Program-made: the position numbers and the translations under genes
The notes under the pieces: model-generated
What the model was told of the DNA's origin: nothing
The model's database searches: none
Seen by the model: only the letters and a program-made list of their open reading frames with translations
Shown here: in pieces, positions 1 through 64,000 of the stretch
How the letters are laid out: every line of letters starts with the position of its first letter
How positions within the stretch are numbered: position 1 is the first letter of the stretch
Source: an uncultured Actinomycetota bacterium
Lineage (GTDB): Bacteria; Actinomycetota; Actinomycetes; Mycobacteriales; SCTD01
Assembly (NCBI GenBank): GCA_963726975.1
Contig: CAVSEK010000013.1
Span: 680,773 to 744,772 of the forward strand
Length of the DNA stretch: 64,000 nucleotides
Direction of reading: 5' to 3'

Positions 1-45
1 TGCAGCCAGGCCGCGCGGCCGGTCGCGACAGCCGGCTGCGAGCGA

Positions 46-825
46 TCACCGGGGGCGGTGCGCGACCCGGCTCCTCGGTGACCACGAGCAGCTCCGGCGC
101 CCGCCCGAGCGCCGGGCAGGGCGGCAGCTGCTCGACGACGTGGACGCCGGAGCCGGGCACGTCGAAGCTGGCCAGCGCCCGGTCGCCGGCTCGGCGCCGC
201 TCTGGCCCCACAGCACGTACGCCGACGAGCCGGGTCGTTCGGCGGCCAGGCCGTCGACGAGCAGGTCGAGCCGGCTCGGCGTGGACCACCGCGACCGCGG
301 TGACCTGGCCCCGCTGGGCGACAGCGGCACGGTGACGGCCGGCCCGCTCGAGTGCGCGACCGCCTCGCGCGAGCCGCTCGCGAGGCCGCACGGCTGCGTC
401 CCGGTCGCCCTGCACCTGCAGGACCAGGCGCCCAGGCTCGGCGACAGCACGACGGCGGCCGCGGCGGCGAGGCGCGCCGTCGCGCGGCGGGACCGCGGCG
501 GGCTGCCGGGCCGCGGCGAGCTCGGCGACGGCCGGGGCGGCCGGGCGCCGGCCGGGGCCGCGGGCGGGCCGGACGGCCGGACGGCAGGGCCGTCGAGCCC
601 GATGCCGGGCCGATCCCGTCCCAGACAGGTCGGGGACCGCGACGGCGCCGGCTCCTCGACCAGCGTGCCAGGTGGGCGAGCGTCTCGCGGTGCACGGCGA
701 GGTCGGCTCGCACAGCGCGCAGGCCGGCAGGTGCCGGGCACGTGCTGCTCGTCCTCGGGCTCGAGCGCGCGACAGCGCGAAGCCGGCGACGAGCTCCTCG
801 TAGCGATCGTGCGCAGGGCGTTCAT
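46..825 (-). CDS. rskA: Anti-sigma-K factor (RskA family), frameshifted
   Basis: N-terminus ...ALEPEDEQH (anti-sigma helix), TM segment [10 protein letters not shown]-terminal AYVLWGQ; ATG overlaps the sigK stop (ATGA); several indels. Confidence 0.7.
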
Positions 826-1503
826 CGTCGGTCCTCCGGAGCCCGGCTGGCGGGGACGTCGCCGACGCCCGTGGCGGTGGCGGCCTCGGACAGCCCGTCG
901 AGCTCGCGCGCAGGCGCCGCATGCCGGTGAGCATGCGGGTCTTGACGGTGCCGAGGGGCGTGCCGGTGAGCCCGGCGATCTCGCGCTGGGTGTAGCCGCC
1001 GAAGTAGGCCAGGGTGAGGGCCTCGCGCTGCGGCGGCCGGCAGCGTCAGCAGGGCGTCGCGCACCCGCTCCCCGCGCAGCCCCGACCAGACGTCGTCGTC
1101 GACGGCCGGTGCGTCGCTCACCCGGGTGTCGAGCGGCGTCGGCGCCGGTCCGCCGCTTGCGCAGGTTCTCCTCGCGGCGCACGGCGTCGACGGCCTTGTG
1201 GTGGGTCATCGACAGCAGCCAGGTCGAGAAGCCGCCGCGGGCGGCGTCGAACCGCGAGGCGTCGCGCCACACGGCGAGGAAGACCTCCTGCACGCAGTCC
1301 TGGGCGAACTGGTCGTCGGCCAGGATCCGGCGCGCGAGGCCGTAGCAGGCACGGCCGTAGCGCGCGTAGAGCGCCTCGAGCGCCGCGCCGTCGCCGTCGG
1401 CGACGCGCCCGACGAGCTCCCGGTCCTCGAGACCGGCCTCGCCCGCGGACGGGCCGGTCTCGGACGCGCCGGGGCCGGGCGGGCGGCTCCGGGGCAGCGT
1501 CAT
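822..1503 (-). CDS. sigK: ECF RNA polymerase sigma factor, SigK-like, frameshifted
   Basis: Region 2 [44 protein letters not shown]; region 4 ([20 protein letters not shown]) recoverable in a shifted frame; followed by an RskA-like gene. Confidence 0.8.
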
Positions 1504-1524
1504 GGCGGTCCTCACGACAAGACG

Positions 1525-1550
1525 TTCGCGGCACGGCCCTGATCGGATGG
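1525..1550 (-). promoter_or_regulatory. SigK-type promoter of sigK (autoregulation)
   Basis: Minus strand CCATCC-N15-GCGAA, one mismatch from the mycobacterial SigK consensus CCATCC-N15-CCGAA, ending 21 nt before the ATG. Confidence 0.65.
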
Positions 1551-1773
1551 GTCCCGGTCGGGCACGTCGGCGGCCGCCCGACCGACCTGCGTCGCACGAG
1601 CCGCCGCGGCGATCGACGGCCGCCGCGGTCGCCGCGACGGCCTACCGCCGGAAGCCGCGCCCGGTGCGGCGTTCGGTCCCGGCGAGCGGTGAAACCGGGC
1701 TGCGACGGGGACCGTCGGCGGAGCAGCCGCCCCGCTTGACGCCGGCCGTCCCCACCGCCCGTCGGAGGTCCGC

Positions 1774-2214
1774 ATGGCCCGGCCCACCTGCGTCCAGGCC
1801 GAGCTCCAGCTGCGCCTGGTCGTTGCGCGGGGCCGTCCCGTGCCCGTCCGTGCCGGACTGCGCTACGAGGTCGACGACCCGTACGCCGTCCAGGTGGCCT
1901 TCCACACCGGCGCCGGCGCGGGACGGCGACGTCGTCGAGTGGACGTTCGCCCGCACGCTGCTGTCCGACGGCGTCTCCTCGGCGGTCGGCGACGGCGACG
2001 TCCAGGTCTGGCCGTCGGCACCGCCGACGGCCAGCCGGTGGTGTGCCTGTCGCTGTCCTCGCCGTCGGGCCGGGCGCTGTTCGAGGTGCCGCTCTCCGGG
2101 CTGGTCGAGTTCCTCGCCCAGACCTACGCCGCCGTGCCGACCGGCACCGAGAGCGACCACGTCGACGTCGACGCCGAGCTGGCCCTGCTGCTGTGGGGCG
2201 GCCGCGGCGCCTGA
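1774..2214 (+). CDS. ssgB: SsgA-like sporulation/cell division protein (SsgB-type), internal compensating frameshifts
   Basis: LRYEVDDPYAVQVAFH, VVEWTFARTLLSDG...GDGDVQVWPS (shifted frame), LSSPSGRALFE, FLAQTYAAVPTGTES. Confidence 0.85.
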   Translation: MARPTCVQAELQLRLVVARGRPVPVRAGLRYEVDDPYAVQVAFHTGAGAGRRRRRVDVRPHAAVRRRLLGGRRRRRPGLAVGTADGQPVVCLSLSSPSGRALFEVPLSGLVEFLAQTYAAVPTGTESDHVDVDAELALLLWGGRGA

Positions 2215-2292
2215 CCGCGCTCCCGGGCCGCCCCCGCCGTCCGCGGGCCTGCTAGGTTTTCTCTCGCACCGCGGCTCCGGCGCCAGGTGCAC

Positions 2293-2364
2293 GCGGACGT
2301 GGCTCAGTGGTAGAGCATCACCTTGCCAAGGTGAGGGTCGCGGGTTCGAATCCCGTCGTCCGCT
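2293..2364 (+). tRNA. tRNA-Gly(GCC)
   Basis: Acceptor GCGGACG/CGTCCGC, D-arm GCTCAGTGGTAGAGC, anticodon loop TTGCCAA, T-loop TTCGAAT. Confidence 0.97.
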
Positions 2365-2411
2365 CGGAACCGGCGCCGTCAGGCGCCGTCGCCGGTGCCG
2401 TCCCCGGCTCC

Positions 2412-2483
2412 GGCCGGGTGGCCGAGTGGCTTAGGCAAGGGACTGCAAATCCCTCTACGCGGGTTCGATTCCCGCCCCGGCCC
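2412..2483 (+). tRNA. tRNA-Cys(GCA)
   Basis: Acceptor GGCCGGG/CCCGGCC, anticodon arm AGGGA-CTGCAAA-TCCCT, T-arm GCGGG-TTCGATT-CCCGC. Confidence 0.95.
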
Positions 2484-2528
2484 TCGCCGGACCTCGTGTC
2501 CGGGGTGCAGGACAACTCGCACACGCAC

Positions 2529-2602
2529 GGGCGATTGGCGCAGTCTGGTAGCGCGCTTCCTTGACACGGAAGAGGTCACAGGTTCAAGTCCTGTATCGCC
2601 CA
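2529..2602 (+). tRNA. tRNA-Val(GAC)
   Basis: Acceptor GGGCGAT/ATCGCCC, anticodon arm CTTCC-TTGACAC-GGAAG, T-arm ACAGG-TTCAAGT-CCTGT; Gly-Cys-Val order is typical of actinobacteria. Confidence 0.96.
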
Positions 2603-2738
2603 CCTCACCGGCCCGGTGGGCCGGCAGCGCCCGACCGCGGGCCCGTCACGACGGTCGACCCCTCGACGGCAGCGTGCCGACCATCGGCCCCACGGCGGTG
2701 CCCCGAGACCGGGCCACCCCGAGGGGGCGGCGCCGGGG

Positions 2739-2765
2739 CTCACGCTCCCGTCCCCTCCTGCCGAA
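2739..2765 (+). promoter_or_regulatory. Putative FliA/WhiG (sigma28-type) promoter
   Basis: CTCA-N17-GCCGAA upstream of the EAL-DICT gene. Confidence 0.5.
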
Positions 2766-2821
2766 GACCCGGGCAGCGGCCGGACAGACCGGTCGCCCGG
2801 ACAAGGAGCGGGACCGACGTC

Positions 2822-4210
2822 GTGCGCACGTTCACCCGGGCGGGCCGGCCACCTGTGGCCCCGACTGCCCCGCCTGCCCCGCCAGCCCCGCCTGCCCCGT
2901 TCACCCCGCGCGCGGCGGTCCCCCACCCACGCGCCGCGACCGGTCTGCGGACCTCCCCGGCCGGACGTGAGCCGGACGTCCACGAGGTCATCGACCGGCG
3001 GATGGTCACCACGCTCTTCCAGCCGGTGGTCCTGCTGAGCAGCGGCGCGGTCGTCGGCTTCGAGGCCCTCGGCCGAGGCCCGGCCGGCACCGCCCTCGAG
3101 TCGCCGAAGGCCCTGCTCGACGCGGCCGAGGAGGTGGGGCGGCTCGGCGAGCTCGACTGGCTGTGGCGCACGGCGGCGCTCCGGGCTGCCCTCGACAGCG
3201 GCCTGCACCCCTCGCTGTCCTGGTTCGTCAACGTCGAGGCCGCGGGGCTCGACAGCGCGTGCCCCGCAGACCTCGTCGGGGTCCACGCGCGCGCCCGCAG
3301 CGGCCTGCGGGTGGTGCTGGAGCTCACCGAGCGCGACGTCAACGGGCAGGTGACCGCACTGCTGCACGCCGCCGAACAGGCCCGCCAGTCGACGTGGGGC
3401 ATCTCCCTGGACGACGTCGGCACGGAGGCCAAGTCGCTCGCCCTGCTCCCGTTCCTGCAGCCCGACGTCATCCGGCTCGACATGCGCCTGCTGGCCCGCG
3501 AGAGCGCGGCCACGGTCGCGAGCATCACGGCGGCCGTGCGCGCCCACGCCGAGCGCAGCGGCGCGATCATCCTCGCCGAGGGCGTCGAGGACGCCGCCAC
3601 GCAGGAGCGGGCCCGGGCGTACGGCGCGACGTACGGCCAGGGGTGGTACTACGGCTGGCCGGGTGCGCTCCCGGACGCGGTGCCGGCGCCCCGCCACCCG
3701 GTCCCGCTGCGGCAGCTGCCCGAGCCGCTGACCGGGGAGACGCCCTTCGAGCTGCTCGCCGGGGCCCGGCCGACGCTGCGCAGCACCAAGGAGCACCTGA
3801 TGCACATCAGCGAGCACCTCGAGGAGCAGGGCGAGCGCGCGCTCGACGCGTCGGTGCTGCTGTCCTGCTTCCAGCGCGCGGAGTTCTTCTCCGCGCGGCG
3901 CGAGGCCGCCTACCTGCGCTACGCCGACACGCACGCCTACACCGTCGCCGCGGCGACCGGGCTGCGACCGCGGCTCTCCCCCCGGCTGCGCATCGCCCCC
4001 CTGCCGGACGACAGCGCCCTCGCGCAGGAGTGGACGGTCATCGTGCTCGGGCCGCACTACGCCGCCGCGCTCGCGGCGCGCGACGTCGGCGACGCCGGGC
4101 GGGACGGCCGCCGGCGCTTCGACGCGGTCTACACCCACGACCGCGACCTGGTCGTCCGGGCCGCGCGCGCCTTCCTCGGCGCGATCGACTCGGTGCCGGG
4201 CCGCCGCTGA
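2822..4210 (+). CDS. EAL-domain c-di-GMP phosphodiesterase with C-terminal DICT sensory domain
   Basis: FQPVV...GFEALGR, FVNVE, LELTE, SLDDVG, AEGVE, GQGWYY; C-terminal STKEHLMHISEHLE...EWTVIVLGPHYAAALAARD (DICT); AGGAG upstream of GTG 2822. Confidence 0.88.
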   Translation: MRTFTRAGRPPVAPTAPPAPPAPPAPFTPRAAVPHPRAATGLRTSPAGREPDVHEVIDRRMVTTLFQPVVLLSSGAVVGFEALGRGPAGTALESPKALLDAAEEVGRLGELDWLWRTAALRAALDSGLHPSLSWFVNVEAAGLDSACPADLVGVHARARSGLRVVLELTERDVNGQVTALLHAAEQARQSTWGISLDDVGTEAKSLALLPFLQPDVIRLDMRLLARESAATVASITAAVRAHAERSGAIILAEGVEDAATQERARAYGATYGQGWYYGWPGALPDAVPAPRHPVPLRQLPEPLTGETPFELLAGARPTLRSTKEHLMHISEHLEEQGERALDASVLLSCFQRAEFFSARREAAYLRYADTHAYTVAAATGLRPRLSPRLRIAPLPDDSALAQEWTVIVLGPHYAAALAARDVGDAGRDGRRRFDAVYTHDRDLVVRAARAFLGAIDSVPGRR

Positions 4211-4253
4211 CGGCCCGCGCGCGATGCTCGGGGTCGCACGGCAGGCTGGGCGC

Positions 4254-5005
4254 GTGACGCCCTACCTCGACGCGCCGTGGCCTCTCGCCTTCGCCCACCG
4301 CGGCGGGGCGGCGGAGGGCGTGGAGAACGGGCTGTCGGCCTTCGCGGCCGTCCAGCGACTGGGCTACCGCTACGTCGAGACCGACATCCGGACGACGGCG
4401 GACGGCGTGCCGGTGGTCTTCCACGACGCGGACACCTCGCGCCTGACCGGGGAGGCGGGGCGGGTCGAGGACCTCCCCCTCGCGGCGGTCCGGGAGCTCG
4501 CGCTGGCCGAGGGCGAGCGCGTCGCGACCCTCGAGGAGGTGCTCGACGCCTTCCCGGGGCTGCGCTTCAACATCGACCTCAAGGACGCGGGCGGGGCGTC
4601 CGCGCCGTGCCCGGCCGTGCTGGCGCGCACCGGGGCGGGGCGGCGGGTCTGCGTCACCTCGTTCGCCCACCGGCGGGTGCGCGCCGGCCCGGCGGCCGCC
4701 CTGGGGCCCGAGGTGTGCACCGGGCTCGGCGTCGGCCGGCGTGGTGGGGGTCCTCGCCGGCCAGGGCGCCCGGGCCCCGGCGCGGGGCGGCCGGGTGGCG
4801 CAGCTGCCGTGGTCGCTGGCGGGCGGGCGCACGGTTGCCGGCCTCGGTGCTCCGGCTCGCGCAACGGGCGGGGCTGGCGGTGCACGTCTGGACGGTCGAC
4901 GACCCGGCCGAGATGGCAGCGGCGCTCGACCTCGGGGTCGACGGCGTCATGACCGACCAGCCCGCGGTGCTCAAGGAGGTCCTGGTGCGCGGGTCAGGGG
5001 TCTGA
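4254..5005 (+). CDS. Glycerophosphodiester phosphodiesterase family, frameshifted
   Basis: AFAHRGG...ENGLSAF, VETDIRTTADGVPVVFHD, NIDLK, VHVWTVDD...GVDGVMTD. Confidence 0.88.
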
Positions 5006-5036
5006 CCCGCGGCGGCGCGCTGCCCTGGTCCTGAGC

Positions 5037-5640
5037 TCAGGCGGCCAGCGGGTCGGGGCCGGGGTCGCGCGGACCGCGCCACGGCGAGGCGCGGCAGCAG
5101 CGGGTGCACCAGCGGGCCGATCCCGAGCGCGTAGACGACCGTGCCGACCCCGACGGTCGCCGCCGAGCAGGACGCCGACGACCAGCACGAGTCACCTCGA
5201 TCGAGGTGCGCACCACCCGGACCGGCAGCCGGTGCGGCGCACCAGCCCGGTCATCAGCCCGTCGCGCGGTCCGGCGCCGAGGCCGGCGCCGAGGTAGGCG
5301 GCCGTCGCGACGGCGTTGAGGGCGAGCGGCGAGCGAGCAGCAGCAGCCGCGGCCGGCAGGGCGTCGACGGTGGGGAGCAGCGTGAGCAGGCGTCGACGAC
5401 GAGCCCGATGACGACGCGTTCGCCAGCGTGCCGATGCCGGGCCGCTGGCGCAGCGGCACCCAGGCAGCAGCACGGCGAGCCCGACCGCGATGACGACCTG
5501 CCGAGGCTGAGGCCGAGCAGCTCGGCCAGCCCCTCCTGGAAGGTGTTCCAGGGGTCGAGGCCGAGCCCGGCCCGCACCAGCAGGCCCAGCGAGGCGCCGT
5601 ACACAGCAGGCCGGCGACCGCCGAGCAGCTGGCGGCCGCG
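5037..5640 (-). CDS. YczE/YyaS/YitT-family membrane protein, heavily frameshifted (start approximate)
   Basis: YGASLGLLVRAGLGLDPWNTFQEGL; AAYLGAGLGAGPRDGLMTGL. Confidence 0.7.
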
Positions 5641-5659
5641 GCGCCGGGGCCGGCTCGCC

Positions 5660-6224
5660 GCCGGGCGGCAGGCAGCGCGCGGGGCGGCCATCGGGAGCGC
5701 CCGCGGCCAGGGCTCACGGGCCGCGTGCGACGTGCCGCTGTGCGGGGTGGAGTTGAGCAGCCCGAACAGCGCGTGCACCTCGGTGCGCGCGGCGGCGGGC
5801 GGTCAGGTCGGGCCGGACCCGGCGCAGCGCGTCCACCCAGACCTCGACGTAGGAGCGCTGCAGCGAGCGCACCCGCTCGGCCTGCTGCGCGGGCAGGCTG
5901 GCAGGTCGCGGTCCTGCACCCGGATGAGGTCGGGCTCGGCGGTGGCGAAGTCGGCGTGGAACGCGAGCAGCGCGAGGACCGCGCTCCCGGTCGCCGCCCG
6001 CGGCCTCCATGACGGCGCGGCCGCCCTCGAGCAGCTGCTCGCTGATGCCGACGAGCAGCCGGGCCAGCACCTCGGACTTGCTCGAGAAGTGCTTGTACAG
6101 CCCGGCCCGGAGATGCCGCTGGCCGCGCCCAGGTCCTCCATCGTCGTGCCGTGGAACCCCGCCGGGCGAACAGCCGGGCGGCCTCGCGCAGCACCCGGTC
6201 GCGGGTGCGTGGCGCGCCGGGCAC
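5660..6224 (-). CDS. TetR-family regulator (BkaR/Rv2506-like), frameshifted (3' end approximate)
   Basis: RDRVLREAARLFARRG, MEDLGAASGISGPG, LRSLQRSYVEVWV-like segment, HALFGLLNSTPHS; divergent from the carboxylase operon. Confidence 0.75.
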
Positions 6225-6253
6225 GCCCGGGGCCCTCCTGCTGGACGGATGAG

Positions 6254-6269
6254 GTGAGCGGATACTAAC
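6254..6269. promoter_or_regulatory. BkaR-type operator
   Basis: GTGAGC-GGAT-ACTAAC resembles GTTANT-N4-ANTAAC, inside the imperfect palindrome AGGTGAG...CTAACCT between the TetR gene and the operon. Confidence 0.55.
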
Positions 6270-6321
6270 CTCGCGACGTCGGCGGGCCCGTGACCCGGGC
6301 CACACAGCGGGCGGGGGCGAC

Positions 6322-7904
<1,583 letters not shown>

Positions 7905-7908
<4 letters not shown>

Positions 7909-9908
7909 GCGCCGTGGCCCTGTTCGACACCGTCCTCGTCGCCAACCGCGGCGAGATCGCCGTACGGGTCGTACGCACCCTGCGCCGCCTGGGGATCCGC
8001 TCGGTCGCCGTCTTCAGCGACGCCGACGCGGGCGCCCGTCACGTGCGCGAGGCCGACGTCGCGCTGCGCCTCGGCCCCGCGGCGGCCCGCGAGTCCTACC
8101 TGTCCGTCGAGCGGCTGCTCGAGGCCGCCGCCGCGTCCGGGGCGCAGGCCGTGCACCCGGGCTACGGCTTCCTGTCCGAGAGCGCCGAGCTCGCCCGCGC
8201 CTGCGCGCAGGCCGGGCTGGTCTTCGTCGGCCCGCCGCCGCGCGCCGTGGAGGTCATGGGCGACAAGATCCGCGCCAAGCAGGCCGTCGTCGCGGCCGGC
8301 GTGCCCGTCGTGCCGGGTCGCAACGACTCCGGCATGACCGACGCCGACCTCGTCGAGGCGGCCGCCGAGGTCGGCTACCCGGTGCTCGTCAAGCCGTCGG
8401 CCGGCGGCGGCGGCAAGGGGATGCGCCGCGTCGACGACCCCGACGACCTGCCCGCCGCGCTCGCCTCCGCGCGCCGCGAGGCCGCGGCCGCCTTCGGCGA
8501 CGACACGCTGTTCGTCGAGCGCTTCGTCCTCGGGCCGCGGCACGTGGAGGTGCAGGTCCTGGCGGACGCCCGGGGCACGACGGTGCACCTCGCCGAGCGC
8601 GAGTGCTCGCTCCAGCGCCGCCACCAGAAGGTGGTCGAGGAGGCGCCGTCGCCGCTGCTCACCGCCGAGCAGCGGGCCCGCTACGGCGCCCTGGCGGTCG
8701 CGACGGCCGAGGCGGTCGGCTACGTCGGCGCCGGCACCGTGGAGTTCATCGTCGCGGGGGACCGCGCCGACGAGCCGTTCTTCATGGAGATGAACACCCG
8801 CCTGCAGGTCGAGCACCCGGTGACCGAGCTCGTCGTGCGGGTCGGCGACCGGTCGCTGGACCTCGTCGAGCAGCAGCTGCGGGTGGCCGCCGGCGAGCCG
8901 CTGGGCTTCGGCCAGGACGACGTGCGCCTGTGCGGCCACGCGGTGGAGGCCCGGGTCTACGCGGAGGACCCGGCCCGCGGGTTCCTGCCGACCGGCGGGC
9001 GCGCCCTGCTGCTGCGCGAGCCGTCCGGCGACGGCGTGCGGGTCGACAGCTCGCTGCTGGAGGGCGGACCGGTCGGGACGACGTACGACCCGATGCTCTC
9101 CAAGGTCGTCGCCTGGGGCCCCGACCGGGCGACGGCCCTGTCGCGGCTGGACCGTGCCCTCGCCGGCACGGTGGTGCTGGGCGTCGGGACCAACACCGGG
9201 TTCCTGCGCGCGCTGCTCGCACACCCGGACGTGCGGTCCGGGCAGCTCGACACGGGCCTGCTCGAGCGGTCGCTGGCCGACCTCGTCCCCGACCGGCTGC
9301 CCGACGGCGCGGTGGTCGCGGCGGCCCTGCGGCGGCTGCTCGACCTGCCGCGCGGGGACGACCCGTGGACGTCGCTGGTCGGCTGGCGGGCCGACGGGCA
9401 GGCGCCGCTGACCTGGGACGTGCTGGACCTGTCCGGCGAGCGGCTCCCGGTGCGCGTGCGCGGCACGGCCGGTGCCGCGAGCGTCGTCGTCGGCGACCGC
9501 GAGGTGCGCGCGGCGGCGACACCCCTGCCCGACGGGCTGCTGCTCACCGTCGACGGTCGCACCTCGACGGTGCGCACCGCCGTCGACGGCGCGACGACCT
9601 GGGTCGCCGACGACACCGGCACGTGGGCCGTGGTGGAGGCGCCGCCGGCCCGGGTGCGCGCCGCCGCCGCCGAGACCGACGCCGAGGTCCGCAGCCCGAT
9701 GCCCGGCACCGTCGTGGCGGTGCACGTGGAGGCGGGGACCGCCGTCGAGGCGGGTGCTCCGCTGCTGGCCGTGGAGGCGATGAAGATGGAGCACGTGCTG
9801 CGGGCGCCCCTGGCCGGCACGGCGGAGGTGCGGGTGCGCGTCGGCGACCAGGTCGTGGTCGGGCAGTCGCTGGCCGTCGTGCACGCCGCGGCCGGGCAGC
9901 CGTCGTGA
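7905..9908 (+). CDS. Biotin carboxylase/biotin carrier (alpha) subunit, AccA1-like
   Basis: [49 protein letters not shown] biotin motif; GTGA overlap. Confidence 0.95.
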
Positions 9909-10941
9909 CGACGCCGCCCCCGGGCCTGCCCGGTGCTGCCGCGGTCCGGCTGGACGGGCTGCCCTCGCGCGTCGAGGTCTACGAGGTCGGGCCCCGCGAC
10001 GGCCTGCAGAACGAGAGCGCCGTCGTGCCCGTCGAGGTGAAGGCCGAGTTCGTCCGACGGCTCGCCGCCGCCGGGCTGCGCACCGTCGAGCTGACCAGCT
10101 TCGTGCCGCGCTCGTGGGTGCCGCAGCTCGGCGACGCCGAGGAGCTGCTCGCGCTGCTCGGCGACGACCTGCCGCCCCGCGCGCCGGTGCTCGTGCCCAA
10201 CGCCCGGGGCCTCGAGCGGGCGCTGGCCACCGGCGTGCGCGAGGTCGCGGTGTTCGCGAGCGCGACCGAGACCTTCGCCCGGCGCAACCTCAACCGCTCC
10301 GTCGCCGGGTCGCTGGAGATGTTCGCGCCCGTCGTCGAGGGGGCCCGGGCGGCCGGCCTCGGCGTGCGCGGCTACGTCTCGATGTGCTTCGGCGACCCGT
10401 GGGAGGGGCCCGTCGACCCGGCGCAGGTCGCGTCCGTGGCGGTGCGGCTGGCCGAGCTGGGCTGCACCGAGGTCAGCCTCGGCGACACGATCGGGGTCGG
10501 CACCCCCGGCCAGGTGCGGCACCTGCTCGACCTGCTCGCCGGTCGCGGGCTGACGCCGGACCGGCTGGCGGTGCACTTCCACGACACCTACGGTCAGGCC
10601 CTGTCCAACACCCTGGCCGCCCTGCAGGCCGGCGTGACCGTCGTGGACGCGTCCGCCGGCGGGCTCGGCGGCTGCCCGTACGCCGGGAGCGCGACCGGGA
10701 ACCTCGCCACCGAGGACCTGGTCTGGATGCTCACCGGTCTCGGGGTCGAGACCGGTGTCGACCTGCCGGCCCTCGTCGCGACCAGCGCGTGGATGGCGGG
10801 GCAGCTCGGCCGCCCGAGCCCCTCGCGCACCCTCACCGCCCTGCTGCCCTCGCCCGACCCCGACAGCCCGACACCGCCCCCGACACCGCCCCCGAGACCG
10901 CCCCCGAGACCGCCCCCGAGATCCCAGGAGGAGCGACCTGA
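9905..10941 (+). CDS. Hydroxymethylglutaryl-CoA lyase
   Basis: [42 protein letters not shown]; stop is one base out of frame (likely a dropped C before TGATG). Confidence 0.92.
10867..10921 (+). repeat. 12-bp tandem repeat CCCGA(C/G)ACCGCC, about 4.5 copies
   Basis: Directly visible; encodes the Pro-rich tail [17 protein letters not shown] of the lyase. Confidence 0.9.
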
Positions 10942-12092
10942 TGCTCGACACCCGCCTCACCGAGGAGCAGCTCAGCCTGCAGAAGACGGTGCGCGAGTTC
11001 ACCCGCGAGGTGGTCGCGCCCGTGTCGTACACCCACGACCGCGACAAGACGTTCCCGTACGAGGTCGTGCGGCAGATGGGCGAGATGGGGCTGTTCGGAC
11101 TGCCCTTCCCCGAGGAGGTCGGCGGGATGGGCGGCGACTACTTCGCCCTGTGCCTGGCGCTCGAGGAGCTCGCCACGGTCGACCAGTCGGTCGCGATGAC
11201 CCTGGAGGCGGGCGTCTCCCTCGGCGCGATGCCGGTCTTCCGCTTCGGCACCGACGCGCAGAAGGAGCGCTTCCTGCCCGACCTCGTCGCGGGGCGAGCA
11301 CTGGGCGCGTTCGGGCTCACCGAGCCGGGTGCCGGCAGCGACGCGGGCGGCACCCGCACCACCGCCGTGCTCGACGGCGGCGAGTGGGTCCTCAACGGCA
11401 CCAAGGCGTTCATCACCAACTCGGGCACCGACATCACCCGCCTGGTCACCGCGACCGCCGTCACCGGGACGACCTCCAGCGGCAAGAAGGAGATCTCCTC
11501 GATCCTCGTGCCCGTGCCGACGCCCGGCTTCACCGCCGAGCCGCCGTACGACAAGGTCGGCTGGAACGCCTCCGACACGCACCCGCTGACCTTCGACGAC
11601 GTCCGGGTGCCGGAGGAGAACCTGCTCGGGCAGCGGGGCCGCGGGTACGCCAACTTCCTGTCGATCCTCGACGAGGGACGGATCGCCATCGCGGCCGTCG
11701 CGACCGGCGTCGCCCAGGGCTGCGTCGACGAGAGCGTGAAGTACGCCAAGGAGCGCGAGGCCTTCGGCAGCCCCATCGCGAGCAACCAGGCGATCGCGTT
11801 CAAGATCGCTCGGATGGAGGCGCGGGCCCACGCGGCGCGCACGGTCTACTACGACGCGGCCGCCAAGATGCTCGCCGGGCTGCCCTTCAAGAAGGAGGCC
11901 TCCATCGCCAAGCTGGTCGCGGGCGAGGCCGCGATGGACAACGCCCGGGACGCCACGCAGGTGCACGGCGGCTACGGCTTCATGAACGAGTACGTCGTGT
12001 CGCGGCACTACCGCGACAGCAAGATCCTGGAGATCGGCGAGGGCACCACGGAGGTCCAGCTCATGCTCATCGCCCGCGGGCTCGGCCTGTGA
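10941..12092 (+). CDS. Acyl-CoA dehydrogenase (FadE19/isovaleryl-CoA-like)
   Basis: [45 protein letters not shown]; RBS GGAGGAG. Confidence 0.95.
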
Positions 12093-12869
12093 TGGACAAG
12101 ACCGTCGCCAGCGCGAACGGCGGGAGGTCCCGCCGAGGCGGTCGCCGACATCGCCTCCGGCTCCTCGCTGGCCGTCGGCGGCTTCGGGCTGTGCGGCATC
12201 CCGCAGGCGCTCATCGACGCGCTGCTGGAGGCCGGGGTCACCGACCTCGAGACCGTGAGCAACAACTGCGGCGTCGACGAGTGGGGCCTCGGCACCCTGC
12301 TGCGGGAGAAGCGGATCCGTCGCACCACGGGCTCCTACGTCGGGGAGAACAAGGAGTTCGAGCGGCAGTTCCTCAGCCGGTGAGCTCGAGGTCGAGCTGG
12401 TGCCGCAGGGCACGCTCGCCGAGCGGCTGCGGGCCGGCGGCGCCGGCATCCCGGCGTTCTACACGCCGGCCGGCGTCGGCACGCAGATCTCCGAGGGCGG
12501 GCTGCCGCTGCGCTTCGACGGCGAGGGCGGCGTCGCGCGGGCCAGCGAGCCCAAGGAGGTGCGCGACTTCGACGGCACGCAGTACGTGCTCGAGCGAGGC
12601 GATCCGCACCGACTTCGCGCTCGTGCACGCCTGGCGGGGCGACCGGCACGGCAACCTCGTCTACCGCAAGAGCGCGATGAACTTCAACCCGCTCTGCGCC
12701 ACGGCCGGGCGCGTCACGTCGCCGAGGTCGAGGAGCTCGTCGAGCCGGGCGAGCTCGACCCGGCGCAGGTGCACACGCCCGGGCATCTTCGTCCAGCGCG
12801 TCGTGCACGTGCCCGCCGGCGAGAAGAACATCGAGAAGCGCACGACCCGACGAGAGGGAGGCGTCCTGA
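12092..12869 (+). CDS. scoA: Succinyl-CoA:3-oxoacid CoA-transferase subunit A, frameshifted
   Basis: [61 protein letters not shown]. Confidence 0.9.
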
Positions 12870-13516
12870 TGCCGCTCACCCGCGACGAGCTGGCGGCGCG
12901 GGTCGCCCGCGAGCTCGAGGACGGCCAGTACGTCAACCTCGGGATCGGGCTGCCGACGCTGATCCCGAACTTCCTCCCCGGCGGCGTGCACGTGGTGCTG
13001 CAGTCGGAGAACGGCGTGCTCGGCGTCGGCGCCTACCCCGCCGAGGAGGAGGTCGACGCCGACCTCATCAACGCCGGCAAGGAGACGGTCACCGTGCAGG
13101 ACGGGCGCGTCGTTCTTCGACTCGGCCCTGTCGTTCTCGATGATCCGCGGCGGGCACGTCGACGTCGCCGTGCTCGGCGCGATGCAGGTCAGCGCCCGCG
13201 GCGACCTCGCCAACTGGATGATCCCCGGGAAGATGGTCAAGGGCATGGGCGGCGCGATGGACCTCGTCCACGGCGCGAAGCGCGTGATCGTGATGATGGA
13301 GCACGTCGCCCGCGGCGGCGGCCACAAGATCGTGCAGGAGTGCAGCGCTGCCGCTGACCGGGCGCGAGTGCATCCAGCGGGTCGTCACCGACCTCGCCGT
13401 GATCGACGTCGAGCCGGACGGGCTGGTGCTGCGCGAGACCGCGCCCGGGCGTCTCGGTCGACGAGGTGCGCGCCGCGACCGGGCCGGAGCTGCGCGTGGC
13501 GCTGGCCGCCGCGTGA
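12869..13516 (+). CDS. scoB: Succinyl-CoA:3-oxoacid CoA-transferase subunit B, frameshifted
   Basis: [38 protein letters not shown]. Confidence 0.92.
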
Positions 13517-14310
13517 GCGACGAGCTCGTCTCAGCTCGCGGTCGAGGCCGGCGACGGCGACGGTCACCCTGGACTCCCCCGCCAACCGCAACGCCCTGTC
13601 GCGGCAGCTGCGCGCCGAGCTGCGGGGAGCGCTGCGCGCGGCGCTCGCCGACGACACGGTGCGGGTGCTCGTGCTCACGCACACCGGCCCGGTCTTCTGC
13701 CGCGGCATGGACCTCAAGGAGGCCCGCGGCGGCGGCGCCGGCGAGCAGGGCGTCAACGAGTTCCCGGCGCTGCTCGAGCTGCTCTGGTCCTCCCCCAAGC
13801 CCATCGTGGCCCGGCTGGCCGGCCCGGCCCGGGCCGGCGGCGTCGGCCTGGTCGCGGCGTGCGACCTGGCCGTGGCCGCCGACACCGTCGAGCTTCGCCT
13901 TCACCGAGGTGCGGCTGGGCGTGGTGCCGGCCGTCATCAGCGTGCCCGTGCTGCCGCGGGTGCTGCCCCGGGCCGGCGCACGAGCTCTTCCTCACCGGCG
14001 AGGTGTTCGACGCGGCTCGCGCGGTGCGGCATCGGCCTGCTCAACCGGGCCGTACCGGCGGAACGCGCTCGACGACGAGGTCGACCGGCTCGCCGGCCTG
14101 CTCGCGCTCGGCGGGCCGCGGGCCCTGGCCGCCACCAAGCAGCTGCTCGACGCGGTCGCCGCCGAGCGGCTTCGGCCCGGGCGGCTTCGCCGGCGCCCTC
14201 TCGACCGCGAGCGAGGTGTCCGCCCGGCTTCTTCGCCTCCGAGGAGGGCCAGGAGGGCATCGCGCGCCTTCGCGGAGAAGCGCCCGGCGCGCTGGGTGCC
14301 CGGGACCTGA
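13513..14310 (+). CDS. Enoyl-CoA hydratase family (methylglutaconyl-CoA hydratase-like), frameshifted
   Basis: [46 protein letters not shown]. Confidence 0.85.
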
Positions 14311-14315
14311 GGGCC

Positions 14316-14350
14316 GGCACCGGCACGGGTCACGGGTACGGGTACGGCAC
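14316..14350 (+). repeat. Degenerate hexamer repeat (GGCACC/GGCACG/GGTCACG/GGTACG)
   Basis: Visible intergenic low-complexity run after the operon. Confidence 0.5.
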
Positions 14351-14414
14351 TGTCACCGGACAGCAAGGCCGCTGGGGGTGCCGGTCCCGCGCACCGGCCC
14401 TACCTTCTCCGCTC

Positions 14415-15089
14415 GTGGCCGACCCCTCCGACGACCCCAGCCCGCCCCGGGTCTACGGCGGCCGTTCCGCACAGGAGCGCCGGCAGGACCGCCGGGCGCG
14501 GCTGCTCGCCGCAGCGCTGGACCTGTTCGGCACCGACGGGTTCCCCTCCACGACGATCGAGCGGCTGTGCGCCGTGGCCAACATCGCGACCCGGTCGTTC
14601 TACGAGGAGTTCGCCAGCCGCGAGGACCTGCTGAGGACGGTCTACGACGAGCTGGTCGTGGCGGCCACCGCGCGCATCGTCGGCGCCCTCGAGGAGCAGG
14701 ACGGGACGCTGGACGAGCGGGTCCGGCGCGCCGTCGGGGCCTACCTGGGCTACGTCGAGGGAGGACCCGCGGCGGGCCCGCGTCGTGCACCGCGAGGTCC
14801 GGGCGGTCCCGGGGCTGCAGGGGCACCGCCACGAGGCCGTCACGGCTTCGCCCGGCTCATCCAGCGCGAGCTGCTCGGGCCGACGCCGAGCGTCGACGAG
14901 TGGCGACGGCGCGTGGTGTCGCTCGCGCTGGCGGGGGCCGTCAGCGAGGTGCTCGTCGACTGGTCGGGGCTGCCGGACCCGCGCCCCGACCTCGCCGTCG
15001 TGCACGCGGAGATGACCAACCTCTACGTCGCGGCCCTGGCCCCGCTGAGGGACGGGCCGCCCGGTCAGGAGCGGGCCGGGGACGCGTAG
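14415..15089 (+). CDS. TetR/AcrR-family transcriptional regulator
   Basis: [28 protein letters not shown]...[20 protein letters not shown]; compensating indels near 14760-14845. Confidence 0.88.
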
Positions 15090-15151
15090 GAGTCGGGGCC
15101 GCGGGGGTAGGGAGGAGCCAGTCACCGGCCCCACCCCCGAGGAGCTCCCCC

Positions 15152-16281
15152 GTGGACCTGCCCGACCTGTCCGCCCTGCTGACCGCGCCCGGCCCCTTCG
15201 TCACCGTCCACGTCGAGAGCGAGAGCGCGGTCGAGCAGGCCGCTGACGCCTACGACCGGCTGTGGAAGGGCACGCTGCAGGAGCTCCAGCGGCTCGGCGT
15301 CACCGACGAGGTCCGCGAGGCGGTGTCGGCGGCGCGCGGCGAGCACTCCGGGGGCGGCTCCCGCTTCGTCGCCGCGTCCACCGCCGACCCGTCCGCCCTG
15401 GTCGCCGTCTCGCTGTCCGCGCCACCGCGCCGACCGGTGGTCGAGGTGGCGCCGCTGCCGCACCTGCTCCCGCTCGTCGACGACGCCTCCGCACGCGTCC
15501 CGCACGTCGTGGTGCTGGCCGACCACGCCGGCGCGGACGTGACCGCCTACGCCGACACCGAGCACGTCGCGGGCAGCGTCGACGTGGTCGGGTCCGCCCC
15601 GGACATCCGCAAGGTCTCCGTCGGCGGCTGGTCGCAGATGCACTACCAGCACCGCGCCGAGGAGGGCTGGGAGGCCAACGCGCGCGAGGTCGTCGACGTC
15701 GTGGCCCGGCTCGCCGACGTCGTCGGCGCCGAGCTCGTCGTGGCAGCCGGCGAGGACCGTCAGCTGGTCATCGTCGCCGAGCACCTCCCTCACGCGCTCA
15801 GGGACCGCTGGGTGCAGGTCGACGGCGGCCGGGGCCACGACGGCAGCAGCGACCTCGTGCAGCAGCGGGTCCGCGACGTCGTGGCCCGGCACGTGGCGAC
15901 CCGTACCCTGGACCTGCTCGAGGGCTACGCCCAGGAGCGCGGCCAGGGCAAGCGCGCCGCGGAGGGCGTCGAGGACGTCGTCGCCGCCCTGCGCAAGGCG
16001 CAGGTCGAGACCCTGCTCGTGACCACGGGCGCCCCCGAGGGCGCCCCGCTCTTCTACGGCCCCGACCCCACGTCCCTCGCCACCCGAGCCTCGGAACTGT
16101 CCGACCTCGGCGTGGCCGAGCCCCAGGAGGGCCCCATGATCGACGTCCTGATCCGCGCCGCGCTCGGCACCGCCGCCGACGTGCAGCTCGTCCCGCACGA
16201 GCTCGGCACCGCCCCGCAGGGCGGCGTCGGAGCCGTGCTGCGCTACGCCGACGCGCTCGGCACCGCCGCCGAGGCGCAGGC

Positions 16282-16285
<4 letters not shown>
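15152..16285 (+). CDS. baeRF2 / Vms1-Ankzf1-like archaeo-eukaryotic release factor homolog
   Basis: [61 protein letters not shown]; RBS GAGGAG. Confidence 0.75.
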
Positions 16286-18406
<2,121 letters not shown>

Positions 18407-18407
<1 letters not shown>

Positions 18408-20794
18408 TGCGCGCACCTGCCGGCGGCCGGCCGCCCGGTGCCGGTCTCGACCTACCGGGTGCAGCTGACCGCCGGGCTTCGGCTTCGACGACGCCGCGGC
18501 GGTCGTGCCCTACCTCGCCGACCTCGGCGTGACGCACCTGTACTGCTCGCCGTACCTGCAGGCGGCCCCGGGCTCGATGCACGGCTACGACGTCGTCGAC
18601 CACGAGCGGCTCAACGCCGAGCTGGGCGGCGCAGGAGGCGTTCGACCGGCTGGTCGCGGCCTGCCGGGCCGCCGGCCTCGGGATCCTGCTCGACGTCGTG
18701 CCCAACCACATCGCCGTGTCCGAGCCCGAGTCGCAGAACGCCGCCTGGTGGGGGCTGCTGCGCGACGGCCGGGACGTCGCCGTACGCCGCGTGGTTCGAC
18801 GTCGACTGGGACTCCCCCGACAACCCCGGCAAGGTGCTGGTGCCGGTGCTCGGGGCGCCGCTCGGCGAGGTGCTCGACGACCTCGAGCTGCTCGAGGACC
18901 GGATCCGCTACTACGACCACGAGGTGCCGGTCGCGCCCGGCACGCTCGTCGAGGGCGACGTGCTGGCGACGCTGGAGCAGCCAGCACTACCGGCTGTGCC
19001 ACTGGCGGGTCGCGGTCGAGGAGCTCGAACTACCGCCGGTTCTTCGACGTGACGACGCTGGCCGGCGTGCGCGTCGAGGACCCGGAGGTGTTCGACGCGA
19101 CGCACCGGCTCGTCCTGCGAGCAGGTGCGCGAGCGGCGTCCTCGACGGGCTGCGCATCGACCACCCGGACGGGCTGGCCGACCCGCAGGGGTACCTGCGA
19201 GATGCTCGCCGAGGGCACCGACCACGGCTGGGTCGTCGTGGAGAAGATCCTCGAGCCCGGCGAGGCGCTGCCCGACGCGTGGCTGCTGCGCCGGCACCAC
19301 CGGCTACGACGCGCTCAACCGGGTGCTCGGGATCTTCGTCGACCCCGCCGGCGAGCAGCCGCTCACCGACCTGTGGGCCTCCGAGACCGGCAGCCGCGCG
19401 TCGTACGAGCAGGTCGTCGACGCCACGAAGCACCTGGTGCTGCGCGACGTGCTCGTCGCCGAGGTCAACCGGCTCACCGAGCTCGGCCTGCGGGTGTGCC
19501 GCGCCGACCCGGCGCTGCGCGACACGACCCGGCGGGCGCTGCGCGAGGCGCTCGTCGAGCTGCTCGCGTCCTTCGGGGTCTACCGGGCGTACCTGCCGCC
19601 GACCGGGCCGGCCGACGACGAGGCACGGCACCACGTGCGGGCGGCGGTCGAGGCCGCGCACGGAGCGCGTGCCGGCCCGGGCCGACGAGATCGCGCTGGT
19701 CGCCCGGCTGGCGCTCGCCGAGGGCCCGGCCGGCGAGGCGGCGCAGGAGTTCGTCACGCGCTTCCAGCAGACCTGCGGTCCGGTCATGGCCAAGGGCGTC
19801 GAGGACACCGCCTTCTACCGCTACCTGCGGTTCGCGGCGCTCAACGAGGTCGGCGGCGATCCCGGTCGCTTCGGCCTGCCGGTCGCGGAGTTCCACGCCG
19901 CGTGCGAGGCCCAGCAGGCCGACTGGCCGGTCTCCCAGACCACGCTGTCGACGCACGACACCAAGCGCAGCGAGGACGTCCGCGCCCGGCTCGTGCTGCT
20001 CGCCCAGTGCCCGCGCGAGTGGGGCGAGGCGGTCGTGCGCTGGTCCGCTCTCGCCGCGCGGCACAAGCGCCCCGCCGGGCCGGACCCGGCCACCGAGCTG
20101 CTCGTGTGGCAGACGCTGCTCGGCGCGTGGCCGATCAGCGCCGACCGGGCGGTCGCGTACGTCGAGAAGGCCACCCGGGAGGCCAAGGCGCAGACGTCCT
20201 GGGTCGACCCGGTGCCCGAGTTCGACGAGGCGGTGCAGGCGTTCGTGCGCGACGTGCTCGCCGACGACGCGCTGACGAGCGAGCTGGCGGCCTTCACCGA
20301 GCGGCTGCGGCCGGCGTGGGAGGCGACCCTGCTGGCGCAGAAGCTCGTCCAGCTGACGATGCCGGGGGTGGCCGACACCTACCAGGGCACCGAGCTGCCC
20401 GGACCTCTCGCTCGTCGACCCGGACAACCGGCGGCCGGTCGACTACGACGTCCGCCGCGAGGGCCTGCGCGACCTGGCGCAGGCCCCGGCGAAGCTGCGG
20501 CTGACGGCCACCGCGCTGCGGCTGCGCCGCGACTCCCCCGACTGGTTCCTCGCCGGTGCGACGTACGAGGGCCTGGACGCGGGCGGCCGCGCCGTGGCGT
20601 TCTGCCGCTCCGGGCAGGTCGTGACCGTCGCCCCGACGCGGGCCCTGCGCGTCGAGCGCGAGGGCTGGGGGGACGACGCGGTGACGCTGCCCGACGGGTC
20701 GTGGACCGACCTGCTCGGGGGCGGCAGCTGGTCCGGGCGCGTGCGCCTGGCCGAGCTGCTCGACGGTGGCCCGGCACTGCTGGTGCGGGCGTGA
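18407..20794 (+). CDS. treY: Malto-oligosyltrehalose synthase, frameshifted
   Basis: [72 protein letters not shown]. Confidence 0.93.
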
Positions 20795-20834
20795 GGCGCG
20801 TTCGCCGGGCGGCCGGCTGGGCAGGGGTGCGCCC

Positions 20835-22568
20835 ATGACGACGCTGCGCGTGTGGGCACCCGGCAAGGACCGGGTCGAGGTCGAGGTCGGCGACGACCGA
20901 CAGGCGATGTCCCCGGTGGGCGGCGGGTGGTGGCAGGTCGAGGTCGACGCGGGAGCGGGCACGGACTACGCCTTCCGCCTCGACGGCGGCGAGCCGAGGC
21001 CCGACCCGCGCAGCGCCTGGCAGCCGCAGGGGGTGCACGGTCCGTCCCGGCTCGTGGACCACGACGCCTTCGACTGGACCGACGAGCACTGGCGCGGCCT
21101 CCCGCTCGCGGGTGCCGTCCTCTACGAGATGCACGTCGGCACCTTCACCCCCGAGGGCACCTTCGACGCGGCGATCGGCAAGCTGGACGCGCTCGTCGAG
21201 CTCGGGGTGGACGCGGTCGAGCTGCTGCCGGTCAACGCCTTCGCCGGGCGCTGGGGCTGGGGCTACGACGGCGTCGCGTGGTTCGCCGTGCACGAGCCGT
21301 ACGGCGGCCCCGACGGGCTCAAGCGCTTCGTCGACGCCTGCCACGCCCGTGGCCTCGGCGTCGTCGTCGACGCGGTCTACAACCACCTCGGGCCGGCCGG
21401 CAACTACCTGCCGGAGTTCGGGCCCTACCTCACCGAGGCGCACACGACCCCGTGGGGCCCCGCGGTCAACCTCGACACCCCCGGCTCCGACGAGGTGCGC
21501 CGCTACGTCATGGACAGCGCGCTGGCCTGGCTGCGCGACTACCACGTCGACGGGCTGCGCCTGGACGCCGTGCACGCGCTCGTCGACGAGCGCGCCACGC
21601 ACCTGCTCGAGGAGCTTCAGGTCGAGGTCGAGGCGCTCGGCGCGCGGCTGAGGAAGCCGCTGTGGCTGGTGGCCGAGAGCGACCTCAACGACGCGCGCGT
21701 CGTGTCGTCGCGCGAGGCCGGCGGCTACGGGCTCGCGGGGCAGTGGGCCGACGACGTGCACCACAGCCTGCACGCGCTGCTGACCGGCGAGCGCTCCGGC
21801 TACTACGGCGACTTCGGGAGCCTGCCGACGCTCGCGAAGGCGCTGACCGGCGTCTTCGTGCACGACGGCTGCTGGTCGAGCTTCCGCGAGCGCCGGCACG
21901 GCCGGCCGGTGCCGGCGACGGTGCCGGGCCACCGGTTCGTGGTCTACCTGCAGGACCACGACCAGGTCGGCAACCGCGCCGTCGGCGACCGCATCGCCGC
22001 GACCGTGTCGGACGGCCTGCTCCAGGTCGGCGCCGCCCTGGTGCTCACCTCCCCCTTCACGCCGATGCTGTGGATGGGCGAGGAGTGGGGAGCCCGCACG
22101 CCCTGGCAGTTCTTCTCCGACCACGACGCCGAGCTCGGCGAGGCGGTGAGCAAGGGCCGTCGGGCGGAGTTCGCGTCGCACGGCTGGGACACCGAGGAGG
22201 TGCCCGACCCGCAGAGCGAGCAGACCTTCCGCGACTCCACGCTGGACTGGTCGGAGCGCGAGGGTGAGCGCGAGCAGGCGCTGCTCGGGTGGACGCGCGA
22301 CCTCATCGCCCTGCGCCGGACCCGTCCGGAGCTCAGCGACGGTCGGCGCGACCTCGTCGAGGTGAGCGTCGACGAGGACGCCCGGTGGGTCGTCGTGCGC
22401 CGGGGGCGGGTGGCGGTCGCGTGCAACCTCTCCGACCGGCGGCAGGTCGTCCCGCTCCCGGGGCAGCCGCAGAGCGTCCTGCTCAACAGCACCCCCGGCT
22501 TCGTCTACAGCGACGGGCAGGTCGAGACCGACGGCGAGTCGGTCGTCGTGCTGGAGCTCGCGGGCTGA
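20835..22568 (+). CDS. treZ: Malto-oligosyltrehalose trehalohydrolase
   Basis: PDPRSAWQPQGVHGPS, YEMHVGTFT, WGYDGV, DGLRLDAVHA, QDHDQVGNRA, PMLWMGEEWGA. Confidence 0.96.
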   Translation: MTTLRVWAPGKDRVEVEVGDDRQAMSPVGGGWWQVEVDAGAGTDYAFRLDGGEPRPDPRSAWQPQGVHGPSRLVDHDAFDWTDEHWRGLPLAGAVLYEMHVGTFTPEGTFDAAIGKLDALVELGVDAVELLPVNAFAGRWGWGYDGVAWFAVHEPYGGPDGLKRFVDACHARGLGVVVDAVYNHLGPAGNYLPEFGPYLTEAHTTPWGPAVNLDTPGSDEVRRYVMDSALAWLRDYHVDGLRLDAVHALVDERATHLLEELQVEVEALGARLRKPLWLVAESDLNDARVVSSREAGGYGLAGQWADDVHHSLHALLTGERSGYYGDFGSLPTLAKALTGVFVHDGCWSSFRERRHGRPVPATVPGHRFVVYLQDHDQVGNRAVGDRIAATVSDGLLQVGAALVLTSPFTPMLWMGEEWGARTPWQFFSDHDAELGEAVSKGRRAEFASHGWDTEEVPDPQSEQTFRDSTLDWSEREGEREQALLGWTRDLIALRRTRPELSDGRRDLVEVSVDEDARWVVVRRGRVAVACNLSDRRQVVPLPGQPQSVLLNSTPGFVYSDGQVETDGESVVVLELAG

Positions 22569-22570
22569 TC

Positions 22571-22604
22571 CCGCCGCCCGGGCCGCATGCGGTCCGGGCG
22601 GCGG
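22571..22604. terminator. GC-rich hairpin between convergent genes
   Basis: CCGCCGCCCGG...CCGGGCGGCGG inverted repeat just after the treZ stop. Confidence 0.65.
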
Positions 22605-22621
22605 CCGGGGCCCGTGCCGGG

Positions 22622-23029
22622 TCAGCCGTCGACGAGGTCGGCGAGGGCCTCGAGGCAGGTGGCGAGCTCGCGCTCGACGCCGTCCGGACCGTCCCCGTCC
22701 AGGAACGACAGGTGCGCCACCACCTCGCAGCCGGACGTGCGGTCCTCGACCTGCAGCCAGCCGGCGTACGACCCGGGCTCGCCCCCGCGCGAGGGCCGGC
22801 TCCACTCGACCCGCAGCTGGTCCGGCGAGGGGCGCCAGAAGCCGTCGCTGGCGTAGCCACCGTGCCCCGCGTCGCCCTCGACGTGCACGTCGGTGTCGCT
22901 GCCCGCGGCGGCAGGCTCGGCGACCTGCACCGTGGCCAGCCACTCCGGCAGCCGACGCACGTCGGACACCACCTCGAAGACCCGGCTGCTGGGCGCGGAC
23001 AGGACGCGGGAGACCTCGTGCTCGCTCAT
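22622..23029 (-). CDS. SRPBCC (polyketide cyclase/START-like) family protein
   Basis: VSRVLSAPSSRVFEVVSDVRRLPEWL...YAGWLQVE...LEALADLV. Confidence 0.75.
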   Translation of the reverse strand: MSEHEVSRVLSAPSSRVFEVVSDVRRLPEWLATVQVAEPAAAGSDTDVHVEGDAGHGGYASDGFWRPSPDQLRVEWSRPSRGGEPGSYAGWLQVEDRTSGCEVVAHLSFLDGDGPDGVERELATCLEALADLVDG

Positions 23030-23080
23030 GTCACAGCCGTTCCCCGTGTGCAGACGGCGCACGCCGGGAACCAGCCGGGC

Positions 23081-24142
23081 ATGCGCATCGTCGTCACGGG
23101 CGCGACCGGCAACGTCGGCTCGCAGCTCCTGCCCCAGCTGTTGTCCGCTCCCGAGGTCACGTCGGTGGTGGGCCTGGCCCGCCGCCTGCCCGCCGCACCC
23201 GACGACCGGGTCGAGTGGCACGCGGTCGACGTCGCCGAGGACGACCTCGCGCCGCTCGTGCGCGGTGCCGACGTCGTCGTCCACCTGGCCTTCCTGCTCC
23301 AGCCCGCGCACGACCCCGACGAGATGCGCCGGGTCAACGTCCAGGGCTCGCGCCGGGTCTTCGAGGCCGTGGTGTCCGAGGGCGTCCCGGCCCTGGTGCA
23401 CGCCTCCTCGCTGGGCGTCTACGCCCCCGGCCCCAACACGCCGCCGGTGCCCGAGTCGCACCCGCACACGGGCATCAGCACGTCGGTCTACAGCCGCCAC
23501 AAGGCCGAGGTCGAGGCCCTGCTCGACGACCTGGAGCGCGACCACCCGGAGCGCCGGGTCGTGCGGATCCGCCCGGGGGTCGTGTTCCAGGCGCAGGCCG
23601 CCAGCGAGCTCGCCCGCTACTTCCTCGGCCCGTTCGTCCCCCAGTCGCTCGTGCGCCGGGCGCTGCTGCCCGTCGTGCCCGCGGTCCCCGGGCTGGCGCT
23701 GCAGGCCGTCCACGCCGAGGACGTCGCCCGGGCCTTCGTGCTGGCCGCGACGAAGCCCGTGACCGGCGCGTTCAACGTCGCGGCCGACCCGGTGCTCGAC
23801 GCTCCCACGCTCGCCCGGCTGCTGGGTGCGCGGACCGTGCCGGTCCCGCGCGCCCTGGCCCGGGCGGTCGTCGACCTGACATGGCGGCTGCACCTGCAGC
23901 CGACCGATCCCGGCTGGGTCGACCTCGGCACGCTCGGACCGGTCATGGACGTCACCCGCGCCCGCCGCGACCTCGGGTGGTTGCCGCGGCACAGCGCCGG
24001 CGACGCGCTGCTCGAGCTCCTCGACGCCATGAGCTCGGGCAAGGGCGGCGCCTCCCCGGTGCTGCGCCCCCGGTCCACCGGCCCCGCCCGCGTGCTGGAG
24101 GCCGTCCGGGCCCTCGTCCCGGGCACGGGCGGCAACGGCTGA
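23081..24142 (+). CDS. NAD-dependent epimerase/dehydratase (extended SDR)
   Basis: IVVTGATGNVG, VVHLA, ASSLGVY, YSRHK (YxxxK). Confidence 0.9.
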   Translation: MRIVVTGATGNVGSQLLPQLLSAPEVTSVVGLARRLPAAPDDRVEWHAVDVAEDDLAPLVRGADVVVHLAFLLQPAHDPDEMRRVNVQGSRRVFEAVVSEGVPALVHASSLGVYAPGPNTPPVPESHPHTGISTSVYSRHKAEVEALLDDLERDHPERRVVRIRPGVVFQAQAASELARYFLGPFVPQSLVRRALLPVVPAVPGLALQAVHAEDVARAFVLAATKPVTGAFNVAADPVLDAPTLARLLGARTVPVPRALARAVVDLTWRLHLQPTDPGWVDLGTLGPVMDVTRARRDLGWLPRHSAGDALLELLDAMSSGKGGASPVLRPRSTGPARVLEAVRALVPGTGGNG

Positions 24143-24164
24143 GGCCGGCCGCCCGAGAACGACG

Positions 24165-24194
24165 AGGCCCCGGCAGCGACTGCTGCCGGGGCCT
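24165..24194. terminator. Hairpin terminator between convergent genes
   Basis: Perfect 13-bp stem AGGCCCCGGCAGC-GACT-GCTGCCGGGGCCT followed by TCTC. Confidence 0.8.
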
Positions 24195-24211
24195 TCTCGC
24201 GCGTGGTCCGG

Positions 24212-25759
24212 TCAGGCCGCCGACGTGGCCCGCGCGCCCACCGGCTCCTCGACGTCGGTGGCCGCCGCCTCGAGCCGCTGCCGCGTCGAGGTCTGCTCCT
24301 CGTGGTAGTCGTCCTCCACGTTGACCTGCCACACGTCGTGACCGGCACCCGAGACGATGTTCTGCACCGTGAGGATCGCCGTGAGCATGGAGTGGTCCTG
24401 GTTGTTGTAGCGGTGCATGCCGTTGCGACCGACGGGGTGCACGTTGGGGACCTCCTGCGCGATCCAGTCGCGGATCGTCTGCAGGTTGGCGTGGTACGCC
24501 TTGTCGTAGAACGGATACGCCTTGGGCATCCGCACCACGTAGCCGCGCTCGATCTGGTCCGGCTGCACGAGCCCGAGCTGCGCGAGCTCCTTGGTCGCCA
24601 GCGCGACCAGCTCGTCGTCCGGCATCGACCACGTCTCGTCGTCCTGGAAGACGAAGTACTCCAGGCCGAGGCAGGTGCGGCCGTCCTTGACCAGGTGCGG
24701 CGACCAGCTGCCGTAGTTCTGGATGCGGCCGACCAGCACCTCGGGCGAGTGGATGTAGATCCAGTTGTCCGGGAAGCCGGCGGACTCGGGGACGACGAGG
24801 GCGACCGTCAGGTAGTCGCGGTACTTGAGGTCGCGGGCCGCCGCCTGGACGGGAGCGGGCGCGGGCGGGTCCATCGCGAGCACGAGGGACGACAACGGCA
24901 TCGTGGAGACCACCGCGCCGCAGTCCCAGCGCTGCTCCCGGCCCACGTCGGTGCGGGTGGCCTCGGGGGCCCCCGCCCCGGCGCCGTAGCCGCCGGTCAC
25001 GACCGACGTGACCGCGACGGCTCCGCGGCCGGGCTCGTGGTGGATCTTCTTGACCTTCGTCTCGAGCTCCACGTCGCCGCCCTGCTGGCGGACGAGGTCG
25101 GCGCACCGCTCCCACATCATCCCGGGGCCGAGCCGGGGGTACTGGAACTCCTCGATGAGCGAGGTGATGTCCTTCTGGTTGCGCTTGGGCATGAGCGCGT
25201 TGACCACGGCGTTCACGAGCGACAGGTTCTTGATCCGCTGCGCCGCCCAGTCCGACTGCAGCTCGGTGGCGTCGCGACCCCAGAGCTTCTCGGTGTAGGT
25301 CTTGAAGAAGATCCGGTACAGCCGCCAGCCGAACCGCGCCGCGACCCAGCCCTCGAAGTTGGACTGGTCCTTGGGCGGCCGGACGCGCACGGCGACGTAG
25401 GACAGGACGCACTTGAGGGCCTCGAGCAGGCCCAGGTTGCCCAGCGCGTTGCTGGCCTTGAGCGGGTAGTCGTAGAGCTTGCCCTTGTAGAAGATGCGGC
25501 TCATGCGCGGCCGCATCATGAAGTCCTCGTCCGGGAGGATCTCGTGCCAGAGCTTCTCGACCTCGGGCACCTTGGTGAAGAAGCGGTGGCCGCCGATGTC
25601 GAACCGCCAGCCCTCCCGGACCGCGGTGCGGCTGATGCCCCCGACCATCGCGTCGCCCTCGAGCACGGTGGTCGGCACGCCGGCCTTGCCCAGCTCGTAG
25701 GCGGCGGTCAGCCCGGCCGGACCTGCTCCGACGACGACGACCTGCTCGGGGCTCGACAC
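24212..25759 (-). CDS. FAD-dependent oxidoreductase (UDP-galactopyranose mutase/PPO-like family found in glycan loci)
   Basis: VVGAGPAGLTAA, VGGISRT, FDIGGHRFF, EEFQYPRLGPGMMWE, GRNGMHRYNNQDHSM. Confidence 0.85.
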   Translation of the reverse strand: MSSPEQVVVVGAGPAGLTAAYELGKAGVPTTVLEGDAMVGGISRTAVREGWRFDIGGHRFFTKVPEVEKLWHEILPDEDFMMRPRMSRIFYKGKLYDYPLKASNALGNLGLLEALKCVLSYVAVRVRPPKDQSNFEGWVAARFGWRLYRIFFKTYTEKLWGRDATELQSDWAAQRIKNLSLVNAVVNALMPKRNQKDITSLIEEFQYPRLGPGMMWERCADLVRQQGGDVELETKVKKIHHEPGRGAVAVTSVVTGGYGAGAGAPEATRTDVGREQRWDCGAVVSTMPLSSLVLAMDPPAPAPVQAAARDLKYRDYLTVALVVPESAGFPDNWIYIHSPEVLVGRIQNYGSWSPHLVKDGRTCLGLEYFVFQDDETWSMPDDELVALATKELAQLGLVQPDQIERGYVVRMPKAYPFYDKAYHANLQTIRDWIAQEVPNVHPVGRNGMHRYNNQDHSMLTAILTVQNIVSGAGHDVWQVNVEDDYHEEQTSTRQRLEAAATDVEEPVGARATSAA

Positions 25760-25847
25760 GCACGCTCCTGACTTCGACGTTGACCACAAGGTCCCCCGCA
25801 CCGGGGCGCTGAACCGCGCGGTCCCTGCGGGGAGGACCGACGGACGA

Positions 25848-27086
25848 CTACGGGACGTAGAGGTGCAGGAAGGCGAAGGTGGAGTAGGCCGCCAGCACCG
25901 CGGCGCCGGTCCCGATGGTAGTGGAACGCACCAGCCCCGACGGGAGTGCCGAGCGGCGCGTCGCCGGCCGCGCACGGGTGATGCTCACCACGACGAGCGC
26001 TGCCGCCACCAGCAGCGGGACGGCTCCCCCGGCGTACCGCTCGAAGCTGGTCATGTCGCGCGCCGTCGCCGCCAGCAGCACGGTCGTGGCCGCGAGGACC
26101 AGGTGCGACAGCGGCAGCCGCCGGGCCACGACGACGAGCAGGCCGAGCGCGAGCACCGCCCAGAGCACGTGCAGCCCGGCGCCGGCGAGCTCGCCGTGCA
26201 GCAGCCCGCGGAGCGCGCGCGCGACCCCCGGGGCCGGGTCGACGAAGGTCCCGCCGCGCAGGTCGGGCCGCGTCTGGGCCCGGAACGGCAGGAGCGCGTC
26301 GCCGAACCGCGCGCGGGCGTAGAGCAGGTAGGTGGCCAGTCCGAGGACCGGCGCGGCGACGGCGACCAGGCGGGCCGCCCGCTCGCGCCAGCTCGCGCGG
26401 ACCGCACCCCGCAGCGCCTCGACGACCACGACCAGGGCGAGCAGGACGCCGGGGGGGCGCAGCAGGCCCGCGAGCAGGCCGACGGCCGCGACGACCGCCC
26501 AGCGCCGGTCGCGGACGGCCAGCAGCAGGCCGCAGACCAGGGCGGCGTACAGCGGCTCGGTGTAGCCCATGACGAGCACGAAGGAGGCCGGGCCGAGCGC
26601 CGCGACCCAGACGGCGGCGTCGGCGACCCGCCGACCCAGGCCCTCGCGCAGCACGAGGCGGTGCAGCAGCAGGGCGAACACGAGCGCCGCGGCGTTGCTC
26701 AGCAGGAGCAGCGCTGCGCCCGCGCTCCCCAGCAGCAGGGGCGCGAGCAGCCGCGCCAGCAGCGGCAGCAGCGGGAAGAAGCGCAGCGCTTCCGGCGGCA
26801 GGCCGGTGTAGCCCGAGGTGGCGATGCGGTCGTACCAGTCGGCGTCCCAGCCGAGCAGCCCCTCGGTGCGCAGGTCGCCGTCGTGCCGGTGCAGGAGCTG
26901 CGCCAGCCCCAGGGCCGCCAGCACGACCGCGCGCGAGACGAGGAACGACAGCAGCACGGGTCGCCACGGCAGCCCGCCCAGCCGCAGCCCTCCCAGCCGC
27001 AGCCCGCCCAGCCGCGCCCAGCGCGACGTCGCCACGACCGGCCCGACCGGGCCGGCAGGGCGGGTGGCGGCCGGCACGGGCATCAT
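25848..27086 (-). CDS. GT-C mannosyltransferase (PIG-V-like) membrane protein
   Basis: WDADWYDRIATSGY, RFFPLLPLL, MGYTEPL, LLRPPG, SFERY; many TM helices. Confidence 0.8.
   Translation of the reverse strand: MMPVPAATRPAGPVGPVVATSRWARLGGLRLGGLRLGGLPWRPVLLSFLVSRAVVLAALGLAQLLHRHDGDLRTEGLLGWDADWYDRIATSGYTGLPPEALRFFPLLPLLARLLAPLLLGSAGAALLLLSNAAALVFALLLHRLVLREGLGRRVADAAVWVAALGPASFVLVMGYTEPLYAALVCGLLLAVRDRRWAVVAAVGLLAGLLRPPGVLLALVVVVEALRGAVRASWRERAARLVAVAAPVLGLATYLLYARARFGDALLPFRAQTRPDLRGGTFVDPAPGVARALRGLLHGELAGAGLHVLWAVLALGLLVVVARRLPLSHLVLAATTVLLAATARDMTSFERYAGGAVPLLVAAALVVVSITRARPATRRSALPSGLVRSTTIGTGAAVLAAYSTFAFLHLYVP
26969..27013 (-). repeat. 15-bp tandem repeat, 3 copies, encoding RLGGL
   Basis: GCAGCCC(G/T)CCCAGCC three times on the + strand. 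Confidence 0.85.
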
Positions 27087-27094
27087 GGAAGGGT

Positions 27095-28657
27095 ATGAGC
27101 AGCACGCCGACCCTGCCGGGGCGGGCGCCGGTCGCGCGTGTCGCGCCGCACGTCCGCGGGCGCCGCCTGCCGTCGTGGACCGGTGCGGCGCTGTTCGTCG
27201 TCGCGGTCGCCCTCGGGGTGGTCGCGAGGCTGCACTCCCCCAGCGTGCTGTGGCTGGACGAGGCGCTGTCGCTGGGCATCGCCCGCCGCCCGGTGCCCGA
27301 GCTGCTCGACGCGCTGCGGCGCGACGGCAGCCCGCCGGCCTACTACCTGCTGCTGCACGCCTGGACCTCCGTGCTGGGCACCTCCCCCACCTCGGCACGC
27401 GCCCTGTCCACGCTGCTGTCCCTGGGGACGCTGCCGCTGGTCTGGCTCTCCGCCCGACGGCTCGGCGGACCCTCAGCGGCCCGAGCCGCCCTGCTCCTCA
27501 CCGCCGTCAGCCCCTTCGCCGTGCGCTACGCGACGGAGACGCGGATGTACGCGCTCGTGCAGCTGCTGTCCGCAGCGCTGCTGCTCGCGGTGCTCCGTGC
27601 CCTCGACCGCCCGGCGCCGGCGAGGCTCCTCCCCGTCGCGGCGCTGTCGGGGGTGCTCGCCCTCACGCACTACTGGGCGCTCTTCCTGCTCGCCGCGTCC
27701 GCCGCGGTGCTGCTCGGCCTGCTGCGGGCCGGGCGGCCCGGGGCGGGACGCACGCTCGGCGCGCTCGCCGCCGGGGCAGTCCTGTTCCTTCCCTGGCTGC
27801 CGACGTTCCTGTTCCAGGTGCGGCACACCGGCACGCCGTGGGCGCCTGCGCCGCACCTCGTCGACACCTGGTACACGGTGGTCGGCTGGGCCGGGGGCGG
27901 CGACGGGCCCGCCGTCGTGCTCACCCTGCTGCTCGCCGGGCTGGCCCTGCTGGCCGTCGTCGGTCACCCGCACCCGGGCGGGGTGCGGCTCGGCCGGCCC
28001 GTCGACCGGACCGGCCTGGTGCTGGTCGCGGTCGCTGCGGGGACGCTCGCGCTGGGCCTGGGCGTCGGCATGGTCGTGCACGCCGGCTACGCGGTGCGCT
28101 ACAGCTCCGCCGCCCTCGTGCCCGGACTGGTGCTCGCCGCCCTCGGCGTGCGCGCGCTGCCGCCGCGCGCCCGCACGGGGGTGCTCGCCGCCGCAGCGGT
28201 CTGCGGCCTGCTCGGCGCCCTGCCCCAGCTGACCTCCGTCGAGCGCACGCAGGCGCGGGTGACGGCCCTCGCGCTGACGCGCTCGCTGTCGCCGTCCGAC
28301 GTCGTCGTCTACTGCCCCGACCAGCTGGGGCCGGCCGTGAGCCGGCTGCTGCCCGCCGGCACCGACCAGGTCGTCTACCCGACCGGCGGCAGCCCCGAGC
28401 TCGTGGACTGGGTGGACTACGCGCAGCGCAACGAGGCGGCCTCGCCCAGCGCCTTCGCCCGGCAGGTCGCCTCGCGCACCTCCGGGGCGGTCTGGCTGGT
28501 GAGCGCCGTCGGCTACCTCACCTTCGACGAGCAGTGCACGCAGCTGGGCGACGCCCTCGGGGCCCTGCGCGGCGGCGGGGTGCGGGTCCAGGGGCAGAGC
28601 GGGTCCTTCGACGAGCAGCAGGCCGTGACGCGCTACCCCGCCCGGACGGCCGGCTGA
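27095..28657 (+). CDS. GT-C glycosyltransferase (GT39/PMT-ArnT-like)
   Basis: LWLDEALS, DGSPPAYYLLLHAW, YATETRMYAL, LTHYW, FLPWLP. Confidence 0.82.
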   Translation: MSSTPTLPGRAPVARVAPHVRGRRLPSWTGAALFVVAVALGVVARLHSPSVLWLDEALSLGIARRPVPELLDALRRDGSPPAYYLLLHAWTSVLGTSPTSARALSTLLSLGTLPLVWLSARRLGGPSAARAALLLTAVSPFAVRYATETRMYALVQLLSAALLLAVLRALDRPAPARLLPVAALSGVLALTHYWALFLLAASAAVLLGLLRAGRPGAGRTLGALAAGAVLFLPWLPTFLFQVRHTGTPWAPAPHLVDTWYTVVGWAGGGDGPAVVLTLLLAGLALLAVVGHPHPGGVRLGRPVDRTGLVLVAVAAGTLALGLGVGMVVHAGYAVRYSSAALVPGLVLAALGVRALPPRARTGVLAAAAVCGLLGALPQLTSVERTQARVTALALTRSLSPSDVVVYCPDQLGPAVSRLLPAGTDQVVYPTGGSPELVDWVDYAQRNEAASPSAFARQVASRTSGAVWLVSAVGYLTFDEQCTQLGDALGALRGGGVRVQGQSGSFDEQQAVTRYPARTAG

Positions 28658-29979
28658 CGCCCTGACCGCACCTGCCGCTCCGCCCGCACGTGCCGCGCCG
28701 CCGCGGCGAGCACGACCAGTCCCGCGAGCCCGTACGACAGCCGCCCCGCCAGCACCGCCGGCCCGTCCAGGATCGTCGCGAAGAACAGCGGGTAGGCCGC
28801 CGCGCACAGCGGCAGCGCCCACCAGTCACCGGTGAGCACGACCAGCGCGAGCAGCAGCAGCGCGTACCACGGCTGCACGGGCGTGACGAGCAGGAACAGC
28901 CCGGCGAGCAGGCGCACCGCGGCGGGCGCCAGCGGCAGCGGGGTGCGGAGCAGCGCGACGAGCAGACCCACCAGCGCCAGCCCGACGACGGCGGTCGCGA
29001 CCGGCCCCGACAGCCCGAGCAGCCCCAGGAGCAGGTAGCGGGTGCCTTCGCCGTAGCGCTCCTCGCGCAGGTAGCCGGGCAGGTAGCCGACGACCTGCAC
29101 CCCGACGGCGAGCACGTGGGGCAGGTAGGCGAGCACCGGGACGACGGTCGCCACGACCACGACCGCCGTGCGGCTGCCCCGCCCCCGCAGCAGCAGCGGG
29201 AGCAGCAGGCCGGGGTAGACCTTCACGAGCGCGGCGGCGGTCAGCGCGAGCGCTGCCCGGGCCGGCCGCGCGGCGCCCGCGGCGACGGCGCCGAGCACGA
29301 GCAGGACCGCGAGGACGTCGACGTGCGCGTTCTGCACCGCCTCGAGCACCGCCAGCGGCGCCAAGGCGTAGACCGCGACCGCCCGCACGTCCCGACCTGC
29401 CCGCCGGAGCAGCGCGAGCAGGACGGCCAGCACGGCGAGGTCGAGGACGCCGCCGGCCAGCTCGTAGCCCTCGTCCTGCGCCGACAACGGCACCAGCTGG
29501 TGCTCGAGCCAGAACCACGCCTCGGCCACGGGCGGGTAGATGGTGAGCACGCCCGGCCGGTTGAGCAGGGTCTGCCGCGGCTCGTCGGCGAGCTCCGGGG
29601 GCCACAGCCAGGGGTCGCGCAGGTCGCGCAGCTCGGGCGCGTCCGGGGGGTAGCGGTACGGGTCGGTGCCGGAGGACTGCACGACGCCGTCCCAGGCGTA
29701 GCGGTAGAGGTCGTCCGACAGCGGCGCCTTGCTCGAGACCGAGGCCAGGCGCAGCAGCACGGCCAGGCCGAGCACGACGACGACCGCCGTGCGGCGCGGG
29801 ACGTGCCGCACGCACAGCAGCGCGGCGGCGTACGCCCCCCACGCCCCGGCGACCTCCAGCCCCAGGGCGAGCCGGCGCGCGAGGATGCCACCCGGTGCGG
29901 CGGTGCGGTGCACGAGCCACACCTCGACGGCACCGGCCACCAGCAGTCCGGCCAGCGCCGCGCGCGACCGCGCCCTCAC
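28633..29979 (-). CDS. GT-C glycosyltransferase (GT87/DUF2029-like)
   Basis: LSDDLYRYAWDG, DPYRYPP, TIYPP, NAHVDVL, VKVYP, VQPWY. Confidence 0.8.
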   Translation of the reverse strand: MRARSRAALAGLLVAGAVEVWLVHRTAAPGGILARRLALGLEVAGAWGAYAAALLCVRHVPRRTAVVVVLGLAVLLRLASVSSKAPLSDDLYRYAWDGVVQSSGTDPYRYPPDAPELRDLRDPWLWPPELADEPRQTLLNRPGVLTIYPPVAEAWFWLEHQLVPLSAQDEGYELAGGVLDLAVLAVLLALLRRAGRDVRAVAVYALAPLAVLEAVQNAHVDVLAVLLVLGAVAAGAARPARAALALTAAALVKVYPGLLLPLLLRGRGSRTAVVVVATVVPVLAYLPHVLAVGVQVVGYLPGYLREERYGEGTRYLLLGLLGLSGPVATAVVGLALVGLLVALLRTPLPLAPAAVRLLAGLFLLVTPVQPWYALLLLALVVLTGDWWALPLCAAAYPLFFATILDGPAVLAGRLSYGLAGLVVLAAAARHVRAERQVRSGRQPAVRAG

Positions 29980-29983
29980 CGGC

Positions 29984-31015
29984 TCACGGGTCGAGCAGCT
30001 GCAGCTGGCTGGCCAGCTCGCCGGCGACCACGACGCGGCCGGTGGAGGGCACCACGGCGACGTCGTAGGCGTCCTGCACCGTCGGCCACGTGCGCACCTG
30101 CTCCAGCCCGTCCGGCGTCACGCGCAGCTGGACGAGCTCGTTGCGCTCGGTGGCGGTGACGTAGACCAGCTGCCGCGCCTCGTCGAGCGCCATGCCGTAC
30201 GGCCGTCCCGGCAGCGGGACGGAACCGGCCTGCCGCGGGGTCCCGCTGACGTCGTAGCGGATCAGGGCGCCGCCGCTGGTGTCGGCGACGTAGACGGTGC
30301 TCCGCCCGACCCGCAACGCGTGGGTCGGTCCCTCGCCGGCGGGGAGCGCGGCGATCTCCACGCCGCCGCGGAAGAAGTGCACCTGGCGCCCGCGGACGTC
30401 GACGACGGCCGCCGTGTCGCCCACGCCCTCGGCCCCACCGGGCTGCAGGCCGCTCGGCAGCGTCGCCACCACCGCGTCGCCGCGCACGACCGACACGGTG
30501 CCCCCGAACTCGTCGGCGACGTAGAGGTCGCCGTCGTCGAGCACCGCCGCGTCGTGCGGCTGCCGGCCCACGCGCACGCTGTGCAGCACCTCGCCGCCCG
30601 GGAGGGCGACCGTGGAGACCAGGTCGGTGTCCTCCCCCGGCACGACGACGGCCCCGCCGCCCGGGACCAGCTCGAGGTGCCGGGCGGCACCGGGCACCGG
30701 CAGGTCGCGCAGCACCCGGGGCGCGCCCGGGTCGACGACCGCCAGGCGGTCGGGGTCGCGCAGCGCGACGAGCACCAGACCGGTCACCGGGTCGGCCACC
30801 ATGCCCTCGGGCCGGCCGCCGCCCAGGTCGAGCACGGTGCCGGCCGGCGCGGTGCCCGGCGTCGGCGCGCGCGCGGGCTCGGGTGCTGCCTGCAGCGGCA
30901 CGGGCGGGCCGCTGGTCGCGGGTCCGGCGGCCCGTGGAGCGGGATCGCCGCAGGCGGCCAGGCCGAGGCACGTGGCGAGCAGCAGGGGGGCGAGCCGGGC
31001 GGTGGCGAGCGGCAC
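29984..31015 (-). CDS. YncE/YVTN-like beta-propeller lipoprotein
   Basis: Lipobox LAAC; repeats VGRQPHDAA, YVADEFGGTVSVV, AGEGPTH, PGRPYGMALD. Confidence 0.75.
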   Translation of the reverse strand: MPLATARLAPLLLATCLGLAACGDPAPRAAGPATSGPPVPLQAAPEPARAPTPGTAPAGTVLDLGGGRPEGMVADPVTGLVLVALRDPDRLAVVDPGAPRVLRDLPVPGAARHLELVPGGGAVVVPGEDTDLVSTVALPGGEVLHSVRVGRQPHDAAVLDDGDLYVADEFGGTVSVVRGDAVVATLPSGLQPGGAEGVGDTAAVVDVRGRQVHFFRGGVEIAALPAGEGPTHALRVGRSTVYVADTSGGALIRYDVSGTPRQAGSVPLPGRPYGMALDEARQLVYVTATERNELVQLRVTPDGLEQVRTWPTVQDAYDVAVVPSTGRVVVAGELASQLQLLDP

Positions 31016-31174
31016 GTAGGGCTCCAGCGGTTTGGGGGCAGGGGCACGCGCGAGCCGGTCGGCGCGCGCCGCCGGGCCGAGCCTAGGCAGGACGCGGGGA
31101 GCCCGCCCACCCGTCGCCCGTTCCCGCGGGGCGGCGCGCGTGCCTCAGGTCACACCACCCGATCGGCCGCAGAC

Positions 31175-31200
31175 CCATCCATCTCGCCGCGGCACCCGAA
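31175..31200 (+). promoter_or_regulatory. SigK-type promoter
   Basis: Exact CCATCC-N15-CCGAA upstream of the lipoprotein gene at 31284. Confidence 0.7.
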
Positions 31201-31283
31201 CGCATGACGAGACACCACGCACGACGGTGCACCACGGTGCACGACCCGCCACACCCCCCGACCCCGGAAGGAACGCCTCCCTC

Positions 31284-31985
31284 ATGGCCTCCACCAAGCT
31301 CAGCGCCGCCGTCCTGGCCGGCCTGCTCACCGTCTCGCTCGCCGCCTGCGGCAGCAACGACGAGGCGACCGGCACGACCGGCACCTCGTCGACGGCCTCC
31401 ACCCCGGCCTCGACCCCCGCCACCTCGACCAGCCCGGTCGTCCTCGCCTCGCTGCCCGACCTGTCCAAGGGCGTCAGCACCACCGTGACGCTGGACCCGA
31501 AGTTCCTCGCGGGCCTGCAGTCGCTCATGGTCACCCCGGGCGTGGTCGGCCAGACCAAGCTGCAGGACGGCGCGCTCATCTTCCCGATCACGGGCGGCTC
31601 GGCGACGCTGTACAAGCAGGGCACCACCGGCAAGGACCCGTTCGTCGTCGGCGTCATCAAGCACGACGGCCAGGGCATCACCCTCAGCGCCGGCGGCAAG
31701 AAGGTCGAGCTGAAGAACTTCGACGTGGACGCCGGCAAGTCCGAGATCCGCACCGACATCACCGTCGACGGCGCGACCTTCGGCATGGACGTGCCGACCT
31801 TCATCGCCGACGGCTCCACCCTGAAGTACCCGCCGACCATGGAGGGCAACAACGCCATCCTCCAGGGCACCCAGGTCAAGCTCACCGCCGGTGCGGCCGC
31901 TGCCCTGAACAAGGTCTTCGGCGTCACCGCCTTCACCGAGGGCTTCCCGATCGGCGTCGCGAAGATCGCGGTCGCCACCAGCTGA
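31284..31985 (+). CDS. Uncharacterised lipoprotein with Ser/Thr linker
   Basis: RBS AAGGAA; lipobox SLAAC; Thr/Ser-rich linker; domain TTVTLDPKF...FPITGGS...IKHDGQGITL; strong codon bias. Confidence 0.85.
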   Translation: MASTKLSAAVLAGLLTVSLAACGSNDEATGTTGTSSTASTPASTPATSTSPVVLASLPDLSKGVSTTVTLDPKFLAGLQSLMVTPGVVGQTKLQDGALIFPITGGSATLYKQGTTGKDPFVVGVIKHDGQGITLSAGGKKVELKNFDVDAGKSEIRTDITVDGATFGMDVPTFIADGSTLKYPPTMEGNNAILQGTQVKLTAGAAAALNKVFGVTAFTEGFPIGVAKIAVATS

Positions 31986-32001
31986 TCGCACCGAGGGTCG
32001 T

Positions 32002-32039
32002 ACGAGGCGCGAGCGGGCAGGGTCCCGCTCGCGCCTCGT
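32002..32039 (+). terminator. Hairpin after the lipoprotein gene
   Basis: Perfect 16-bp stem ACGAGGCGCGAGCGGG-CAGGGT-CCCGCTCGCGCCTCGT. Confidence 0.8.
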
Positions 32040-32073
32040 GCGCGTTCCTGCCGACCCTGACCCGGAGTCCTCG

Positions 32074-32781
32074 ATGACGGCGCCGCTCTGCGACCCCCCG
32101 CTCCCCCCTGGCTCGCCCTTGCCCGTGCAGCTGCTCGTGCTGTGCAAGGAACCCCTCCCCGGTCGCGCCAAGACCCGTCTCACCCCCCCGCTGACCGCGG
32201 CGCAGGCCTCCCTCGTCGCCCGGGCCGCGCTGCTGGACACCCTGGAGACCGGGCTGGCCACTCCGGTCGCCGAGCGGGTCGCCGTGCTCGACGGATCGCC
32301 CCTCGGGTGGCTGCCCGCGGGCTGGGCGGTGCGCCCTCAGGTCGCCGGCGACCTCGGCGACCGGCTCGAGGCCGCTCTCGACGAGGCCTTCGGCGCCGCT
32401 GACCTCCCCGTGCTCCTGCTCGGGATGGACACCCCCCAGGTCACGTCCGGCCTGCTGGTCGCGGCCGTGGAGCAGCTGCTCCGGCCCGGCACCGACGCCG
32501 TCCTCGGTCTCGCCGACGACGGCGGCTGGTGGGCCCTCGGCCTCCGCGCGCCCGCGCCCGGCGTCTTCCGGGGCGTCCCGATGTCCACCGACCGCGCCGG
32601 GCAGGTGCAGGCCGAGCGCCTGCGCGAGCTCGGCCGCCGCACCGTGCTGCTGCCGCCGCTGCGCGACGTGGACACCGTCGCCGACCTGGCCCCCGTCGCC
32701 GCCCTCCAGCCGCCGAGCGCCCGCTTCGCCAGCGCCGTGCGCGGGCTGGCACTGCCCGCTCTCGAGGAGGTCGTCGCGTGA
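32074..32781 (+). CDS. DUF2064 / TIGR04282-like CofC-fold transferase
   Basis: LLVLCKEPLPGRAKTRL, QVAGDLGDRL, LLGMDTPQ, LGLADDGGWWALGL, LRDVDT. Confidence 0.85.
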   Translation: MTAPLCDPPLPPGSPLPVQLLVLCKEPLPGRAKTRLTPPLTAAQASLVARAALLDTLETGLATPVAERVAVLDGSPLGWLPAGWAVRPQVAGDLGDRLEAALDEAFGAADLPVLLLGMDTPQVTSGLLVAAVEQLLRPGTDAVLGLADDGGWWALGLRAPAPGVFRGVPMSTDRAGQVQAERLRELGRRTVLLPPLRDVDTVADLAPVAALQPPSARFASAVRGLALPALEEVVA

Positions 32782-33425
32782 CGAGCCCGCTGGACGTCTA
32801 CGGCGAGGACCTCCTGACCGCTCTGTCGGGCAGCGTCAGCGCGACCTGGCTCACCTACGAGGACGGCCGGCAGGTCCAGCTGGACCTGCCCCGCTGGACC
32901 CGGCCCGCGGACGCGGCGGACAGCAGCCTGCTGACCCGGTGCACCGGGCCGACGCTCGACCTGGGCTGCGGCCCCGGACGGCTCACCCGCGCGCTCGCCG
33001 AGCACGGCGTGGAGTGCCTGGGCGTCGACGTCGCTCCTGTGGCGGTCGCGCTGGCCCGCTCCGGCGGCACGCCGGTGCTGCACGCCTCGGCCTTCGACGC
33101 GGTGCTGGACGACACGCGGTGGGCCTGCGTCCTGCTCGCCGACGGCAACATCGGGATCGGCGGCGACCCGGCCGCCCTGCTGCGCCGGTGCCGCGACCTG
33201 CTGCTCCCCGCCGGCCGCGTCCTCGTCGAGGTGGAGGGTCCTGAGGCGGTCACGCGCTCGGTGCGCGTGCAGATCCGCTCGGGCGCCGGGCGCGCGAGCC
33301 GCTGGTTCCCCTGGGCGCACGTCGGCTGCCGGTCCGCCGGCGAGGTCGCCGCCGCCGCCGGCCTGCAGGTGCGCGACTCCTGGAGCACGGGCGGACGCTG
33401 GTTCGTCGAGCTCGAGGCCGCATGA
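32778..33425 (+). CDS. Class I SAM-dependent methyltransferase
   Basis: TLDLGCGPGRL, LGVDV, LLADGNIGIGGDP, FPWAHVG; GTGA overlap. Confidence 0.88.
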   Translation: MTSPLDVYGEDLLTALSGSVSATWLTYEDGRQVQLDLPRWTRPADAADSSLLTRCTGPTLDLGCGPGRLTRALAEHGVECLGVDVAPVAVALARSGGTPVLHASAFDAVLDDTRWACVLLADGNIGIGGDPAALLRRCRDLLLPAGRVLVEVEGPEAVTRSVRVQIRSGAGRASRWFPWAHVGCRSAGEVAAAAGLQVRDSWSTGGRWFVELEAA

Positions 33426-34789
33426 CCACCGACCCGCTCGTGCCCCGCGGCAGCACGCGCCTCGCCGACGCCGACGGGCGCGCGCCCGTCTACGGCGCCC
33501 CCGAGCCGCTCTTCCGCGCGCTGGAGGAGCACCCGCCCCCCGGCCCCCTGTTCCGGGCGAGCGTGTGGCGCAGCCCGCTGCGCGGCCCCTGGCTGACCTC
33601 CGTGTTCGCCGTCGTGCTGCTCGTCGGGCTGCCGGTCGTGGCCCTCACCGGCCTGCTGAGCTACAGCGCGTACGAGCCGCGGTTCCCCGGCAACGCCTTC
33701 CCCGCCGACCCGGGCGTCCTGCGGCTCCCCTACTTCGCCTGGCCGACGTCCCCGTCCTGGCTCTACCGGCTCAACCAGGGCGTGCACGTGGCGCTGGGGC
33801 TCGCCCTGGTCCCGGTCGTCCTGGCCAAGCTCTGGTCGGTCGTGCCCAAGCTGTTCGCCTGGCCGCCCGCACGCTCGCTCGCCGCGGTGCTGGAGCGCCT
33901 GAGCCTGGCGCTGCTCGTCGGCGGCATCCTGTTCGAGCTCGTCACCGGCGTGCTGAACATCCAGTACTGGTACGTCTTCCGCTTCGACTTCTACACCGCC
34001 CACTACTACGGCGCCTGGGTCTTCCTCGCCGCCTTCGCGGTGCACGTCTTCCTCAAGCTGCCCACGATGCTCCGGTCGCTGCGGTCGCGGTCGCTGCGCG
34101 CGGAGCTGCGCACGCCGCTCTCCCGGACCGAGCCCGAGCCGCCGGACGAGCACGGCCTGGTCGCCCCGGAGCCCGCCGCCCCCACCATGAGCCGCCGGGG
34201 CGCCCTGGCCCTCGTCGGCGGCGGCAGCGCCGTCATCACGGCGCTCACCCTCGGGGAGACCGTCTCCGACACCCTGCGGCCCACCGCGCTGCTGTCGCCC
34301 CGCGGCCGGTCCTACGGCGACGGCCCGACCGACTTCCAGGTCAACCGCACGGCCAGCACGGCGGGCATCACCCCGGACCAGGTCGGCGACGGCTGGCGGC
34401 TCGAGCTGCGCGGAGGTCCCACGCCGGTCGTGCTGTCGCGGGCGGACCTGCAGGCCATGCCGCAGCACACCGCCGAGCTGCCGATCGCCTGCGTCGAGGG
34501 CTGGTCCACGGTGCAGACCTGGACGGGCGTGCGGCTGCGCGACCTCGTGGCCCTGACCGGGCTGAGGGGCCTGTCCTCCGGGACGGTGCTGTCGCTGGAG
34601 CGCGGCGGGGCCTTCGCCTCCGCGACGCTCTCGCGGGGCCAGCTGACCGACCCCGACTCCCTGCTGGCGCTGCAGGTCAACGGCGCCGACCTCTCGCCCG
34701 ACCACGGCTACCCGGCACGGGTGATCGTCCCGGCCGCTCCGGGGGTGCACAACACCAAGTGGGTGCGCGCCGTGGAGCTGCGGGCATGA
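33422..34789 (+). CDS. Polytopic membrane molybdopterin oxidoreductase (sulfite oxidase/MsrP-like domain)
   Basis: Four N-terminal TM segments with His residues, internal SRRGAL, then LPIACVEGWS, WTGVRLRDL, HGYPARVIVP, TKWV. Confidence 0.88.
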   Translation: MTTDPLVPRGSTRLADADGRAPVYGAPEPLFRALEEHPPPGPLFRASVWRSPLRGPWLTSVFAVVLLVGLPVVALTGLLSYSAYEPRFPGNAFPADPGVLRLPYFAWPTSPSWLYRLNQGVHVALGLALVPVVLAKLWSVVPKLFAWPPARSLAAVLERLSLALLVGGILFELVTGVLNIQYWYVFRFDFYTAHYYGAWVFLAAFAVHVFLKLPTMLRSLRSRSLRAELRTPLSRTEPEPPDEHGLVAPEPAAPTMSRRGALALVGGGSAVITALTLGETVSDTLRPTALLSPRGRSYGDGPTDFQVNRTASTAGITPDQVGDGWRLELRGGPTPVVLSRADLQAMPQHTAELPIACVEGWSTVQTWTGVRLRDLVALTGLRGLSSGTVLSLERGGAFASATLSRGQLTDPDSLLALQVNGADLSPDHGYPARVIVPAAPGVHNTKWVRAVELRA

Positions 34790-35238
34790 GCGCGCTGCGC
34801 CGCTGGTACGGCGCGGGCCCCCTGCACCTGCTCAGCCTGCTCGGCTGCTTCGCGCTGGCCGCGGCGGCCGCGCTGCACGTGGTCGACGACCCGCTGCGCC
34901 TGACCTACCTCGCCTGGTTCGTCGGGGCGGTCGTCGCCCACGACCTCGTCCTCTTCCCGGTCTACGCCCTGCTGGACCGCTCGCTCGGGGCGCTGTGGCA
35001 CCGGCGCCGCCGGCCCGTGACGGGCGCGGTCAACCACGTGCGCGTGCCCGCACTGCTGTCCGGGCTGCTGCTGCTCGTCTTCGCGCCGGTGGTGCTGCAG
35101 CGGTCGGAGCCGGCCTACCGGGCCGCCACCGGGCTCTCGCAGGACCCCTACCTCGAGCGCTGGCTGCTCGTGACGGCCGCGCTGTTCCTGGGCTCGGCGC
35201 TCGTCTTCGCCGTCCGCGGCCGCCGCTCCCCCGCCTGA
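34786..35238 (+). CDS. Conserved 4-TM membrane protein coupled to the Mo-oxidoreductase
   Basis: YGAGPLHLL, WFVGAVVAHDLVLFPVY, NHVRVP; ATGA overlap. Confidence 0.75.
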   Translation: MSALRRWYGAGPLHLLSLLGCFALAAAAALHVVDDPLRLTYLAWFVGAVVAHDLVLFPVYALLDRSLGALWHRRRRPVTGAVNHVRVPALLSGLLLLVFAPVVLQRSEPAYRAATGLSQDPYLERWLLVTAALFLGSALVFAVRGRRSPA

Positions 35239-35248
35239 CCCGACGCCC

Positions 35249-35737
35249 GTGCCCTTCCTGCAGGACGAGCTGCGGCTGGCCACCGACGGTCCCGTCCGCT
35301 TCCGCCTGCTGGCCGACCTGGTCTACCAGGGCCGCGACGAGCGCTTCGTCGTGCCGGCCGGCTTCGTCACCGACCTCGCCTCGGTGCCGGAGGCGCTCAC
35401 GTGGCTGACGCCGCGCTACGGCGTGCACACCCGCGCGGCCGTGCTGCACGACCTGCTCACCGAGCGCGCCCGGAGCGGGTCGTTCTCCCGGCGCGACGCC
35501 GACGGCCTGTTCCGCCGGGTGCTCGGTGAGCTCGGGGTGGGGCTGGTGCGCCGCTGGATGATGTGGGCCGCCGTCCGCACCGCGTCGCGGCTGTCGGGGG
35601 CGACGCCGGGAGAGGTGCTGCGCTGGCTGCTCGTCGCGGTGCTGTCGGTGCCCTTCGCGCTGCCGCCGACGGTCCTCGTGCAGCTGTGGCTCTGGGCCTT
35701 CGCGCTCGCCGACCGGGTGGGGCGCCGCAGGCCCTGA
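35249..35737 (+). CDS. DUF1353 domain protein
   Basis: VVPAGFVTDLASVP, AAVLHDLL, RRDADGLF, RRWMMWAAVR. Confidence 0.85.
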   Translation: MPFLQDELRLATDGPVRFRLLADLVYQGRDERFVVPAGFVTDLASVPEALTWLTPRYGVHTRAAVLHDLLTERARSGSFSRRDADGLFRRVLGELGVGLVRRWMMWAAVRTASRLSGATPGEVLRWLLVAVLSVPFALPPTVLVQLWLWAFALADRVGRRRP

Positions 35738-35740
35738 GCC

Positions 35741-36412
35741 CTAGCGACGCGACCGGTCGACCTCGTCGAGCACGCGCCGCATGTCGCGCACCGCCCTCGC
35801 GGTGCCGCGGACGGTGCCGGTGACCTTCGACCGGCCGGTCCGCGGGGCGTACGCCACGTCGACCTCCCGCACCCGCCAGTCGGCCTGCGCGGCGGCCAGC
35901 ACCATCTCCAGCGGGTAGCCGAACCGCCGGTCCTGCAGGTCCAGGGCGAGCAGGGCGCTGCGGCGGCAGGCCCGCATCGGCCCGAGGTCGTGCAGGGCGT
36001 ACGGCGTGCGGCGCCGCAGCGAGCGGGCCACGGCGGCGTTGCCGAGCCGGGCGTGGGGCGGCCACGCGCCCGGGGTCGTCGGTCTGCGCCGTCCGAGGAC
36101 GAGGTCGGCCTCGCCCGCGAGCACCGGGTCGGCGACGCGCGGCAGCTCCTGCGGGTCGAGCGACCCGTCGGCGTCGAGGAAGCAGACGACGTCGTCAGCA
36201 GGGTCGGCCGCGAGCAGCCCGGCGTGGCACGCCGCGCCGAACCCGCGCGGCGACGCCGGCACGACGAGCGCGCCGTGCGCCCGGGCGACCTCCGGCGAGC
36301 CGTCCGTCGAGCCGTTGTCGGCGACCACGGCGCGGTAGCCCGCGGGCAGCCGCGAGAGCACCCACGGCAGCGCCGCCGCCTCGTCCAAGCAGGGCAGGAC
36401 GACGTCAGGCAC
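35741..36412 (-). CDS. GT2 glycosyltransferase (polyprenol-phosphate-sugar synthase-like)
   Basis: VVLPCLDEA, VADNGSTDGS, RGFGAAC, FLDADGS, DLGPMRA, SKVTGT. Confidence 0.9.
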   Translation of the reverse strand: MPDVVLPCLDEAAALPWVLSRLPAGYRAVVADNGSTDGSPEVARAHGALVVPASPRGFGAACHAGLLAADPADDVVCFLDADGSLDPQELPRVADPVLAGEADLVLGRRRPTTPGAWPPHARLGNAAVARSLRRRTPYALHDLGPMRACRRSALLALDLQDRRFGYPLEMVLAAAQADWRVREVDVAYAPRTGRSKVTGTVRGTARAVRDMRRVLDEVDRSRR

Positions 36413-37451
36413 GGTCGCCGCGCAGCGGGGCCGTCGCGAACTCGCGCATCCCGTCGGCGAACCCGACCTGCGCGCGGAAGCCGAGCTCGCGCGCGGCCCG
36501 CTCGGGGCTCGCGACGACGTGCCGCACGTCGCCGAGGCGGTACTGCCCCGTCACGACCGGCGCCGGACCGTCCGCCGCGATCGCGGTCGCGACGTCGGCG
36601 ATGGTGTGCGGCGTGCCGCTGGAGACGTTGTAGGCCGTGAGCGACCCCGGGGTGCCGGAGGCCGTGAGCGCCCGCAGGTTCGCCTGGGCGACGTCGCGCA
36701 CGTGCACGAAGTCGCGCTGCTGCCCGCCGTCCTCGTAGACCCGCGGCGCCTCGCCGCGGGCGACCGCGCTGCGGAACAGGCTCGCGACCCCGGCGTACGG
36801 GGTGTCGCGCGGCATGTGCGGGCCGTAGACGTTGTGGTAGCGCAGCGCGAGGCAGCTGCCGCCGCTCTGCCGCGCCCAGGACGCCGCGAGGTGCTCCTGC
36901 GCCGTCTTGGTGGCCGCGTAGACGCTGCGCGGGTCGACGGGCGCGTCCTCCGGCACGAGCCCCCAGGCGAGGTCGCGGCCGCACACAGGGCACGGCGGCT
37001 CCCAGCGACCGGCGTCGAGGTCGGCCTGCGCGCGCGGGAGCGGCCGGACGACGCCGTGCTCGGGGCAGGTGTAGCGGCCCTCGCCGTAGACGACCATCGA
37101 GCTGGCCAGCACCAGGCGACCGGTGCCCTCCCGGTCCATGGCCGCCAGCACCTCGGCGGTCCCCAGCTCGTTGACGCCGACGTAGAGCGGCAGGTCCTGC
37201 AGGTCGAGCCCGAGACCCACGACCGCCGCCTGGTGGCACACCGCGTCGATCCCGTCGAGGACGCCGTCGGGCAGCGCCCGCACGTCGCCGTGGACCCGCT
37301 CCGCGCGCCCGTCGAGGTGCTCCGGCCAGCCGCCCGGGTGCACCTCGGGGAGCAGCGCGTCGAGGACGCGCACCTCGTGGCCGTCGTCGAGCAGCGCCTC
37401 GACCACGTGCCCGCCGATGAAGCCGGCGCCGCCGGTGACCAGGACCCTCAC
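36405..37451 (-). CDS. NAD-dependent epimerase/dehydratase with Cys/His insert
   Basis: VTGGAGFIG, ASSMVVYGEG, CPEHG...CPVCG insert, YAATK, LRYHNVYGP, RDFVHVRD. Confidence 0.9.
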   Translation of the reverse strand: MRVLVTGGAGFIGGHVVEALLDDGHEVRVLDALLPEVHPGGWPEHLDGRAERVHGDVRALPDGVLDGIDAVCHQAAVVGLGLDLQDLPLYVGVNELGTAEVLAAMDREGTGRLVLASSMVVYGEGRYTCPEHGVVRPLPRAQADLDAGRWEPPCPVCGRDLAWGLVPEDAPVDPRSVYAATKTAQEHLAASWARQSGGSCLALRYHNVYGPHMPRDTPYAGVASLFRSAVARGEAPRVYEDGGQQRDFVHVRDVAQANLRALTASGTPGSLTAYNVSSGTPHTIADVATAIAADGPAPVVTGQYRLGDVRHVVASPERAARELGFRAQVGFADGMREFATAPLRGDRA

Positions 37452-37538
37452 CGGGCGAGCCTGCCACGGCGCGCCGTGGCCGCCCACGTGGGGCAGGCTG
37501 GGGCCGGAGCGCGCCGCGGGGCGCGGAGCGGAGGAACG

Positions 37539-38135
37539 GTGGACGCGGCGAGCGCAGGGGACCTGCCCGACCGGGACGACGTCGTGGGCTGGCCGGGGCG
37601 CGCGGTCGTCGACCCGGCCGGCAACGCCGTCGGCCGCTGCCGCGCCGTCTACGCCGACGACGACAGCGGTGACCCGCGCTGGCTGGTCGTCGACCTCGAC
37701 GACGGGCTGTCGCCCTTCGTCCCGCTGGCCGGGGCGACCCGCTCCGGGGAGCGGGTCGTCGTCGCCCACCGGCAGGAGCGCGTGGTCGGCGCGCCCGTGG
37801 TGCCGGACACCGGGCAGCTGCGGCCGGAGCAGGAGGCCGAGCTCTACGAGCACTACGGCGTCGCCTACGCGCGCCCGTCCGACGGCAGCTCGCCCGCGCC
37901 GACCGGGCGCCCCTCCTCCCCCGCGCCCGGCGCAGCCACCGCACCGGCCCCCGAGCCCGGCCCGGCCCCGGTCCACGCGCCGCTCGTGCCGCGCGGCCCC
38001 GACCCGGGGTCGGCGCCCTCGGCAGCGCCGCCCGACGCCGGACCCGGCCGCCGCTCCCGCCTGCTGCTCGTCGCCGCGGTGGTGCTGGGCGTGCTGGTGC
38101 TGCGCCGGCGGCGCCGGGTCCCGCGCACTGGCTAG
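37539..38135 (+). CDS. PRC-barrel domain protein with C-terminal TM anchor
   Basis: VVDPAGNAVG...VYADDDSGDPRWLVV...FVPL...EQEAELYEHYG; RBS GAGGA. Confidence 0.75.
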   Translation: MDAASAGDLPDRDDVVGWPGRAVVDPAGNAVGRCRAVYADDDSGDPRWLVVDLDDGLSPFVPLAGATRSGERVVVAHRQERVVGAPVVPDTGQLRPEQEAELYEHYGVAYARPSDGSSPAPTGRPSSPAPGAATAPAPEPGPAPVHAPLVPRGPDPGSAPSAAPPDAGPGRRSRLLLVAAVVLGVLVLRRRRRVPRTG

Positions 38136-38145
38136 CCTCGCCCGG

Positions 38146-39432
38146 GTGACCGCTCCGGCCTCCGACCTGTCCCTCGGCGACGACCTCCGCGCGTTCGTCG
38201 ACGCCTCCCCGTCGCCGACGCACGCGGTGGCAGAGGTCGTCCGGCGGCTGTCGGCGTCCGGGTTCCGCGCGCTCGACGAGCGCGACCTCTGGTCTCTGAC
38301 GCCCGGCGACGCCCGCTTCGTCGTGCGCGACGGCGGCAGCGTGGTCGCGTTCCGCGTCGGCACCGCCCCGGTCGCCGAGGCCGGGCTGCGGCTGGTCGGC
38401 GCGCACACCGACTCGCCGACGTTCAAGGTCCGCCCGCGCTGGGACGTGCGCCGGGCCGGCTACCGCCAGGTCGGGGTCGAGCCGTACGGCGGTCTGCTCG
38501 CCCACACCTGGCTCGACCGCGAGCTGACCGTCGCCGGGCGCCTCGTCGTCCGGGGCGGCGCCGTCGTGCCGGTGGTGCTGCCCGGCGCCCCGCTGCGGCT
38601 GCCGTCGCTGGCGATCCACCTGGACCGCAGCGTCCGGGAGGGCCTGACCCTCGACCCGCAGCGCCACCTCGTGCCGCTGTGGGGGCCGGAGCTGTCCAGC
38701 GAGCCCGGGCTGCTCGAGGCGCTGGCCGACGCCGCGGGGGTCGACGTCGGCGACGTGGTCGGCCACGACCTCGTGCTCGCCGACCCGCTGCCCGCGGCCC
38801 GGACCGGCTCCGACGGGACGTGGGTCGCTGCGCCGCGCCTGGACGACCTGGCCTGCTGCCACTCGGGGACGGCCGCGCTGCTGGCGGCGCAGGTGGCCGC
38901 GCACACCCAGGTGCTGGTCGCCAACGACCACGAGGAGGTCGGCAGCGGCTCCGCCGAGGGCGCCCGCGGGTCCTTCCTCGCCGACGTGCTCGCCCGCCTC
39001 GTCGCGGCCACCGGCGACCCGGACGCTCAGGCGGTGCACCGGGCCGTCGCGCGGTCGCGGCTGGTGTCGGCCGACATGGCCCACGCCGTGCACCCCAACC
39101 ACGCCGAGCGGCACGAGCCGATGCACGCGCCCGCCCTCGGGGGCGGCCCCGTCCTCAAGCTCAACGCCAACCAGTCGTACGCCACCGACGCCGTCTCGGG
39201 CGGCTGGTTCGCCGAGCGGTGCGCCGGCGCGGGCGTGCCGGTGCAGCACTTCGTCACCCGTGCCGACCTGCCGTGCGGCTCGACGATCGGGCCGCTCACC
39301 GCCACGCGGCTGGGGATCGCGACGGTCGACGTGGGCGCGCCGATGCTCGCGATGCACTCGTGCCGCGAGGTGGCGTCGGCGCTCGACGTCCCGCTCATGG
39401 TGCGCGCGCTGACCGCCTGCCTGCAGGACTGA
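38146..39432 (+). CDS. M18 family (aspartyl) aminopeptidase
   Basis: ASPSPTHAV, GAHTDSP, WLDREL, RLDDL, DHEEVGS, SADMAHAVHPN, CGSTIGP, LAMHS. Confidence 0.93.
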   Translation: MTAPASDLSLGDDLRAFVDASPSPTHAVAEVVRRLSASGFRALDERDLWSLTPGDARFVVRDGGSVVAFRVGTAPVAEAGLRLVGAHTDSPTFKVRPRWDVRRAGYRQVGVEPYGGLLAHTWLDRELTVAGRLVVRGGAVVPVVLPGAPLRLPSLAIHLDRSVREGLTLDPQRHLVPLWGPELSSEPGLLEALADAAGVDVGDVVGHDLVLADPLPAARTGSDGTWVAAPRLDDLACCHSGTAALLAAQVAAHTQVLVANDHEEVGSGSAEGARGSFLADVLARLVAATGDPDAQAVHRAVARSRLVSADMAHAVHPNHAERHEPMHAPALGGGPVLKLNANQSYATDAVSGGWFAERCAGAGVPVQHFVTRADLPCGSTIGPLTATRLGIATVDVGAPMLAMHSCREVASALDVPLMVRALTACLQD

Positions 39433-39441
39433 GCCGGCCGC

Positions 39442-39954
39442 TCACCGGCTGACGGCGGCGACCACCCGGGCGTACGCCTCGTCGGCGACCGCGACGAGCT
39501 CGTCGTCGGTGCGGTCCTGCACGGGGTGCGGCACGAAGACGCAGGCGGCCGGGAAGCCCAGCGACGCGCTCTGGGCGGCGACGGCGTCGACGAAGACGCT
39601 GCTGGCGAGGAACACCCCCACCACGCCGCGGCGCTCGAGGTCGGCGATGTCGTGCACACTGCACGACGTGCACGAGCCTCAATCGGCGAGCGCCTCGATG
39701 ACCACCTCGCACTGCTCGGCGATCTCGTGCCGCAGGTCGACCGGCGCGGGTCGGGCGAAGGTCGGCTTGCGGTAGCGGCGGACCAGCGCGCCGTCGCGCT
39801 CGAGCAGCTCGGCGAGCCGGTCGAGCACGACGTCGCCGCGGGCCTTGCTGATGTCGAGCAGGCCGACGCGGCGGCCGGCGAGCCCGTCGGGCCGGGGCAG
39901 CAGCCCGCGCTGCGCCGGACGCTGCTCCCCTGTCGGGTCGAGCACGACGGTCAT
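39442..39954 (-). CDS. UGSC-family selenoprotein (in-frame TGA = Sec at 39679-39681)
   Basis: Upstream ORF ends IEALAD-TGA and the same frame continues GSCTSCSVHDIADLERRG...FVPHPVQDRT to the stop at 39442; SECIS-like hairpin after the TGA. Confidence 0.88.
39649..39667 (-). promoter_or_regulatory. Bacterial SECIS element
   Basis: GUCGUGCA-GUG-UGCACGAC perfect 8-bp stem with a G-containing apical loop, starting after an 11-nt spacer 3' of the UGA. Confidence 0.75.
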
Positions 39955-41345
39955 CCCCGCACCTCCCTCGTCACGGGCACGCTGCCCGACTCACCGCTCA
40001 CCCAGCCGCCGACGACGGCGCTGAACAGCCCGGCGTCGCCGCCCGCGTGCACGACCAGCAGCCCGCCGGGGCGGAACTTGGGCAGGTCGACGCCGGCGTA
40101 CGCCTCCGGCACGCCCTCGGCGTTGCCGCCCGCGCCGCGCGCGATCTCGTCCGCCGGCAGCACCAGCAGCGCCTCGAGCTCGGCGACCAGGCGCGCCCGG
40201 TCCCACCCGGCCTCGCGGAAGACCCGGCCGTGCTCGGGCGACACCACGAGCAGGGCGTCGAAGGCCATCGGCAGCTTGGGGTGGCCGGTGACCCGCAGGC
40301 AGGCCGCGAACGAGCGCGCCAGCGACCCGGGGTCGCGGCTCAGCTGGTCGACGACCGGCTGCACCCCCGCGCCGGCGAACACGGTCACGGCGTCCCCGGG
40401 CACGCCGCGGTCCTGCGCCAGCGGCGCGAACGGGCTGTCGGCCTCGCGCTCGGCGAAGCAGAAGGTGTACTTGCCGGGGTTGCCGAGCACCGCCCGGTCC
40501 ACCTCACCGGGCCGTCCGCCGCCGACGTTGCGCACGACCAGCTGCAGCGCCCTGCCGATCGTCGCGTTGGCCCGGTTGCCCTGCCCGAGCGCGTTGACGC
40601 CGCTGTTCATCCCCACGCGGCGGGCGACGGGACCGTTGACGACGACGACCGGTCCGGAGAAGTACGTCGTGGCGAGCAGCCCGTGCAGCGCGAACGGCTC
40701 GGCGCAGGCCGCCTCGACCGCCGCGAGCACGACCGGCAGGTGCTCGGGCAGGCAGCCGGCGAGCACGGCGTTGACCGCGACCTTCTCGACCGTGCAGGGC
40801 ACGAGGTCCGGCGGCACGACGGCGACGACCTCCTGCGGGTCGCGGGTCGTCCCGCGCAGCATGCGCAGCACCCGCTCGGGCGTGGGAGGGACGACCGGCA
40901 GCCCGTCGGTCCAGCCCCGGTCGTACGCCGCCTCGTGCTCGTCCTCGGCGCTGGCCAGCTCGACCCGCCGGCTGACCAGCCCGTCGCCGTAGCGCGCCTC
41001 GAGCGCGTCGACCCGGTCCGGGTCGACCGACAGGGACCCGCAGCCGGGCCGGTGCTCGGGCAGGTCCTCGCCGAGCCCCTCGCGCCCGGTGAGCTCCTGC
41101 CACTGCTCGCGGCTCCAGCCGACCACCCGGGCGCGCTCCTGCCCGCCCTCGACCCGCAGCAGCGTCGGCACGGTCTCCACGCCGAGGCGCCACGACAGCT
41201 CGAGCGAGGTGTCGTCGCCGTCGAACCACTCCGGGTCGTCCTGGCACCACACCCGGGCGCCGAGGCCGCGCAGCACCGGCTCGACGAGCACGCAGGTCGG
41301 GCAGTCGCGCTTGACGACGGCGACGAGTCCGTCGGGCAGCTCCAC
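39951..41345 (-). CDS. Thioredoxin-like (CxxC) domain fused to an uncharacterised WTDGLPVVPPT domain (UGSC partner)
   Basis: VKRDCPTC, VETVPTL, RPGCGS, GWTDGLPVVPPTPERV, TVEKVAVNAVLAGC, NRANATIGRA; ATGA overlap with the UGSC gene. Confidence 0.85.
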   Translation of the reverse strand: MELPDGLVAVVKRDCPTCVLVEPVLRGLGARVWCQDDPEWFDGDDTSLELSWRLGVETVPTLLRVEGGQERARVVGWSREQWQELTGREGLGEDLPEHRPGCGSLSVDPDRVDALEARYGDGLVSRRVELASAEDEHEAAYDRGWTDGLPVVPPTPERVLRMLRGTTRDPQEVVAVVPPDLVPCTVEKVAVNAVLAGCLPEHLPVVLAAVEAACAEPFALHGLLATTYFSGPVVVVNGPVARRVGMNSGVNALGQGNRANATIGRALQLVVRNVGGGRPGEVDRAVLGNPGKYTFCFAEREADSPFAPLAQDRGVPGDAVTVFAGAGVQPVVDQLSRDPGSLARSFAACLRVTGHPKLPMAFDALLVVSPEHGRVFREAGWDRARLVAELEALLVLPADEIARGAGGNAEGVPEAYAGVDLPKFRPGGLLVVHAGGDAGLFSAVVGGWVSGESGSVPVTREVRG

Positions 41346-41447
41346 GGCCGGACGCTACCGCGGCAGGTGAGGTGGGACGCGCAGCCGGGAAGGGCTCCGG
41401 GCGACGAGGCGGGCCGCCGGCCGCCCAGGACGGACGGAGGACCGACC

Positions 41448-42416
41448 GTGACCCGGTTCGGCTACACGATGATGACCGAGCAGAGCCGCCCCGACCAGCT
41501 CGTGCGCGACCTGCAGGCGGCCGAGGAGGCGGGCTTCGACTTCTCGGTGATCTCCGACCACTACAACCCGTGGCTGGAGTCGCAGGGCCACGCGGGCTAC
41601 GCCTGGTCGATCCTCGGCGCCGCGGCGCAGGCGACCTCGCGGATCCCGCTGATGACGTACGTGACCTGCCCGACCCTGCGCTACCACCCGGCGGTCGTGG
41701 CGCAGAAGGCGGCGACCATGGGCATCCTGTCCGGCGGCCGGTTCCGGCTCGGGCTCGGCGCCGGGGAGAACCTCAACGAGCACGTCGTCGGCAAGCGGCT
41801 GGCCGGCCGTCGGCGTGCGCCACGAGATGCTGTCCGAGGCGGTCGACATCATCACGGCGCTGCTCGACGGGGAGCACGTCAACTACCGCGGCAAGCACTT
41901 CGACGTCGAGAGCGCGAAGCTCTGGGACCTGCCCGACGAGCGCGTGCCGATCGGCATCGCGGTGTCGGGGCAGCGGTCCTGCGACCTGGCCGGCCGCAAG
42001 GCCGACCTCATGATCGCGACCGAGCCGGAGCCGGAGCTCGGCGAGATGTTCGACGCCGCGGGCGGGGCGGGCAAGCCGCGGGTCGGCCAGATCGCCGTCT
42101 GCTACGACCCCGACCGCGACGCCGCCGTGCAGACGGGCGCACGAGCAGTTCCGCTGGTTCGGGCTGGGCTGGAAGGTCAACGCCGACCTGCCGGGCCCGT
42201 CGTCGTTCGAGGCGGCGACGCAGTTCGTCACGCCGGAGCAGGTCGGCGAGCAGCTGCCCTGCGGCGCGGACGTGCAGGAGTACGTCGAGAAGATCAAGCC
42301 GTTCGTCGAGGCGGGCTTCACCGAGGTCGCGCTGGTGCAGATCGGCGCCGAGCGGCCAGGCGGAGTTCTTCCGCTGGGCGCAGGCCGAGCTGCTGCCGGC
42401 GCTGAGGGAGCTGTAG
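41448..42416 (+). CDS. F420-dependent LLM-class oxidoreductase (TIGR03557/G6PDH-F420-like), frameshifted
   Basis: FGYTMMTEQ, ISDHYNPW, VTCPTLRYHPAVVAQ, LGLGAGENLNEH. Confidence 0.88.
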   Translation: MTRFGYTMMTEQSRPDQLVRDLQAAEEAGFDFSVISDHYNPWLESQGHAGYAWSILGAAAQATSRIPLMTYVTCPTLRYHPAVVAQKAATMGILSGGRFRLGLGAGENLNEHVVGKRLAGRRRAPRDAVRGGRHHHGAARRGARQLPRQALRRREREALGPARRARADRHRGVGAAVLRPGRPQGRPHDRDRAGAGARRDVRRRGRGGQAAGRPDRRLLRPRPRRRRADGRTSSSAGSGWAGRSTPTCRARRRSRRRRSSSRRSRSASSCPAARTCRSTSRRSSRSSRRASPRSRWCRSAPSGQAEFFRWAQAELLPALREL

Positions 42417-42422
42417 CCGAGG

Positions 42423-42477
42423 CCCCTGCGTCCGCCCCGCGCGGGCACGCTCACCGCGTGTCGGGCGGACGCAGGGG
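42423..42477. terminator. Long inverted repeat between convergent genes
   Basis: CCCCTGCGTCCGCCC...GGGCGGACGCAGGGG 15-bp arms. Confidence 0.75.
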
Positions 42478-42479
42478 GC

Positions 42480-43481
42480 TCAGACCTCCTGCGCCTGCCT
42501 CGCCAGGGCGGTGAGCCGCGAGACCGCGCGCTGGTACTTCTTGCGGTAGCCGCCGGACAGCAGCTCGTCGGGGAACAGCCGGTCCAGCGGCACGCCGCTG
42601 GTCACCAGCGGCACGTCGCGGTCGTACAGCCGGTCGGCGAGCACGACCAGGCGCAGCGCGGCGGACTGGTCGTCCACGGGGTGCACGCCGACGAGCCCGA
42701 CCAGCGGCACGTCGTCGACGAGCGCGCCGTAGCGCGAGGGGTGCAGCTGCGACAGGTGCTGCAGCAACCCGTCGAAGTCGTCGCAGGAGGCCCCGTCGAC
42801 AGCGGTCGTGCGCTGCGCCACCTCGCCGTCGTCGACGGGTGCGGGCGCCTCCGGGAGGCCGCGGTGGCGGTAGTCCTCGCCGTCGACGCGCAGCGGCGCG
42901 AAGTGCGACGACAGCCCCTGGATCTCGCGCAGGAAGTCCTGCGCGGCGAAGCGCCCCTCCCCGAGCGAGCCGGGCAGCGTGTTGGAGGTCGCCGCGACGT
43001 GCACGCCGGCGTCGACGAGCTTGCCGAGCAGCGTCGAGACCAGCACCGTGTCGCCCGGGTCGTCGAGCTCGAACTCGTCGATCGCGAGCAGCCGGTGCTG
43101 CGACAGCGCCTCGACCGTGCCCGCGAAGCCCAGCGCGCCGACCAGGTGCGTCAGCTCGACGAAGGTGGCGTACGCCTTGGGCGCCGGTGCGGCGTGCCAG
43201 AGGGCCGTGAGCAGGTGGGTCTTGCCCACGCCGAAGCCGCCGTCGAGGTAGACGCCCGCCGGCCCGCGTGGCTGCGCCCGCCCGAGCAGGCGCCGCCGCG
43301 GCGGCTCGAGGGTGCCGGCGAACTCCTGCAGCGCCTGGACGGCAGCGGCCTGCGAGGGCTGGCCGGGGTCGGGGTCGTACGTGTCGAAGCGCGCCCGGTC
43401 GAAGCGCGGCGGCGGCACCAGGCCGGCCACGAGCGTGTCGACCGGCACCTGCGGGTCCCGGTCGACCAGCGACAGCGGCAT
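42480..43481 (-). CDS. zapE: Cell division ATPase ZapE (AFG1 family)
   Basis: YLDGGFGVGKTHL, IDEFELDDPGDT, ATSNTLP, DYRHR, RAVSRL. Confidence 0.92.
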   Translation of the reverse strand: MPLSLVDRDPQVPVDTLVAGLVPPPRFDRARFDTYDPDPGQPSQAAAVQALQEFAGTLEPPRRRLLGRAQPRGPAGVYLDGGFGVGKTHLLTALWHAAPAPKAYATFVELTHLVGALGFAGTVEALSQHRLLAIDEFELDDPGDTVLVSTLLGKLVDAGVHVAATSNTLPGSLGEGRFAAQDFLREIQGLSSHFAPLRVDGEDYRHRGLPEAPAPVDDGEVAQRTTAVDGASCDDFDGLLQHLSQLHPSRYGALVDDVPLVGLVGVHPVDDQSAALRLVVLADRLYDRDVPLVTSGVPLDRLFPDELLSGGYRKKYQRAVSRLTALARQAQEV

Positions 43482-43500
43482 GCGGCGGGAGCTCCCGGCC

Positions 43501-43743
43501 TCAGGCCGGCGCGCCGGACGAGTCCTCGCCCGCGTCCGCGTCCGGGTCGGCGCCGGCGTCCTCGCGGGCAGCGGTCGCCGTGCCGGCGGGGTCGCCGTAC
43601 GTCGTGCCGGGCGACTCGTCGCCCGGGCTGAACTCGTCGGCGGTCTTGCCGGTGGCGGACAGGCCGGCGCCCTGCAGGGCGGGGTCGGGCTGCGCGTCCG
43701 TCGTCCGCTCGTCGGTGGTCTGGTCGTCCCGCGGCTCGGTCAT
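43501..43743 (-). CDS. Small acidic, probably disordered hypothetical protein
   Basis: 80-aa D/E/T/G-rich ORF filling the gap exactly, typical codon usage, GGGTAG box upstream. Confidence 0.6.
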   Translation of the reverse strand: MTEPRDDQTTDERTTDAQPDPALQGAGLSATGKTADEFSPGDESPGTTYGDPAGTATAAREDAGADPDADAGEDSSGAPA

Positions 43744-43752
43744 GTCGACCCC

Positions 43753-44799
43753 CTACCCCGCGTCGCGCACGAGCACCACCACGTCGCCGGCCTGCAGCAC
43801 CTCCGCCGAGGCGGAGGTGAAGGGGTGGGTGCGACCGTCCCGCTGGACGGCCAGCACCGACTCCTGCAGGTCGCGGCAGCTCATCCCGACCTCCTCGTCG
43901 CGCACGTGGCGGGTCGCCAGCTCCAGCCCGGTGCCCGGCTCGAGCAGGTCGGCGAGGACCTTGCCCGTCTCGGGCGAGGACGCGGCGACGCCGAGCAACC
44001 GCCCGGCGGCCTCGCTGCTCACGACGACCTGGTCCGCACCGCTGGCGCGCAGCAGCGGCGCGTTCTCCTCCTCGCGCACCGCGGCGACGAGGGTCGCGGT
44101 CCGGTTCTCGGTGCGAGCGGTCAGCGTCACGAGGACGGCGGTGTCGTCGCGCGGCACGGCGACCACGACCGTGACGGCGTCGGCGACGTGCGCCCGCTGC
44201 AGCACCTCGGTGCGCGTGCCGTCGCCCTGCACGACGGCCAGCCCGTCGCTCGTCGCGTCGGCGACGCCCGCACCGCCGGGCTCGACGACGACGACGCGGG
44301 CCGGGTCCAGGCCGGCCTCGACCAGCGCCCGGACGGCGCTGCGCCCCTTGGTGCCGTAGCCGACGACGACGGTGTGCTCGTGCAAGGAGGACCTCCAGCG
44401 GGCCTGCCGGAACTGCTCGCGGGTGCGCTTCGTGAGGACCTCGAGGGTGGTGCCCACGAGGACGATGAGGAAGAGCACCCGCAGGGGTGTGACGACGAGG
44501 ACGTTGACCAGCCGGGCGGTGTCGCTGACCGGGACGACGTCGCCGTAGCCGGTCGTGGACAGGCTGACGGTGGAGTAGTAGACCGCGTCGAGCAGGTCGA
44601 CGGTGCCGTCGTCGGTGCTGTCGCGGTAGCCGTCCCGGCCGAGCCAGACGACCAGGGTGACCAGGGCGAGCAGCCCGAGCGCGAACAGCAGGCGCCGGAG
44701 GGCGTCGCGCACCGGGCTGCGCGGCTCGCGCGGCAGCCGCACGGCAGCTGTCCGCAGGACCGGGCAGCGGCCGGGCCCTGCCGCTGCGCGCCACTGCAC
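43753..44799 (-). CDS. Potassium channel protein (2-TM pore plus RCK/TrkA-N); start uncertain
   Basis: YYSTVSLSTTGYGDVVP pore motif; VVVGYGTKG, GDGT, ASGADQVV. Confidence 0.9.
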   Translation of the reverse strand: MQWRAAAGPGRCPVLRTAAVRLPREPRSPVRDALRRLLFALGLLALVTLVVWLGRDGYRDSTDDGTVDLLDAVYYSTVSLSTTGYGDVVPVSDTARLVNVLVVTPLRVLFLIVLVGTTLEVLTKRTREQFRQARWRSSLHEHTVVVGYGTKGRSAVRALVEAGLDPARVVVVEPGGAGVADATSDGLAVVQGDGTRTEVLQRAHVADAVTVVVAVPRDDTAVLVTLTARTENRTATLVAAVREEENAPLLRASGADQVVVSSEAAGRLLGVAASSPETGKVLADLLEPGTGLELATRHVRDEEVGMSCRDLQESVLAVQRDGRTHPFTSASAEVLQAGDVVVLVRDAG

Positions 44800-44871
44800 C
44801 TCCCGCTCGTCCGCCCCGTCCGGGGCAGCCTGTCACCGACCCCTCGACCGGCGCCGCCCTAAGGTCCTGGC

Positions 44872-45942
44872 ATGACGACGCCACCGACGTCCGCGACCGC
44901 CGGGGCCGACCCGCAGGTGGTCGGGCCCCTACCTCGCGCGCGCCCTGGACGACCCGGGGTGGGCAGGAGTGCGGGGTGACGCTGATCGCCGGGGGCAAGA
45001 GCAACCTCACCTACCGGGTCGACTCCCCGGCCGGCTCGGTGGTGCTGCGCCGGCCGCCGCTCGGGCACGTGCTGCCGACCGCGCACGACATGGGCCGTGA
45101 GTACCGGGTCATGGCGGCGCTGGCGGGGCACCGCCGTGCCGTCCCGCGGATGCTGCACCAGTGCACCGACCCGGAGGTGCTCGGGCAGCCGTTCTACGTC
45201 ATGGAGCGGGTCGAGGGCCACGTCTGCCGCGACAGCCTGCCGGCGGGGTACGCCGACCGGCCCGAGCAGCGCCGCGCGATCGGCGAGGGCCTGGTGCGAG
45301 GTGCTCGCCGACCTGCACGCGGTCGACCCGGCGCGAGGTCGGGCTCGGCGAGTTCGGCCGGCCGGAGGGCTACCTGGCCCGGCAGGTGGCGCGCTGGGGC
45401 AAGCAGTGGGACGCGACCCGGATCGAGGGCCACGAGGCGCTCGACGCGCTCGCCGCGGACCTGGCCGCGAGCGTCCCGGCGAGCCGCCGGACCGGGATCG
45501 TGCACGGCGACTACCGGCTCGACAACACGATGCTCGACCCGACCGAGGTCGGCGCGGGTCGCGGCCGTCCTCGACTGGGAGATGTCGACGCTCGGCGACC
45601 CGATGGCCGACCTCGGCATCCTGCTCGTCTACTGGTCCCAGGCCGACGACGGCGGCGACCGCGACAACAGCGCGGTGATCCCGGCCGGCGACCGTGCTGC
45701 CCGGCTTCCCGACCCGCGCGGAGGTCGCCGAGCTGTACGCGGCGCGCACCGGCGCGGACCTGACGGCGCTGCCGTGGTGCGAGGCGTTCGGGTTCTTCAA
45801 GCTGGCGGTCGTCTGCGCCGGGATCGTCGCGCGGGTCCGCGGCGGGGCGATGGTCGGCTACGGCTTCGACGGCATCGAGGACCGGATCGGACCGCTCGTC
45901 GAGCTGGGCCGCGCGACCCTCGCCGACGGCACGCTGCGCTAG
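44872..45942 (+). CDS. APH-like phosphotransferase (ACAD10/11 N-terminal type), frameshifted
   Basis: GGKSNLTY, VLRRPP, AHDMGREYR, FYVMERVEG, IVHGDYRLDN, AVLDWEMSTLGDP. Confidence 0.9.
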
Positions 45943-45949
45943 CGCCGCC

Positions 45950-46313
45950 GTGCGGCCCGGCCCGGAGGACCTCGAGCTCGTCGGCGCCGCCGTGCGCGCC
46001 CTGCGCCGCGGGCGCGGCCCCGACCTGCACCCGGCCGCCGCGGCCGTGCGGACGGCCTCCGGGCGGGTGGTGCCGGGCTCGGCCTGGGCGGCGCGTGCGC
46101 CGAGCCGGTCGCGGTCGGCGCCGCGCTCGCGCTGGGCGAGCGGGTCACGGCCGCTGGCGGCCGTGCGGCACGTCGACGCCGACGCGACGCGGGTGACCGC
46201 GCCGTGCCCGGCCTGCCGCGCGCTGCTGCGGCGCGCACGCCCCGGACGTGCGGGTGGTGCACCTCGCGGACGGCCTGCGCGTGGCGGCCGTCAGCGCGCT
46301 GCCGCGCGCCTGA
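45950..46313 (+). CDS. Cytidine/blasticidin-S deaminase-like protein, frameshifted
   Basis: HPAAAAVRTASGRVV, ACAEPVAVG (shifted frame), APCPACRALL Zn ligands. Confidence 0.65.
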
Positions 46314-46656
46314 CCTGCAGGGCCCACAGCACCAGCGGCACCTGCAGCGGCAGCCGGGCGTACGCGACCAGCCGGCCCGGGCCGGAGGCGTCCAGCGCCT
46401 GCTGCACGTTGGCCGGGAACACCGCGACGAAGAGCACCGCGGTCGCCAGCGAGCCGTGCCGCCGCGTGCCGGGCGCGGCCACCGCGACCGCCAGGGCGAG
46501 CTCGGCGACACCGCTCCCCAGCGTCCACAGCCGGGGCCGCGGGAGCAGCGCCGGGACGATCGCGTCGAAGGTCCCGGGCATCACCAGGTGCAGGGCGCCG
46601 GCGCCGCCGAGCAGCGCCGCCAGCAGGTACGGGGAGGCGGTGCGCAGCCGGGTCAC
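46291..46656 (-). CDS. DoxX-like membrane protein
   Basis: GALHLVMPGTFDAIVP, SGVAEL, VAVFPANV, RLPLQVPL. Confidence 0.8.
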   Translation of the reverse strand: MTRLRTASPYLLAALLGGAGALHLVMPGTFDAIVPALLPRPRLWTLGSGVAELALAVAVAAPGTRRHGSLATAVLFVAVFPANVQQALDASGPGRLVAYARLPLQVPLVLWALQVRRAAAR

Positions 46657-46680
46657 CCCGCAGTCTGGACCGCGGGGCGG

Positions 46681-47690
46681 TCAGGCCGCGCGGCGGTCCG
46701 CCAGCGCCGCGCGGACCGCCGCGACGACGTCGTCGACGCGCGAGGTCGGCGATGCAGGCGGGCCCGGCAGCCGACAGCGGGCAGGAGCCCGGACCACCAG
46801 CACTCCTGCTCGGTGATCGCCGTCGGCCGCCGCACCTGGCAGCCGGGCAGGCCCTGCAGCGCGACGTGCCCCTGCTCGGGCCGCTGCCCGTAGCGGGCCG
46901 CGAGCGTCGGTCCGAACAGCCCGACCGTGCGCGCACCCGAGGCCGCGGCCAGCCGGACCGGCCCGGTGTCGCCGCCGACGACCACGCCACCGCGCTCCCC
47001 CACCGCCGCGGCCAGCCCGGCGAGCCCGCGCAGCGCCTGCCGGGGCAGCAGCCGCGCGCCGGTCCGGACGGCCGGGGCCGGGTCGGGCCCGGGCACGGTG
47101 ACGACGTCGAGGTCGCCGAGCCGGCGCACCAGCTCGCGCCAGCCCGACCAGCGCTTGACCGGCATCCCGGCGTCGGGCAGCAGCAGCACCGGACGGCGCT
47201 CGTCCAGCAGCGCGTGCCCGGCGGCGACCTCGTCGTCGTCCAGCGCGACGCGCGGCGGCAGCCGCACGAGGTCGGGCCGGACCAGCCCGTCGGCGGCGAG
47301 CAGGCGCAGGAAGCGCTCGTCGACGAGCTCGTCGGCCGGCGGGCCGCGCCACAGCGCGGTCGGCCACCACGGGGACCTGCGCGCGCAGCAGGTCGGGGAT
47401 GCCGCCGTACGTCGTGGTGGTGACCGCCAGGTCGTACGCGCGCTCCTGCAGCAGGCCGGCGACGAACGCGGCCGGCGCCCCGTCGGCGTGGTCCGGGGTG
47501 GTGCGCACCCGCGCGACGAGCGGGTCGCGGGCGAGCAGGACCCCGCCGGGGTCGAACGTCGCGACGTGCACGCGGGCGCCGCGGGTGCGTGAGGGCGAGC
47601 GCGTGCACCGCCGGCAGGGCGAGCAGCAGGTCGCCGAAGCCGCCGAGCAGCTCGACGACGAGCACCTCGCGCGGGCCGCTCGCGACGCCC
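46681..47690 (-). CDS. GT9 (heptosyltransferase-like) glycosyltransferase, frameshifted; possibly fused to the upstream GT4
   Basis: VELLGGFGDLLLALPAVHAL, PDAGMPVKRW, VVGGDTGPVRLAAA, VGLFGPT. Confidence 0.8.
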
Positions 47691-48799
47691 TCCGCGCCGA
47701 CGCCTCGCGCGTAGACGTCGGCGTGCGCGGCGGCGATCTCGTCCCAGGAGTGCGCGTCGGCCAGCAGCCGCCGGCCACCGGTCGGCGCCCGGCCGCGCAG
47801 GGCCAGGTCGAGGTGGTGCGCGAGCACCTCGGACTCGCGCACCGGCCCGAGCAGGGCGGCCCGCTCGAGCGCCGGCTCGGTGCGTGGTCCGCGGGTCCCG
47901 ACGAGCGGCAGGTCGTGGTCGAGGACCGCGAGCAGCGACCCGCTCTTGGTCGTCAGGCCGGCGGTGAAGGGCAGCGCGGCGACGTCGGCCGCCTGCAGCA
48001 GCGCCGACACCTCGTCGGCGCGGCACCCAGCCGGTGACCGTCACGGCGTCGTCGAGACCGAGCGCGAGCACGTCGGCGCGCACCTCGGCCTCGAAGTCGA
48101 CCGCCTCCGGCCCCGGGCAGCGCCAGCGAGGCGAAGCCCGCCGGCGACGACCAGGCGCAGGTCGGGGTGCGCGCCGGCCCGCAGCGCCGCGACGGCGCGC
48201 AGCAGCCAGCGCACGCCCTTGACCGGGTGCACGAACCCGAAGAACACGACCACCGGGGCGCGCTCGGGCAGGCCGTACGCCGGGCGCGGGTCGCGGCCCG
48301 GTCGGCGGGCACGCGCTCGACGTTCGGGCCCGATCGGCACCACCCGCGGCCGTCACGCCGGTGCGCTCGCCGCACGGCCTCGGCGTGCGCCGGGGTGGTG
48401 GCGAGCACGGCCCGGCGGCGCCGACCGTGAGCCGGCCGGCCTCGCGGTCCCACAGCCCGGCCCGCTCCAGCGCCCGCCACAGCGGCGCCCGGCACCGCCG
48501 CGGGCCAGGACCACCAGCCGTACTCGTGCAGCGTCGTCACCAGCGGGGGCGCGCACCAGCGCGGGCAGCAGCCCGACGGCCGGCGAGAAGCCGTACGCCG
48601 ACGGGCGCGAACTGCACGTGCACGACGTCGGGGTCGAGCCGCGCGAGCTCGTCGCGCGGCGGCACCGACCCGACCGCCCGCCTCGACCACCTGCGGCGTC
48701 GACGCCGTGCGCCGGCAGGTGCGCGGCCAGCCGGCGGACGTAGTCGGCGACGCCGTCGCGCTCGGGCGCGTCCCGCCCCACGACCAGCGCTGCCCTCAC
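47691..48799 (-). CDS. GT4 glycosyltransferase, frameshifted
   Basis: DGVADY, VTTLHEYGWW, VFFGFVHPVKG, ADVAALPFTAG...KSGSL, HSWDEIA. Confidence 0.8.
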
Positions 48800-48990
48800 C
48801 CGACTGCGGTCCCCCGCCCGGTGCGGCTCGAACCGGGCGCCCGGCCGACATGAGCAGTCCCACACCGCGACCTCGGCAGCGCGGCGGCAGGTCCGGTCTT
48901 GACGCGGAGGCCTGCCCGCTGGTGGGGTGCGGCGCCGGCACGCGACGGTCCACCGGGACCGACCGCCCCGCCGCGGAACCCCGGAGTGCC

Positions 48991-51900
48991 ATGACACCCC
49001 TTCGGCCACGGCGGCGGGCCCTGCCCGCCCTCGCCGCCCTCCTCTCGCTCACCACGGCGGCGGGGGCGTCCGCGCTCGCCGGCGCCGGCCCGGCCGCCGC
49101 GGCGCCGGACGCGGCTCCCGCCGCCGCCCGACCCGCCGTGACCGCCTTCGGCGACGGCGACTACGTGGTCGTGCTCGCCGAGCCCCCCGCCGCCACGTAC
49201 GACGGCGGCACGGCGGGCATCGCCCGCACGCGTCCCGCCGCTGGGCAGCAGCTCGACACCCGGTCCCCGGCCGTCCAGCAGTACCGCAGCCACCTGGCCC
49301 AGCAGCAGGACGGCCTGCTGCGGGCCCAGGGCATCACCGCCACCCACCGCTACACGACGGCCGTCAACGGCTTCGCCGCCCGCCTCACCGCGCGGCAGGC
49401 CGCCCGGCTGTCGGCCGACCGCTCCGTGCTCAGCGTGCAGCCCGACAGCGTGCGCACCGCCACCACCACGGTCACGCCCGAGTTCCTCGGCCTCACCGGC
49501 CCGAAGGGCGTCTGGGCGGGGCTGGGCGGGCGCGACGACGCCGGCACCGGCGTGGTCGTCGGCGTCCTCGACACCGGCATCACGCCGGAGAGCCCGTTCT
49601 TCCGGGGCTCGCCCGTCACGAAGCGCTCCGGCAGCGCCCCCGGCGACGCCTACCGCACCTCCGACGGCGGGATCGACGTCGTCAAGGGCGACGGCGGCAC
49701 CTTCCACGGCACCTGCCAGGCCGGACCGACCTTCCCCGCCAGCACCTGCGACAGCAAGCTCGTGTCCGCCCAGTACTTCGGGAAGGCCTTCCTGGCCGCC
49801 AACCCGCTGCCCACGATCAGCCCGTACGAGACCCGCTCCCCGCGCGACGGGAACTCGCACGGCACCCACACGGCCTCGACCGCGACCGGGCAGTCGGTGG
49901 CCGACCTGACGATCCAGGGCCACAGCTTCGGGCGGGCGACCGGCATGGCGCCCGCCGCCAAGCTCTCCGTCTACAAGGTCCTGTGGGCCACCGGCACCGG
50001 CAGCGGCAGCGGCTACACGTCCGACATCGTCGAGGGCATCGACGCCGCCGTCAGCGACGGCGTCGACGTCATCAACTACTCGATCGGCGGCAGCAGCCCG
50101 GACGGCCCGGCCGACGCGGTCGAGATCGGCTTCCTCAACGCGGCCGCGTCGGGCATCTTCGTGGCCGCCTCCGCCGGCAACGACGGACCGGGCGCCTCGA
50201 CGGTCGACAAGAACGCGCCCTGGGTCACCAGCGTCGCGGCCTCGACCGTGCACGACTTCTCGGGCACCGTGCGCCTCGGCAACGGCACGCTGCTGCGCGG
50301 CGAGAGCCTGTTCTCCGAGGCCGTCCCGAGCACGCCCGCCGTGCTGTCCGAGGACGTCCCCGCGGCGGGCTCGTCCGCTGCCGACGCCGGCATCTGCCGG
50401 CTCGGCAGCCTGCGCCCGGCGGCGGTGAAGGGCAAGGTCGTCGTCTGCGACCGCGGCACGGTCGACCGGGTCGAGAAGTCGGCCGCGGTCGCCCAGGCCG
50501 GCGGCGCCGCCATGGTGCTGGCGAACGTCAGCGAGGGCGAGCTCGACGCCGACGTCCACAGCGTCCCCACGGTGCACGTGGACGTCACGGCCCGCGCGGC
50601 GATCCGGCAGTACTTCGCCGGCGCCTACCAGCCGACGATCGCCCTCCTGCCGGGAGACCAGACCGGCCTGCCCCCGGTCCCCGTGCCCGTGGTCGCCGGG
50701 TTCTCCTCCCGCGGCCCGGCCGTGGTCAACGGCGGCGACCTGCTCAAGCCCGACATCACCGCTCCGGGCGTGAACATCCTCGCCGGCATCGCGCCCGGGC
50801 CGTCCGGCGGCGCGCTGTTCGGTCCCGAGTCCGGCACCTCGATGTCCTCGCCGCACGTCGCGGGGCTGGCCGCGCTGGTGCTGCAGGCGCACCCGCGCTG
50901 GTCGCCGATGACCATCAAGTCGGCGATGATGACGACCGCGACGGACACGCGCAACGCCGACGGGACCGTGTCGCACGACCCGTTCGCGCAGGGCGCCGGC
51001 TTCGTCGCCCCCCGCTCCTTCCTGGACCCGGGGCTCGTCTACGACTCCGGCGTCCGCGACTGGATCGCCTTCCTCGAGGGCGTCGGGATCGACACCGGCA
51101 CCGGCGTGGCGCCGGTCGACCCGAGCGACTTCAACTCGCCCTCGATCGCCGTCGGCGGCCTGGCGGGCGTGCAGACCGTCACGCGCACCGTCACGGCGAT
51201 CAGCCCCGGCACCTACCGCGCGGCGATCTCGGTCCCGGGCGTCCGAGCCACCGTCTCGCCGTCGGTGCTCACCTTCGACGCCGCCGGCCAGACGAGGACG
51301 TTCACGGTCACCCTGCGACGCGGGACCGCGCCGCTCGACCAGTACGCCACGGGCAGCCTCACCTGGCGGGGTGCGGGCACCTCGGTGCGCAGCCCGGTCG
51401 CGGTGCGCCCGGTGGCGGTCGCGGCTCCCGCCCAGGTCACGGGCACGGGCAGGAGCGGCTCGGCGACCTTCGACGTCGTCCCGGGGTCGACCGGACCCCT
51501 GGACCTGACGCTGTCCGGGCTCGTCGCCGGGCAGGTCGAGCGAGGCAGCGTCACCCCGGGCGACCTCGTCCTGAGCCCGTCCGGGAACGCGTCCAACAAG
51601 GTCTACCGGCTGCAGGTGCCCCCGGGCAGCCCGCACGCCCGGTTCGACCTCGTCGCCGCCGACCCCTCGGACGACATGGACCTGTTCGTCGTCGACCCGA
51701 CCTTCAGCCGGCTCGTCGGGGTCTCCGCCAGCGGGTCGGCCAGCGAGCGGGTCGACCTCGTCGACCCGGCGCCCGGCAACTACTACGTCATCGTCAACGG
51801 GTTCGCGGCGCAGGACGGCCGCTCGGCGTCCTTCACGCTGCGCGACTTCGCCGTCCCGGACCGGTCGCTCGGCAACGCGTCGGTCAGTCCCGACCCGGTG

Positions 51901-52026
51901 CAGGGCCGCAGCGGCCAGGCGGCCCCGGTGACGGTGTCGTGGAAGGGCCTGGCCGCCGACCGGCCGTACCTGGGGGTCGTCACGTACGCCGGCTCGGACG
52001 TGCAGACCGTGGTCGCGATCGGCTGA
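48991..52026 (+). CDS. Secreted S8 subtilase (I9 propeptide, PA domain, Fn3-like and PPC-like C-terminus)
   Basis: Signal peptide; VGVLDTG, HGTHTAST, SAGNDG, KPDITAPG, SGTSMSSPHVAG. Confidence 0.95.
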   Translation: MTPLRPRRRALPALAALLSLTTAAGASALAGAGPAAAAPDAAPAAARPAVTAFGDGDYVVVLAEPPAATYDGGTAGIARTRPAAGQQLDTRSPAVQQYRSHLAQQQDGLLRAQGITATHRYTTAVNGFAARLTARQAARLSADRSVLSVQPDSVRTATTTVTPEFLGLTGPKGVWAGLGGRDDAGTGVVVGVLDTGITPESPFFRGSPVTKRSGSAPGDAYRTSDGGIDVVKGDGGTFHGTCQAGPTFPASTCDSKLVSAQYFGKAFLAANPLPTISPYETRSPRDGNSHGTHTASTATGQSVADLTIQGHSFGRATGMAPAAKLSVYKVLWATGTGSGSGYTSDIVEGIDAAVSDGVDVINYSIGGSSPDGPADAVEIGFLNAAASGIFVAASAGNDGPGASTVDKNAPWVTSVAASTVHDFSGTVRLGNGTLLRGESLFSEAVPSTPAVLSEDVPAAGSSAADAGICRLGSLRPAAVKGKVVVCDRGTVDRVEKSAAVAQAGGAAMVLANVSEGELDADVHSVPTVHVDVTARAAIRQYFAGAYQPTIALLPGDQTGLPPVPVPVVAGFSSRGPAVVNGGDLLKPDITAPGVNILAGIAPGPSGGALFGPESGTSMSSPHVAGLAALVLQAHPRWSPMTIKSAMMTTATDTRNADGTVSHDPFAQGAGFVAPRSFLDPGLVYDSGVRDWIAFLEGVGIDTGTGVAPVDPSDFNSPSIAVGGLAGVQTVTRTVTAISPGTYRAAISVPGVRATVSPSVLTFDAAGQTRTFTVTLRRGTAPLDQYATGSLTWRGAGTSVRSPVAVRPVAVAAPAQVTGTGRSGSATFDVVPGSTGPLDLTLSGLVAGQVERGSVTPGDLVLSPSGNASNKVYRLQVPPGSPHARFDLVAADPSDDMDLFVVDPTFSRLVGVSASGSASERVDLVDPAPGNYYVIVNGFAAQDGRSASFTLRDFAVPDRSLGNASVSPDPVQGRSGQAAPVTVSWKGLAADRPYLGVVTYAGSDVQTVVAIG

Positions 52027-52043
52027 CCGCCCCGCCCCCCGAC

Positions 52044-52077
52044 CCGGGCCCTCGCCGCACCTGCGGCGGGGGCCCGG
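52044..52077 (+). terminator. Hairpin after the S8 gene
   Basis: CCGGGCCCTCGCCGCA...TGCGGCGGGGGCCCGG. Confidence 0.7.
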
Positions 52078-52201
52078 TGCCGTGCGGGAGGCGGTGCGCT
52101 CGTCGACGCAGGGGACGCCGCCGCGCGGTGCCGGGTGCCGCTGGCAGGTGCCTCGACGGCCGGCCCTTGCCAGCGCTGCGGAGGGCGCAGAGGCTGTCCC
52201 C

Positions 52202-52982
52202 GTGAGCGACGTCGCCTGGGTCGAGGGCATGCCGGAGGCCTACGACCGACTGCTGGGACCCGTGAAGTTCACGCCGTACGCGCGCGAGCTGGCCCGGCGG
52301 GTGACGGGGGCAGCACCGATGGCGGTGCTGGAGGCTCGCCGCCGGCACGGGACTGCTGACCCGGGAGCTCGTGGCGGCGGGCCACACGGTCACCGCCACC
52401 GACCTCAACCCCCCGATGGTGGCCTACGGGCGGGCGCGGGTCAGGGGTGCCACCTGGTGCCAGGCGGACGCGCTGGGGCTGCCCTTCGGGGACCACCAGT
52501 TCGACGCGGTCGCGTGCGGGTTCGGCGCGATGTTCTTCCCCGACAAGCGGCGCGGGTTCGCGGAGGCGCGGCGGGTGCTGCGGCCGGGCGGCCTGCTGGC
52601 GATGACGGTGTGGGACGCCCTCGAGCGGGTGCCCTTCACCGCCTCGCTCTACGACGAGCTGGTGGCCCTGTGGCCGAACGACCCTCCTGACTTCTTCACG
52701 CGGGTCCCCTACGGCTACCACGACGAAGCGGTACTGCGCGCGGACCTGGAGGCCGGCGGCTTCGCAGAGGTCGCGGTCGAGCAGGTGCCCCTCACCAGCC
52801 GGGCCGAGGCCGCCCCCCTGACAGAGGGCTACTGCTACGGCACCCCGCTGCGCTTCGTCCTCGCCGGCCGGGGGGACCTCCCGTCCCTGACCGCCGTCCT
52901 CCAGCAGCGGTTGGTGCAGCGCTGGGGCAGCGCGGCCTTCGCTCACGAGATGTCTGCCTACGTCGTCACCTGTCGTCGTTAG
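52202..52982 (+). CDS. Class I SAM methyltransferase (UbiE-like), one frameshift
   Basis: EAYDRLLGPVKF, VLE(L)AAGTG across an indel, ATDLNPPM, FGAMFFPD, RRVLRPGG. Confidence 0.85.
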
Positions 52983-53099
52983 CGGTCCTGGAGCAGGTCC
53001 TCCGCACAGCGGGACGGCGACACCGCTGCGCCCGAGACGTCGGCCGTGTCCTGAGCGCGCAGCTCCGCGTCCCTCCCGCTGCTGCCGGAGGATGTGTCC

Positions 53100-54152
53100 A
53101 TGCACCTGCCTGTGATGCCGCCCGTGAAGCCGATGCTCGCCAAGAGCGTGCCGGAGGTGCCGGAGGGCGAGTTCGTCTACGAGCCCAAGTGGGACGGCTT
53201 CCGCTGCGTCGTCTTCCGGGACGGCGACGAGGTCGAGCTCGGCAGCCGCAACGAGCGCCCGCTGACGCGCTACTTCCCCGAGGTCGTCGCGGCGGTGAAG
53301 CAGCACCTGCCCGAGCGCTGCGTCGTGGACGGCGAGATCGTCGTCGCCGCCGGCAAGGGGCTCGACTTCGAGGCGCTGCTGCAGCGCGTGCACCCCGCCG
53401 ACTCCCGCGTGCGGATGCTCGCCGAGACGACGCCGGCGTCCTTCGTCGCCTTCGACCTGCTGGCGCTGGGCGACGACGACCTCACGGGGCGCCCCTTCGC
53501 CGAGCGCCGGGCCGCGCTGGAGCAGGCGCTGGCCGCCGCCCAGCCGCCCGTGCACCTCACGCCGGCGACCGACGACCCCGCGCTGGCGCGCGAGTGGTTC
53601 ACCCTCTTCGAGGGCGCCGGGCTCGACGGCGTGGTCGCCAAGCCGACCACCGGCACCTACCAGCAGGACAAGCGGGTCATGCTCAAGGTCAAGCACGCCC
53701 GCACCGCCGACTGCGTCGTGGCCGCGTACCGCTGGCACAAGAGCGGGCCGGTCGTCGGCTCCCTCGTGCTCGGCCTGCACGACGAGCACGGCCAGCTGCG
53801 GCACGTGGGCGTCGCGGCGAGCTTCCCCATGGCCCGGCGGCGCGATCTCGTCGACGAGCTCGCGCCGTACGTCCTCGGCGAGGACGAGGCGCACCCGTGG
53901 CGCGGTGAGGGCTCCGAGGGGCGCGCGCCCGGCGGCGAGCAGAGCCGGTGGAACCGCGGCAAGGACATGACCGCGGTGCTGCTGCGGCCCGAGCGGGTCG
54001 TCGAGGTCGCCTACGACGCGATGGAGGGCAGCCGCTTCCGGCACACCGCGCAGTTCCGCCACTGGCGGCCCGACCGCGACCCGACCTCGTGCACGTTCGC
54101 CCAGCTCGACCGCCCGGTGCGCTTCGACCTCGCCCAGGTGCTGGGCGCCTGA
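53100..54152 (+). CDS. ligC: ATP-dependent DNA ligase LigC
   Basis: PPVKPMLAK, YEPKWDGFR, VDGEIV, AFDLL, DGVVAK, KVKH, RFRHTAQFRHWRPDR. Confidence 0.93.
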   Translation: MHLPVMPPVKPMLAKSVPEVPEGEFVYEPKWDGFRCVVFRDGDEVELGSRNERPLTRYFPEVVAAVKQHLPERCVVDGEIVVAAGKGLDFEALLQRVHPADSRVRMLAETTPASFVAFDLLALGDDDLTGRPFAERRAALEQALAAAQPPVHLTPATDDPALAREWFTLFEGAGLDGVVAKPTTGTYQQDKRVMLKVKHARTADCVVAAYRWHKSGPVVGSLVLGLHDEHGQLRHVGVAASFPMARRRDLVDELAPYVLGEDEAHPWRGEGSEGRAPGGEQSRWNRGKDMTAVLLRPERVVEVAYDAMEGSRFRHTAQFRHWRPDRDPTSCTFAQLDRPVRFDLAQVLGA

Positions 54153-54179
54153 GGGTCCGCCCCGGTAGCGTCGCGGGCC

Positions 54180-55816
54180 GTGTCCGCCACCCTCGTCGCG
54201 TCCGGCCTGACCGTGGTGCGCGGGCCGGTGCTCGTGCTGTCCGAGGTCTCGCTGACCGTCGCGCCGGGCTCGCGCACCGGCGTGGTCGGGCCCAACGGCG
54301 CCGGCAAGTCGACGCTGCTGGCCGCGCTGGCCGGCGCCCTGGCCCCCGACGGCGGCACCGTCCAGCTCAGCCCGCCGACCGCCACCGTCGGGCTGCTGCC
54401 GCAGGAGCCCGACCGCCGACCCGGCGAGACGCTCAGCGACTTCCTCGCCCGCCGTACGGGCGTCGCCGCCGCGGCAGGCGGAGCTCGAGGCCGCGACGCA
54501 GGCCCTCACCGACGGCACCGACGGGCCGGACTACGACGACGCGCTGACCCGCTGGCTGGACCTCGGCGGCGCCGACCTCGAGGTGCGCGCGGAGCAGGTC
54601 TGCGACGACCTCGGCCTGCCGCCGGACCTGCTCGACGCGCGAGACCACGACGCTGTCCGGCGGCCAGGCCGCTCGGGCGTCGCTGGCCAGCGTGCTGCTC
54701 AGCCGCTACGACGTGTTCCTGCTCGACGAGCCGACCAACGACCTCGACTTCGCCGGGCTGGAGCGGCTCGAGCAGTTCGTGCTCGGGCTGCAGGCCGGGC
54801 TCGTCGTCGTCAGCCACGACCGCGAGTTCCTCGCCCGCACGGTCGACGCGGTGCTCGACATCGACGGGCCGCTGCGCACCGCCCGGCTCTACGGCGGCGG
54901 CTGGGAGTCCTACCTGCAGGAGCGCGCCCGCGCCCGCAGCCAGCACCGCGAGGCCTACGAGGAGTACGAGGACAAGCGCACCGGGCTCGTGCAGCAGGCC
55001 CAGCGCCAGCGCGAGCAGTCGGTGCGCGGCGCGCTGCGGGCCAAGCGCAAGGTCCCGGACAACGACCGGGTCGGCGCGGGCGCACAAGATCGAGGCGGCG
55101 ACGCACGCGGCCGGCCGGGTGAAGACGATCGAGGCGCAGATCGACCGGCTCGACGAGGTCGACGAGCCGCGCAAGGAGTGGCAGCTGCAGCTGCAGCATC
55201 GCGGCCGCCCCCCGCTCCGGCGAGGTCGTCGCCACGCTGCAGGGCGCGGTGGTCGAGCGCGGCGGCTTCCGGCTCGGGCCGGTCACGCTGCAGGTGTCCG
55301 CCGGCGACCGGGTGGCGCTCGTCGGCCGCAACGGCGCCGGCAAGACGACCCTGCTCGGCGCCCTGCTCGGCCGCGTCCCGCTGGCGTCGGGCAGCGCCGC
55401 GCTGGGCCCCGGCGTGCGGCGTCGGCGAGGTCGACCAGGCCCGCTCGCGCTTCACCGGGGAGCGGACCGTCGTCGAGGTCGTCGAGCAGGCGACCGGCTG
55501 GCCCGCCTCGGAGTGCCGGACGCTGCTGGCGAAGTTCGGCCTGCGGGCCGACCACACGGCCCGGCCCGCGGCCTCGCTGTCCCCGGGCGAGCGCACCCGG
55601 GCCGGCCTGGCGCTGCTGCAGGCCGTCGGCGTCAACTGCCTGGTGCTCGACGAGCCCACCAACCACCTCGACGTGCCCGCGATCGAGCAGCTGGAGGCGG
55701 CGCTGGAGGCGTACGACGGCACGCTGCTGCTCGTCACCCACGACCGCCGGCTGCTGCAGGAGGTCCGCACCACCCGCACGCTCGAGGTCGCCGACGGGCA
55801 GGTGCGCGAGCGCTGA
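54180..55816 (+). CDS. ABC-F family ATPase, frameshifted
   Basis: Two NBDs: GPNGAGKST...LLDEPTNDLD...VSHDR and GRNGAGKTT...LSPGER...LDEPTNHLD...VTHDR; no TM segments. Confidence 0.9.
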
Positions 55817-55840
55817 CGGCGCTCTGCTTCGATGCGCAGC

Positions 55841-56698
55841 GTGGGCACCCCTCTGGACGAGCTCGTCTCCCTGCTCGACCTCGAGCGCATCGAGGTCGAC
55901 ATCTTCCGCGGCCGGCAGCGCCGAGCTGTCCGGGCAGCGGGTGTTCGGCGGGCAGGTGGCCGGCCAGGCGCTCGTCGCGGCCGGCCGCACGGTGCCGCAG
56001 GACCGGCCGGTGCACAGCCTGCACGCCTACTTCCTGCGCCCCGGCGACCCGCGGATCCCGATCGTCTACGAGGTCGACCGCATCCGCGACGGGCGCAGCT
56101 TCACCACCCGCCGCGTCGTCGCGGTGCAGCACGGCAAGGCGATCTTCCACCTGTCCGCGTCGTTCCAGCTGCGCGAGGACGGCATGGAGCACGCGTCGGC
56201 GATGCCCGACGTCGCCGGGCCCGAGGGCCTGGAGACGCCTCAGCGTGCGGATGCAGCCGTACGCGGACGAGAACGACGGCTGGTACACGCGGCCGCGCCC
56301 GATCGACGTCCGCTACGTCGGCGACCCGCCGCGCATCGCGCAGGAGAAGGGCGCGCGCGAGCCGCACTCGCAGGTGTGGATGCGCGCCGACGGCACGCTG
56401 CCCGACGACCCGCTGCTGCACGTGTGCGCGGTCGCGTACGCCTCCGACATGACGCTGCTGGACTCGACGCTGCTCGCGCACGGCCGGGCCTGGGGCACCG
56501 GCGACGTGATCGGCGCCAGCCTGGACCACGCCATGTGGTTCCACCGGCCGTTCCGCGCCGACGAGTGGTGGCTCTACGACCAGGAGTCGCCCTGGACCGG
56601 CGCGAGCCGCGGGCTGGCGCGCGGCTCGATCTACACCGCGGGACGGCCAGCTGGCCGTCAGCGTGGTGCAGGAGGGCCTGCTGCGCACGCCCCGCTGA
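55841..56698 (+). CDS. tesB: Acyl-CoA thioesterase II, frameshifted
   Basis: LLDLERIE, RVFGGQVAGQAL, HSLHAYFLRPGD, RDGRSFTTRRV, YASDMTLL, ASLDHAMWFH. Confidence 0.93.
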
Positions 56699-56771
56699 GG
56701 TCCCCGACGCCGCGGCCGCGGCGCTCGGTAGCGTCCTGCGCACCAGCAGGCGGACCGAGCAGAGGACGGGC

Positions 56772-57250
56772 ATGAGCAACGGCGAGAACGCGTACGAGGC
56801 GCTGCAGGCAGCGATCGGCTCGACCGAGGGCAGCAGCGACTGGTTCGAGGTCGACCAGGCGCGCATCGACGCCTTCGCCGAGGTCACCGAGGACCGGCAG
56901 TTCATCCACGTCGACCCGCAAGCTCGCCGCGGAGCTGTCGCCCTGGGGGGTCACGATCGCCCACGGGTTCCTCACGCTGTCGCTGCTCAGCCACCTGTCG
57001 GCCTCGATCCCGCAGGACCCCGAGGCCCTCGAGGGCATCGTCATGGGCGTCAACTACGGCTTCGAGAAGGTGCGCTTCGTCGCACCCGGTGAAGGTCGGG
57101 TCGCGCATCCGCGCGACCAGCGTGCTCGCCGCCGTCGACCAGAAGGACCCCAACACCCTGCAGGTCACGCGCACGATGACGGTCGAGGTCGAGGGCGAGG
57201 GCAAGCCGGCGCTCGTCGCCGACTGGGTCACCCGGCTCGTCTACGGCTGA
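56772..57250 (+). CDS. MaoC-family (NodN-like) dehydratase, frameshifted
   Basis: SDWFEVDQARIDAFAEVTEDRQFIHVDP, TIAHGFLTLS, VNYGFEKVRF, KPALVA. Confidence 0.88.
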
Positions 57251-57296
57251 GCGCGCCGCTGCGGCTCCCCCGTGGGGCTCGCTAGGGTCGACCCGC

Positions 57297-58439
57297 GTGA
57301 GAGCCGCAGCACCCAGCCCCTCGCCCACCCCCGACATCTCCCAGACCGTGCGGGACACCGCCGGCGCCACGGCCGACCTCGTCACCACCTCGCTGCGCAT
57401 CGCGCTCGTCGTGGTGCTGGCCCTGGTCGTGCGCGCCCTGCTGCACCGCGTCATCGGACGCGTCGTCACCCGCGCCTCGTCGCGGTCGGCGGTGCCCGAA
57501 GCGCTGCGCCAGCGCTTCGGCGACGTCTCCCCCGGGCTCGCCGAGGCCCGGCGCACCCAGCGCGCCGAGACGATCGGCAGCGTCCTGCGCTCCGGGGTCT
57601 CGCTCGTCGTCTTCGGCATCGGCCTGGCGATGGTCCTGTCCGAGCTCGGCTTCGACCTCGGGCCCGTGCTGGCGTCCGCCGGCATCCTCGGCGTCGCGCT
57701 CGGCTTCGGCGCGCAGAACCTCGTCAAGGACTACCTCAACGGCATCTTCATGATCCTCGAGGACCAGTACGGCGTGGGCGACGCCATCGACGTCGGCGAG
57801 GCCTCCGGCATCGTCGAGGCCGTCGCGCTGCGCACCACCCGCCTGCGCAGCGTCGACGGCACCGTGTGGCACGTCCGCAACGGCGAGGTGCTGCGGGTGG
57901 GCAACATGAGCCAGGGCTGGTCGCGCGCGCTCATCGACGTCTCCGTCGCCTACGGCAGCGACGTGGACCACGCGCAGGGCGTCATCAAGCGCACGGCCGA
58001 CGAGGTGTGGCACGGCGAGGCCGTCGGGCGCTTCGTGCTCGAGGAGCCGGAGGTGTGGGGCGTCGAGGTCCTCGGCGCCGACGGCATCGACGTCCGCCTG
58101 GTCGTCAAGACCGCTCCGCTCGAGCAGTGGAAGGTCGCCCGTGAGCTGCGCCGGCAGCTCAAGGCGGCGTTCGACGCCGAGGGCATCGAGATCCCGTTCC
58201 CCCAGCGCTCGCTCTGGCTGCGGACCGAGCCCGACGGCGAGCGCACGCCGGTGACCGAGCCCGCGTCCCGTCCGGTGCCGAGCCCGGTCCCGACCGGCGG
58301 CGAGGCGGACGCGATGCGCGCCGACACCTCGGCCCTGGCCACGGCCGCTGCGGCGGACCCGGGCAGCACCGCCAGCACCGCCAGCACCGCCGAGACCGCC
58401 CCCCTGGACCCCGGCGACGGGCCGCGCACCCCCTCCTGA
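57297..58439 (+). CDS. Small-conductance mechanosensitive channel (MscS family)
   Basis: LASAGILGVALGFGAQNLVKD, EDQYGVGD, LRTTRLR, VRNGE, GIEIPFPQ. Confidence 0.93.
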   Translation: MRAAAPSPSPTPDISQTVRDTAGATADLVTTSLRIALVVVLALVVRALLHRVIGRVVTRASSRSAVPEALRQRFGDVSPGLAEARRTQRAETIGSVLRSGVSLVVFGIGLAMVLSELGFDLGPVLASAGILGVALGFGAQNLVKDYLNGIFMILEDQYGVGDAIDVGEASGIVEAVALRTTRLRSVDGTVWHVRNGEVLRVGNMSQGWSRALIDVSVAYGSDVDHAQGVIKRTADEVWHGEAVGRFVLEEPEVWGVEVLGADGIDVRLVVKTAPLEQWKVARELRRQLKAAFDAEGIEIPFPQRSLWLRTEPDGERTPVTEPASRPVPSPVPTGGEADAMRADTSALATAAAADPGSTASTASTAETAPLDPGDGPRTPS

Positions 58440-58462
58440 GCCCGTCCTGCGCCGGGGCAGCA

Positions 58463-58497
58463 CACAGGGGGCGCACCCCGCGGGTGCGCCCCCTGTG
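58463..58497. terminator. Bidirectional hairpin terminator
   Basis: Perfect 16-bp stem CACAGGGGGCGCACCC-CGC-GGGTGCGCCCCCTGTG between convergent genes. Confidence 0.85.
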
Positions 58498-58514
58498 CCG
58501 TGCCGGTACCGGGA

Positions 58515-60704
58515 TCAGCCGCCCGGCTGCAGCGTCCCGTTGACCTCCAGGGCGTACCCGGCGTACTGCTGGACCTGCCCGGTCGGCTCGTCGTAGGCGA
58601 CGGTCGCCACGACCAGCGGGAAGCCGCGCAGCGCCTCGAGCTGCGCCGCGCTCGCCGAGAAGGAGGTGCGCCCGTCGAAGACCTCGACGTGGGCGCGGTG
58701 CCCGGCCTTGTCCAGGCCGACGAGGCGCACGTGCCAGTTGTGCACCTCGGTCGCCCGCCACTGCGTCGGGCTCTTGAACGGCGCCAGCGACGAGCCGTCG
58801 CTGACCCGCGTGCCGCCGACCCGCACGTCGTCGACGTACCAGCCGCCGTCGTTGACGCCGCCGTCGCTGACGTAGCGGAAGCCCAGGAGCACGGTCTGGC
58901 CGGCGTACGCCGACAGGTCGAACGTCTGGGTCGCGAAGGCCGCCGCGTCGCCGTTCAGCGCCGGGCCCAGCGGGGCGTCGACGGTGTTGCCGTTCGCCAG
59001 CGGCGTGTACGTGCGGCCGCCGTCGGTGGAGACCACGGTGTAGGCGTAGTCGTAGCCCTCCTCGGCGAGGTGCCGCTCGGTGTAGGTCAGGGTCGGCGAG
59101 CCGGCCGGGACCGTCACCCTCGTGACGGCGGCGGAGTCCAGGTTGCTCTCGTTGCCGGAGAACAGCGTGGCGTTGCCGGCCCGACCCGGGGCGCTGGTCG
59201 TCGTGGTCCAGCGCAGCGGGAGCGCCGGGAGGGTCTGCGCGCCGGTGAAGGCGACCGACCGGAGCTGGTCGCCGCGCAGGAAGCCGCCACCGCTGCCGCG
59301 CAGCGCGACGTAGTCGGCGCCGTTGGGCGCCGCGCCCGGCTTCGCGTACGCCGTCGGGTTGAGCAGGTTGACCGTGGAGTTGAGCTCGCCGACGGTGACG
59401 GCCTCCTTGGTGACCGCCCCCGTGACCGTGCCGCCGGGGGTGCCGACGAAGCGGTCCACGAGGTTGGTCGTCTGGTAGTCGTGCAGCACCTGCGCGGCGC
59501 GGGTGTAGTCGCCGAACCGGTTGAGCTGCGCCTGCACGCTGTCCAGGCCCTGGCGCTTGCCGTCGCGGTGCAGGGCCGAGATGAGGTCCAGCCCGTAGTG
59601 GTCGGCGAGGTAGAGCTGGAAGGACCAGGCGTTGCCGTAGTCGGCCAGGATCTGCGCCCCGCTGCCCTCGTCGCCCCACAGCGTCAGGGAGTTCTGCGGT
59701 CCGCCGCAGTCGCGCGGGTTGGGGTTGTACGGCGTCTTCACCGTGCCGAAGCCCAGGAAGCACTGCAGGTTGCCGTCGTTGCCGGGCTGCGACACGGTCG
59801 CGCGGGCGTTGCCGTAGCCCGTGAGGGTCGTGGCGTAGTCCGACAGGCCCTCGTTGATGAAGTTGACCTCGTTGGGGTCCTGGTAGTACTCGAGCAGGTG
59901 CTGGTACTCGTGGGCGAAGGTGCCTTCGTACAGCCGCGGGCGGGCCGGCCGGCTCGAGCAGATGTCGTCCGTGGGCTCGTCGCGCGGGTCGGCCCCGGTG
60001 CGGTGCAGCCAGTCGAACGCGTCGATCGTCATGACGTTGCGGTCGACGTACTCGTTGAGCGCGGAGAAGAAGAACCCGGCGATGTAGCTGCGGTTGTTCT
60101 GGAAGTCGTAGAAGTTGGCGTCCCGGACGTTGTCGACGAGCGTGACGATCTTGTCGCCGGCACCGCCGAAGTCGCCGTCGAGGAGCGCGCCCGAGCCGTC
60201 CCGCGCCGGGGGCGTGCTGAAGGCCCGCGACTCCTTCGGGAACATGTTGGTGTCGAACTCGCGGGCCAGCGCCTTCGCCTGCGCGGTCGTCACCGTCGTC
60301 GTGCCGGGGGTGTCGTTGCGGCAGTCGCCCTCGGGGAACCGGGTGCCGCGGCTGACGTCGTCCACGTCGCTGGCGACCCAGACCTCGATCTTGTCGCCGA
60401 CGGCCTTGAGCGTGAACTGCTTGAAGTAGAGCCGGCCGTTGAAGTCGTCCAGCGCGATCCAGTCGCGCTTGGTCCCCACGGCCGGGGTCGTCCCGGCCGC
60501 GGCGCGGACCCCGGGTGCCCGGGCCGCCGAGGCCTGCAGCTCGGCGTCGGGGGTGAAGGTCTTCTTGGGGTCCAGGTGGCGGACGTCGGACGGCGTCGCG
60601 GCCGGCGCGGGTGGCGCCGCGGCCGCCGCGGCACCGGGCGCGGCCAGACCTGCGGCGGCCACCGCGGCGACGGCGCCGAGGGCGAGTGCCCTGCGAGCGT
60701 GCAT
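58515..60704 (-). CDS. Secreted zinc metalloprotease (M30/immune-inhibitor-A-like) with C-terminal beta-sandwich
   Basis: Ala-rich signal peptide; AHEYQHLL...INEGLSD gluzincin motif; EEGYDY...FRYVSDGG...GWYVDDV. Confidence 0.82.
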   Translation of the reverse strand: MHARRALALGAVAAVAAAGLAAPGAAAAAAPPAPAATPSDVRHLDPKKTFTPDAELQASAARAPGVRAAAGTTPAVGTKRDWIALDDFNGRLYFKQFTLKAVGDKIEVWVASDVDDVSRGTRFPEGDCRNDTPGTTTVTTAQAKALAREFDTNMFPKESRAFSTPPARDGSGALLDGDFGGAGDKIVTLVDNVRDANFYDFQNNRSYIAGFFFSALNEYVDRNVMTIDAFDWLHRTGADPRDEPTDDICSSRPARPRLYEGTFAHEYQHLLEYYQDPNEVNFINEGLSDYATTLTGYGNARATVSQPGNDGNLQCFLGFGTVKTPYNPNPRDCGGPQNSLTLWGDEGSGAQILADYGNAWSFQLYLADHYGLDLISALHRDGKRQGLDSVQAQLNRFGDYTRAAQVLHDYQTTNLVDRFVGTPGGTVTGAVTKEAVTVGELNSTVNLLNPTAYAKPGAAPNGADYVALRGSGGGFLRGDQLRSVAFTGAQTLPALPLRWTTTTSAPGRAGNATLFSGNESNLDSAAVTRVTVPAGSPTLTYTERHLAEEGYDYAYTVVSTDGGRTYTPLANGNTVDAPLGPALNGDAAAFATQTFDLSAYAGQTVLLGFRYVSDGGVNDGGWYVDDVRVGGTRVSDGSSLAPFKSPTQWRATEVHNWHVRLVGLDKAGHRAHVEVFDGRTSFSASAAQLEALRGFPLVVATVAYDEPTGQVQQYAGYALEVNGTLQPGG

Positions 60705-60841
60705 GGAGATCCTCTCGGGGACGGGACCGACGGCGCCTCCGTACAGACGCCGTTCAGGCACCGCTTCCTAACGCAGCACCGGGTCCGACCACGCAGGGTG
60801 AGCATGACGGTCCTGTGACACCGCGGAACGTGATCTGTCGC

Positions 60842-61966
60842 TCACTGCGCGTCGCGGACCGGCGGGCGGCGCGGGCGCGGCGGGGTGCGGTCGCGGTCGG
60901 CGTCGGCGGCCGCCCGGCGCTTGGCCTCCGCCTCGGCGCGCTTCTCCGCCGCCGGCCCGGCCACGCTCGGCCGCGAGCGGAGCGGCTCGCCCTCCATCTT
61001 GGGGAACTGCGGCGGGTAGGGCGCCTCGCCCTCGCCCTGCCGGTCGTACAGCTCGAGCAGCGGCGAGAGGTCGTGGTGCACGTCGTCGATGCCGGCGTGC
61101 ACGTCGCCGAGCCGCGCGAAGCGCTCGCGCACCGTCCAGATGTCGAAGTCCTCGATCTCGCACACCGGCACCTCGTCCCAGGTGACCGGCGCGCTCACCG
61201 TCGCGGTCGGGCGGGCCCGCACGCTGTAGGCGCTGGCGATCGTCTGGTCTCGTGCCATCCGGTTGTAGTCGAGGAAGACCCGCTCGCCGCGCTCCTCCTT
61301 CCACCAGCGCGCCGTCGCGAGCTCCGGCCGCCGCCGCTCGACCTCGCGGCCGACCGCCAGAGCGGCGTGCCGCACCTGCGTGAAGGTCCAGTCCGGCCGC
61401 ACCCGCAGGTAGACGTGCATCCCCTTGCTGCCGCTGGTCTTGGCGTACGAGACGTAGCCCAGCTCGTCGTAGAGCGCCTTGACCTCCAGCGCGACCTCCT
61501 GGACGTCCTCCCACGTCGTCCCGGGCATGGGGTCGAGGTCGATCCGCAGCTCGTCGGGGCTCTCGACGTCGCCGCGCCGCGACGGCCAGGGGTGGAAGTC
61601 CAGGCACCCCGAGTTGGCCGCCCAGGCCACGTGCGCGACGTCCACCGGGCAGAGCTCAGCGGCGCTGCGCCCGCTCGGGAACGACACCGTCACCGTCTCC
61701 AGCCACGGCGGCCGGTTGTCGGGCACCCGCTTCTGGTAGATCGCCGGCGTGTCCGCCCCGCCCGGGTGCCGCTTGAGCACGGTCGGGCGCTCGCGCAGCG
61801 CCCGCACGACGCCGTCGCCGACGGCCAGGTAGTACTCGACGAGGTCGAGCTTGCGGCCCCGGCCGTCCGGCAGCCCCGAGAAGTACGTCTTCTCGGGGTT
61901 GGTCACCTTGACCACCCGCTCGCCGGCGGGGGTGTCGACCGTCAGCTCGACGAAGGGGCTGGCCAC
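60842..61966 (-). CDS. Prim-PolC / stand-alone LigD polymerase domain (AEP primase-polymerase)
   Basis: VTNPEK, LKRHPGG, YQKR, ELRIDLDP, KTSGSKGMH, VFLDYN, AYSVR, VSAP. Confidence 0.92.
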   Translation of the reverse strand: MASPFVELTVDTPAGERVVKVTNPEKTYFSGLPDGRGRKLDLVEYYLAVGDGVVRALRERPTVLKRHPGGADTPAIYQKRVPDNRPPWLETVTVSFPSGRSAAELCPVDVAHVAWAANSGCLDFHPWPSRRGDVESPDELRIDLDPMPGTTWEDVQEVALEVKALYDELGYVSYAKTSGSKGMHVYLRVRPDWTFTQVRHAALAVGREVERRRPELATARWWKEERGERVFLDYNRMARDQTIASAYSVRARPTATVSAPVTWDEVPVCEIEDFDIWTVRERFARLGDVHAGIDDVHHDLSPLLELYDRQGEGEAPYPPQFPKMEGEPLRSRPSVAGPAAEKRAEAEAKRRAAADADRDRTPPRPRRPPVRDAQ

Positions 61967-62048
61967 GGCCGGACGCTACCGCCGCGGAATCGCCGGGCCC
62001 CGCGCGTTGCTGTGACCGGTGTGCTTCGGACGACGGAGAGGACCCGGT

Positions 62049-62465
62049 GTGGACAGCACCCGCGAGTACCCGGTGAGCAAGACCGAGGAGCAGTGGAGGG
62101 CCGAGCTCAGCCCCCAGGAGTACCAGGTGCTGCGCCAGGCGGGCACCGAGCGGCCCTTCACCGGCGAGTACAACGACACCAGGGCCGAGGGCGTCTACTC
62201 CTGCCGGGCCTGCGGGCACGAGCTCTTCCGGTCCGACACCAAGTTCGACAGCCACTGCGGCTGGCCGAGCTTCTGGGCGCCGAGCGACGGCGGCAACGTC
62301 GAGCTCCTCGAGGACCGGTCGCTGGGCATGCGCCGCGTCGAGGTGCGCTGCGCGCACTGCGGCAGCCACCTGGGGCACGTCTTCGACGACGCTCCGCAGA
62401 CACCGACCGGCGACCGCTACTGCATGAACAGCGTCAGCCTGCGGCTGGGACCGGCCACCGGCTGA
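62049..62465 (+). CDS. msrB: Peptide-methionine (R)-S-oxide reductase
   Basis: [44 protein letters not shown]. Confidence 0.96.
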
Positions 62466-62502
62466 CCCTCGACAGGTCGGCGCCGGTGCGCTTGTCTGCG
62501 GT

Positions 62503-63255
62503 GTGCCTGATCCGGGAGCGGCCCGCACCCGGCTCGGTCTCGCTCTGAGCGGAGCGCTGCTGCTGGCCGTCGGGGTCGTGGCGGTGTTCGTCTCCGACAA
62601 CGGGGCGGGGACCGCGGCGCTCGTGGCGGCCGGGTCGGCCCTGGTGGCGCTCGGCGCCTTCGGGGACCGCGTGGAGAGCATCGAGGGCGGCGGCGTCGCC
62701 CTCCGGCTCCAGCGCGAGGCGGAGTCCACGCTGCAGGCCGCCGAGGCGGCCGACGAGCAGGGCCTGCACGACGCCGCGTCGGAGCTCCGGCAGCGCGCCG
62801 GCCGGCTGGTCGAGGCAGCCCGGGCGCTCGCCTCCCGCTACGAGTCGGTCCGCGCCGAGCAGGCCTCGAGCTGGCAGCGCACCGCGGAGCTCCAGCGGCT
62901 GGTCGACCAGGCCCGGGGCATGGCCCGCGTGGCCACGAGCAGCGCCGACGTGGCGGAGCTGTTCGGCACGGGCACCGACGGCAACCGCGTGTCCGCGATC
63001 GGCATCATGCAGGCCGACGCCGGGCTGGCCGACACCGCGGCGCTCGTCGAGGCCGTCGTCCGTCCCCGCTCGGCCTTCGAGCAGTTCCACGCCCTGCGCG
63101 CCGTGGAGACCGCGGCCGCAGCAGGCCCGCCCGTCGAGCGCGCCGAGGCGCTGCGGAGCGCGGTGCTGGCCGCGCTCGAGGGCGGTCAGCTGGGTGCGCC
63201 CGACTCGGACCGGGTCCGGCTCGCCCAGCGCGTCCTCGCGATGCTGCCCGGGTGA
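62503..63255 (+). CDS. Hypothetical protein, 2 N-terminal TM helices plus helical C-terminal domain
   Basis: Open 250-aa frame with GC-typical codons; GTDGNRVSAIG, RSAFEQFHAL. Confidence 0.7.
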   Translation: MPDPGAARTRLGLALSGALLLAVGVVAVFVSDNGAGTAALVAAGSALVALGAFGDRVESIEGGGVALRLQREAESTLQAAEAADEQGLHDAASELRQRAGRLVEAARALASRYESVRAEQASSWQRTAELQRLVDQARGMARVATSSADVAELFGTGTDGNRVSAIGIMQADAGLADTAALVEAVVRPRSAFEQFHALRAVETAAAAGPPVERAEALRSAVLAALEGGQLGAPDSDRVRLAQRVLAMLPG

Positions 63256-63286
63256 GCTGCCCGGGTCGAGCTGCCCGGGTGAGCTA
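63243..63286 (+). repeat. 13/14-bp tandem repeat GCTGCCCGGGT(C)GA, 3 copies
   Basis: Directly visible between the convergent stop codons. Confidence 0.85.
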
Positions 63287-63988
63287 CGGCAGCCCGGCGA
63301 CCACGTCGGCGACGCTCTTGCGCACCCCGCTGTAGAACGGCGTCTCGAGCTTGGTGTGCAGGCGCGCCCGGCTCGTGCGCAGCGCCCGCAGGCAGTCGGT
63401 GATCCGGTGCATCTCGTCGGCCTCGAAGGCCAGCAGCCACTCGTAGTCGCCGAGCCCGAACGCCGCGACCGTGTTGGCGCGCACGTCCTCGTACTCCCGG
63501 CCCATGATCCCGTGCTCGCTGAGCATGCCCTTGCGCTCGTAGTCGGGCAGCAGGTACCACTCCAGCGAACGGTTGAAGGGGTAGACGCAGACGTACTTGC
63601 GGGGGTCCTCGCGCCGGACGTACGCCGGGATGTGGTTGCGGTTGAACTCCGCCGGCCGGTGGATCCCGACGCTGGACCAGACCGGTGCGAGGTGCCGGCC
63701 CAGGCCGGTCTGGCGGAACCGGTTGTAGGTGTCCTGGAGCACGTCGACGTCGGGGCAGGTCCACCACACGAGCAGCTCGGCGTCGCCCTTGAACCCCGCC
63801 ACGTCGTAGGTGCCGCGGGTGTAGACGTCCTTCTGCAGCGCGGCGTCGAGGAACGACTGCGCCTCCTCGGCCAGTGACGAGCGGTCCTCCGGCAGCGGCG
63901 CCGTGGCCGTGAAGACGGCGTACATCGTGTAGAGCAGCTGGTCGTTGAGCTCGCGGGCCTTGGCCGCCTCAGGCCGGGTCTCGGTCAT
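63284..63988 (-). CDS. hemQ: Coproheme decarboxylase (chlorite dismutase family)
   Basis: HRPAEFNRNHIP, VYPFNRSLEWYLL, MLSEHG, AFGLGDYEW, ETPFYSG. Confidence 0.95.
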   Translation of the reverse strand: MTETRPEAAKARELNDQLLYTMYAVFTATAPLPEDRSSLAEEAQSFLDAALQKDVYTRGTYDVAGFKGDAELLVWWTCPDVDVLQDTYNRFRQTGLGRHLAPVWSSVGIHRPAEFNRNHIPAYVRREDPRKYVCVYPFNRSLEWYLLPDYERKGMLSEHGIMGREYEDVRANTVAAFGLGDYEWLLAFEADEMHRITDCLRALRTSRARLHTKLETPFYSGVRKSVADVVAGLP

Positions 63989-64000
63989 GCCCCCATTGTG

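What the first reader, a model, noticed from the sequence alone, without database searches (positions are those of the whole stretch)
39442..39954. Hidden UGSC selenoprotein with an in-frame UGA and a SECIS-like hairpin
Seen: the ORF track splits this gene into 91-aa and 71-aa pieces, but both are in one frame and read EALAD-[TGA]-GSCTSCSVHD. Eleven nt after the TGA comes GTCGTGCA-GTG-TGCACGAC, a perfect stem with a G-containing loop. An alternative pairing TCGTGCAC/GTGCACGA also exists. The surrounding 20.5-41.7 kb block shows no frameshifts, so error is an unlikely explanation. Known: the E. coli fdhF SECIS has an 11-nt spacing, UGSC-motif proteins are a selenoprotein family of unknown function, and Sec use is patchy in Actinobacteria. 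From memory, some Geodermatophilaceae decode Sec at UAG in this family. Inference: a 170-aa U-G-S-C-x-x-C redox protein that standard gene callers would miss.
Basis: partly seen in the sequence, partly recalled or inferred. Interest (0 to 1): 0.85.

Follow-up and report, generated by a model that had tools for sequence, protein, structure and literature searches.

The report
UGSC selenoprotein gene with conserved partner
This is a real but already-known kind of selenium-containing protein gene (UGSC family) whose internal "stop" codon is read as selenocysteine, and it always travels with one uncharacterised partner gene.

Summary
On the minus strand, 39954..39442 is one 170-codon frame with an in-frame TGA at 39679-39681 (EALAD-U-GSCTSC). 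A perfect 8-bp/3-nt hairpin starts 11 nt after it.

It is a full-length UGSC-family (seleno)protein: NF041046 scores 144.5 bits (cut-off 125) and PF24696 scores 142.9 bits.

The genome holds selD, tRNA-Sec(UCA), selA and selB in one cluster. It also has a Sec-type formate dehydrogenase whose SECIS puts G23-U24 at the same distance from UGA.

All 80 related loci have a stop at this column (75 TGA, 5 TAG), and the frame stays open after it. Hairpin codons are frozen at synonymous sites. One relative shows a compensatory C-G to G-C swap, and Cys-form homologues lack the hairpin.

The nearest orthologues, from Blastococcus and Geodermatophilus, use TAG with the same hairpin. This lineage keeps UGA.

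Two additions:
- The gene is translationally coupled (ATGA overlap) to a thioredoxin-like + "domain X" protein. That protein is adjacent in 77/80 loci, co-occurs in 26/26 UGSC-positive genomes sampled, and is naturally fused in some.
- The UGSC model is flavodoxin-like, with weak, recurrent similarity to the Sec region of GrdB/PrdB-type reductases.

The family is known, so novelty is low.

The parts
39442..39954 (-). UGSC-family selenoprotein gene: 170 codons plus terminal TGA at 39442-39444; ATG at 39954-39952
   Evidence: Translation with TGA=U. NF041046 scores 144.5 bits against a 125 cut-off, residues 27-168. PF24696 scores 142.9 bits, residues 4-168. AF2 model pLDDT 93.9.
39679..39681 (-). 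Sec codon UGA (codon 92), first residue of the U-G-S-C-T-S-C motif
   Evidence: The column is Cys in 12 of 15 full-length database homologues. It is a stop in 80 of 80 related loci: 75 TGA, 5 TAG.
39649..39667 (-). bSECIS apical hairpin: 8-bp stem GUCGUGCA/UGCACGAC, loop G23-U24-G25 (counting U of UGA as 1), 11 nt after the UGA
   Evidence: Identical in 69 of 81 orthologues, and the inner 6 bp are intact in 81 of 81. Compensatory C21-G27 to G21-C27 swap in L140.
39637..39681 (-). 45-nt UGA + SECIS stretch, including a predicted lower stem
   Evidence: RNAfold gives -22.2 kcal/mol, z -3.12.
39962..39969 (-). Shine-Dalgarno-like GAGGGAGG, 7 nt upstream of the UGSC ATG, inside the 3' end of the partner gene
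   Evidence: Read directly. Inference only.
39951..39954 (-). ATGA overlap of the partner's stop (39953-39951) with the UGSC start (39954-39952): translational coupling
39951..41345 (-). Partner gene, 464 aa (P0123), named 'thioredoxin family protein' in NCBI records of relatives
   Evidence: Directly upstream of the UGSC gene in 77 of 80 loci. AF2 model pLDDT 84.5.
41082..41345 (-). Partner residues 1-88: thioredoxin-fold domain with C15-P-T-C18 (nt 41292-41303)
   Evidence: VIA Z 8.7, rmsd 2.1, 83 residues aligned to thioredoxin 6z7o_A. Weak Pfam Thioredoxin_2 hit, E 0.0015. C15, T17 and C18 are invariant in 31 sequences.
39954..41033 (-). Partner residues ~105-464: 'domain X', no family model and no clear known fold
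   Evidence: No Pfam or NCBIfam hit. Foldseek finds only TM about 0.2 to class-I fumarate hydratase. Homologous (36% identity, E 3e-48) to the C-terminal part of the natural UGSC-X fusion P0264.

Best explanation
Window 39954..39442 (minus strand) encodes a genuine UGSC-family selenoprotein.

Decoding: while the ribosome translates the mRNA, SelB carrying Sec-tRNA(Sec, anticodon UCA) binds the hairpin that starts 11 nt after codon 92. It delivers selenocysteine at that UGA. The same codon terminates the protein at 39444-39442, where no hairpin follows.

Product: a 170-aa flavodoxin-like alpha/beta domain. U92 sits at the N-terminal end of helix 93-108, followed by C95 and C98 (U-x-x-C-x-x-C).

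Inferred function (my odds about 50%): U92 and C95 form a redox-cycling selenenylsulfide. The protein works as one unit with the translationally coupled upstream gene product. In that partner, 'domain X' would hold the unknown substrate or chemistry, and the N-terminal thioredoxin-like CPTC domain would re-reduce the Se-S bond. This would work like the U-x-x-C Sec domain of GrdB/PrdB-type reductases.

Shown here: family membership, the Sec machinery, SECIS conservation, and the gene pairing and fusion. Inferred: actual Se insertion, redox cycling, and physical contact with the partner. The confidence figure refers to the gene being a Sec-decoded UGSC-family gene.
For: Family: NF041046 scores 144.5 bits (cut-off 125) and PF24696 scores 142.9 bits. 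Both span the TGA.

Machinery in the same genome: selD, tRNA-Sec, selA and selB lie at C4:523120-530757. Each scores over its curated cut-off, and ARAGORN gives anticodon UCA.

Second selenoprotein: formate dehydrogenase alpha with an in-frame TGA at C4:515049, NF041513 1965 bits. Its hairpin loop also places G23-U24.

bSECIS consensus as printed in PMC13188914 section 5. All four constraints are met: loop 3 nt, stem 8 bp, G then U at the first loop positions, 19 nt from UGA to loop, and -22.2 kcal/mol.

Comparative evidence:
- 80 of 80 loci have a stop at the column: 75 TGA, 5 TAG.
- Of the 75 loci whose motif the script matched, the frame runs 78-88 codons to a stop in 74; in L030 the contig ends first. 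The five UGSCVSC loci left out of that script also read on to a stop.

Synonymous freezing exactly over the hairpin: Ser+5 TCG 74/74, Cys+6 TGC 81/81, Ser+7 AGT 81/81, Val+8 GTG 81/81, His+9 CAC 76/81, Asp+10 GAC 81/81. Equally invariant flanking residues use 4-6 codons (Ser+2, Ala-4, Arg+17, Gly+18).

Covariation:
- L140 has G21-C27 in place of C21-G27.
- L144 has an unrelated 6-bp stem at the same 11-nt spacing, with GU in the loop.
- Cys-form genes (L132-L138) lack the conserved hairpin and vary freely at those synonymous sites.

Partner:
- ATGA overlap.
- Adjacent in 77/80 loci.
- In a 401-genome phylum sample, 26/26 UGSC-positive genomes also have domain X, and 34/37 UGSC matches have it within about 0.8 kb on the same strand.
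- Natural fusion P0264.

GrdB-like signal: 33/39 members hit GrdF, 32/39 hit GrdB and 15/39 hit TIGR01918, over residues 79-152.
Against: - No experiment shows selenium in this protein.
- No public run holds this organism. The best share of words was 0.12, so the TGA could not be checked in its own reads. Only relatives' contigs were laid.
- The genome is a 13-contig, 88%-complete assembly. The sel genes are on C4 and the UGSC gene is on C13, so their coexistence rests on the bin (contamination 0.64%).
- Fold energy alone is only moderately unusual: z -1.81 for 63 nt.
- The stem is almost invariant among close orthologues, so covariation rests on a few divergent genes.
- GrdB-type hits are far below the curated cut-offs (15 bits against 602). 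I could not see the alignment, so I cannot confirm that the Sec columns coincide.
- The fold search gave only generic flavodoxin/Rossmann-like matches, Z 9-12.
- Partner contact is untested.
Confidence: 0.93

Rival explanations
1. The TGA is a genuine nonsense mutation or an assembly or sequencing error, so the gene is a pseudogene or truncated.
For: Gene callers do end the ORF there: 103 of 120 listed database hits cover only the first 51-53% of the query, and the five aligned ones end exactly at EALAD. The organism's own reads could not be inspected.
Against: The stop is at the same column in 80 of 80 loci from many genera. In 74 of the 75 loci scanned the frame runs 78-88 codons to a stop (in L030 the contig ends first), and the downstream half matches the family HMM. 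The downstream half keeps invariant residues (H101, D102, H143, P144...). A complete Sec machinery is present.
Confidence: 0.01
2. There are two separate small genes: a 91-aa product ending at the TGA and a 71-aa product starting at GTG 39657.
For: Both ORFs exist under table 11.
Against: A single-domain HMM match spans both. A single high-confidence AF2 domain (pLDDT 93.9) has its central strand-helix junction at the TGA. The GTG lies inside the conserved hairpin. Cys-form homologues are one uninterrupted protein.
Confidence: 0.01
3. The UGA is read through, but by a near-cognate tRNA (Trp or Cys) rather than by Sec-tRNA. The hairpin would be a generic read-through stimulator.
For: Two database proteins carry W (P0004) or R (P0003) at the column. 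These may reflect other decoding assumptions by gene callers or real substitutions.
Against: The hairpin meets all four bSECIS constraints. It shares the G23-U24 geometry of the genome's own FDH SECIS. The column alternates only with Cys in 12 of 15 full-length homologues. In the nearest relatives the codon changed to TAG, and per PMC5330540 their tRNA-Sec anticodon is CUA. That is what Sec-specific decoding predicts.
Confidence: 0.03
4. It is a genuine selenoprotein that acts alone as a small thiol/selenol oxidoreductase. The upstream gene would be a mere operon neighbour without physical or catalytic coupling.
For: The literature treats UGSC as a stand-alone redox protein of unknown function (PMC2398784, PMC13188914). 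No complex prediction could be obtained.
Against: Adjacent in 77/80 loci. Domain X is within about 0.8 kb on the same strand for 34/37 matches, in both gene orders. Co-occurrence is 26/26, and natural fusions exist.
Confidence: 0.2

Closest known systems
UGSC family (seleno)protein (NCBIfam NF041046, Pfam PF24696); the 'UGSC-containing protein' of Zhang and Gladyshev (PMC1976440, PMC2398784)
   Same: The HMM score is over the curated cut-off. The U-G-S-C motif, the ~170-aa length and the Sec/Cys alternation at the motif's first position all match.
   Different: Nothing essential: this is a member. The literature guessed a Trx-like fold (PMC2398784 passage). The AF2 model here has five parallel beta-alpha units with flavodoxin/Rossmann-like matches.
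UAG-encoded UGSC selenoproteins of Geodermatophilaceae (reported by the paper cited as ref 56 in PMC5330540; I saw only the PMC5330540 passage)
   Same: These are the nearest orthologues: 76-81% amino-acid identity. The 19-nt hairpin is identical in L022-L025 and differs by one C-to-T change (a G-U wobble) in L021. The same partner gene sits upstream at 82-87% identity.
   Different: The codon here is TGA and the tRNA-Sec anticodon is UCA. In the window's own GTDB family, 30 of 30 tRNA-Sec genes examined are UCA, with 55 of 78 genomes having a tRNA-Sec.
Selenoprotein B of glycine/sarcosine/betaine/D-proline reductases (GrdB, GrdF, GrdH, PrdB; TIGR01917, NF040794, NF040795, TIGR01918)
   Same: Both have a U-x-x-C Sec motif (table in PMC9312934). 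There is recurrent weak HMM similarity of UGSC residues ~79-152 to model positions ~334-406 (33/39, 32/39, 15/39 and 14/39 members; best E 9e-6 to 1e-4).
   Different: Scores are about 15 bits against cut-offs of 600-800, so it is not a member. There is no ~330-aa N-terminal GrdB part. No grdA/grdE-type neighbours were seen among the conserved flanking gene clusters. The host is a high-G+C actinobacterium, not a Stickland fermenter.
Escherichia coli fdhF-type bacterial SECIS (features recalled; consensus constraints read in PMC13188914 section 5)
   Same: The hairpin begins 11 nt after the UGA, has a small apical loop with G then U, and lies inside the coding sequence.
   Different: The loop has 3 nt (or 5 nt if the A-U closing pair opens). 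No bulged U was predicted. The stem sequence is set by the CTSCSVHD codons.

Membership tests
UGSC family (seleno)protein (NF041046 / PF24696) | Whole-protein HMM score at or above the curated cut-off, over the full model | tested here: met
   NF041046: 144.5 bits against 125, model positions 2-146 of 147. PF24696: 142.9 bits against 25, model positions 2-170 of 172.
UGSC family (seleno)protein (NF041046 / PF24696) | U/C-G-S-C motif at the conserved column | tested here: met
   U92-G-S-C95-T-S-C98. G93, S94, C95 and C98 are invariant in 39 sequences.
Bacterial Sec-decoded gene (selenoprotein) | In-frame UGA aligned with Cys in homologues, with conserved coding sequence downstream | tested here: met
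   12 of 15 full-length database homologues have C; one has R, one has W and one is misaligned. 80 of 80 loci have a stop at the column. In 74 of 75 loci scanned the frame runs 78-88 codons to a stop; in L030 the contig ends first.
Bacterial Sec-decoded gene (selenoprotein) | bSECIS downstream: 3-9 nt loop, 4-16 bp stem, G in the first two loop positions, 16-37 nt from UGA to loop, MFE at or below -7.5 kcal/mol (PMC13188914) | tested here: met
   Loop GUG, 8-bp stem, 19 nt spacing, -22.2 kcal/mol. Synonymous freezing and one compensatory pair.
Bacterial Sec-decoded gene (selenoprotein) | selA, selB, selD and tRNA-Sec with a matching anticodon in the genome | tested here: met
   TIGR00474 414.7 bits, TIGR00475 259.7 bits, TIGR00476 385.6 bits, RF01852 73.8 bits. 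All are over their cut-offs and lie on contig C4. Anticodon UCA.
Bacterial Sec-decoded gene (selenoprotein) | Selenium demonstrated in the polypeptide | not testable with these tools
   Needs 75Se labelling or mass spectrometry.
UAG-recoded Sec system (Geodermatophilaceae type) | TAG at the Sec column and tRNA-Sec anticodon CUA | tested here: not met
   TGA at 39679-39681. Anticodon UCA. TAG is found only in L021-L025.
GrdB/PrdB selenoprotein B (TIGR01917 / TIGR01918 / NF040794) | HMM score over the curated cut-off, and the full ~430-aa architecture | tested here: not met
   15-16 bits against cut-offs of 602-800. Only residues 79-152 align.
Thioredoxin-fold protein (suggested for UGSC in PMC2398784) | Thioredoxin fold of the UGSC domain | tested here: inconclusive
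   The AF2 model shows E-H repeated five times. The 50 best VIA rows (Z 9.2-12.1) and the Foldseek list are flavodoxin, CheY, Rossmann or B12-binding-like, and no thioredoxin is listed. Absence from a list does not exclude the fold.
Thioredoxin family (partner gene, N-terminal domain) | Thioredoxin fold with a CxxC motif at the start of helix 1 | tested here: met
   VIA Z 8.7, rmsd 2.1, 83 residues aligned. CPTC is at residues 15-18 and helix 16-28 follows. Sequence HMMs are only weak: E 0.0015 and 0.032, below cut-offs.

The most novel reading that the evidence does not exclude
UGSC plus 'domain X' (with or without a thioredoxin-like head) is an obligate two-part selenoenzyme, widespread in aerobic Actinomycetota. 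Its Sec domain is a free-standing evolutionary relative of the Sec-bearing C-terminal region of the GrdB/PrdB reductases. Domain X would bind a still unknown substrate that the Sec attacks, and the built-in thioredoxin domain would recycle the resulting Se-S bond. That would give the abundant, 20-year-old 'function unknown' UGSC family a concrete, testable enzyme architecture. In addition, this lineage would be the UGA-using sister of the UAG-recoded Geodermatophilaceae, with an unchanged SECIS. That pair would allow a natural before-and-after comparison of Sec codon reassignment.
Probability: 0.3. Interest if true: 0.55.

Novelty: new member of a known kind. Interest (0 to 1): 0.3.

Why it matters
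For annotation, this is a clear case in which a real 170-aa protein is split or truncated by standard gene calling. In the protein database, 103 of 120 listed relatives are calls that cover only the first 51-53% of the query.

For biology, the gene itself is an ordinary member of a family described since 2007-2008. That family has curated HMMs but still no known function. This look-up adds three things:

1. The family is tied to one partner. That means adjacency in 77/80 loci, co-occurrence in 26/26 sampled genomes, both gene orders, and natural fusions. This names the protein to co-express and assay.
2. The predicted fold and the weak GrdB/PrdB-like signal point to a reductase-type U-x-x-C chemistry rather than a thioredoxin fold.
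3. This lineage keeps UGA and tRNA-Sec(UCA), while its nearest orthologues use UAG with the same hairpin. That is useful for studying how Sec codons get reassigned.

Tried and rejected
- Rfam scan of 39300-40100 at E up to 10 gave only chance miRNA/sRNA rows and no SECIS family. This says nothing, because bacterial SECIS elements are poorly covered.

- PDB sequence search with the UGSC protein gave no relative; best E was 0.1.

- Fold searches of the UGSC model gave only generic alpha/beta sandwiches: Foldseek TM at most 0.52, VIA Z at most 12.1. I read no function from them.

- Fold searches of the partner model found the thioredoxin domain only. The Foldseek rows for class-I fumarate hydratase (TM about 0.2, rmsd about 17) are rejected as unreliable.

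- Flanking genes across the 80 loci are lineage-specific and none is present beside the window's pair. They include an alpha/beta hydrolase, a HhH-GPD glycosylase, a MaoC-like protein, the LPG synthase TM region and a 390-aa ORF without a family.

- The promoter/terminator consensus scan of 39300-41700 found nothing.

- My genome-wide scan for TGA-split ORFs with high GC3 gave 120 candidates. Nearly all were noise. Only the FDH and the UGSC gene were followed up.

- Sequencing runs: no run holds more than 0.12 of the words. Laying X1, X2, X17 and X15 showed only short contigs of relatives.
  - No listed difference falls between 39629 and 39714, but 45 rows were not shown.
  - One 82-nt contig from an RNA library (39634-39715, 0 differences) is not proof of transcription.
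  - I draw no habitat or expression claim from this.

Figure S1A of PMC2398784 (UGSC/Unknown_1 fusion) could not be seen, so equating Unknown_1 with domain X is my inference.

- Literature: the 'UGSC' + 'selenoprotein' search found 9 papers.
  - I read UGSC passages in 7: PMC2398784, PMC13188914, PMC5330540, PMC9312934, PMC1976440, PMC7539508 and PMC9402790.
  - None of those passages describes the partner gene or a GrdB relation.
  - PMC5029168 and PMC7435645 were seen only in the listing.
  - The original paper on UAG-Sec was not in the library under my two searches.

Full report
**1. Observation**

The gene is on the minus strand. Reading 39954..39442 with TGA=U gives one 170-residue frame. 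It ends ...CEVVIEALAD-U-GSCTSCSVHDIADLE... around an internal TGA at 39679-39681 (codon 92). A terminal TGA lies at 39444-39442.

Eleven nucleotides after the TGA lies GUCGUGCA-GUG-UGCACGAC, at 39667..39649. Such perfect 8-bp hairpins occur 68 times in the window, against a mean of 28.2 in shuffles. The chance of one in the right place is therefore about 1%. The 45 nt from the UGA fold to -22.2 kcal/mol, z -3.12. A 63-nt stretch gives z -1.81. On its own this is suggestive, not decisive.

**2. What the protein is**

The read-through product is a full-length member of the UGSC family. NCBIfam NF041046 'UGSC family (seleno)protein' scores 144.5 bits against a curated cut-off of 125. Pfam PF24696 scores 142.9 bits. 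Both matches span the TGA.

The protein database returned 2810 hits. Of the 120 listed:
- 103 cover only the first 51-53% of the query, and nearly all of these are 94-118 aa long.
- 16 cover at least 88% of the query.

I aligned five of the short ones. All five stop exactly at EALAD. Of 15 full-length homologues aligned, 12 have Cys at the column, one has R, one has W and one is misaligned.

The family is well known in print. [quoted passage not shown]

**3. Sec machinery**

The window's genome is 3.42 Mb in 13 contigs, 88% complete with 0.64% contamination. One region of contig C4 carries:
- selD, 385.6 bits
- tRNA-Sec, 73.8 bits, anticodon UCA by ARAGORN
- selA, 414.7 bits
- selB, 259.7 bits

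Each scores over its curated cut-off.

A crude scan for TGA-split frames found a second selenoprotein gene 9 kb upstream of that cluster. It is a formate dehydrogenase alpha subunit with TGA at C4:515049, scoring 1965 bits on NF041513. The Sec system is therefore present and in use.

One caveat applies. The sel genes and the UGSC gene lie on different contigs of a binned assembly.

**4. The hairpin is a SECIS**

(a) It satisfies all four constraints of the bacterial SECIS consensus printed in PMC13188914 section 5. The loop has 3 nt and the stem 8 bp. G then U occupy the first loop positions. There are 19 nt between UGA and loop, and the MFE is well below -7.5 kcal/mol.

(b) Counting the U of UGA as 1, the loop is G23-U24-G25. 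The genome's own FDH hairpin has a 12-nt spacer, a 6-bp stem and the loop G22-G23-U24-C25-U26. It puts G23-U24 at exactly the same place. From memory, these are also the SelB-contact positions in E. coli fdhF. That point is recalled, not tested.

(c) I compared 81 orthologues: the window plus 80 loci from genome contigs. The codons forming the hairpin are frozen at synonymous sites:

| Codon | Usage |
|---|---|
| Ser+5 | TCG 74/74 |
| Cys+6 | TGC 81/81 |
| Ser+7 | AGT 81/81 |
| Val+8 | GTG 81/81 |
| His+9 | CAC 76/81 |
| Asp+10 | GAC 81/81 |

Equally invariant residues outside the hairpin use many codons. Ser+2 has six codons, Ala-4 four, Val-7 four, Arg+17 five and Gly+18 four.

The 19-nt hairpin is identical in 69 of 81. 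Six have U16A, five have C30U (a G-U wobble) and one has two outer changes. The inner six pairs are intact in 81 of 81.

(d) More distant Sec-form genes from a phylum sample keep the structure with different letters:
- L140 has G21-C27 instead of C21-G27, a compensatory double change that also changes Cys to Trp and Val to Leu.
- L144 has an unrelated 6-bp stem GCCCGC/GCGGGC, again 11 nt after the UGA, with GU in the loop.
- L141-L143 have a 4+3-bp hairpin with loop CGUGC.

(e) Seven Cys-form genes (L132-L138) lack a conserved hairpin at this place and vary freely at the same synonymous sites.

I reject it.

**5. Codon identity among relatives**

All 80 loci have a stop at the Sec column: 75 TGA and 5 TAG. 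A script covered the 75 loci with the commonest motif. In 74 of them the frame runs on 78-88 codons to a stop; in L030 the contig ends after 73 codons. The five UGSCVSC loci left out of that script also read on to a stop.

The five TAG loci are the nearest orthologues, at 76-81% identity. They come from Blastococcus and Geodermatophilus records. L022-L025 have the identical hairpin, and L021 has the C30U variant. This matches the passage in PMC5330540 saying that Geodermatophilaceae have tRNA-Sec(CUA) and UAG-encoded FDH and UGSC selenoproteins.

The window's lineage differs. Its own tRNA-Sec is UCA. In its GTDB family, 55 of 78 genomes have a tRNA-Sec, and all 30 I examined are UCA. So this is a UGA-using close relative of the UAG-recoded clade.

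Sec use is patchy. UGSC was found in 26 of 401 evenly sampled genomes of the phylum. Of the 37 matches, 26 have one TGA inside and 11 have none.

**6. Fold and distant relatives**

AF2 with a 39-sequence alignment gives a confident single domain: pLDDT 93.9, pTM 0.88. It has five strand-helix units. U92 lies between strand 84-90 and helix 93-108, so U92, C95 and C98 sit on the first turns of a helix.

Structure searches return only generic flavodoxin, CheY, Rossmann or B12-binding-like sandwiches, at VIA Z 9.2-12.1. No thioredoxin appears among the listed rows.

At the sequence level, residues ~79-152 give weak but recurrent hits to the Sec-bearing C-terminal region of 'protein B' selenoproteins:
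- GrdF in 33 of 39 members
- GrdB in 32 of 39
- TIGR01918 in 15 of 39
- GrdH in 14 of 39

Best E-values are 9e-6 to 1e-4, at model positions ~334-406. Those families also carry U-x-x-C (PMC9312934 table). The scores are far below the cut-offs. This is a lead to common ancestry or mechanism, not membership.

**7. The partner**

The UGSC ATG overlaps the stop of the upstream gene (ATGA, 39954-39951). A GAGGGAGG lies 7 nt upstream.

That 464-aa protein (39951..41345, minus strand) has a thioredoxin-fold head: residues 1-88, CPTC at 15-18, VIA Z 8.7. It also has a ~360-aa 'domain X' with no Pfam or NCBIfam model and no convincing fold match. Relatives are named 'thioredoxin family protein' in NCBI records.

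The linkage evidence is as follows.
- It lies directly upstream of the UGSC gene in 77 of 80 loci. Two of the three misses have no upstream flank.
- In the 401-genome sample, 26 of 26 UGSC-positive genomes also have domain X. Three further genomes have X only.
- 34 of 37 UGSC matches have an X match within about 0.8 kb on the same strand, in either order (X then UGSC, or UGSC then X).
- Only the window's subfamily, 15 matches, includes the thioredoxin head.
- Natural fusions exist. P0264 (575 aa) is a UGSC-like Cys form followed by domain X, at 36% identity and E 3e-48 to partner residues 111-381.
- Sec-containing open frames of ~590-600 aa occur in G107 and G379.
- The nearest named Atlas clusters to domain X are ones where 16-41% of members carry PF24696 (a lead only).

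The 'UGSC/Unknown_1 fusion' of PMC2398784 is probably this. I could not see its supplementary figure.

**8. Mechanism**

Shown here: family membership, the decoding apparatus, a SECIS under RNA-level selection, and an obligate genomic partnership with domain X.

Inferred:
- SelB with Sec-tRNA(UCA) binds the hairpin and inserts Sec at codon 92. The identical codon at the 3' end terminates because no hairpin follows it.
- U92 and C95 cycle between selenol/thiol and selenenylsulfide.
- Domain X provides the substrate site.
- In this subfamily the fused thioredoxin head recycles the Se-S bond, in the manner proposed for U-x-x-C in PrdB/GrdB (recalled).

My odds are about 93-95% that this is a Sec-decoded UGSC gene, and about 50% for the coupled-reductase picture.

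**9. Limits**

- No public run holds this organism, so its own reads were not checked.
- Paper supplements are closed.

**10. Verdict**

The gene is an ordinary new member of a known, HMM-modelled selenoprotein family, so novelty is low. The conserved partner, the non-thioredoxin fold with its GrdB-like signal, and the UGA/UAG sister relationship are modest additions that make the family's unknown function more testable.

Noticed in passing
G000:C4:514482-517917 (+), locus L131:983-4417; TGA at C4:515049: A second selenoprotein gene in the genome. It is a formate dehydrogenase alpha subunit (NF041513, 1965 bits) with in-frame TGA (…ENQARI-U-HSATVPGLG…). Its SECIS has a 12-nt spacer, a 6-bp stem and the loop GGUCU. 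It lies about 5 kb from selD, 6 kb from tRNA-Sec and 10.5 kb from selA.
   Followed up: partly
window 39682-39684 (codon -1 of the Sec codon), and L021-L100: The Asp codon just before the Sec codon is GAT in 76 of 81 orthologues. This is despite very high G+C, and compares with GAC 81/81 at Asp+10 and a 44:35 split at Asp+13. It may reflect a context preference for a U before UGA/UAG.
   Followed up: no
L027:1412-2581 and 42 other loci: A 390-aa ORF with no Pfam or NCBIfam family lies directly upstream of the partner gene in 43 of 80 loci, mostly Acidimicrobiia-type records. It is not beside the window's pair. It may be a third member of the module in those lineages.
   Followed up: partly
G107:C5:102548-103672, G107:C17:18854-19993, G379:C1:633445-634779: These are open frames of 589-604 aa containing one TGA, in which a UGSC-like domain is followed by domain X. 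They look like Sec-containing fused forms. For L145 and L146 my motif pattern found no U/C-G-S-C, so their motif differs.
   Followed up: partly
proteins P0003 and P0004: Two database proteins, 63% identical to the window's in the alignment, read R and W at the Sec column. These may be real substitutions, or gene calls made under another code (TGA=W). Not resolved.
   Followed up: no
window 37417-39432 (+): An M18-family aminopeptidase (NF002759, 512.8 bits, residues 255-670 of the long ORF) converges on the UGSC gene. The two stop codons are only 9 nt apart, with a short GCCGG…CCGGC inverted repeat between them.
   Followed up: partly
window ~41460-42416 (+): Divergent from the partner gene, the + strand translation contains a stretch that looks like a luciferase-like (F420-dependent) oxidoreductase. 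This is judged by eye only; no family search was run.
   Followed up: no
window 2412-2482 (G000:C13:683184-683254): A sub-threshold tRNA-Sec model hit (44 bits against a gathering score of 47), one of eight such in the genome. It is most likely an ordinary tRNA gene.
   Followed up: no
window 39678 (run X2, table 7): One soil-metagenome contig diverges at 39678 with letters that read as TAG at the Sec column on the coding strand. TAG-type relatives therefore co-occur in soil data. This is a single contig and only a hint.
   Followed up: no

Follow-up and report, generated by a model that had tools for sequence, protein, structure and literature searches.

A UGSC-family selenoprotein and its thioredoxin-fused partner protein as candidate subunits of a thiol/selenol-dependent reductase

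In the GrdB, GrdF, GrdH and PrdB systems, a selenoprotein with a U-x-x-C(-x-x-C) centre is combined with a larger, substrate-specific subunit (the pyruvoyl proteins GrdE or PrdA) and is recycled by thiols; the full U-x-x-C-x-x-C motif is a feature of GrdB. Thioredoxin (Trx) and thioredoxin reductase (TrxR) also occur naturally fused to the enzymes that they reduce, as in the Trx-fused methionine sulfoxide reductases or in AhpF with AhpC. The UGSC family, which Zhang and Gladyshev named 'UGSC-containing protein', has been catalogued since 2007-2008, and its entries there give the function as unknown (PMC1976440, PMC2398784). The 2008 paper mentions UGSC fused to a conserved domain that it names 'Unknown_1' (PMC2398784), and a 2026 review still counts UGSC among the uncharacterised families (PMC13188914). 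Within the literature that we searched, the family appears only in catalogues and no function is assigned to the pair of proteins described here; the strict pairing of UGSC with a large domain, the fusions of the two in both orders and the fusions to reductase modules are not described there.

We analysed a stretch of 64,000 nucleotides from an uncultured Actinomycetota bacterium (the window), which contains two overlapping genes for a 464-aa protein and a UGSC-family protein (Table 1). A sequence-only reading of the window had pointed out the motifs KRDCPTC, VPT, PGCGS, VNAVLAGC, NRANATIGRA and GWTDGLPVVPPT in the 464-aa protein, all of which were located, and an ATGA overlap with the UGSC gene, which was confirmed as the shared nucleotides 39951-39954. 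This overlap is also present in the related locus L056. No Shine-Dalgarno sequence was seen ahead of the GTG start of the 464-aa gene, and from the position of the -10-like box a leaderless transcript is plausible; similar TANNNT-like boxes lie 6-8 nt ahead of the start in 4 of 10 relatives inspected (L015, L016, L024 and L027). The only Rfam match over positions 39300-41500 was a sub-threshold Guanidine-II hit within the large gene (22.1 bits vs a cut-off of 32, E 0.12), which we took as a chance match. None of the sequencing runs contains more than 0.11 of the stretch's words. In four RNA libraries (82% likeness), both genes were covered by nothing more than short contigs of relatives, and a 128-nt contig with 6 differences spans the UGA; DNA carry-over is possible in these libraries, and the contigs carry no information on start, strand or level.

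Table 1. Positions of the features of the two-gene locus in the window.
Feature	Position	Strand	Basis
464-aa protein gene (stop codon included)	39951..41345	-	ORF, GTG start
UGSC-family selenoprotein gene, 170 aa plus stop	39442..39954	-	translation with TGA=U, PF24696 and NF041046 scores
ATGA, stop of the 464-aa gene and start of the UGSC gene	39951..39954	-	sequence
TAGCGT, -10-like hexamer (TANNNT), putative promoter	41352..41357	-	6 nt ahead of GTG
In-frame UGA, predicted to be read as selenocysteine, U92, motif U-G-S-C-T-S-C	39679..39681	-	TGA=U translation, codon alignment
SECIS-like hairpin GUCGUGCA-GUG-UGCACGAC	39649..39667	-	in the minimum-free-energy fold; stem begins 11 nt past the UGA
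N-terminal Trx-like domain, about residues 1-95 (approximate boundary)	41061..41345	-	C15-P-T-C18 (41292-41303), Pro60 in VPT
Cys102 codon, linker PGCGS	41040..41042	-	Cys in 78/78 Trx-fused sequences
Large domain, residues 120-464	39954..40988	-	motifs GWTDGLPVVPPT, NAVLAGC, RANATIGRA; no family matched by sequence

In outline, the locus resembles protein B of the glycine, sarcosine, betaine and D-proline reductases, with a selenoprotein, a large subunit and putative recycling by thiols. However, the larger subunit of protein B is GrdE or PrdA, whereas the large domain here has no such match, and the hosts of the pair are mostly aerobic soil and water bacteria, in contrast to amino-acid fermenters. 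The kinship with glycine or proline reductase that had been suggested from the sequence was not upheld. The UGSC protein scores 15.1 and 16.3 bits against the GrdB/GrdF models TIGR01917 and NF040794 (cut-offs 602 and 800), it has no match to the Pfam family GRDB (PF07355), and its residues 79-152 weakly match the surroundings of the Sec in GrdF and GrdB (E 0.003-0.008). The 51 aligned relatives of the large protein matched none of the Gly_reductase families at E ≤ 1. A hhalign comparison with five small PrdB-like selenoproteins, which carry a P-x-U-P-x-C motif and come from three genomes in which the module is also present, gave probabilities of 1.6% for UGSC, a weak negative given an alignment Neff of 1.8, and 0.06% for the large domain. 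Neither the NCBIfam models nor the profile-profile comparison detected homology of the pair to characterised Sec-dependent reductases. With the Trx- and TrxR-fused enzymes the pair would share a built-in disulfide reductant on, or next to, the chain that is recharged, as a module that is exchangeable among lineages (Trx-like, TrxR-like or ferredoxin:thioredoxin reductase (FTR)-like). It differs from them in that the recharged enzyme would be a selenoprotein plus a domain of no described family, and that there is an extra invariant linker cysteine (PGCGS), which is kept better than the second Cys of the CxxC.

When TGA is translated as U, the UGSC gene encodes a single 170-aa protein with U92 within ADUGSCTSC, which is ended by a second TGA at 39442-39444. 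This protein scores above both curated cut-offs of its family along the whole model (Pfam PF24696, cut-off 25: 142.9 bits over model positions 2-170 of 172; NCBIfam NF041046, cut-off 125: 144.5 bits), and with its U-G-S-C motif, in-frame UGA and downstream hairpin it is a full member. Across 76 related loci, the codon aligned to U92 is TGA in 72, TAG in 3 and TGC in 1, and the motif *GSCTSC was found in 65; U/C92, C95, C98 and His101 are invariant among the aligned UGSC sequences. The SECIS-like hairpin has an 8-bp stem in which 95.7% of the cells are paired across the 76 sequences, a value that none of 500 shuffles equalled, and 3 of the 8 pairs show a compensatory change. No Rfam family matched it. 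At L056, the one locus with a cysteine codon (TGC), the hairpin is gone via synonymous changes. The genome also carries selA, selB, selD and a tRNA-Sec(UCA) (anticodon tca), so that both features expected of a bacterial selenoprotein gene, a hairpin shortly past the UGA and Sec machinery in the same genome, were found. Based on these computations, the in-frame UGA is predicted to be read through as selenocysteine.

If translation ended at the UGA, the large gene would be followed by a pair of short, unrelated ORFs of 91 aa and 71 aa in place of a selenoprotein, and translation table 11 does divide the frame into ORFs at 39679..39954 and 39442..39657. This is already contradicted by the single unbroken match to the UGSC model across the UGA, by the TGA, TAG and TGC codons aligned to it in the related loci, by the conserved hairpin together with the full Sec machinery, and by the fact that a relative with TAG at this codon has a tRNA with the matching anticodon CTA. 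We accord a true stop a negligible probability. Since cysteine forms of UGSC exist, selenium is not strictly required; the Cys-form protein of L056 gave 605 matches when used as a query, a number in which the residue at the Sec position is not separated out.

The partner of the selenoprotein consists of a Trx-like domain with a CPTC site, an invariant linker cysteine (PGCGS) and a 345-aa domain. The assignment of the N-terminal domain is based on its motifs and one sub-threshold Pfam match (Thioredoxin_2, E 0.0015, 19.3 bits, cut-off 27); the same family was weakly matched by 9 of 51 relatives. The cysteines of the thiol/selenol relay that had been proposed from the sequence are well conserved: Cys15 and Cys18 occur in 77 of 78 sequences, the linker Cys102 and Cys198 of the large domain (40752-40754) in all 78. 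Pro60 is invariant, and Cys296 (40458-40460), also in the large domain, is present in 74 of 78. Among 14 Trx-fold-fused cluster representatives, 13 retain the linker cysteine, whereas the second Cys of the CxxC has been lost in 5. All 14 have C-(P/A/E)-T-(C/S/T) at the active site and none has the peroxiredoxin motif PxxxTxxC, which argues that the N-terminal modules are reductants and not peroxidases.

The large domain gave no sequence match in Pfam, NCBIfam or PDB profile searches or among the named clusters of the ESM Atlas, so that by sequence it matches no characterised enzyme. In the Atlas, the large protein falls into its own unnamed family, and it also hits one cluster in which 16% of the members carry UGSC. 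There are 5768 cluster representatives of its homologues at E ≤ 0.001. Identity is 80-100% for the 120 best homologues listed, which their sources call 'thioredoxin family protein' or hypothetical. The large domain is also found alone, in proteins of about 350 aa, or fused to other modules.

The two genes are linked far beyond this genome. In 76 of the 80 related loci, UGSC is the next gene downstream and has the same orientation, a recurrence beyond chance; these loci belong to Actinomycetota, Proteobacteria, Myxococcota, Chloroflexota, Acidobacteriota, spirochaetes and others; the 4 genomes without UGSC at that locus have 3-8 UGSC genes elsewhere. In a set of 201 Actinomycetota genomes, the large domain was found in 14, above-cut-off UGSC was found in the same 14, and UGSC adjoins the large domain at 17 of 17 places. 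The sequence-only reading had staked its case on such co-occurrence and on fusions in other genomes, and both were found. Four Acidimicrobiia-type genomes have 3-5 adjacent pairs apiece, which fits a family with several substrates. When ORFs of at least 90 aa were clustered over the 80 loci, no conserved third gene emerged (best candidate 17/80). The neighbour cluster representatives comprised HhH-GPD, flavin reductase, MauE, acyl-CoA dehydrogenase, CoA-transferase, thiolase, MaoC and SelA; overall, the neighbours vary (SDR, Amidohydro_2, acyl-CoA dehydrogenase, CoA-transferase, transporters) and give no pointer to the substrate. An F420-dependent LLM oxidoreductase gene had been proposed as a redox partner. 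It is indeed divergent, beginning at 41448, and is broken by at least one frameshift. Its part as a partner is not supported, as it is frameshifted, is not a conserved neighbour and is not found beside the pair in the close relatives checked (no blastn match in L014-L017 or L092; tblastx gave high-GC noise only).

Fusions of the large domain and UGSC exist in both orders, UGSC-large and large-UGSC. Among 68 long homologues, 27 carry UGSC, 11 a TrxR-like Pyr_redox_2 module and 1 FAD_oxidored, and one cluster representative carries the catalytic chain of ferredoxin:thioredoxin reductase. TrxR-like modules are joined straight to the large domain in proteins that lack a Trx domain. Some N-terminal modules received the Pfam labels AhpC/Redoxin, and one CMD/AhpD; the AhpC-labelled and Trx-labelled modules lie together in one tree clade (39 rows, SH-aLRT 96). 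This tree, built from 111 copies of the domain, requires at least 9 changes of the UGSC fusion across well-supported branches, and at least 2 of the reductase fusion.

Modelling of the complex was carried out with the natural Cys-form pair of L056 as a stand-in, whose proteins are 57% and 46% identical to those of the window. Three runs gave ipSAE values of 0.81, 0.83 and 0.81, compared with 0.00 for the best of 3 controls; in the calibration of the method, 116 of 157 solved complexes attained this mark, compared with 2 of 215 mismatched pairs. Contacts agreed to at least 94% between runs, and the partners had a pLDDT of at least 90. On the UGSC side, the modelled interface is formed by residues 95-97 (Cys/Sec-G-S), 99-101 and 104, on the side of the large domain by the PPT, NAVM, TT and RNxGG motifs. 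Cys198 (Cys208 in L056), the CxxC and the linker cysteine are not among the confident contacts. Interface residues are slightly more conserved than the remainder (0.75 vs 0.69, permutation p ~0.05). The two proteins are thus predicted to bind each other, with the Sec/Cys loop within the interface. Taken together, strict co-occurrence, fusions in both orders and predicted binding support the view that the two genes form one functional unit.

We consider it probable, with some reservation, that the pair constitutes the two subunits of one thiol/selenol-dependent reductase that is fed by a disulfide reductant. This candidate activity draws on computational evidence, namely the UGA read-through, the genomic pairing, the repeated fusions, the Sec loop at the predicted interface and the interchangeable disulfide-reductase modules. 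The large domain (residues 120-464) would be the substrate-specific part, in which Cys198, as an invariant residue, and the conserved arginines and polar residues are functional candidates. UGSC would dock on it in such a way that the Sec92-x-x-Cys95 centre comes to lie in an active site common to both proteins, where Sec92 might attack the bound substrate or an intermediate linked to Cys198. The cycle would close as an Se-S bond, for which Cys95 or one of the large protein's cysteines would supply the sulfur, and this bond could be reduced via the linker Cys102 and then Cys15/Cys18 of the Trx-like domain, to be recharged in turn by thioredoxin reductase and NADPH. In the relay from CxxC over CGS to UGSC that had been read from the sequence, the conservation of the cysteines holds, while we infer its order and chemistry, as we do which way the electrons flow, what each cysteine does and what reaction takes place. 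We favour a reaction in which a small organic substrate, varying from paralogue to paralogue, is reduced or reductively cleaved. Self-cleavage of the large protein at Gly197-Cys198, of a pyruvoyl or N-terminal-nucleophile type, was considered but is not part of this proposal.

The same proteins could also be an enzyme and its dedicated reductase. In that case, the large domain would be an enzyme whose Cys198, alone or with Cys296, is kept reduced or switched by oxidation, and UGSC would act as a 'selenoredoxin' that receives electrons from the Trx domain and has no contact with the substrate. The conservation of both cysteines is in line with this, as are the small size of UGSC with its UxxC centre and the TrxR-like modules fused without a Trx domain, for which UGSC could serve as a Trx-like carrier. 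However, a carrier is rarely tied so closely to a single client as UGSC is in its 17 places and in the fusions of both orders, the use of Sec over Cys in 75 of 76 loci fits a catalytic nucleophile better, and the modelled Sec loop abuts those motifs that are conserved most strongly in the large domain. We regard this arrangement as unlikely. Slightly less likely still is an antioxidant enzyme that reduces peroxides, sulfoxides or oxidised small thiols, with Sec92 as the peroxidatic or attacking residue, Cys95 as the resolving one and Trx as the recycler. Prokaryotic selenoproteins with UxxC or CxxU are mostly thiol oxidoreductases, and the AhpC/Redoxin and CMD/AhpD labels point in the same direction. 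But the AhpC-labelled modules carry C-P-T-C/S like the Trx-like ones with which they share a clade, PxxxTxxC is missing from all 14 representatives, and peroxide reduction needs no 345-aa partner rich in invariant polar residues. The presence of up to five adjacent pairs per genome and the metabolic neighbours fit a diversity of substrates better.

The spacing of U/C92, C95 and C98 in UGSC resembles metal-binding CxxCxxC motifs. Due to the invariance of these residues and of His101, one might assume that the U-x-x-C-x-x-C-x-x-H motif and the cysteines of the large protein bind or transform a soft metal or metalloid (Hg, As, Se, Te, Cu) or else an Fe-S cluster, with no redox cycling. Such a role appears very improbable to us, as genes for metal resistance or transport are not found repeatedly next to the pair and the recurrent fusions are exclusively to disulfide-reductase modules. 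The two-subunit reductase remains our preferred reading. Going further, the large domain and UGSC may represent a new class of selenoenzyme with no sequence relation to the characterised ones, with a composite Sec/Cys site at the subunit interface, a reductase module supplied according to lineage (thioredoxin, thioredoxin reductase or ferredoxin:thioredoxin reductase) and several paralogues per genome, each acting by reductive cleavage on a small organic compound of its own, in bacteria of oxic soil and water; this broader proposal is tentative, and we hold it with clearly less confidence than the reductase activity as such.

Now that its partner is established, its interface predicted and its putative electron supply defined, the orphan UGSC family becomes a testable two-protein enzyme. 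The natural all-cysteine pairs can be expressed without selenocysteine machinery, and cultivable hosts are at hand, as Blastococcus, Geodermatophilus and Modestobacter are named among the closest homologues listed. Should the chemistry prove to be a reductive reaction of a new kind, the turnover of carbon or nitrogen in oxic habitats would gain a selenium-dependent step.

The large-protein gene and the UGSC gene overlap by an ATGA, as the sequence-only reading had described (Table). The GTG start of the large gene is matched by the first residues of relatives, which begin with GTG in the related loci L015 and L016 and with ATG in L026. Under table 11, the UGSC frame falls into two ORFs of 91 and 71 aa. 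Because a convergent M18 aminopeptidase gene follows the pair and a divergent LLM-class gene precedes it, the unit consists of two genes. Very long ORFs rich in Arg, Ala and Pro, e.g. 35416-39357 (minus strand), run antisense to real genes or in another frame, as does a 1313-aa ORF over the M18 gene. We regard them as shadow ORFs of the kind common in high-GC DNA rather than as genes. A match to the Guanidine-II riboswitch model at 40842-40882 (minus strand), within the large gene's coding sequence, scored below threshold (22.1 bits with a cut-off of 32, E 0.12) and was taken as chance.

Table. Features of the gene pair and its flanks in window coordinates
Feature	Coordinates	Strand	Basis or detail
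UGSC gene, 170 aa	39442..39954 (stop at 39442-39444)	-	translation with TGA = U; U92 in ADUGSCTSC
SECIS-like hairpin GUCGUGCA-GUG-UGCACGAC	39649-39667	-	minimum-free-energy fold; 8-bp stem, starts 11 nt 3' of UGA
ATGA, stop of large gene overlapping UGSC start	39951-39954	-	sequence
Large-protein gene, 464 aa, GTG start	39951..41345	-	ORF call
M18 aminopeptidase gene, convergent, downstream of pair	ends 39432		
LLM-class F420 oxidoreductase gene, divergent, upstream of pair	starts 41448	+	

The two genes had been read as one module, and their neighbourhood across genomes bears this out. When one genome per species was scanned, 608 relatives emerged. Among the best 80 of these, all Trx-fused and at least 52% identical, UGSC is the next gene downstream on the same strand in 76 loci. 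The four genomes without UGSC at the Trx-fused locus (those of L075, L083, L087 and L093) have 3-8 UGSC genes and 4-9 large-domain genes elsewhere, and UGSC adjoins 17 of their 24 large-domain places, which amounts to 3-5 adjacent pairs per genome. Actinomycetota were also sampled evenly (201 genomes): 14 of them have the large domain, and UGSC scores over its cut-off in those very 14. It is adjacent at 17 of 17 large-domain places, with the large gene first in 10 and UGSC first or fused in 7. Of the two UGSC rows lacking an adjacent large domain, one is a partial match located on a different contig and the other a sub-cut-off match of 21.6 bits in a fifteenth genome. Of the 61 genomes examined in the window's own GTDB family, many of which are incomplete, 23 have a UGSC gene scoring over cut-off, always with TGA. 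No third gene is conserved beside the pair, the next cluster being present in 17 of the 80 loci. Judged by gene order, the large-protein gene and the UGSC gene are one unit. The four genomes mentioned are of the Acidimicrobiia type; their UGSC genes all have TGA and mostly lie in adjacent pairs. It is the Trx-fused copy that has no UGSC beside it, and in one of these genomes (G268) exactly one UGSC gene is also alone.

Fusions were sought in 48 cluster representatives, which were scanned with Pfam in two batches. UGSC was carried by 16, of which three are whole N-terminal fusions, two hold the first 92 model positions C-terminally and end at the Sec position, and eleven begin right after the Sec position, where the gene call was cut at UGA. 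Since whole N-terminal fusions and C-terminal UGSC starts are both found, the two proteins are fused in both orders in other genomes, as befits the proposed partnership. In the precomputed Pfam column, the 68 homologues of more than 604 aa show UGSC in 27 and a thioredoxin-reductase-like Pyr_redox_2 module in 11, besides AhpC/Redoxin (2), FAD_oxidored (1) and CMD/AhpD (1); the remaining ones are single cases and may be read-through of neighbouring genes. A rescan of 10 long homologues placed the Pyr_redox_2 module C-terminally in P0412, P0413 and P0421 and N-terminally in P0423, and one cluster representative carries a ferredoxin:thioredoxin reductase (FTR) catalytic chain.

A tree of 111 domain copies was built from 108 of the 217 proteins with hits (those matching at least 290 profile positions) plus the window's protein. 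With labels that depend on gene calls, and 'alone' rows that may be cut forms, the UGSC-first fusion changes 16 times by parsimony, at least nine times on well-supported branches, and the reductase fusion three times, at least twice on such branches. Trx-, AhpC- and FTR-labelled rows all fall into one 39-row clade (SH-aLRT 96) with the window's protein; the 'AhpC' label reflects the best-fitting Pfam model. Each of the 14 Trx-fold-fused representatives carries C-(P/A/E)-T-(C/S/T), and PxxxTxxC is absent throughout. Five have lost the second Cys, and the linker Cys is seen in 13.

The sole Pfam match of the large protein is a sub-threshold Thioredoxin_2, and NCBIfam gave no match. There are at least 8000 homologues at E ≤ 0.001, of which the best 120 are 80-100% identical, come from Blastococcus, Geodermatophilus, Modestobacter and metagenomes, lack a precomputed Pfam domain and are named 'thioredoxin family protein' or hypothetical in the source. 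An exhaustive search yielded 5768 cluster representatives at E ≤ 0.001, a number that falls to 1328 at E ≤ 1e-30. Residues 120-464 constitute a domain that is also found in stand-alone forms of ~350 aa. Profile searches of PDB sequences gave no match, the best E being 0.5 with one query alignment (A1), and zero hits being returned with the other (A2). The cysteines singled out earlier (CxxC, CGS linker, VNAVLAGC) proved to be conserved: among Trx-fused sequences, Cys15 and Cys18 are kept in 77/78, and Cys102 (PGCGS) and Cys198 each in 78/78. A further cysteine, Cys296, is kept in 74/78 of these sequences and in at least 90% of standalone forms, in which Cys198 does not vary.

On sequence evidence, the UGSC gene of the window is a real selenoprotein gene. 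Its product is a full family member (PF24696, 142.9 bits, cut-off 25; NF041046, 144.5 bits, cut-off 125). The window's own genome, which is 88% complete and comprises 13 contigs, contains selA, selB and selD, all over cut-offs and clustered on contig C4, and a tRNA-Sec with anticodon tca adjoins selD. In 76 aligned sequences, the bases of the predicted hairpin pair in 95.7% of cells, with compensatory change in three of the eight pairs and three pairs invariant throughout; 0 of 500 shuffles reach the observed values. The hairpin region is almost fixed at synonymous sites across phyla, and in L056, the sole locus with a Cys codon, the identical peptide is encoded without the hairpin. Rfam gave no family match for this region. 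The codon at the Sec position is TGA in 72, TAG in 3 and TGC in 1 of the 76 related loci with UGSC.

The Sec-machinery cluster (selD, tRNA-Sec, selA, selB) spans about 523120-530757 of C4 (stretches L002, L003 and L011); in the 4.4 kb separating tRNA-Sec from selA we would expect a formate dehydrogenase selenoprotein gene. In 6 of the 80 loci, selA lies immediately upstream of the pair (e.g. L027:872-2167), and in these lineages selenocysteine machinery and module travel together. The TAG codons (L014:5665-5667, L015:1947-1949, L092:1371-1373) belong to close relatives, namely a Geodermatophilus obscurus record, a Geodermatophilus MAG and a Blastococcus MAG, and are followed by the same hairpin. 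The homologue of the window genome's tRNA-Sec in the genome of L014 (L094:1501-1595) has the anticodon CTA and is labelled Pyl by ARAGORN. Codon and tRNA are consistent with natural UAG-to-Sec recoding, which was reportedly described by Mukai et al. in 2016. The window's genome, by contrast, combines TGA with tRNA-Sec(tca). An excerpted table of PMC3639795 gives G. obscurus a tRNA-Pyl-like hit with the footnote 'No UAG-anticodon'.

In the available excerpts of four papers (PMC1976440, PMC2398784, PMC9312934, PMC13188914), UGSC is only an entry in selenoprotein catalogues, of unknown function. The excerpt of PMC2398784 mentions a fusion of UGSC with 'Unknown_1', detailed in its supplement; 'Unknown_1' may be the large domain described here. 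Searches for UGSC selenoprotein papers, and for UGSC from 2015, returned no paper on its function or partner.

Complex prediction also favours the pair, with the natural Cys pair of L056 as a stand-in (about 57-58% identical to the window's large protein and 46% to its UGSC). Modelled with alignments, it reached ipSAE values of 0.81, 0.83 and 0.81 vs 0.00 for the best of three controls, with at least 94% of contacts agreeing between runs and a partner pLDDT of at least 90. In the calibration of the tool, 116 of 157 solved complexes reached this mark, as did 2 of 215 mismatched pairs; these counts apply only roughly when, as here, custom alignments are supplied. A sequence search of the PDB found no like complex. 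UGSC contributes its N terminus (4-14), 67-72, 95-97 (Cys/Sec-G-S), 99-101 and 104 to the modelled interface, and the large domain, in window numbering, 123-132, 153-156 (PPT), 178-184, 188-195, 221-227, 269-276 and 281-284. Neither Cys198 nor the CxxC nor Cys102 figures among the confident contacts. Conservation is only marginally higher at the interface than elsewhere in the domain (0.75 vs 0.69, p about 0.05).

Two relationships suggested by the sequence-only reading were not supported. For glycine or proline reductase, of which the pair was said to be reminiscent, neither family scores nor Pfam scans nor profile-profile comparison support kinship. The F420 LLM oxidoreductase, put forward as a possible redox partner, is no conserved neighbour of the pair and is broken in the window. 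The coding sequence of this TIGR03557-family gene (41448-42520, plus strand) is divided among two or more frames with a shift near 41800-41815, model positions 1-115 lying in the frame of 41448 and 120-237 in that of 41815; ORF translations suggest additional ones around 42170 and 42350. Either the gene is a pseudogene or the assembly has indels here. Module-holding genomes also encode small selenoproteins of 244-289 aa (L104:1147-2013 on the minus strand, L105:1315-2046, L106:1213-2016, L107:1435-2208, L108:1399-2184). Their similarity to Pfam GRDB is confined to its C-terminal part (positions about 207-345, 30-34 bits), they have the motif P-x-U-P-x-C, and no PrdA gene accompanies them in the sequence inspected. 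They probably correspond to the 'PrdB-like' family known from ocean surveys.

The reductase and Trx-like modules found in fusion with the large domain are without exception two-electron disulfide reductants, and on this ground we interpret the pair as a reductase that would receive its electrons from them. The reaction of the pair, like the role of any single residue, is something we infer. The neighbours of non-Trx forms are metabolic and variable: in eight loci, an SDR lies directly downstream in three, Amidohydro_2 is found in three, acyl-CoA dehydrogenase in two and FAD_oxidored in one, along with transporters. Three observations lead us to favour a composite active site, formed by the large domain together with UGSC, that would act on differing small substrates: Sec is preferred to Cys (75 of 76 loci), the model places the Sec loop at the interface, and a genome can contain several paralogous pairs.
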